From the NCBI GenBank assembly GCA_045159875.1, contig CP067995.1:2125303-2157302 (forward strand): DNA of 32,000 nt, in the 5' to 3' direction. The position numbers were made by a program, and so were the translations under genes. The notes beneath the pieces are model-generated. The model did not search any database, was not told the origin of the DNA, and saw nothing but the letters and a program-made list of their open reading frames with translations. Numbering within the stretch: the first letter of the stretch is position 1; the number at the start of each line of letters is the position of its first letter. Source of the stretch: a cyanobacterium endosymbiont of Rhopalodia gibba. Lineage in GTDB: Bacteria > Cyanobacteriota > Cyanobacteriia > Cyanobacteriales > Microcystaceae. This document shows positions 1 to 32,000 of the stretch, in pieces.

Positions 1-1611
1 TATTTGATCTTTTATAGTAAATTATATAGCTAATAGACTAGATAATATTTCTCTAGAATTTAATGCAAATAAACTTTGTATGTAAAATTAAAAACATAGA
101 AAAATCTAATTTTTAATAATAAATTTGTAAAAATAATTATCATATATACAATAATATATATATATACAATAATATTTTTTTGAAAATAGAATTTCAATGA
201 AATAGATATTGTTTTTTGATTGATATCTATAGCGTTAAATGTTTAAAAAATTAGATTATATATTGAAAATATTTAACAAATATACATTGTTAAATATAAA
301 ATAAAATAGAAATGTACTCAACATAAACTCTTATTTATTGTGGTTAAACAAGTAGTAAATTTAATTAAAATAATGAGTTAATTGTTATAGATTTGTCTTT
401 GAGAGAAAAAGTTTTCTACTTTAAAATAAATCTTTACACACAAAATGTAATTTATTTATAAATAAATTTACATAAAAGTTAGCTTTTTTTAAAAAAAGCA
501 CATATTTTATATATTTAAATATTTTTAATTAAAATTTTATAAATATAAAAAAATGCGGCAACTCTTTAAAAAATAAAAACAATACTTAAGAGCATTAATT
601 AGACAATATATAAGTATGAATTTTAATATTTTAAATAGTTAACACTCAATTAAATTATTTTAACTAAAAGAAAAATAATTTAATATTTAATATTAGTATA
701 TTTAAAGAAATTAAAAGAGTAAGTAGAGAAATAATACGAACATAGAAATAGCAATGAATAGTAAAAGACTCAAAAAATAAATTTTTATTTTATTTTTTTA
801 AAAAAATTATATTTTTAGTTACTTGATATGAATAAAATTTTACTTTAAAAAATTAGATAAACAAATAAAGCTAAATTAGCAACATAAAGCCTAACTAATT
901 AGGCATAAAATACACTAATTTAAAACCAATTCAAATTATTTTTAATGGTAGTTACCAGGATTATTAAAGTTAGCTAATTAATATCAAAGAATATACATTA
1001 TTCCTAATATAGGAAAAATAAACGTTGAACTAAATAAATTACTGTCTATTTTTCTTGATAAACAAACCCAGGCATAGTAGAAGGTATTAACAATAAGTGA
1101 TTTATCAAAATAAATTTATTGATTCCATTTAATAACTTAATGAGTCATCTTCAGTAAAAAACTTAATTCTTGCCAACTTCGTTTAAGTCTTGATTATATT
1201 AATTTAATATAATTAAATTATATTTTTTTTATATATTTTCTATAAATTTTAGATTCTTAAAGTCTTTTAAGTGAACGATTGTTCTCTATTTCTAGACTTT
1301 CAACTGAATAGTATTTTTTATTTAAAATTATAGTTTTTTAGTCATCTTTGTCATTAAACTCAATATCTCATATGAACGATCACAGCCTAAATATTTAAAT
1401 TTAGCTATCGGAACTTGTATTTTGATAATTTCTTTTTTTTATTAGCTTTCTACTTTTTATTCTCAACGCTCAAGCGATCACTTTATGCTTTCACACACCT
1501 CATGTTTAAGTTTGTTTTTTAAAGTGTGACTCTTACATCCACAATCATATTTTTTAAAAAAAGTTCGACATAAGAATTTTATTTAGACAATCAGAAAAAA
1601 AATGAAGGTAT

Positions 1612-1648
1612 AAAACTCTAATTTTTTTGACGATAAAATTAGAGTTTT
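1612..1648. repeat. 14-bp perfect inverted repeat (aaaactctaatttt / aaaattagagtttt) with a 9-nt spacer
   Basis: Read directly: 1612-1625 is the reverse complement of 1635-1648. Confidence 0.7.
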
Positions 1649-2005
1649 GACCTTTAAACTTGGTATAAATCTCTTTATAACCTTGAAGACGTACTCAAAT
1701 GCAATTACTGAATCTATTAGTAGAACACCAGCTTTTTTTTGACCTTGAAGATAGATTAAGACAAGAACTTTATTACAGCCTTAACTATAAATATATTTTT
1801 TGTCCCTAGCAGGATATTATTTTTTTCTATTTTCATACAAAACTTCATACCATACAACAAAAAATTTCTTAAAATTCTATTTGTACATTCTACAAATTAC
1901 AGAATTTTTTTTATATAATTATTTTTATTTAAATATTTTAGAAACTAACTTCTTCCATAAATAGGGAATAACACCCATGCACCCGTTATCTGTCTCCTAC
2001 TCAAA

Positions 2006-2081
2006 ATTATAATGACCTGAAATAAATTTAACCTAAGATAAAAGAATTGGACTCTGATTTTCCATTTCAGGTCGTTATAAT
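2006..2081. repeat. 18-bp inverted repeat pair with 1 mismatch (attataatgacctgaaat / atttcaggtcgttataat) flanking a ~40-nt spacer
   Basis: Read directly: 2006-2023 against 2064-2081. The single mismatch would be a G-U pair in RNA. Confidence 0.65.
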
Positions 2082-3059
2082 CAGATCTCAAATTAGATTC
2101 TCTCGCATAATTAACTTTTACAAAATATATAAAAAATAGTTAACAACTGATCTTCAGTCTAAACATTAAAATTTAATTTGTAAACACTGAATCTAGAATT
2201 GTTATGCTAATCACAATTTAAAAGCATTTGCGTTCATAGTAAACTTCTTTACTTGCAGCCTATATTACTAATTAACTTAGTAGTTAATTGGACAAATTAC
2301 GTACAATATTTGTCTTGATCATTAGTAGCTATGACTCCTACATCAGAAATTCTAAAGCTTGTTCTTGATTTATTTTAACCGCTGCATCTTACATCTACTT
2401 TATTCTTAACTGTTACGTTAAGCTTAAATTGGTAAATTTCGACTTCATATAGACCTCTTAAAAAGAATCAAAACTTCATTCGTCCTACCCTAATAAAGTT
2501 AATCTCACAAAGGTATTTTTTTAACATAACGCAATGTAACTAAAGCTTAACAAAATACCTAGCTTATAGGTTTTCAACTGGACGAATTTTTAGTTTTGAC
2601 AGTTTTCTGTACTAAATTAATAACCTCTATGAGTTGATATAACACACACCTAACATTATTTTTAGCAAGATCTTTTTTGAAATTTTACTCAGCACGAACG
2701 AAATATTAAGTATATCTACTCGAAAAATCAGAAAATTTGAATAACTTTCTTTCAAATCATTTGACGAATACTGTAAAGAATCTGTAATAATCTAAGAGGG
2801 CAGTGTATTTTGAAGTCCCTATTCATTGGCAGAACTGTTCAAGATTGAAACAAAATCGTCAGTGATCACCCCATCAGCACAGTTAGAGGTAAGGCAATTT
2901 TGACAGTACAAGCCAATATTACTAACGACAATCTGGGTTTTCTGGAAATGCGTCTCCGGAAAATTTCTGGAGAGATTTTTACGTAAGTCATATTCGATAT
3001 GGCTGAGTCAGTGCTAAACCAATGAGTTTTTTCTAAACCAATCAATGGAGATATGTCCT

Positions 3060-3530
3060 ATGCCCATTCGTTTATATGTCGGTAACTTACCCAAAGAACC
3101 TATCGAACGCCAAGCTTTACAAGAAATGTTTGCTGATGCTGGTGAAATCATGTCCACAAAAGTAATTAAAGATCGCAAAACGGGAAAATGCCGAGGGTTT
3201 GCTTTTGTCACTGTAGCCACAGATGAATTGGCTGATGCGTTTATTGAGAAATATAACGGTCAACCTTTCATGGACAGTTCTCTCAAGATTGAAAAAGCCC
3301 TACCGAGAGCTAAAAATACAGGCAAAGAAGAAACCCAAGAGGAAAACTTGACCCCAACTTCGGCTTCGGCTCCGTCTCCGAAGTCATCAGTGAAAAAAGA
3401 TGGTGCAAAAAAACGGTCTCGTACTCAAAGCAGTGGCAGTAGTCCCTCTGGCGATAGTTTTCAACCTGATCCCCGTTGGGCTGATGAGTTAGCTAAGCTT
3501 AAAGAAATGCTGGCTACTTCATCTAATTAG
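3060..3530 (+). CDS. RNA-binding protein with one RRM domain and no Gly-rich tail (cyanobacterial type-II, Rbp3-like)
   Basis: RNP2 motif LYVGNL and RNP1 motif KCRGFAFVTV are present. The C-terminal extension is Ser/Lys-rich and ends in PDPRWADELAKLKEML. The track ORF starts at 3045. I prefer the ATG at 3060 (MPIRLYVGNL), which has a GGAGA Shine-Dalgarno 8 nt upstream (3047-3051). Confidence 0.85.
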   Translation: MPIRLYVGNLPKEPIERQALQEMFADAGEIMSTKVIKDRKTGKCRGFAFVTVATDELADAFIEKYNGQPFMDSSLKIEKALPRAKNTGKEETQEENLTPTSASAPSPKSSVKKDGAKKRSRTQSSGSSPSGDSFQPDPRWADELAKLKEMLATSSN

Positions 3531-3652
3531 AAGAATGTTAGGGTAAAGGATGGGTTGATAAACAATGATTGATTAAGTAATTACTCATCCTCTATTCTTG
3601 AAGTTGAAATCTAAAAACCCAGATAAATAGTCTGCTGTTAAGGAGTTTAGCC

Positions 3653-4363
3653 ATGTCAATGACCAATGATCCTGTTGTGCTCATGAAACAAGAGGTGGGA
3701 AAGGCCGCCGTTGCCCGTGTTCAATCTGATTCCATTGTCGGGTTAGGCACAGGCTCGACGACAGCCTATGCCATTCAATACATTGGAGAACGCCTCAAAT
3801 CGGGAGATTTAAAAAATATTGTTGGGGTGACGACTTCCTTTCAAGGAGAAGTCCTAGCCAGAAAATACAATATTCCCCTGACTACCCTTGATGTGATTGA
3901 TCACATTGACATTGCAATTGACGGCGCTGATGAAGTTGATCCGCAGAAAAATTTAATTAAGGGAGGTGGTGCTGCTCACACTCAAGAAAAAATAGTAGAT
4001 AGCTTAGCCAGATTTTTTATTGTGGTAATTGATAGTAATAAGCTAGTAGATAAATTGGGCTCAACTTGTCTCTTACCCGTAGAAGTAATCCCCAAAGCGT
4101 TAACTCCTGTTATGCGTCAATTAGAACAACTGGGAGGAAAACCAGAACTCCGAATGGGAGTCAAAAAAGCTGGACCTGTGATTACAGATCAGGGAAATCT
4201 AGTTATTGATGTCAAATTTGAAGAGATTAACAAGCCAGAAATCTTGGAAGTTACCATTAACAATATTCCAGGGGTACTAGAAAACGGTTTGTTTGTTGGA
4301 ATGACTGATTTGGTCTTAGTAGGAGAAATTATCAACGGTAGGCCGATAGTACGGGAACTATAA
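3653..4363 (+). CDS. rpiA: Ribose-5-phosphate isomerase A
   Basis: RpiA signatures [19 protein letters not shown] and [15 protein letters not shown]; 236 aa, typical length; AAGGAG lies upstream of the ATG. Confidence 0.93.
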
Positions 4364-4396
4364 ACTATAGCTGCTTTTTCTTAATTAACATCGATC

Positions 4397-4420
4397 CCCC
4401 CGTTTCTCACAAACGAGGGG
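4397..4420 (+). terminator. GC-containing hairpin about 30 nt after the rpiA stop (possible terminator, no U-run)
   Basis: cccc-cgttt / ctcac loop / aaacg-a-gggg gives a 9-bp stem with one bulged A. It is not followed by a T-run, so the terminator call is weak. Confidence 0.3.
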
Positions 4421-4982
4421 AGCTGTGCCGCTGAACTGTTCTTTAGTCTATGTCAAGACAATCACATTTAATAGAATTTGTGTGTCATGGAGGATAAACA
4501 GTAAAAATTAAAATTGTAAAAAAAAATATTTATCCCCGATTTGAGGACATCAAGGACCAAAAGATTTCCAATTTAGATAATAACTCCGTACATCTTGATA
4601 AAGATAAAAATTATAAACATCAAATAATCCTGTAATTGTGCAGCAAGTAGTGCTTATAGTCGATATTCCTTGAATCAATAGACTTAAATAGGATAGCTAT
4701 CATCAAAACCCTCAGCAGTTCTGCTGTTTATAGTTAACTAGGCTCAGTAACTCCAGCAAAAAACCGAAATATTTCATATCCTTATTAAGGATTCTGGCGG
4801 ATATTTATCAAGTAATAGGCTCGAACTTGGTTCATTGTCTGTCCGATGATATTTATAAAATCCAGTCTAATCTTGATAGAAGATTATGGTATAAAATCGA
4901 TTTTATCTGAGTTATTTGAACTTTATGGGAGATAGGAGAACTTTTTCATCGAGTATAGACCCTCCCTGTTCTGTGATCTCTG

Positions 4983-6345
4983 TTATTTTGAAGTACTTTC
5001 TGTTCTCACGGTCAACACTTGAGGGGGAGTAGCATCAGGGGAATAGAGAAAATTTGTCCTGACCAGTTTCCATAGTTTTGGAAAAATCGTTTGTTTAACA
5101 AGGGGTTTGCCAATTTTTTTATATGTTGAACGATATGAAAATAACGGGTTTGCCAAGTCTGCATTTGATCAAGATAAAAGATAACGGACGCTAATTGGTC
5201 CCCGAAAAAAAACTGTAAAGTAGGGAGATCAAGGAAACTTAACTCTCCAATTAGTTTATCCCGTTAAACGGGAGTTTGTAATGTCACTGTAACTGCTTGA
5301 GGGTTTACAGTGGGGTTATAAAAAGAGAGTGTCAGGCTATAGTGTATTACGTAATTACCATGAACTTGATAAGTGGTGTTAGGATAACAGACTAACATAG
5401 AAGAACTTTCCACTTGCTTGGTACCTAGAGTTTTTCCTTGTAGAGAGCTTAATCGCTAAGAGATAGCTGAAGCTTCAGGAGGAATGGCTAACCAATTTCC
5501 TCGATTTGTTCGTCTTCCTTGCCAGATAGAGCCTTGAGAGACACCTACCACTTGACTACCACTCGACTATAAATCATGGGTTCAATTCCAGGGGAAGTCA
5601 CCAAATTTCTATTTTGTAGAACTATTTTCCATTCTTGTGGAGTAAGTTGTCGTTCTTCTCCATTTTTATCAAAAGGAGCCAATTTCGCTAAACTTGCTAC
5701 ATAGACATTACCATTAGTATCAAAACGAACATGAGCAGACCGTCCGTTTAAAAGAAGATCTAGAGCTTTAACAAAAATAAGCAAATTCACTTTCGACTTT
5801 GCCTTCCATCAATGAGCAAATAAGGAGGAACAATGTTCTGGCAGTGACGGCGTAAAATATCCCTATCCCTCATTACACAACTTCCAGCCCCTGCATACAG
5901 AATTCCCAATTCCCAGGGAATCTTTGTCCTGAGACGGTAATTTGACAAATGGAGCATCAGTTCGACTAAGATAACTAGCTCCGTGGAGAATTTTCAGGTT
6001 AATCTGGGTCTTGTGGGTATTCTAGAGTAGAATCCTTAAGTATAGAGTACTTAAATTATTATAAACCTGGGCTTTTGCTATATGCTGGAAAAAATATCGA
6101 ATGTTCCAGCATATAGCAAATTTAAATGGGCATTTCTATAGGTTTTCCCTTGAGGAGAAAAGGTGTACAGTAAAATTCCTTCATTTAGCACTAATTTAGG
6201 ACTATTACTATTAAAAAACGGAATCCAATTTAACTTTCCAGGTAAAAGATAAACCTGGTGAGGTTGAACAGTCTCTTGAGAAGACTCAGAGGAAATCAGA
6301 GGAGTTTAGGCAAAGATTAAGAAAGGGAATTACTATTTTATGCAT
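4983..6345 (-). pseudogene. Decayed gene for a conserved cyanobacterial secreted protein (DUF3370-like; family name recalled from memory)
   Basis: Minus-strand pieces in shifting frames read collinearly. The start is ATG 6345 (MHKIVIPFLNLCLNSSDFL, then TGA). This is followed by HQVYLLPGKLNWIPFFNSNSPKLVLNEGILLYTFSPQGK (about 6150-6260) and by track ORF 5545-5790 (NGRSAHVRFDTNGNVYVASLAKLAP...). The next segment reads VVGVSQGSIWQGRTN. The C-terminus reads PDATPPQVLTVRTESTSK, ending at TAA 4983-4985. Multiple stops and frame changes separate the pieces. Confidence 0.6.
6074..6120. repeat. 17-bp perfect inverted repeat (tttgctatatgctggaa / ttccagcatatagcaaa) with a 13-nt spacer, inside the pseudogene
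   Basis: Read directly: 6074-6090 is the reverse complement of 6104-6120. One arm is coding-like sequence of the relic (NLLYAG); the other arm introduces a stop. Confidence 0.85.
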
Positions 6346-7102
6346 CCAAACTTTTCACGCCACTTTTTGAAGTAGGTGAAAGATTTATGGATAAATATTG
6401 TCTAACTGACGGTCAGATTTTTGGGTTTATCAGGACATTATCCTAAATAAAATTCTAACAATGCTTAAAATTACAATAAAGTTTTAACAGTAATTATTTA
6501 ATTAGGGAATTTTACAGTAGAGTGGCATTATCCTCATGATATCGCTCCAATGTCATCTTCTATCTTCTTAATAGTTATTAGTCAAGTTAACTCTAGACTA
6601 GGGTAGTAATGTCTTGATGACTATTTATTAACCGCTGATGGTTAAGTATTTCCAGTAGACTCAACTTATTGATCTACAACTAATGGATCGAGTAACTAGT
6701 ATCCCGACAAGGAAACCTTCAATCGGGACATTAGCCTCTGAAATTCCTAAATAAGTTTTAAAACTTAACTCTAACCAGACTTATCCACTTTTCTCTAGGA
6801 AATGGCTGACATTAGTAACTAATGAAGTTCTCTATCAACTTAGAGCTGATAGTCTAATGTTTAACTTAACCACATAGGGTTAACCAAGGTTCTATGTAAA
6901 GGGAAATATGGACCAAAGTATAGTCAATATCAGAGAAGTGATAAGACCATCTCCCGAAACTTATGGCTAAACTTGCGTAGCTAACGTTTTTACCTTAATA
7001 TATTTCTCTGGGAGCAAGAGAAATCTTTTTTGACGTTACCTCCTAAGAACTTGAATACCATTCAAAATTTATTAGACATTAGAGATTAACTTCCATTAGC
7101 TC

Positions 7103-7132
7103 TAATTTACACATATTAATATGTGTAAATTA
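7103..7132. repeat. 30-bp perfect palindrome (taatttacacatatt|aatatgtgtaaatta)
   Basis: Read directly, with the symmetry centre between 7117 and 7118. A partial third copy of ttaatatgtg follows at 7130-7139. Confidence 0.85.
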
Positions 7133-8432
7133 ATATGTGCAAGAAAGCATTTACGTCCCTAATAGACTTCTATTACTAGACTTTAATGATGCTTACTGGG
7201 GTAATCATCCATATGTTTAGCCCTTACTCAAACAATACGGTTCAATACGGTTATTCGACTGTATTCTTAGTGCTTATCAGGCAAATGGAAGATAAAAATA
7301 AACAAGCCGATTCAACCCGGCCACAACCTTGAAAAATGACTAACAATTTGTTAGTAACTATTGCTTTTTAAGACTATAAGTCATCTCCCTTATTTAAGGC
7401 AGTTGTCAGATAATTAACTATTTCGGCAAGTAATTAACTCTAAAAAAATCTTAAATAAGAATTTAAATTTCCTATCTGTTATTTTACCTATTCTAGAGAA
7501 AGAGCAGAACGTTCGTTAGTTTTAATTAGTAATTGCTTGGCTAAATTTATTTTTTTTCTTAATTTCAATAAACTCTTAATAGATGCCTAAGTTAAATTAA
7601 ATTCCAAATAACTAGTAAGATGTGTTTTTGTAAAAGCTGCCCAGTCGGTGATGTCTATGAAGCACAACCTGTAAAAATTTTGGTAATTTGTTTGATTTTA
7701 CTATACTTAGACGTCGAGCTTTCTGAGGGATTAATCAATCGAGACAGTCCATAATTGGAGTCTTTAAAAATTCAGTGAATTTGAGAAGTAGTAATGTTTA
7801 GATTAGGGGACAAGTATCTTCTTAGGTTATTAAAGAGAATCTTTAGTTTGTTATATTCCTCGTCCTATCTTCCATATGGTGATATTTATATCAGGAATTC
7901 TCACCTCAGTAAATTTGGTAGAACCACACTTATTAGAAAAGAATCGATAAAATGAATTCCTGTAAATTGTCCTTTGCGAGTAGGTAGAGAACAGTACAGT
8001 AACACCATTGCCTAGGGTATAAGCTCTACAAAACTATGATAGCCGACCAAATTGAAAAATACTTTTTCTTAATAGATAAGTATCTGTAATGTATAACTCC
8101 TTTTAAAGGTTCAATATCATGACCAATAACAAGCGATTACAATAGTCACAACTTTACCTATTTTTCAATAAAAATGGCATTTTTTTCTTAAAATGCTATC
8201 AATTAAAGAACAGAATAACAATGTTACTCAATTGATAAAAATCATCTAGATAACTAAAAAATTCAGTAAACTAGAAATGAGATTGTATGTCTATAGTACC
8301 AGACCTCAATAGATTTAGTTTCTCTTTTTCTGTTTAATTTTTTATCAGAAAATCAGCTTTCAAGTTTGATATTCAATTTTTTAGTCTAGCTAAAATATTT
8401 GTGTTATATTAGCCGGGATTAAAAAACAGTTA

Positions 8433-9773
8433 CTAAGCTAAATTACCTGTCAAACTAAACGCACGAGTTTCAGTAATTCTCACTTCAACAATTTGACCTT
8501 TTAATTGATTAATATTCCCCCTAAAAAAGGTTAAACGATTACCCTGAGTTCGCCCCATCACTTGGGTTTTATCTTGTGGGTTTTGTCCTTCTACTAATAC
8601 CTTTTCTATACGTCCTAAATACCGTTGTGATCTTTCAGCAGCTTTTTGTGCTACCAAATGATTGAGACGTTGTAGGCGCTCGCTCTTAACGTCTTCACTT
8701 AATTGATTCTCCCACAAGGCTGCAGATGTTCCAGGACGGGGAGAGTAAGCTGCTGTATTGAGTTGATCAAATCCAATATCAGCGACCAATTTTAAAGTCT
8801 TCTCGAATTGTTTTTCTGTTTCCCCAGGAAACCCCACAATAGCATCAGCACTAATGGAAGCGTCGGGCATAAGGTCCCGAATTTTAGAAATAATTCGGCG
8901 ATATTTCTCTTGGGTATAGCCACGTTTCATAGCTTTGAGTATTTCATTATCTCCTGACTGAAAGGGAATATGGAAGTGTTCGCATACCTTAGATAACTCT
9001 TGACAAGCAACTATTAAACGTTCGGTAAAATAACGAGGGTGACTTGTCGCAAAACGAATGCGCTCAATTCCAGGAACATCATGAACAGCATAAAGTAAAT
9101 CTGTTAGGGTGTGTCGATGTCTGCCTGTTTGTAGCACTCCCGGTAAGTCTCGTCCATAGGCATCAATGTTTTGTCCTAAGAGGGTAACTTCTTTGTATCC
9201 TTGTTTTCCTAAAACTTTTATCTCTGTTAGAATCTCTTCTGAAGTTCTCGACTGTTCCACACCACGTACAGTAGGAACCACACAATAAGTACAACGTTCA
9301 TTACAGCCATAGATAATATTAACCCAAGCAGTAATCATACTTTCTCTACGGGGTTTTGTAATATCTTCAACAATATAGATGGGTTCAGTTGCAACTACTT
9401 GATTCCCCTCAGATACCTGTTGTAGTAAATCTTCTAGACGATTAGCGTGTTGGGGTCCCATCACTAAGTCTAATTCAGGAACCCGACGTAGGATTTTTTG
9501 TCCTTCTTGCTGTGCGACACAACCAGCCACTACTAAGGTTAAACTGGGGTTTTGATGTTTTCGTTTGGCCTGTCTTCCTAAGTACGAATAGACTTTCTGT
9601 TCGGCATTATCCCGAATAGTACAAGTATTGTAGAGAACTAAATCAGCGTTGTCAGGATTTTCCGACCAAATGAAACCTATGTTTTCGAGAATACCTGCCA
9701 TGCGTTCTGAGTCAGCTTTGTTCATCTGACAGCCAAAGGTAGTTATGTGGTAGTAACGTTGGGAAGAAGCCAT
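8433..9773 (-). CDS. miaB: tRNA (N6-isopentenyl-adenosine-37) methylthiotransferase MiaB (radical SAM)
   Basis: N-terminal MTTase motif TFGCQMN, radical-SAM cluster motif CNERCTYC, and a C-terminal TRAM-like segment; 446 aa; ATG at 9771-9773. Confidence 0.93.
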
Positions 9774-10240
9774 AGCGTAGGTTGCAGACTAGATATTTTT
9801 TAGAAGAGTCCAGCTCTCCATTATAAGCTGTTCATCATTTACATGACTTGTCAGAGAAACTAAAATGGATGAAATTAACTAAAATCAGACAGAAAGTACA
9901 TCAAACTTTAAATTAACTTTCAGTGAAGAATATCAACAACTAAGACGGGAAAGATCGCAAATAGTGTAATAGATCTTAGAAAGAATCATTTTTGTATATA
10001 CGTTTAGAATTTCTTTAATTTATTATGGGCTTTTTCAGAGTCGGGGGTCTTAATCGACCCGCAATCTAAGCGGTACAAGCATTATTTTCAAGATTAACTA
10101 GTCCGGTTAAAAGATTGTTCTACTGTAGAGATTCTACTTTATGGATACATCAGTAACTGGGAGAAATTTAAGTTGTTTGTTGTCTGAGTAGCTAGTTGTG
10201 AGTGTTCCCGGAGAAAAGAAGAATTGCTTAAAAGCAAAAG

Positions 10241-10269
10241 TAGAGAGTAGCATAAGAGCCTACTCTCTA
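10241..10269 (-). terminator. Intrinsic terminator for the 10346-11041 gene
   Basis: A 10-bp perfect stem (tagagagtag / ctactctcta) closes a 9-nt loop. On the minus strand it is followed immediately by CTTTTGCTTTT. It lies 76 nt downstream of the stop at 10346. Confidence 0.6.
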
Positions 10270-10345
10270 GCAGATTAACCGAATCAAATAGGAAAAAAAG
10301 AATCACATAATCATAATTGAAATGCCCTTTTCCTGAAATCTGAGA

Positions 10346-11041
10346 TTATTCCACAACAGGAGGTAATTCCTCAACAGCAAGTTCAGGACCACCAATCCCT
10401 TCGGCAATACCGCCAGAAACACCAATTTTGAACTGGGTTAGGGTTGTAGCTGCTTGCTGTGCGTTTTCAGGCTTGAGGGTGAAAATTACGTTTCTAGTGG
10501 ACGCATTTTCGGGATCATGAGAAAGGAAAATCACCCGTTCTCCATTGACTTTCCCTACTAAGCTAGATTCGCTGAGTTGTGCTACCTGTTCGGGGGTAAC
10601 TAAACCAAAGGCGTAGGAAAGATTGGTTAAGCGAGCACTAACAGTCTGACAACGACTTTCAGGAATGTAAGCTCCATCAGGATGGCTGGAAGGCAGGGTT
10701 GCTGTCCAAACCATCATGGGCTGGCTATCCAGACCGTACTCAGCAGAAATATCCTCCGTGGTATAAACAGGGTAGTGATCAGGATCCATTGTTTCCCGTA
10801 CTGCTTTTTCCACAGTTACGTAGCTTCCATCCCCTTGAGCTTCACAGGTAAAAACAACCTTTTCTTGAATATGGGGAATCACTGCGCGGTTGCTGTCCCA
10901 ATCTACACTAGAAGGAAATCCTTCTGAGACCATGTTGTACTGGGGATATTTAGGATGAGCTTGGGCTCCAGAAATTGTGCTTAGTAAACCAAGAGTGGCT
11001 AATGCACTTGCCGCAACAACTTGAACTGAATTGTTAACCAT
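10346..11041 (-). CDS. Secreted protein with an N-terminal signal peptide, COP23-like (circadian oscillating protein family; the family call is tentative)
   Basis: The signal peptide is MVNNSVQVVAASALATLGLLSTISGAQA. Segments VVFTCEAQGDGSYVTV, RCQTVSARLTNL and GKVNGERVIF resemble the COP23 pattern as I remember it. The track start at 11053 is a TTG. The ATG at 11039-11041 has GGAGG 5 nt upstream, so I use 11041. Confidence 0.8.
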   Translation of the reverse strand: MVNNSVQVVAASALATLGLLSTISGAQAHPKYPQYNMVSEGFPSSVDWDSNRAVIPHIQEKVVFTCEAQGDGSYVTVEKAVRETMDPDHYPVYTTEDISAEYGLDSQPMMVWTATLPSSHPDGAYIPESRCQTVSARLTNLSYAFGLVTPEQVAQLSESSLVGKVNGERVIFLSHDPENASTRNVIFTLKPENAQQAATTLTQFKIGVSGGIAEGIGGPELAVEELPPVVE

Positions 11042-11451
11042 TTTGACCTCCAAAGAGTGTAAGAAGCAGTGATTAATAGCTACTGCTATATTTTTATAGA
11101 ACTTCCCATTAGCTAAAAGGCCTCAGGATAGTTCCACTTCCTCACCTCACACATGACATCGTACAGGTCGTCAATCGTCGCGCTTTAACCTACGCGCCTT
11201 GTCTATAACTATAGACATCCTAACCTTATCATTATGTTCAAAGCTTACAGTTATAGCATTATTTTACAATTGAGTTAAGCAACTAAAATTTTCCTTCTTG
11301 AATCAATTACTATAACTAATTAAGTAATCCAAGATCGGATGCTAGTGCACAGAAAATAGATCACTTAAAAAATTAATATTGACTTTAAAATTCAAGAGAA
11401 AGAAGATAGAATTTAGAAGTTAAATTGATTTCAAGCTGTTAGAGAAATCTT

Positions 11452-12114
11452 ATGAAAGCTAAAACTGAGAAATTAGTCATTTATCAAGGACAATTTGGGA
11501 AATTTACTGTTACTCAAAATGATCGCGCAGAGGTCGTTATCTATCGTTTGGGGTTATGTTTAGCGTCCTTTAACTTTGCGATTGCTACTCTGTTAGTATT
11601 GATCATTGGAGAACAACTCTGGGTACTAAACTTGCTAACCCTATTATTTGTAATGTTTTCACTGGGATTAGGAATTAGTTTAGCAACTATTCACATTTAT
11701 CTCCGTCCTCTCCATCGACTATTACAGGTATTTTGGATAATTGGGACAATCACGGCATTAATCATCGCCTGGCAAAGTTCTGAGCCTCTAGCCTTATTTG
11801 TCTACAATCATCCTTCAACCTTATTCGGTATTGGTTTTACGTTTGCTGCTTTAACAGGAATCTTCTTCAAAGAAGCCTTTTGTTTTAATCGTTTAGAAAC
11901 CAAATTTCTGACCTTTTTAGTTCCCAGTCTCTTGTTAGGACATTTAATAGGAATTCTACCGGTTGGGGTAGAAGCAGTATTCTTAGCTAGTTGGGGATTG
12001 TTATTTGTTATTTTTAGTTCACGTAAAGCGATTCAAGCTATTCCCCCCGATATTGGTGATAAATCTGTATTCACCCATCTTGAACAACAACGTTCTATAT
12101 CACTATCATCGTAA
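11452..12114 (+). CDS. Conserved integral membrane protein (DUF2301-like; family name tentative)
   Basis: 220 aa. The N-terminus YQGQFGKFTVTQNDRAEVVIYRLGL is followed by about six hydrophobic spans. ATG at 11452. Confidence 0.75.
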   Translation: MKAKTEKLVIYQGQFGKFTVTQNDRAEVVIYRLGLCLASFNFAIATLLVLIIGEQLWVLNLLTLLFVMFSLGLGISLATIHIYLRPLHRLLQVFWIIGTITALIIAWQSSEPLALFVYNHPSTLFGIGFTFAALTGIFFKEAFCFNRLETKFLTFLVPSLLLGHLIGILPVGVEAVFLASWGLLFVIFSSRKAIQAIPPDIGDKSVFTHLEQQRSISLSS

Positions 12115-12825
12115 TGAATTGGTTAGGGATTAGGTTAACTTTTTAAATCTTCAGATTTTTCTACCCTTAAACAACTATCAGTATTATTTCAGATATAAAC
12201 AAAAAACTTCAGTGAACATCAACTTTTTAAGGCTGATACTTGGTTATATTGCCAATGATATTTAAATTTTATGAAGGTAATCTCTGTGAAATTCCATCGT
12301 TAAAGCCAACAAAACTGCTACTTCAGCTATGGCGGTTAAAGACTTATTATCTTAGTTGAATTTAGAGATTGTGAGGGTAATTTTTTGTTGTTATCAAGTT
12401 TATACTTGACGCATTTATCCTACCGATACCAACAAAACATAAAGATAAATAGCTTTATCTTATACATGTTATATTTTGCAATTAACCTTAAAGATAAGAT
12501 GTCAAGCGGATAGGACAAGTATATAAATAGACAATTTATTGAAATTATCTCAAATTTTCATTAAGAATAATGATCAGGTCCAATTCAAGACTTTGAATCA
12601 TAAGCCCACTGGTTACAGAAGTTGTTTTAGTAGCTTTATGCTACCATGACTGAGTCTTAAATCTAAGTTTTCATAACTGGGGTGCAAACATGTTTTTAAA
12701 AGCTTACAACAGCAACTTTTCAGTCCATGGCAGTCTCAACTTTGATTGATTGGTCCTTATGAAAAATCGGAATTGGAAGAAATAATAGGGAAAATATTTT
12801 AAAGGGTAAAAGTGAGTGTAACAAT

Positions 12826-13674
12826 TTACCTTTGACATTGCGGACAGAAGTGAGCAGAACGTCCTCCTAATTTTAAGCGTTCAATGTCCATTCCACAAAC
12901 TCGACAGGATTCCCCGGTGCGACCATAAACCCAGGCAACCTTTCCATAATTACCATTGATTCCCGTCACTCCTCGAAAATCACTAAAGGTTGTTCCTCCT
13001 TTGTCGATAGCCTCTTTCAATACTTCAACAATTGATATTCTTAGCTTTTGGAGTTGTTTACGGTTTAAATTTTTAGCCATTATAGTCGGTCGAATACCAC
13101 TCTTAAACAATGCTTCATCTGCATAAATATTTCCTAATCCTGCCACAATCCTTTGATCCAATAACAAGCTTTTAATATTGCGTCGACTAATTCTTAATTT
13201 TTCGGTTAAATAACCTAAAGAGAATTTTTCAGAAAAAGGTTCAGGACCTAATTTTTTTAACCCCGTAATAATTATTTCTGGGTTTTGGTTTGGGGGGACC
13301 AACCATAGTTTGCCAAAAGTGCGAATATCAACAAAACGTAACTCTCGACCTTTACCACAAAACAAACGTAAACGCGTATGTGTTTGTAGGGGTTCAAGGT
13401 GATTCAACCATAATAACTGACCGGTCATTCGTAGATGAACGCCTAAAAAACCTCCATTTTCGCCTGACCCTTTTCTCAATCTTCCTAATAAATATTTTCC
13501 TCGTCGCTCCCACCCATTAAAGGTGACATTAGTAATATTAGTCAAAAACTCCGCAACTGATAAAGGATAAGCGAGAGTACGATCCAGTAATACTTCGCCA
13601 CCTTGTATTGTTGTTCCTAAAGTTAGCCTATTAAGACCTTGACGAACAGTTTCTACTTCAGGAAGTTCTGGCAC
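12826..13674 (-). CDS. mutM: Formamidopyrimidine-DNA glycosylase (Fpg/MutM)
   Basis: The N-terminus is (M)PELPEVETVR with the catalytic Pro2. The C-terminal zinc finger is CRVCGMDIERLKLGGRSAHFCPQC. The start codon is GTG (13672-13674). The nearest upstream ATG is out of frame. Confidence 0.93.
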   Translation of the reverse strand: MPELPEVETVRQGLNRLTLGTTIQGGEVLLDRTLAYPLSVAEFLTNITNVTFNGWERRGKYLLGRLRKGSGENGGFLGVHLRMTGQLLWLNHLEPLQTHTRLRLFCGKGRELRFVDIRTFGKLWLVPPNQNPEIIITGLKKLGPEPFSEKFSLGYLTEKLRISRRNIKSLLLDQRIVAGLGNIYADEALFKSGIRPTIMAKNLNRKQLQKLRISIVEVLKEAIDKGGTTFSDFRGVTGINGNYGKVAWVYGRTGESCRVCGMDIERLKLGGRSAHFCPQCQR

Positions 13675-14008
13675 AACTTTATCCTAAACATTTATGGTTG
13701 ACAACAATCATAAGTATTTTTTTTACTCATCAAAATTTCTCTATTTCTATCCTTACCTCCAAAAGTTTGCCCTAAAAAATACTTATCAAGAAAAAACAGT
13801 TTTATGCTTAAGGAGTTAATTAGAGAACCGGGTAATTACAGCACAACATTATCAGTTAAAAACAACCTGAATTGGTTATGGTGCCTCGAAGAATTCCTCA
13901 TCTCTAGTGAAAGGAGTGTAAAAACGAGTACCCTTTCATGATATCATTGCTGACAGTTCGCTATTGGCTTCATGGATTGATTCTAATAGCTTCACTTGTC
14001 TAAGCACT

Positions 14009-14431
14009 ATGCCCGTAATTGATCGTCAGACCCCGACGGCTAAAACCGTTTCCCCCTCAGTTGATCCCATGAGAGATTACTATCAATTACAACGCACTTT
14101 GTTGTTGTTGAGTTTATCTTTGACCGGGATTATTTTTGTCTGTGTCTGGACTGCCTATTCCCTAGATACAGCTCTTAACTACTTAATAGGAGCTTCTGTC
14201 GGCATTGTTTATTTAAAACTATTAGCCGGGGACATAGCAAAACTAGGTTTAGTCAACAAACGGATGGGAACTAGAGGTATGGGGTTATTTGTGATTTTAA
14301 TCGTTGTGGCTAGTCAATGGCAGAAAATGCACATCCTCCCAGTTTTTCTGGGATTTTTAACTTATAAGTTCGCCATAATCGTCTATATGCTCACAAGTGT
14401 TTTAACACCGGAATCTGAGCCAAGGCATTAG
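14009..14431 (+). CDS. atp1: ATP synthase protein I (atp1), small hydrophobic first gene of the operon
   Basis: Position immediately upstream of subunit a, with hydrophobic helices after MRDYYQLQRTLLLLSL. The track start at 13964 is a TTG. In-frame ATGs occur at 14009 and 14069, so the true start is uncertain. Confidence 0.7.
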   Translation: MPVIDRQTPTAKTVSPSVDPMRDYYQLQRTLLLLSLSLTGIIFVCVWTAYSLDTALNYLIGASVGIVYLKLLAGDIAKLGLVNKRMGTRGMGLFVILIVVASQWQKMHILPVFLGFLTYKFAIIVYMLTSVLTPESEPRH

Positions 14432-14487
14432 GGCATCGAGGAAATTAACCATTCTCGTATTTTGATTAAGTAAATAAATCTCACCGA

Positions 14488-15231
14488 ATGACAATGTTAG
14501 ATGGTTTGAGTTTTGTACAAACATTTCCTCTTGCTTCATTAGAAGTCGGTCAACATTGGTACTGGGAAATTGGTAACTACCGGGTACATGGACAAGTATT
14601 CATGACCTCTTGGTTCGTAATTAGCCTCTTGGTGATCGCATCCTTAGCTGCCACTAAAAACGTGCAACGCATCCCCAGTGGAATGCAAAATTTCATGGAG
14701 TATGTCCTAGAATTTTTGCGAGACTTGGCTAAAAATCAATTAGGAGAGAAGGAATATCGGCCTTGGTTACCTTTCATTGGAACCTTGTTTTTATTTATCT
14801 TTGTTTCCAACTGGTCAGGTGCGTTAGTTCCTTGGGGGTTAATTGAACTACCAGAAGGAGAATTAGCGGCTCCTACCAACGATATCAATACCACTGTTGC
14901 TTTAGCACTACTAACTTCTCTAGCGTACTTCTACGCTGGTTTAAGCAAGAAAGGATTGAGCTATTTTTCTCATTATGTAGAGCCAATTCCTGTTCTCTTA
15001 CCAATTAAAATCTTAGAAGATTTCACCAAGCCTTTATCACTAAGCTTCCGTTTGTTTGGAAACATCCTCGCTGATGAATTAGTGGTGGCGGTATTGGTCT
15101 TCTTAGTCCCTTTATTCATTCCCTTACCTATTATGGCCTTGGGGTTATTCACAAGTGCGATCCAGGCCTTAGTGTTTGCCACGTTAGCGGGGGCCTACAT
15201 TCATGAGGCGATCGAAGAAGGAGAACATTAA
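14488..15231 (+). CDS. atpI: F0F1 ATP synthase subunit a (cyanobacterial atpI = E. coli atpB)
   Basis: Essential-Arg motif [11 protein letters not shown]; multi-pass membrane protein of 247 aa; operon context. Confidence 0.95.
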
Positions 15232-15510
15232 TCCTTATAAGGGATAAGGCAATGATTGAGCGTCGTAAATTGAATCTTAGGATCTGTTATTGAAATATGC
15301 CCAAAACATAGGACAATATCAGATGGGTTCATTTTTACAATTCAACATCGAGAATTGCTGAACTCTTCAAGCACATAGGGGTTGACTAGTGGGGATTTTT
15401 TCCTCGAGAATCAAAGAGCACTCCGCCGTACGACGATGGAGCCGGCTCTAACCTTCGGTCAATAACTATTCATTGCTTGGGAACGTCACCCTCCGTGGTT
15501 GTTAATCTAG

Positions 15511-15801
<291 letters not shown>

Positions 15802-15804
<3 letters not shown>

Positions 15805-16033
15805 GCGGTTTTGAAACAGTAGAGACGCGCGCTGTGTGAAGGCAAAAAGTGAAAAGAGACGATACAAGCCTTACTATTTTTACTAATGTCAACTCAGACA
15901 ATATTAGGTGTAGTAAATCAAGAAAAGTTTGTATTAACTTGGTCACTCGCGACTTCAATCATTGTCTCGTCTCTACTGATTCCTCCACCACACCAACCAA
16001 AGATTCGTTAGCCGCTTAGATCTTTTTTGTTTT
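15802..16033 (+). promoter_or_regulatory. Possibly structured atpH-atpG spacer: nested long-range inverted repeats followed by a U-run (candidate attenuator or mRNA-stability element)
   Basis: taagcgg (15802-15808) pairs with ccgctta (16011-16017). cagtagagacg (15817-15827) pairs with cgtctctactg (15968-15978). A tcttttttgtttt run follows at about 16021-16033. Confidence 0.25.
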
Positions 16034-16062
16034 GACTGAAACATTAATGGGAACTGCAAAAA

Positions 16063-16494
16063 ATGTTTGATTTTGATGCAACTATGCCTTTAATGGCTTT
16101 GCAATTTGTCCTCTTGGCAGTTGTCCTCAACGGGATTTTTTACAAACCCTTGAATAGGGCATTAGACGAGCGAGCAGATTATATTCGTCAGAAAGAAACT
16201 GATGAAAAAAAGCGTTTAGCTAAAGCTAAGGAGTTGTCCCTAGAATATGAAGCGCAGCTTGCTGATGCGCGTAAGCGGTCTCAAGAAATAATCACACAAG
16301 CTCAGGCTGACGCACAAAAAATTGCAGCCAAAGCTTTAGCTAATGCTCAACAAAAAGCCCAAGAGGAAAAAGAGAAAGTCGCCCAAGAAATTATCCAACA
16401 ACGCCAAGAAGCATTGGGTGTTCTAGAACAACAGGTTGATATTCTAAGCCGTCAAATTCTAGAAAAACTTCTAGGTCCTGAATTTGTAAATTAA
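16063..16494 (+). CDS. atpG: F0F1 ATP synthase subunit b' (photosynthetic-type second b subunit)
   Basis: One N-terminal transmembrane helix followed by a long A/Q/K/E-rich coiled coil. It sits between the c and b genes, as in cyanobacterial atp1 operons. Confidence 0.9.
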
Positions 16495-16531
16495 ATCTGC
16501 CATCGATTGAGTTTTCACTAGCAAAATACGT

Positions 16532-17068
16532 ATGATCGATTCTTTTTTTATATTAGCTACAGAAGCCCATAAGGCGGGTCGAAGTGGGTTCGGCTTAGAT
16601 TTTAACCTTCTAGAAACGAACCTTCTTAATCTTGCTATTCTCGTTGGGGTGTTGGTATTCTACGGCAGCAAAGTTTTGAAAAAGGTCCTAAATGAGCGGC
16701 GATTGCAGATTGCTGATGCTATTCAAGAAGCTGAGGAGCGCCAACGCAAAGCAGCCACTGCTTTGGGAAAGGAACAGCAGAAACTAACGCAAGCTCAAGC
16801 TGAAGCTGAACGAATTTATCAAAGGGCTAAAGATAGCGCTGCTGCTCTAGCTAAGGAAATTGCTGTAAAAAGTAAGCAAGACATAGAGCGTCTTAAAGAA
16901 ACAGCTGCAGCTGACCTTAGTGGTGAGCAAGAACGAGTTATTGCTCAATTGACAAAACAAATTGCTCAAATGGCTCTCAATAAAGCGGAAAGCCAACTTA
17001 AAGAACAGGTCAATGAGGATATGCAACACCTCCTAATTGACCGTAGTATCGCTCAATTAGGAGGTTAA
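16532..17068 (+). CDS. atpF: F0F1 ATP synthase subunit b
   Basis: One transmembrane helix (LLNLAILVGVLVFYG) plus a coiled-coil stalk; 178 aa; its stop lies 3 nt before the delta gene start. Confidence 0.92.
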   Translation: MIDSFFILATEAHKAGRSGFGLDFNLLETNLLNLAILVGVLVFYGSKVLKKVLNERRLQIADAIQEAEERQRKAATALGKEQQKLTQAQAEAERIYQRAKDSAAALAKEIAVKSKQDIERLKETAAADLSGEQERVIAQLTKQIAQMALNKAESQLKEQVNEDMQHLLIDRSIAQLGG

Positions 17069-17071
17069 TTA

Positions 17072-17629
17072 ATGAAAGGTTCCCTCATTAGTACTGCGAT
17101 TGCTGAACCTTACGCTCAGGCGTTAATGTCAGTGGCTTTAAGCCACGATCTCACCGATCTCTTTGGGAAAGAATGCCGTTCTTTAGTTACCTTATTAGAA
17201 GAGTCCCCTGATTTAGAAGCATTTATTGCCTCCCCAGTGATCAAAGAAATAGATAAAAAAACTGTTTTGGGACAAATCATGGGAGAAGGAGCTAATTTTT
17301 ATCTACTCAATTTTTTGATGTTGTTGATAGATAAACGGCGGATTATTTTTCTTAAAAAGATTTGTCAGCAATATCTTACGCTATTGCGGAAGTTGACTAA
17401 TACCGTTTTAGCCGAAGTTACTTCAGCCAAAGAATTGAGCAGCGAACAAAGTGAGTCTGTAGCCAATAAAGTTGAAGAACTTACTGGTGCGCAAGGCGTG
17501 GAAATCAAAACGAGAATTGATCCTGAGTTGATTGGGGGTGTTACTATCAAAGTAGGGTCTCAAGTCTTTGATGCCAGCCTTCGAGGAAAACTACGCCGTG
17601 TTAGTCTTAGCCTAGGTGGTATCGCTTAG
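17072..17629 (+). CDS. atpD: F0F1 ATP synthase subunit delta (OSCP; cyanobacterial atpD = E. coli atpH)
   Basis: 185 aa. The N-terminus has the OSCP-like [12 protein letters not shown] and the C-terminus has [20 protein letters not shown]. Operon position supports the call. Confidence 0.92.
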
Positions 17630-17677
17630 GTTACTTGTGTTTTATTGTATCCATTCGACTTTTAGAACAACTTAACT

Positions 17678-19189
17678 ATGGTTAGCATTAGACCCGACGA
17701 AATTAGCAGTATTATTCGCCAACAAATTGAATCCTACGATCAAACTGTAACGGTTTCTAACGTGGGAACAGTGCTTCAAGTAGGAGATGGAACGGCCCGT
17801 ATTTATGGCTTAGAACAAGCTATGGCTGGAGAACTTCTTGAATTTGAAGATGGAACTATCGGAATTGCTCTCAACCTTGAAGAAGATAACGTTGGGGCCG
17901 TATTAATGGGAACCGGTCTCGATATCCAAGAAGGGAGTACCGTCAAAGCTACCGGAAAAATTGCCCAAGTTCCCGTAGGGGAAGCAATGATAGGACGAGT
18001 GGTTGATTCCCTAGGTCGCCCTATTGATGGTAAAGGGGATATCAATACTTCTGAAACTCGTCTAATCGAATCGATGGCCCCTGGGATTGTTGCTCGTAAA
18101 TCCGTTTGTGAGCCTATGCAAACAGGGATTACAGCTATTGATGCGATGATTCCTGTGGGACGGGGACAACGGGAATTGATTATCGGTGATCGTAAAACTG
18201 GAAAAACGGCAATTGCGATTGATACCATTATTAATCAGAAGTCCGAAGATGTAATCTGCGTCTATGTAGCGATTGGACAAAAAGCGTCTACTGTCGCTCA
18301 GGTGATAAGAACCCTCGAAGACAATGGTGCGATGGACTATACCATAGTCGTTGCCGCTAACGCAAATGATCCAGCTACATTACAGTATCTTGCCCCCTAT
18401 ACAGGAGCTACCCTCGCTGAATACTTTATGTATAGGGGGAAGGCTACCTTGATCATTTACGATGACCTCTCCAAACAAGCTCAGGCTTACCGTCAGTTAT
18501 CTTTGTTACTAAGACGTCCTCCTGGTCGTGAAGCTTATCCTGGAGACGTATTCTATATCCACTCTCGCTTATTAGAACGTGCTGCAAAACTTAGCGATAA
18601 GCTAGGTGGGGGTAGTATGACAGCGTTACCCGTGATTGAAACCCAAGCAGGTGACGTTTCTGCTTACATTCCTACTAACGTAATTTCCATCACTGACGGA
18701 CAGATTTTCCTTTCTAGCGACTTGTTTAATTCAGGTTTTCGTCCCGCTATCAACGCAGGGATTTCGGTAAGTAGAGTAGGATCTGCGGCTCAGACCAAGG
18801 CTATGAAAAAGGTTGCCGGTAAATTGAAGCTAGAATTGGCACAATTTGCTGAATTGGAAGCCTTCTCTCAGTTTGCCTCTGACTTAGATGCCGCCACTCA
18901 GTCTCAACTGTCACGGGGTCAACGGTTACGTGAAGTATTGAAGCAACCTGAAAATTCTCCTTTAGCAGTGTGGGAACAGGTGGCAATTTCTTATGCCGGG
19001 TTAAATGGTTATCTTGATGAAATTGCTGTGGAGAAGGTAACTGAATTTACCATGGGACTACGGAACTATATTAAAACCAGTAAAGCTAAATTTACTGAGA
19101 TCGTTGGAACTGAGAAACAACTTACCGATGAAGCAGAAAGCCTCCTCAAAGAAGCTATTGAGGAATATAAACAGGCCTTTGCAGCGTAA
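17678..19189 (+). CDS. atpA: F0F1 ATP synthase subunit alpha
   Basis: Walker A GDRKTGKT; [15 protein letters not shown] and [20 protein letters not shown]; 503 aa. Confidence 0.98.
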
Positions 19190-19283
19190 TTTACCATAAG
19201 TCAGTGGTTAGTCATTTCCTCACGAACGAGAAGGAAGGCTAACCACCCACGACCCCTTATGAATAATTAATCAAAAAAAAAAT

Positions 19284-20228
19284 ATGCCTAACCTCAAAGC
19301 TATCCGTGATCGGATTAAATCTGTCAAAAATACGAAAAAAATTACCGAGGCTATGCGCCTGGTGGCTGCCGCTAAGGTTCGCCGCGCTCAAGAACAGGTA
19401 ATGTCTACTCGTCCCTTTGCTGATAATTTAGCCAATGTTCTTTATAATTTGCTCAACCGTCTCAAGTATGAGGATGTCAGTTTACCTCTATTGCAACAAA
19501 GACAGGTAAAAACTGTAGCTGTAGTTGTTGTCTCAGGTGATCGTGGGTTATGTGGTGGATACAACTCTTATGTCATTCGTCGCGCAGAACAACGCCAAAA
19601 AGAATTAGAAGCTCAAGGACTTGATTATTGTTTCGTCACCATTGGACGCAAAGCGACTCAATATTTTTCTCGTCGCGAGGTCCCCATTCTAACCAAGTAT
19701 ACGGGATTAAACCAAATTCCTACAGCTGATGAAGCTGTATCTATTGCTGACGAGTTACTATCTCTATTTTTGTCAGAAACAGTTGATAGAGTAGAGTTGA
19801 TTTACACTCGTTTTGTTTCTTTGATCAGTTCTCGTCCCGTAATTCAAACTTTGCTACCTTTGACTCTTCAGGGATTGGAAGTTGAAGATGATGAAATCTT
19901 CCGCTTGATTACCCGCGAAGGGAAATTAAGCATAGAAAGGGAAACGATTATTCAAGAGCTCGAGAGCTTTCCTCAAGATATGATTTTTGAACAAGATCCC
20001 CTACAAATTCTTGATTCCTTGTTACCTCTGTATATCAACAACCAATTACTCAGAGGATTAGAAGAAGCGTCGGCGAGTGAATTAGCAGCTCGAATGACAG
20101 CGATGAGTAACGCGAGTGATAATGCTGGTCAGCTAATCCTTAATCTTACTCTATCGTACAACAAAGCGCGTCAAGCAGCAATTACTCAACAGCTAATGGA
20201 GGTGGTTGCTGGTTCTAATGCTTTGTAG
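19284..20228 (+). CDS. atpC: F0F1 ATP synthase subunit gamma (cyanobacterial atpC = E. coli atpG)
   Basis: The N-terminus is [36 protein letters not shown] and the C-terminus is [16 protein letters not shown]. It contains the photosynthetic-lineage insertion ([22 protein letters not shown]) without the chloroplast Cys pair. Confidence 0.96.
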
Positions 20229-20260
20229 AAATTAATTATCAGAACAATTGAACGATCTTT

Positions 20261-20296
20261 CGAGCGTTTAGAAAATTTTCTAGACGCTTGCTTTTT
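20261..20296 (+). terminator. Rho-independent terminator of the atp1 operon
   Basis: A stem of about 13 bp spans 20261-20290 (cgagcgtttagaa / ttctagacgcttg, including G-U pairs) with an aatt loop. It is followed by ctttttaaaa (T-run 20292-20296), 33 nt after the atpC TAG. Confidence 0.75.
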
Positions 20297-20367
20297 AAAA
20301 TGGAAGAAACGCCTTTGATGTCCTGTCTATCTTAGTGCTAGAATATTTTTAGTTGTCTAGGTTGACA

Positions 20368-21191
20368 ATGATATGCAGAGCATATCGCTATATAATTTAT
20401 CCCGATCCCGAGCAAAAGTAGGCACTAGTTCAAACCTTTGAGTGATGTCAGTAGTGTTGAAACTATTCATTTTTTAGACTGACTTATAAAAATTGTTAAA
20501 AGACAGGTGAGGAGCTATTGAGGGAGCTGTTCGAAGTCTTTTTTAAGTCTTAACAAAAGACTATCCTTAGCTGAGTGATATTTCTTTTCGGTGCTTATTA
20601 GTATTTACAAGTTGTGGCTTTAGGTCTGTCGTCTGTCCAATATATCTTTGACAAAAGAGAAAAATCACTAAAGTAAAAAGATTTATCTTACAAGTACAAA
20701 GAGAGTACACCTGTCAAAAGAAGGTTAGTTGCCAAAGTCTACTTCATAATCTTTAGATGTAGAGTAGATTTTCTGCACAAACTACTATATAGTATAATCA
20801 ATAAAAACCAAGTGATTGCTGTAAAAAAAACGACATAAAAAGCATGAGAAGAAACTAAAACCAATTTAACGCTGTTAATAATTGTAGTTGGGTCAAGTTC
20901 TGTGCAACTATGTGCAATACTTAGGTATAAAGCAGAGAATAAAGAGAAGATTTACATTGAAACTGACAGTGACAGATTTTTCTCCAGTTATTAAGACCCA
21001 TAACAGCTGTATAAATAAATCAAGTAAGCAGATTGCCTCTTAATTTTGGGAATTGGATTTGCAAATGTTACAAAACCAATTATGATTGTGATGTTAACAC
21101 ATCAATAAACGTAGAAAATCAAGTCTTACGGACATTGTCACCAGGGAGTAGCGATGTTTTCTCAGGGAAGTGTAAGACGAACAGGGATTAA
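20368..21191 (+). mobile_element. tnpB: Heavily degraded IS200/IS605-family tnpB (RNA-guided nuclease gene) relic; no tnpA seen
   Basis: From ATG 20368 the sequence reads MICRAYRYIIYPDPEQK*ALVQTFE*CQ*C*NY, against the TnpB N-terminal pattern AYKYRIYP..EQ...L.KTFGCCRFVYN. Around 20990-21080 it reads DFSPVIKTHNSCI...WELDLQ, against FFPSSKTC..CG...REW.C. The frame beginning 21081 reads YDCDVNTSINVENQVLRTL, against RuvC-III HDRDVNAAINI, and ends at TAA 21189-21191. Many stops and frame changes occur throughout. Confidence 0.65.
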
Positions 21192-21318
21192 GATTTATTA
21201 CCTCTTAGACGCAACGTTCAATGAAGTTAGAAGCTTCAAATATAATCTTTAATCTGGATGGGGTAATTTACGTCACAATATACAATATAAAGGGATAGTC
21301 CTTAAGAGAAAAACAATT

Positions 21319-21999
21319 ATGACTGTAGTAAATTCAGAAATTGACATTGCCAGTTATATTGATCATAGCTTACTCAGTCCTACAGGAATTGCCCAAGAAG
21401 TGGAACAGTATTGTCAACAGGCTAATCAATTTGGCTTTCCCACTGTCTGTGTATATCCCTCAATGGTACGTAAAGCAACCGAATTACTTCAAGGGAAGCA
21501 AACCCAAGTTTGTACAGTAATTGGCTTTCCTACAGGGGCAAGCACCTCAGCTGTTAAACTTTATGAAGCCAAAGAAGCAGTAGAGAATGGGGCAACGGAA
21601 CTCGATGTAGTGATCAACTTGGGATGGGTAAAAACTGGACTATCTAATAAAATTTATCAAGAAATTGCTGAAATTTGTACAGAAACAAGACAAACAGTTA
21701 AAGTTGTTCTCGAAACCAATTTATTGACGGATACAGAAAAGCGACTTGCTGCCGAAATTTGTATGGATGGAGGAGCAAGTTATTTAAAGACTAGTACTGG
21801 ATGGTTTGGAGGAGCAACAGTCGCTGATGTAAGTTATCTTAACCAACTAACTAGAGGACGAGTAGGTATTAAAGCTTCTGGGGGTATTCGGACTCTGGAA
21901 CAAGCTTTAGCCCTAATCGAAGCGGGGGCAACTCGTTTAGGAACTTCTCATGGAGTCGACTTAGTGAGACAACAACGTGAGCCAGTCCGAAATATTTAG
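21319..21999 (+). CDS. deoC: Deoxyribose-phosphate aldolase
   Basis: DeoC motifs [28 protein letters not shown], Schiff-base Lys region YLKTSTGW, and [10 protein letters not shown]; 226 aa. Confidence 0.93.
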
Positions 22000-22018
22000 G
22001 GAATTTTAAGAAAAGCTA

Positions 22019-22864
22019 ATGAGTCGAATTTATAAAACCACAGGGATTATCTTAAAAAGAACACCTTTCGGGGAGGCTGATTATTTAGTAAAAATTCTTT
22101 CACCAGAATTCGGTTTAATTCAGGCAGTGGTTCCAGAGGCGAGGAAATATACATCAAAACTAGGCGGACGTAGCCAGTTATTTGTGACTAATGATTTGTT
22201 AATAGTCAAAGGACGATCACTTGATCGAATCATCCAAGCCGACACCTTAAAATCTTACCCAAGATTAGGTGGGAATTTAGGTAAATTGGCTGCTAGTCAA
22301 TATTTAGCTGAATTGGTATCATCTATAGCCTTAGATAAACAACCTCAAAGGGAACTTTACGAACTCCTCAACGAACATTTACATCGCCTCGAAGAAATCT
22401 CATCTGGTCAAAGTTTATATAGTCATTTAGCCCAAGCGGTGTTCCATGTATTGACAATCGCGGGAATTAGTCCTCAAGTTCACACTTGTTGTTTGACTAG
22501 TGAAACGTTATCAGCCAACTTTAGTAATCCTCATTGGCGAGTAGGATTTAGTTTTGAACAAGGAGGTTTGATCAAATTAGCAAGTCCTGAATCTTCCTTG
22601 TCAACTCAACAAGAATCCTCTGAAATTCCCCGGCTTTTAATTAATCAACAACTAAATGCTGTAGAACTAAGTCTTTTGCAACAATTAGTTCATCCTTATC
22701 TTCCGCAGCCACGAAAAATCTTACCTCCAGAGTATCTCAATGATTTTCTATCCTTAGCTTGGGCTCACATCGAAAATCTGTTACGTAATTATGCTCAATA
22801 TCACTTAGGGAAATCTTTTCGGTCAGCCAATCTCAACGGTACTTTATCTCCTTTAGAGTTTTAA
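22019..22864 (+). CDS. recO: DNA repair protein RecO
   Basis: N-terminal OB-fold pattern [33 protein letters not shown]. At 281 aa it matches the long cyanobacterial form. It starts 19 nt after deoC, so the two are likely co-transcribed. Confidence 0.88.
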
Positions 22865-22991
22865 GGTTTAATAGAACTGTGTGATTAACTGCAAAATTAA
22901 TTGCTATCCTCGCAATCAAGTCAAGCAAAACCCTTATTTTTAAGCCTTAACCTATGTCATTTTCTCCCCCTAAGATTTCTCACCTAATTCT

Positions 22992-24386
22992 ATGGATCGC
23001 CAATCTACTCCCTCTAAGCCACCAATGAGTCAGGGGTTTGGCCCTATTCTGCAGAACCCGCGGTTTTTAACCCTTTGGGTTGGACAAATTTTCTCTCAAT
23101 TGGCTGACAAAGTTTATCTGGTTTTGATGATTGCCTTAATTGCTGGTCACTTTCAAGGAGACAATCAACCTATTAGTGGTTGGGTATCAGCGATTATGAT
23201 TGCTTTTACTATTCCGGCGGTTTTGTTCGGTTCCTTTGCTGGGGTTTATATAGATCGGTGGTCAAAAAAAGGGGTGTTAGTTATCTCTAATTTTGTACGA
23301 GGAGTATTAGTTTTTGTCATTCCTCCCCTAATCTGGTTATCCCAAGATAAAACCTTAGCATTACCTGTCTCTTGGCTTCCCGTCTGGTTACGACAGTGGC
23401 AATTCCAAGTTCAAGATAACTTTTTTATTCCTTTGGGATTTTTATTTATACTAACGTTAACTTTTGTAGATTCAACTATTACCCAGTTTTTTGCTCCAGC
23501 AGAACAAGTTACTATTCCCCTGATTGTTGAACGCCGTCATCTGCTTTCGGCTAATTCTCTTTTCACTACTACCATGATGGCTACGACTATTATCGGGTTT
23601 GCCATTGGAGATCCTTTATTAGAATTGGCTGCAACGTTAGCTAAATTCGTGGGATTATCTTGGGAACTCGGTAAATCTTTAGTTGTTGCCTTATCTTATC
23701 TGTTAGCGGGTTTTGTTTTAATTTTTTTAAGGACAGGAGAAAAACGAGAACACTACGAAAAAGAACGTCCCCATATATTTGAAGATATTCGAGATGGTCT
23801 TCATTATCTCAATAATAATCATCGAGTTCGCAACGCTTTAATTCAACTGGTAATTCTTTTTTGTATTTTTGCAGCCTTGTCGGTATTAGCTGTTAGGATG
23901 GCTGAAACTATTCCAGGGTTAAAAGCTGAACAATTCGGCTTTTTATTGGCTTTTGGAGGCTTAGGAATGGCTTTTGGAGCAGGTATTTTAGGTAACTGGG
24001 GTCAACATTTTAGTAAAAATCGATTAGGATTGTGGGGATCGTTGGGAATGGCAGTTTCCTTGGTGGGATTATCTTTGTCTATAGACAATCTATGGTTAAC
24101 GCTGTTGATGACCACATTTTTAGGATTATTTGCAGCTTTTGTCGGAGTTCCGATGCAAACAATGATTCAATCAGAAACGCCTGTTGACATGAGGGGTAAG
24201 GTGTTTGGTTTACAAAATAATGCAGTTAATATTGCTTTGTCTTTACCTTTAGCTTTAGCTGGTATTGCAGAAACTTTAGTAGGCTTGAAACCTGTCTTAC
24301 TTGCTTTAGCTGGATTAGCAGTCGCAGGGGGAATTCTCACAGGGAATACAGGAAAAAATAGATCTGGTAATCAAAGATCAGAGTAA
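22992..24386 (+). CDS. MFS-type transporter (substrate unknown)
   Basis: 464 aa with about 12 hydrophobic spans. The N-terminus NPRFLTLWVGQIFSQLADKVY and the loop motif GVYIDRWSKK are typical of MFS transporters. Confidence 0.85.
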   Translation: MDRQSTPSKPPMSQGFGPILQNPRFLTLWVGQIFSQLADKVYLVLMIALIAGHFQGDNQPISGWVSAIMIAFTIPAVLFGSFAGVYIDRWSKKGVLVISNFVRGVLVFVIPPLIWLSQDKTLALPVSWLPVWLRQWQFQVQDNFFIPLGFLFILTLTFVDSTITQFFAPAEQVTIPLIVERRHLLSANSLFTTTMMATTIIGFAIGDPLLELAATLAKFVGLSWELGKSLVVALSYLLAGFVLIFLRTGEKREHYEKERPHIFEDIRDGLHYLNNNHRVRNALIQLVILFCIFAALSVLAVRMAETIPGLKAEQFGFLLAFGGLGMAFGAGILGNWGQHFSKNRLGLWGSLGMAVSLVGLSLSIDNLWLTLLMTTFLGLFAAFVGVPMQTMIQSETPVDMRGKVFGLQNNAVNIALSLPLALAGIAETLVGLKPVLLALAGLAVAGGILTGNTGKNRSGNQRSE

Positions 24387-24456
24387 TGACTAATTTTAAA
24401 GAAAAAAATAAATCATAACTTCTTTATTATATTTCTCCTTTAGTCACGGATTATCA

Positions 24457-24482
24457 GTAATTTTTTTTATAAAAAAAATTAC
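24457..24482. repeat. 26-bp perfect palindrome gtaatttttttt-at-aaaaaaaattac
   Basis: Read directly, with the symmetry centre between 24469 and 24470. It lies 71 nt downstream of the MFS stop. Confidence 0.85.
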
Positions 24483-25234
24483 AAAATTAATTTTAAACTT
24501 AAGTATAGAATTATATGATATGGTCCTCCAGATCATGTATTTAGGCTATCTAATATTTCTACTTTTTTCCCCTGTCAATAGATTTTAATTCATCTACCGT
24601 TACTATTTATGAATCAAGAAACATTTTTTTAATGACTTTTTATCAGGTTTATACAAACTTATATGGCTCTTATAGACTAGCTATGATAACATCATTATAA
24701 ATAAAACTTGAAAGATATACTTTGCAAATTTTAGAGAATGCGATTCATGATAATGGTTTCGAAAGTTATTGTCTATTAATTCATCACACTGAATCTAAAA
24801 GAGTAATGATTATTTTATTTGTCTCATAAATTTAAAGTAGTAAAAAATAAGGTTAAGTATGCATTGTATCTGTCTTTAGGATAGATTCTAAATTAGAGAA
24901 AACATTAAAAGTAAAATATTATTATAATCTAACAGAGTAGATTTTACCAGAAAAAGAAAACTGAGTTTATTTCTTGTTATATAAAAAAATAATCTAGTAA
25001 AATATCGAAAAATACAAAGTTTATACGATTAAGACAGAAATCATGAAATTAAAAATAAATATTTCTAATTTCAGTTTTGAGAGCAACAATTTTAATTTAT
25101 CTTTGGAAAGTGTCGATAATAGAGCAACTAAGGAGACTGCAAAAAGCTATAAATTTTTTTATAATTACTGATTACAAAAAACTAGGGATGGAATAAATTT
25201 ATGAGCCATAAAGAAATATGAATAACTTAACACA

Positions 25235-25327
25235 TAGTTCTGTCTAAATTAGTAATTTTTTTAACAGTTTACTAATTAAAAATCTTTTTAAAGTAAGTAA
25301 AAAAGTTATCTAATCTAGACAGAACTA
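25235..25327. repeat. 18-bp inverted repeat pair with 1 mismatch (tagttctgtctaaattag / ctaatctagacagaacta) around a 57-nt AT-rich spacer
   Basis: Read directly: 25235-25252 against 25310-25327. Confidence 0.7.
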
Positions 25328-25436
25328 ACTTTAGATAATTTTGGAAAATCTTGGGACAATTAAGAATATCTAAACTAGAGATAAGAGAGGATACTTCTAT
25401 AATTAAATAGACCCTTATAAATTAAGTTATTAAAAC

Positions 25437-28400
25437 TTAATCTACCCCTTCAATTTTATCTTCAAGGTCTTCATATAATTTTTGTAACCTTTCTAAGTTT
25501 TCTGCTGAAGTTTCCTAGTAACCTCGTCCATTTACTTCTAACAAAGTAGATACTATCTTACGGAAAGAATTAGGGTTGAAATTAATCAGACGTTTACACA
25601 TTTTCTTGTCTTTAATCAAAGTTGTATTCACATTTTCATAAACCCAATTGTCTACTGCATCAGAAGTGGCAGACCATCCCATTGTATTAACTAAACGCTT
25701 AGAAAGTTCTCTAACTCCTTCATAACCATGAGATAACATTCCTTCGTACTATTTAGGGTTTAATAATTTAGTACGTGTGTCTAAAGGTACAGTTTCAGAG
25801 AGGGTACGAACTTGTACATTGGCAGTGGTTGGATCCGCAATATATGAAGCAGGTTTTTTACCATCTTCCCGTAAACTGGAGACAACTTTCGTAGGATCAG
25901 AATCAAAATAATGTGAGATATCCGTTAAACTTATTTCTGATGAATCTAAGTTTTTGAAAGTAGCATCAGCAGTTTTTAACGCAAATTCAAATATCTTGTG
26001 GTTATCTTTCATTACTCCTGGGTTATCGGAGTTAAACGCAAAACTTTTCCGATTTAAGTACATATTTCACAATTCTTTTTCTTCTTCCCAACTGCTATTT
26101 TCTACCGCTAAGTTTATATTAGAAGAATAGGAGCCAGAAGCATTAGAAAATATACGGGTTGCTGCTTCACGGAGATTGAATCCCAGTTTATCTGCTTGCT
26201 CGAAAGCGTGTTTACGAACATAGTTTATCTCAACAGGTTCGTTCGCTTCTGCTGCCATTTTAACTGCTTGATCCAATAAATTCATTTGGTTAATAAATAA
26301 GTTACGAAAGACACCAGAACAGTTGACTACTACATCAATACGCGGTCCTCCTAATTCTTCGAGAGGAATTAACTCTAATTTCTTAACCCTTCCTAACGCA
26401 TCTGGAACAGGCTTAACTCCTACCATCCACATGATTTGTGCCAGGGATTCGCCGTAAGTTTTGATGTTGTCGATTCCCCATAACACACAGGCGATAGTTT
26501 CGGGATAATTTCCTCCGGTTTCATTTTTTTGACGTGCTAATAACTTATCTACAACTATTCTAGCGGCTCTAACTGCTTCTAAGGTAGGAATGGATTGGGG
26601 ATCTAACGCATGGATGTTTTTACCTGTCGGCAAAACGTTTGGGTTACGAATAGGATCCCCTCCAGGGACAGGCAAGACATATTCCCCTTCTAATGCTTTA
26701 AGCAATCCTTCTAATTCATTATTAGCACAAAGCTTTTCTAAACAACATTTTAGATATTCAAATAAAGATTTAAACGCTTCTTGATCGACATTTTTATATC
26801 CTAATTGATGTAAAGTTTCTACCCAAGGAACTTTTCTATTCATTTTAAGAAAACTCAGTTTAGAAACAAAAGAAATTCCTCCATCTGCATCTATTTGTGC
26901 TTTAACTAAAGAACTAACGTTTTCTAAAATACCGCGGTCACCGTCTTGATAAATTTCCTCAATATTTCGTCCTAAAGTGTTAGCAATAATACGAGGTCAA
27001 GAGATAATTTCTTCTTCTTTACGATCCAAAGAAGCAATATTGACTAAGGTTGCAATCGCTTCTTCTGCGGTGGGAGGTTTACCTAATGATGTGAAGTCCA
27101 CATGGTAATAAACGGGACTCAATTTCTATCAACTTTCGATAAGTAGAACCGACAATATTATCGCGTTGTTCTGATATCATGTCTTTAGCATCGGTATTAG
27201 GTAATTTGATATCCTGATCTAAATTAACTAAGTGACATTTATCCATGATGGTGTTAACAATGGCAATTCCTCGACCCTCCTCTTTGAGGGTTGGATAAGA
27301 AGCAATTAACTCGCTCAATTCTTTTAACCCTCTGTATAACCCTGCATTCTCAGCAGGAGGAGTTAAATAAGATATGGTTTCTGCATAACTACGACGCTTA
27401 GCAATAGTTGCCTCACTAGGATTATTCGCTGCATAATAATACAGATTGGGAATCATGCCAATTAGAGTATTAGGATAACATTCTCCTGACATTCCCATCT
27501 GTTTTCCTGGCATAAATTCCAACGATCCATGGGTTCCTAAATGTCATACTGCGTCCGCTTTCCAAACTTGGGTTAAATAGGTGTAATAAGCTGCAAATCC
27601 ATGATGGGGACTAGCAGATCTTGAAAAGAGTAACCGCATAGGATCTCCTTCATAACCAAAAGTTGGTTGAACTCCAATAAAAACGTTACCAAACTGTTTT
27701 CCGTAGATTAATAAATTCTGTCCGTCACTGTTTAAATTTCCAGGAGGAAGACCCCAGTTTTCCTCTAACCGAACTAAATAGGGAGTCAACTGTTCGTATT
27801 GTTCAACGGACATCCGATAGGCTATATTTAACTCTGGAGAGGCATATTCTGCTTGTGCATTGTGGATCACTGATGGAAGCAGTGCTTTGGGAGAATCAGG
27901 TAGGTTTTCTACCTTGTAACCATTGCTTTTTAATGCAGTCATTACTTCATAAATAGACCCGAAGACATTCAACTATGCGGCGGTCCCTACGTTCCCCTTA
28001 TCAGGGGGAAAACTAAACACAGTAATAGCCACCCTTTTCTCCCGTTTAGGGTTTTTTCCTAGATTAGCCCATTTTATCGTTCGTTGGGCGACCATTTCGA
28101 TGCGATCTTGCAGTTCAATCGCTCTTCCCGTATTTGCGTCCCGTCCTGAGAGGATAATAGGTTCAATCGCGCCGTCTAATTCAGGAATAGCTATTTGTAA
28201 CGCTACCTGGACAGGATGTAATCCTAGATCACTTTCTTCCCATTCTTGGGTAGTTTGAAACACAAAGGGCAACGCACACACACATATAAGGACGGTTGAG
28301 ACGTTTTAATGATTCGATTGCTTTTGGATGGTCTTGACGAGCTGGACCCCCAACTAAAGCAAAACCTGTCAAAGAAACCACTGCATCGACAATAGTAATT

Positions 28401-29393
28401 GTTTCTCCCCCTTTACTGTAATCTAAGAAATAAGCATCTACCGGTTTAGAAAAGTCTAATCCTCCTGCAAACACAGGAAGCACCCGCGCTCCCATAGCTT
28501 CTAATTCCTGTACTGTAGATAGCTACATAGTGAGCATCATCCCCAGTGACCAGATGGTTCAATAGTAGAATCAATCCAATACAGGGGGCTGAAAGGTCTT
28601 TTAGACTATCAGAAATATCGATTCTACTATTGAACCATCTTAAACAAGAAGGGACATCCTTAAACATTTCCATCGATAAAGGATGCCAAATTCCCATGTC
28701 AGGATAGACTACCGGATCCTGATAGTTAACAGTTTTATCTTCGAGAAGATCTGGATAGGAATATTTATGGGCTAACATTACCAGAAAATTTTCGAGATTT
28801 TCCGAAGATCCCCCCAACCAATATTGGAAACTTAGCATAAAATTGCGAGTATCTTGAGCTTTTTCAACCGGAAGATACTTCAAAATTTGAGGTAAAGTCC
28901 GCAACAGTTTTAACATGGCATCTTGAAACCCTGTGCCGGAATTTTCCTTCCGCTTCCGCATAAATTGGGCGATTGCGTTCTTAGACTGTCCTAACTGGGC
29001 TATAGAAAAACTGCCTAATTTGTTTAAGCGCATTACCTGGGGCATTGAAGAGAAAATCACCACGGCATCTAAATTATCCCAATGGGGTTCCACCGCGTCT
29101 ACGACTTGATCCGCTAAGTCTTCGATAAAAATTAAAGAGGCAATAAATAAATTAGTATCTGCTACTTTACGCTTAAATTCTTCATATTTTTCAGGATTTC
29201 TTAGTTATTCAATTAGATAACCACTAATTTCTATGGCTAATTTAGGGTTATTTTTATTGATTGCTTCAACGGCTGCAGAAAGAGAACTTTGATACTGTGG
29301 CTCCAAAACGACATAGACCACCTTTAACAAAGAACGACCATTAATTGCTTCTAGAACGATATGGCGAATGTTGGACTTTACACGAGTAAACAT
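25437..29393 (-). pseudogene. chlH: Magnesium chelatase subunit H (ChlH) pseudogene: near full length, with 7 in-frame stops and 3 frameshifts
   Basis: Eight track ORFs (29393-29205, 29093-28446, 28495-28229, 28281-27973, 27972-27544, 27522-27079, 26843-26067, 26063-25749, 25739-25515) plus the tail to TAA 25437-25439 join collinearly into about 1318 codons. The N-terminus is MFTRVKSNIRHIV...AIEISGYLIE and the C-terminus is [32 protein letters not shown]. Stops lie at 29205-07 TAA, 27973-75 TAG, 27544-46 TGA, 26997-99 TGA, 26067-69 TGA, 25749-51 TAG and 25515-17 TAG. Frameshifts lie at 28508-28517, 28275-28284 and 27084. Confidence 0.95.
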
Positions 29394-29726
29394 CTATTAC
29401 AGTACTCCCTAATTTTTTGATGATCTAAAGGCTGTAAACTCTTAATCAGAGTTAGCAAAAAATCTTACAAAACTCTATATGTGTTTCTACCAAAAATAGC
29501 TATTATATGAGCAGTTTTTCGACTATTTAACATAATTTTTAAAGAAGCATACCATGATTTTTTACAAAAAGAAACATACTAACGATAGTAGGTTTTCTTT
29601 TTCTTGTTTATAAAAGTTAATTTTACATTCATTGGCGAATTTACTATTGACTGAATCTGCTTACATTCAGATACCATCATTGCTATAATGCTCAAAAAAC
29701 AAATTAAATGAGATTGGAGACTAATC

Positions 29727-29768
29727 ATTTAAAATAACAAGTAAAATTTTTTACTTGTTATTTTAAAT
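29727..29768. repeat. 42-bp palindrome: two perfect 20-bp arms (atttaaaataacaagtaaaa / ttttacttgttattttaaat) around a 2-nt centre
   Basis: Verified base by base: positions i and j pair whenever i+j=59495, from 29727/29768 inward to 29746/29749. Confidence 0.9.
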
Positions 29769-30265
29769 AAAAAGATTATGTTGACTCAGCAAAATACTAA
29801 GAGTTAAAACGTATGAGGTATAATAATGATGAAGAAGGAACAGTACCATGAATTAAGAAAACGGTTAAAGTTCATCTATTAATATTTTTAGAATACTCAA
29901 GTACAACTCATCAGCTTTAGTTGATCATGATTAACTTATAGTTAGTTATTATGTCGAGTGAAAAAAATCGCTGAAATGTAAAAACTCTTAAGTGCCTCTC
30001 ATAATGCTAATTTAGCCGAAAAAAGAGTTAAAAATCTAGCAAATACTCACACAGTATTTTTGACATTTGTGTTTGCAAGTCTGCGATGTGCTTAGTCTAA
30101 CTTGAAAACTGTAATTTTTTTTTATTGGATTCGATCTAACTTTTTACCTACAAGTGATCACTAATAGCCATAGCATTAAGGTTAAGACAATTCATAAAAA
30201 ATGATAAGATCTAATCTAGTATAAACTTCACTGCCTATTTACACACTTAAAGGAAAAGCTACTTC

Positions 30266-31573
30266 ATGATTCACGATATTTTCATGCCTGCACTCAGTTC
30301 CACCATGACCGAGGGAAAAATCGTCTCCTGGGCGAAGTCTCCAGGGGATAAAGTGAAAAAAGGAGAAACTGTTGTTGTAGTTGAATCAGATAAAGCGGAT
30401 ATGGATGTAGAATCTTTTTATGAGGGTTATCTAGCCGCCATTTTGGTAGAGGCTGGACAAGAAGCCCCCGTAGGAAAAGCAATAGCCCTTGTGGCAGAGA
30501 CCAAAGCAGAAATTGCTCAAGCACAGCAAAAAGATCTCTCAGGCTCAGAACAAACTCTTCAAGGAACTACCCAAACTATAGTCTCAATCTCCACTCTTGA
30601 ACCAACTACCATACCAACAACAGCTTTTTCGACGAATGCTTCGAAAACCGATGAAAGTCGTGGCACTAATGGCCGCATAATTGCCTCACCACGGGCAAAG
30701 AAACTAGCTAAACAATTAGGCATTGAGCTCAAAACTATTCAGGGCAGTGGCCCCTATGGACGCATTATTGCAGAAGATGTAGAACGTACCACGGAGAAAC
30801 CCACAACTGCAACTATTACTCCTACTTCATCTTCTGCATCTTCTGCATCTCAACCGACTACCACTCCAAGTACGTCGCCGACTTCTGTACCTGTTATCTC
30901 AGGAGAAACTGTTCCCCTTACTATCCTACAAAAAGCAGTAGTACAAAATATGGTAGCGACGGTACAAGTTCCTACCTATCATGTAAGTTATACGATAACT
31001 ACCGATAGTTTAGATAAACTCTATAAGATAATTAAATCTAAAGGAGTAACTATGACGGTTTTATTAGCAAAAGCAGTGGCTGTCACTCTTCAAAAACATC
31101 CTTTAGTTAACGCTAGTTACAGCGACCAAGGAATCCACTATAATAGGTCAGTTAACGTTGCTTTAGCAGTAGCAATGCCTGATGGGGGACTGATTACTCC
31201 TGTTCTACAAAATGTTGAGCAAATCGATATTTATTCTCTATCTCGTACTTGGAAAGATTTAGTCGAACGCGCTAGAAAGAAACAATTGCAACCCCAAGAA
31301 TATAAAAACGGAACTATTACTATCTCAAATTTAGGAATGTTTGGGGTAGACTTTTTCGATGCAATTTTACCTCCAGGACAAGGAGCAATTTTAGCCGTTG
31401 GTAAATCTCGTCCCCAAATAGTAGTAACTCCAGAAGGATTCACTGGAGTAAAACGTCAGATGACAGTAAATATCACTTGTGATCATCGAGTGATTTATGG
31501 GGCCCATGCAGCTGCGTTTTTGCAAGATTTAGCTTGGTTAATCGAAACCGATGTTCAATTACTAACGATGTGA
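30266..31573 (+). CDS. pdhC: Dihydrolipoamide acetyltransferase, E2 component of the pyruvate dehydrogenase complex
   Basis: Lipoyl domain with VVESDKADMDVE. Thr/Ser/Pro-rich linkers. E3-binding domain IIASPRAKKLAKQLGIELKTIQGSGPYGRIIAEDV. Catalytic CDHRVIYGAHAAAFL. 435 aa. Confidence 0.93.
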   Translation: MIHDIFMPALSSTMTEGKIVSWAKSPGDKVKKGETVVVVESDKADMDVESFYEGYLAAILVEAGQEAPVGKAIALVAETKAEIAQAQQKDLSGSEQTLQGTTQTIVSISTLEPTTIPTTAFSTNASKTDESRGTNGRIIASPRAKKLAKQLGIELKTIQGSGPYGRIIAEDVERTTEKPTTATITPTSSSASSASQPTTTPSTSPTSVPVISGETVPLTILQKAVVQNMVATVQVPTYHVSYTITTDSLDKLYKIIKSKGVTMTVLLAKAVAVTLQKHPLVNASYSDQGIHYNRSVNVALAVAMPDGGLITPVLQNVEQIDIYSLSRTWKDLVERARKKQLQPQEYKNGTITISNLGMFGVDFFDAILPPGQGAILAVGKSRPQIVVTPEGFTGVKRQMTVNITCDHRVIYGAHAAAFLQDLAWLIETDVQLLTM

Positions 31574-32000
31574 TCGGTAATTAAGGAAAATTATACTCCC
31601 CAATTTCAGTCTTTCCACAAACCTGTCAAGCTAAATCTATCAAAGTATTAGTAATAGCTATGGCTACCACCGCACTTCTCAGAATATTATTTAGTGGAAG
31701 TTTAAATTACCTATGCCGTTTGTGTTTTGTTTTTTAGGGATGGGTAATGGCTAAGGTGTTGGAATAAACTGGATTGACAAACGTTGATTACAGATCAAGT
31801 GCGACCTCTACCTACACCATAGGTACATTATCTACTGGAATAGCACTGCCCCAGCCGTTTACAACGATATATCTTTTTATAAGAACAAATTAACGTAAAG
31901 TAATCACAATTAGCAGTTTTATGGATAAACCTATGAATAATTTCATATTCGGCTTAAGAAAATTGACAGTCTTTGAACAAAGAATTCCATAATTAAATAT

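Follow-up and report, generated by a model that had tools for sequence, protein, structure and literature searches.

The window analysed here is a 32,000-nucleotide stretch of CP067995, the chromosome of the spheroid body, a cyanobacterial endosymbiont, of the diatom Rhopalodia gibba 17Bon1 (Abresch et al. 2024, PMC11131595). Three-frame translation and alignment revealed that the minus strand between positions 29393 and 25437 is occupied by a full-length, collinear and interrupted chlH gene (Mg-chelatase H; Table 1). The reading runs through frame 0 (29393–28449), frame 1 (28522–28232), frame 2 (28305–27082) and again frame 0 (27125–25440). Nine ORF fragments along this path match the Pfam families DUF3479 (model positions 1–159) and CobN-Mg_chel (2–1082 of 1090) in order, with a best E-value of 1e-93. 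After repair, the conceptual translation passes the NCBIfam equivalogs for ChlH (NF009140, 2116 bits, cut-off 1300; TIGR02025, 1763, cut-off 829). A cobN gene was considered and rejected, every CobN model remaining under its cut-off (best 633 versus 1468). Nucleotide identity to the intact chlH of the R. gibberula symbiont (RgSB) is 91.8% over 3948 nt, and hence the resemblance is far above chance; in a scan of genome contigs, free-living cyanobacteria were among the matches listed, the best being Crocosphaera watsonii (84%). The original prediction, made from the letters of the window, had named the gene chlH and joined its fragments into a near full-length product, and on both counts it was right. 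Scans of the window for tRNAs and Rfam families gave no matches.

To place the lesions, R. gibba chlH was aligned by codon to the intact genes of four other spheroid-body sequences and to that of Crocosphaera. There are 11 in total—seven premature stops, three frameshifts and one deletion—and the length of the locus is accounted for by them (3990+4+4+1-42 = 3957). Three-frame translation and the codon alignment find the seven stops exactly where they had been predicted, and all five residue contexts quoted for them are correct; against the intact orthologues, the lesion positions are confirmed codon by codon. The three predicted frameshifts all exist, the first lying at or just past the edge of the interval proposed for it (28508–28517). 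Overlooked in the original prediction was the 42-bp in-frame deletion. Codon 63, the site of the first stop, is GAA also in the symbionts of R. yunnanensis and R. inflata, and the CTAT insertion is missing from all seven orthologous sequences compared. An uninterrupted ORF for a ChlH of ~1330 aa is absent from the R. gibba copy; with translation halting at codon 63, a ChlH protein is predicted to be impossible.

Table 1. Features of the chlH locus and its intact neighbours (window coordinates).
Feature	Position	Strand	Description
MFS transporter XHU95454.1	22992–24386	+	intact; convergent with chlH; synteny anchor
chlH unitary pseudogene	25437–29393	-	ATG 29393–29391, native TAA 25439–25437; locus tag JJP05_06920
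Premature stop 1	29205–29207	-	codon 63, E63 GAA>TAA; GAA in all five orthologues
Frameshift 1	28519–28522	-	+4 bp CTAT, local tandem duplication; placement ambiguous, ~28515–28522
Frameshift 2	28281–28284	-	+4 bp TGTG, expanded (TG)n run
Premature stop 2	27973–27975	-	codon 471, Y471 TAT>TAG
Premature stop 3	27544–27546	-	codon 614, L614 TTA>TGA
Frameshift 3	27084	-	+1 bp (A); frame 0 regained after two +4 insertions
Premature stop 4	26997–26999	-	codon 796, L796 TTA>TGA
In-frame deletion, 42 bp (14 codons)	junction ~26913/26914	-	~ELLQQITLATRETV in the R. gibberula-symbiont protein
Premature stop 5	26067–26069	-	codon 1120, Q1120 CAA/CAG>TGA, two substitutions needed
Premature stop 6	25749–25751	-	codon 1226, W1226 TGG>TAG
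Premature stop 7	25515–25517	-	codon 1304, W1304 TGG>TAG
2-oxo acid dehydrogenase E2 XHU95455.1	30266–31573	+	intact; divergent from chlH; synteny anchor

Lesions of this kind can, hypothetically, arise in the computer rather than in the organism, where the gene would be intact. The reference was built from MiSeq and MinION reads (PMC11131595), and repeat-like sequence surrounds two of the three frameshifts (a TG run in one case, a CTA duplication in the other), as might be expected of Nanopore or hybrid-assembly errors. However, seven of the 11 lesions are base substitutions rather than indels, and the genes adjoining chlH in the window are intact. Moreover, the Logan assemblies of an Illumina DNA run (SRR26035201, short reads only) and of an RNA-seq run (SRR26379928) are each 100% identical to the reference across the whole pseudogene, and a contig from an unrelated environmental metagenome (ERZ28594680) is broken into the same ORF fragments, at 99.87% identity and with zero gaps. 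A 258-aa, ATG-initiated ORF that is still present within the locus is indexed in 35 sample blocks. With independent DNA, RNA-seq and environmental assemblies in agreement, the lesions are genuine; an artefactual origin is effectively refuted, and the call of a pseudogene stands.

The locus was next compared with its counterparts in related genomes. Intact syntenic orthologues of 1329–1330 aa are found in the symbionts of R. gibberula (RGRSB_0428), Epithemia clementina (EcSB) and R. musculus, and on one further contig (L089); the R. gibba copy is 91–92% identical to them at the nucleotide level. (Searching proteins with the 258-aa fragment yielded none longer than 450 aa; the intact orthologues came from protein-cluster membership.) All four genomes with an intact chlH share the gene order atp operon-DeoC-RecO-MFS-chlH-E2. 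In R. gibba, the proteins of the MFS and E2 genes carry consecutive accessions, and thus no protein-coding CDS has been deposited between them. Disabling lesions at the ancestral locus, relative to intact orthologues, make the R. gibba copy a unitary pseudogene.

Might the gene work in spite of its lesions? It could do so by read-through of the stops together with programmed frameshifts, or as separate ChlH fragments with a non-catalytic role such as regulatory binding. The survival of the 258-aa ORF, the presence of the locus in assemblies of many RNA-seq libraries, and the intact chlD and chlI genes of the R. gibba symbiont genome (PMC12903740) are in keeping with such activity. Against it, the stops comprise TAA, TAG and TGA and replace five types of ancestral residue (E, Y, L, Q and W), and therefore a single reassignment cannot account for them; termination is normal in the other genes of the window, and an alternative genetic code or recoding was rejected. 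Otherwise invariant residues have been replaced (HFGTHG>HLGTHG, LPGPGG>LPVPGG and WGTDN>WGIDN), close relatives carry different, unshared lesions, and the substitution pattern of the terminal branch (see below) indicates that constraint has been lost along the sequence. Continued function is, accordingly, highly improbable. The evidence for transcription consists of RNA-seq-derived contigs, in which DNA carry-over is possible, and which suggest that the locus is transcribed; one of them (window positions 24504–29753) covers just the pseudogene and its flanks. No expression values for JJP05_06920 are given in the supplement of PMC11131595, and a scan of positions 24300–30300 gave promoter-like sites at the expected frequency (23 versus 22.6) and one terminator-like site (2.8 expected). 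A transcribed locus would fit a young pseudogene, and a role at the level of RNA or of fragments is a formal possibility.

The age of the pseudogene was investigated by way of its substitutions. Over the whole R. gibba lineage, omega (dN/dS) is 0.18–0.20, compared with 0.083 for RgSB and 0.064 for EcSB. On the stem shared with the R. inflata symbiont, 38 synonymous and seven non-synonymous changes give an omega of 0.046 and a codon-position spectrum of 10, 5 and 40, while on the R. gibba terminal branch nine synonymous and 21 non-synonymous changes give an omega of ~0.60 and a flat spectrum of 17, 12 and 15 (counts on both branches are small and cover the 5' 2 kb only). The two spectra differ (p=5e-4), and those of the RgSB (9, 4, 41) and EcSB (11, 3, 47) branches are weighted towards third positions. 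Between lineages, the intact spheroid-body copies show an omega of ~0.06–0.09 over a dS of 0.28–0.49. These results indicate that the intact copies are under purifying selection, and that R. gibba chlH was constrained until approximately its split from the symbionts of R. yunnanensis and R. inflata, and then drifted. In line with this, the flanking intergenic DNA is only 69–79% identical to RgSB, versus 91.8% within the pseudogene, and the earlier description of chlH as recently killed is upheld. The neutral distance of R. gibba chlH, estimated from its 5' half, is 1.6–2.1%. This corresponds to 64–85 substitutions and to 2.9–3.8 expected stops, with a probability of seven or more of 0.02–0.09; the seven observed are at the high end for this distance, and so the neutral phase may somewhat exceed 1.6–2.1%.

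The two closest relatives have decayed along their own paths. Within nt 1–2053, the symbionts of R. yunnanensis and R. inflata share no lesion with R. gibba and instead carry private stops at codons 82, 173 and 239, and 116, 143 and 608, respectively. This polarisation covers the 5' part of the gene, as the assemblies of both relatives break at runs of N in the 3' 1.9 kb; a lesion common to the three symbionts could sit there. Substitutions and small indels within contiguous sequence were the only differences counted. Apparent 3' deletions in both relatives were dismissed (each truncation point adjoins a short run of N), as was a 381-bp insertion, which is itself a run of N.

How does the death of chlH relate to the loss of photosynthesis? 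According to published orthologue tables, all PSI and PSII genes of the R. gibba symbiont are absent or broken, psbI possibly excepted; chlM, acsF, chlB, chlN and bciB are pseudogenes, and a second chlH paralogue is absent (PMC12903740, including Table S2D). The decay of the chlorophyll pathway differs among spheroid bodies (PMC5638926). The original prediction had taken the loss of chlH to imply either a loss of photosynthesis or a second copy elsewhere; the former has indeed occurred, and the latter is not borne out by those tables. As a sign of that loss, however, chlH had been read in reverse order: the common ancestor of the spheroid bodies had already lost photosynthesis, long before chlH died, and several sister lineages still keep chlH intact and under constraint. 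Since the photosystem genes have disappeared from all spheroid bodies, the death of chlH came late and does not itself attest to the loss of photosynthesis.

This order of events raises a further alternative, suggested in PMC5638926: chlH may have had no function in any spheroid body from the loss of photosynthesis onwards, the RgSB and EcSB copies being pseudogenes as yet free of lesions, and R. gibba merely the first to be hit. Functional death would then be old, with only the lesions recent. Nakayama and Inagaki reported that dN is raised in the Chl-a genes of RgSB, and argued for a loosened constraint on the pathway (PMC5638926). Also in keeping with an old death, every spheroid body has broken bciB and chlP genes, photosystem apoproteins to which chlorophyll could bind are missing, and pairwise omega among the intact spheroid-body chlH genes (0.09) is roughly double the value for free-living pairs (0.03–0.05). 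Yet a twofold rise is what the reduced effective population size of endosymbionts would be expected to produce, and the omega of the intact copies is far from neutral over the distances given above, with the RgSB and EcSB spectra concurring. A 4-kb ORF, at a nonsense probability of ~5.5% per substitution, would hardly have remained open without selection in four lineages so far diverged, and the stem towards R. gibba was itself constrained. We consider this early loss of function to be unlikely.

If selection did maintain the gene, then for what? Tentatively, chlH and the Mg branch to chlorophyllide may have been kept for a non-photosynthetic function in those spheroid bodies that retain chlH, and given up very recently in the R. 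gibba, R. yunnanensis and R. inflata clade. The suggestion follows from an omega of 0.05–0.09 across a dS of ~0.3–0.5, accumulated after the photosystems were lost. In Synechocystis, ChlH is reported to act as an anti-sigma factor toward SigE, which controls sugar catabolism; such a role is a candidate function for the kept chlH. A tetrapyrrole regulatory signal is another candidate, speculated upon in PMC12903740. If a function of this kind exists, the three symbionts are a natural knock-out series for identifying it, one that includes a full-length, possibly transcribed pseudogene.

Taken together, we put the probability at roughly 95% that the locus is the syntenic chlH orthologue of the R. 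gibba spheroid body, now a non-functional unitary pseudogene produced by ordinary neutral decay. The decay took place in an obligate, non-photosynthetic, N2-fixing endosymbiont, and in several steps: (i) strong purifying selection on chlH persisted long after the photosystems were lost, (ii) constraint was let go at about the time that the symbionts of R. gibba, R. yunnanensis and R. inflata diverged, and (iii) each of the three then gained its own, unshared nonsense and frameshift mutations. In R. gibba, the decay comes to ~2% neutral divergence, with the seven nonsense codons, two 4-bp insertions by slippage or duplication, the 1-bp insertion and the 42-bp deletion. The most likely cause of the release, we infer, is the loss of a residual use of the Mg branch together with the death of chlM, acsF, chlB, chlN and chlL in the genome of the R. 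gibba symbiont.

On its own, the pseudogene matters little; as an example of gene decay in an endosymbiont it is ordinary and already known, and that spheroid bodies have lost chlorophyll synthesis is textbook knowledge for the system. The published genome of the R. gibba symbiont contains 148 predicted pseudogenes, with chlH one among them. The locus has modest value as a dated marker, in that purifying selection on chlH outlasted photosynthesis by a long time, with the release of constraint placed near the base of the R. gibba/R. yunnanensis/R. inflata symbiont clade and independent decay thereafter. It also sharpens a question that others have raised, namely why a nearly complete, constrained chlorophyll pathway is retained in some spheroid bodies that no longer photosynthesise.

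Both the pseudogene and the status of its pathway are already known (PMC12903740, PMC5638926). The locus is the annotated JJP05_06920 of CP067995: the window encodes XHU95450, XHU95454 and XHU95455, Table S2D of PMC12903740 lists RaSB chlH as (JJP05-06920), i.e., as a pseudogene, and the order of tags in that table (atpA 06895, atpG 06900, ... chlH 06920) agrees with the gene order in the window. To this the present analysis adds a map of the individual lesions and the 42-bp deletion; it also dates when constraint was released and confirms the pseudogene in independent assemblies. With functional ChlH/BchH (Synechocystis ChlH, PDB 4ZHJ; NF009140/TIGR02025) the R. gibba copy shares full-length collinear homology and both the DUF3479 and CobN-Mg_chel domains, but its reading frame has been destroyed, residues in conserved motifs have changed, and coding constraint has disappeared from the terminal branch. 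The closest parallels are the spheroid bodies of Epithemia turgida (ETSB_0465) and E. adnata (KPI85_06480), where chlH is also a pseudogene (Nakayama et al. 2014; PMC5638926): the same gene was lost from the same kind of non-photosynthetic endosymbiont, in a stepwise, lineage-specific erosion of the Mg branch. Those copies, known here from the literature rather than from their sequences, represent independent events. Damage is heavier in other lineages—a 3.1-Mb spheroid-body-like genome (L083) has a chlH with a 1.9-kb internal deletion—whereas R. gibba chlH retains its full length and an identity of 92% to the intact orthologues.

Three-frame translation of window 25400–29450 revealed that the minus strand encodes a single, collinear protein (see table). 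Nine ORF fragments (62, 215, 88, 102, 132, 139, 258, 104 and 74 aa) match, in strict order, Pfam DUF3479 and then CobN-Mg_chel (profile positions 2–1082 of 1090). The repaired conceptual translation scores 2116 bits against NF009140, the NCBIfam ChlH equivalog (cut-off 1300), and 1763 against TIGR02025 (cut-off 829). As it falls below every NCBIfam CobN cut-off, cobN was rejected; judged by these profile scores, the pseudogene at 25437–29393 is chlH (Mg-chelatase subunit H), not cobN.

Reading frame and lesions of the chlH pseudogene (window coordinates; all on the minus strand)
Feature	Position	Codon(s)	Change
Start ATG	29393–29391		
Frame 0 segment	29393–28449		
Frame 1 segment	28522–28232		
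Frame 2 segment	28305–27082		
Frame 0 segment	27125–25440		
Terminal TAA	25439–25437		
Stop 1	29205–07	63	GAA (E) to TAA
Stop 2	27973–75	471	TAT (Y) to TAG
Stop 3	27544–46	614	TTA (L) to TGA
Stop 4	26997–99	796	TTA (L) to TGA
Stop 5	26067–69	1120	CAA/CAG (Q) to TGA, two changes
Stop 6	25749–51	1226	TGG (W) to TAG
Stop 7	25515–17	1304	TGG (W) to TAG
Frameshift 1	28519–22		+4 bp, CTAT insertion
Frameshift 2	28281–84		+4 bp, TGTG expansion
Frameshift 3	27084		+1 bp, A
In-frame deletion	junction ~26913/26914	~824–837	42 bp (14 codons)

At 90% identity, the 258-aa fragment clusters with complete ChlH proteins (1329–1330 aa) from four sources: the symbionts of R. gibberula (BBA79010.1), E. clementina (WGT67919.1) and R. 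musculus, and one Logan contig. All four orthologous DNA sequences show MFS-chlH-E2 synteny and an uninterrupted chlH ORF (6001–9990 in loci L086, L087 and L088; ending at 9993 in L089). The ancestral state of each stop was obtained by nucleotide alignment with these intact orthologues, projected onto codons. The original prediction, of a recently killed chlH with seven stops and three frameshifts, placed all seven stops exactly, as the three-frame translation confirms, but did not list the 42 bp deletion; the codons removed are kept in all intact orthologues. The three insertions sum to +9 bp, and frame 0 is regained. The TGA at codon 1120 differs from its ancestor at two positions and therefore the codon was hit twice (e.g., CAA>TAA>TGA), a small sign of continued substitution after inactivation. 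Codon alignment also reveals substitutions of otherwise invariant residues (HFGTHG>HLGTHG, LPGPGG>LPVPGG, WGTDN>WGIDN and FRDLF>FRNLF).

The identical nine-fragment ORF set was called on Logan assemblies of SRR26035201 (Illumina DNA) and SRR26379928 (RNA-seq), whose contigs match the window at 100% identity for 10.8 kb and 5.25 kb, respectively, and 35 sample blocks index the 258-aa fragment. An environmental metagenome contig from a separate project (ENA ERZ28594680) shows this fragmentation too and is 99.87% identical to the pseudogene (5 mismatches, 0 gaps). Because independent DNA, RNA-seq and metagenome assemblies agree, assembly or homopolymer error—a concern raised with the original prediction—is for practical purposes excluded, and the lesions are real. 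The RNA-seq-derived contig (SRR26379928_12259) corresponds to window 24504–29753; it covers the pseudogene with ~360 nt of upstream and ~930 nt of downstream flank but stops short of both neighbouring genes. The locus may thus still give rise to a transcript of its own, although the contig may alternatively be a product of DNA carry-over.

The pseudogene is already known. The AtpA, MFS transporter and E2 acyltransferase of the window exactly match XHU95450.1, XHU95454.1 and XHU95455.1; the accessions of the two proteins flanking chlH (MFS and E2) are consecutive, and therefore no protein has been deposited from the intervening 5.9 kb. The R. gibba 17Bon1 spheroid body (SB) chromosome, CP067995, is a MiSeq and MinION assembly with 148 predicted pseudogenes (Abresch et al. 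2024, PMC11131595), and Table S2D of PMC12903740 gives its chlH orthologue as "(JJP05-06920)", the parentheses denoting a pseudogene. Since the published tag order also agrees with the window (atpA 06895, atpG 06900, then DeoC, RecO, MFS and chlH), the finding has been annotated and published before. That the Chl pathway has decayed to different degrees in different SBs was likewise described in 2017 (PMC5638926) and 2026 (PMC12903740). The present analysis adds the exact lesion map, including the 42 bp deletion, the exclusion of artefact, and a relative dating of when constraint was lost.

Lineage-specific substitutions across the whole of chlH gave omega values of 0.18–0.20 for the R. gibba lineage (codon positions 24, 14, 62), 0.083 for the R. 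gibberula symbiont (9, 4, 41) and 0.064 for the E. clementina symbiont (11, 3, 47). The R. gibba branch was then split, for nt 1–2052 only, using the closer SBs of R. yunnanensis (CP191493) and R. inflata (CP191494), whose 5' chlH sequence shares 96.1% and 94.9% identity, respectively, with that of R. gibba. The branch common to R. gibba and R. inflata carries 38 synonymous and 7 non-synonymous changes (omega 0.046; 10, 5, 40), as against 9 and 21 on the R. gibba terminal branch (omega 0.60; 17, 12, 15) and 13 and 34 on that of R. inflata (omega 0.68; 24, 14, 23). Over this region, the R. gibba terminal codon-position spectrum does not differ from uniform (p=0.65), and does differ from that of the stem (p=5e-4). 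As an internal control, R. gibba and R. gibberula SBs are 91.8% identical in the pseudogene, versus 78.7% (upstream) and ~69% (downstream) in flanking intergenic DNA. Given the stem omega and this control, chlH remained under constraint for most of the interval following the split of these two SBs; the R. gibba drift phase amounts to ~1.6–2.1% divergence, or ~1/8 of the terminal dS of 0.13. Omega values, codon spectra and flanking DNA thus bear out a recent inactivation. In simulations on the inferred ancestor, 5.5% of point changes create a stop: 64–85 neutral substitutions yield 2.9–3.8 expected stops (P(≥7) = 0.02–0.09), and 120 yield 5.3. Seven observed stops are on the high side, though still in keeping with neutral decay over a period slightly longer than our estimate.

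All five lesions that R. gibba carries in chlH nt 1–2053 are missing from the SBs of R. yunnanensis and R. inflata. Stops occur at L82>TGA, Y173>TAA and L239>TGA in the former and at S116>TGA, Q143>TAA and W608>TAG in the latter, and both carry an insertion at a common site, nt 1095 (7 nt and 5 nt, respectively; a CGTCC(TT) duplication). Two scenarios are compatible with this pattern: release of constraint in the common ancestor, by an event lying beyond the 5' half of the ORF, or separate hits in each of the three lineages shortly after they diverged. In both assemblies, the chlH remnant ends exactly at a break marked by a short N run; N runs (1–2986 nt) are frequent in these "chromosome" records and also split housekeeping genes (atpA = 179 + 201 aa); the apparent truncations are therefore unreliable as gene loss, and we claim no deletion of the 3' half. 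A more distant, SB-like genome (ENA ERZ25042306, 3.097-Mb contig) has the same synteny and a chlH remnant at 9433–11400, in which a 1.9-kb internal deletion removes nt 224–2124 and ORFs of 92 and 432 aa survive. This is another independent loss, more advanced than that in R. gibba.

Elsewhere in the window, an 81-aa minus-strand ORF (5545–5790) matches only positions 155–239 of the 422-position Pfam DUF3370 and is probably another gene relic; it lies within a gene-poor stretch (4400–8400). Window 1–3000 is extremely AT-rich (G+C 15.5% in kb 1, 24–30% in kb 2–3), contains no ORF of at least 80 aa, and has the appearance of endosymbiont DNA that is non-coding and heavily degraded.

SBs are known not to photosynthesise, and a published orthologue table lists nearly all PSI and PSII genes as absent or broken in every SB (PMC12903740). 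For the Mg branch of the R. gibba SB, the same source gives chlD, chlI and ycf54 as intact, chlH, chlM, acsF, chlB, chlN, bciB and lpor as pseudogenes or broken, and chlL and a second chlH paralogue as absent. Of the two alternatives originally drawn from the loss of chlH, a second gene copy falls away on this listing, while loss of photosynthesis is correct but in the reverse of the implied order: photosynthesis disappeared long before chlH did. The original observation is confirmed, and its interpretation supported with these caveats. Pairwise chlH omega is 0.087–0.091 among intact SB copies (dS 0.28–0.49) and 0.033–0.053 among free-living pairs; intact copies in several non-photosynthetic SBs are under clear purifying selection (omega 0.06–0.09). 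Such constraint is at odds with a 2017 proposal in which these Chl genes, though free of visible lesions, are "already pseudogenised" (PMC5638926), and a functionless chlH in SBs with intact copies is hard to reconcile with these values. Rather, purifying selection supports the question, posed in PMC12903740, as to why SBs maintain a pathway that seems to serve no purpose.
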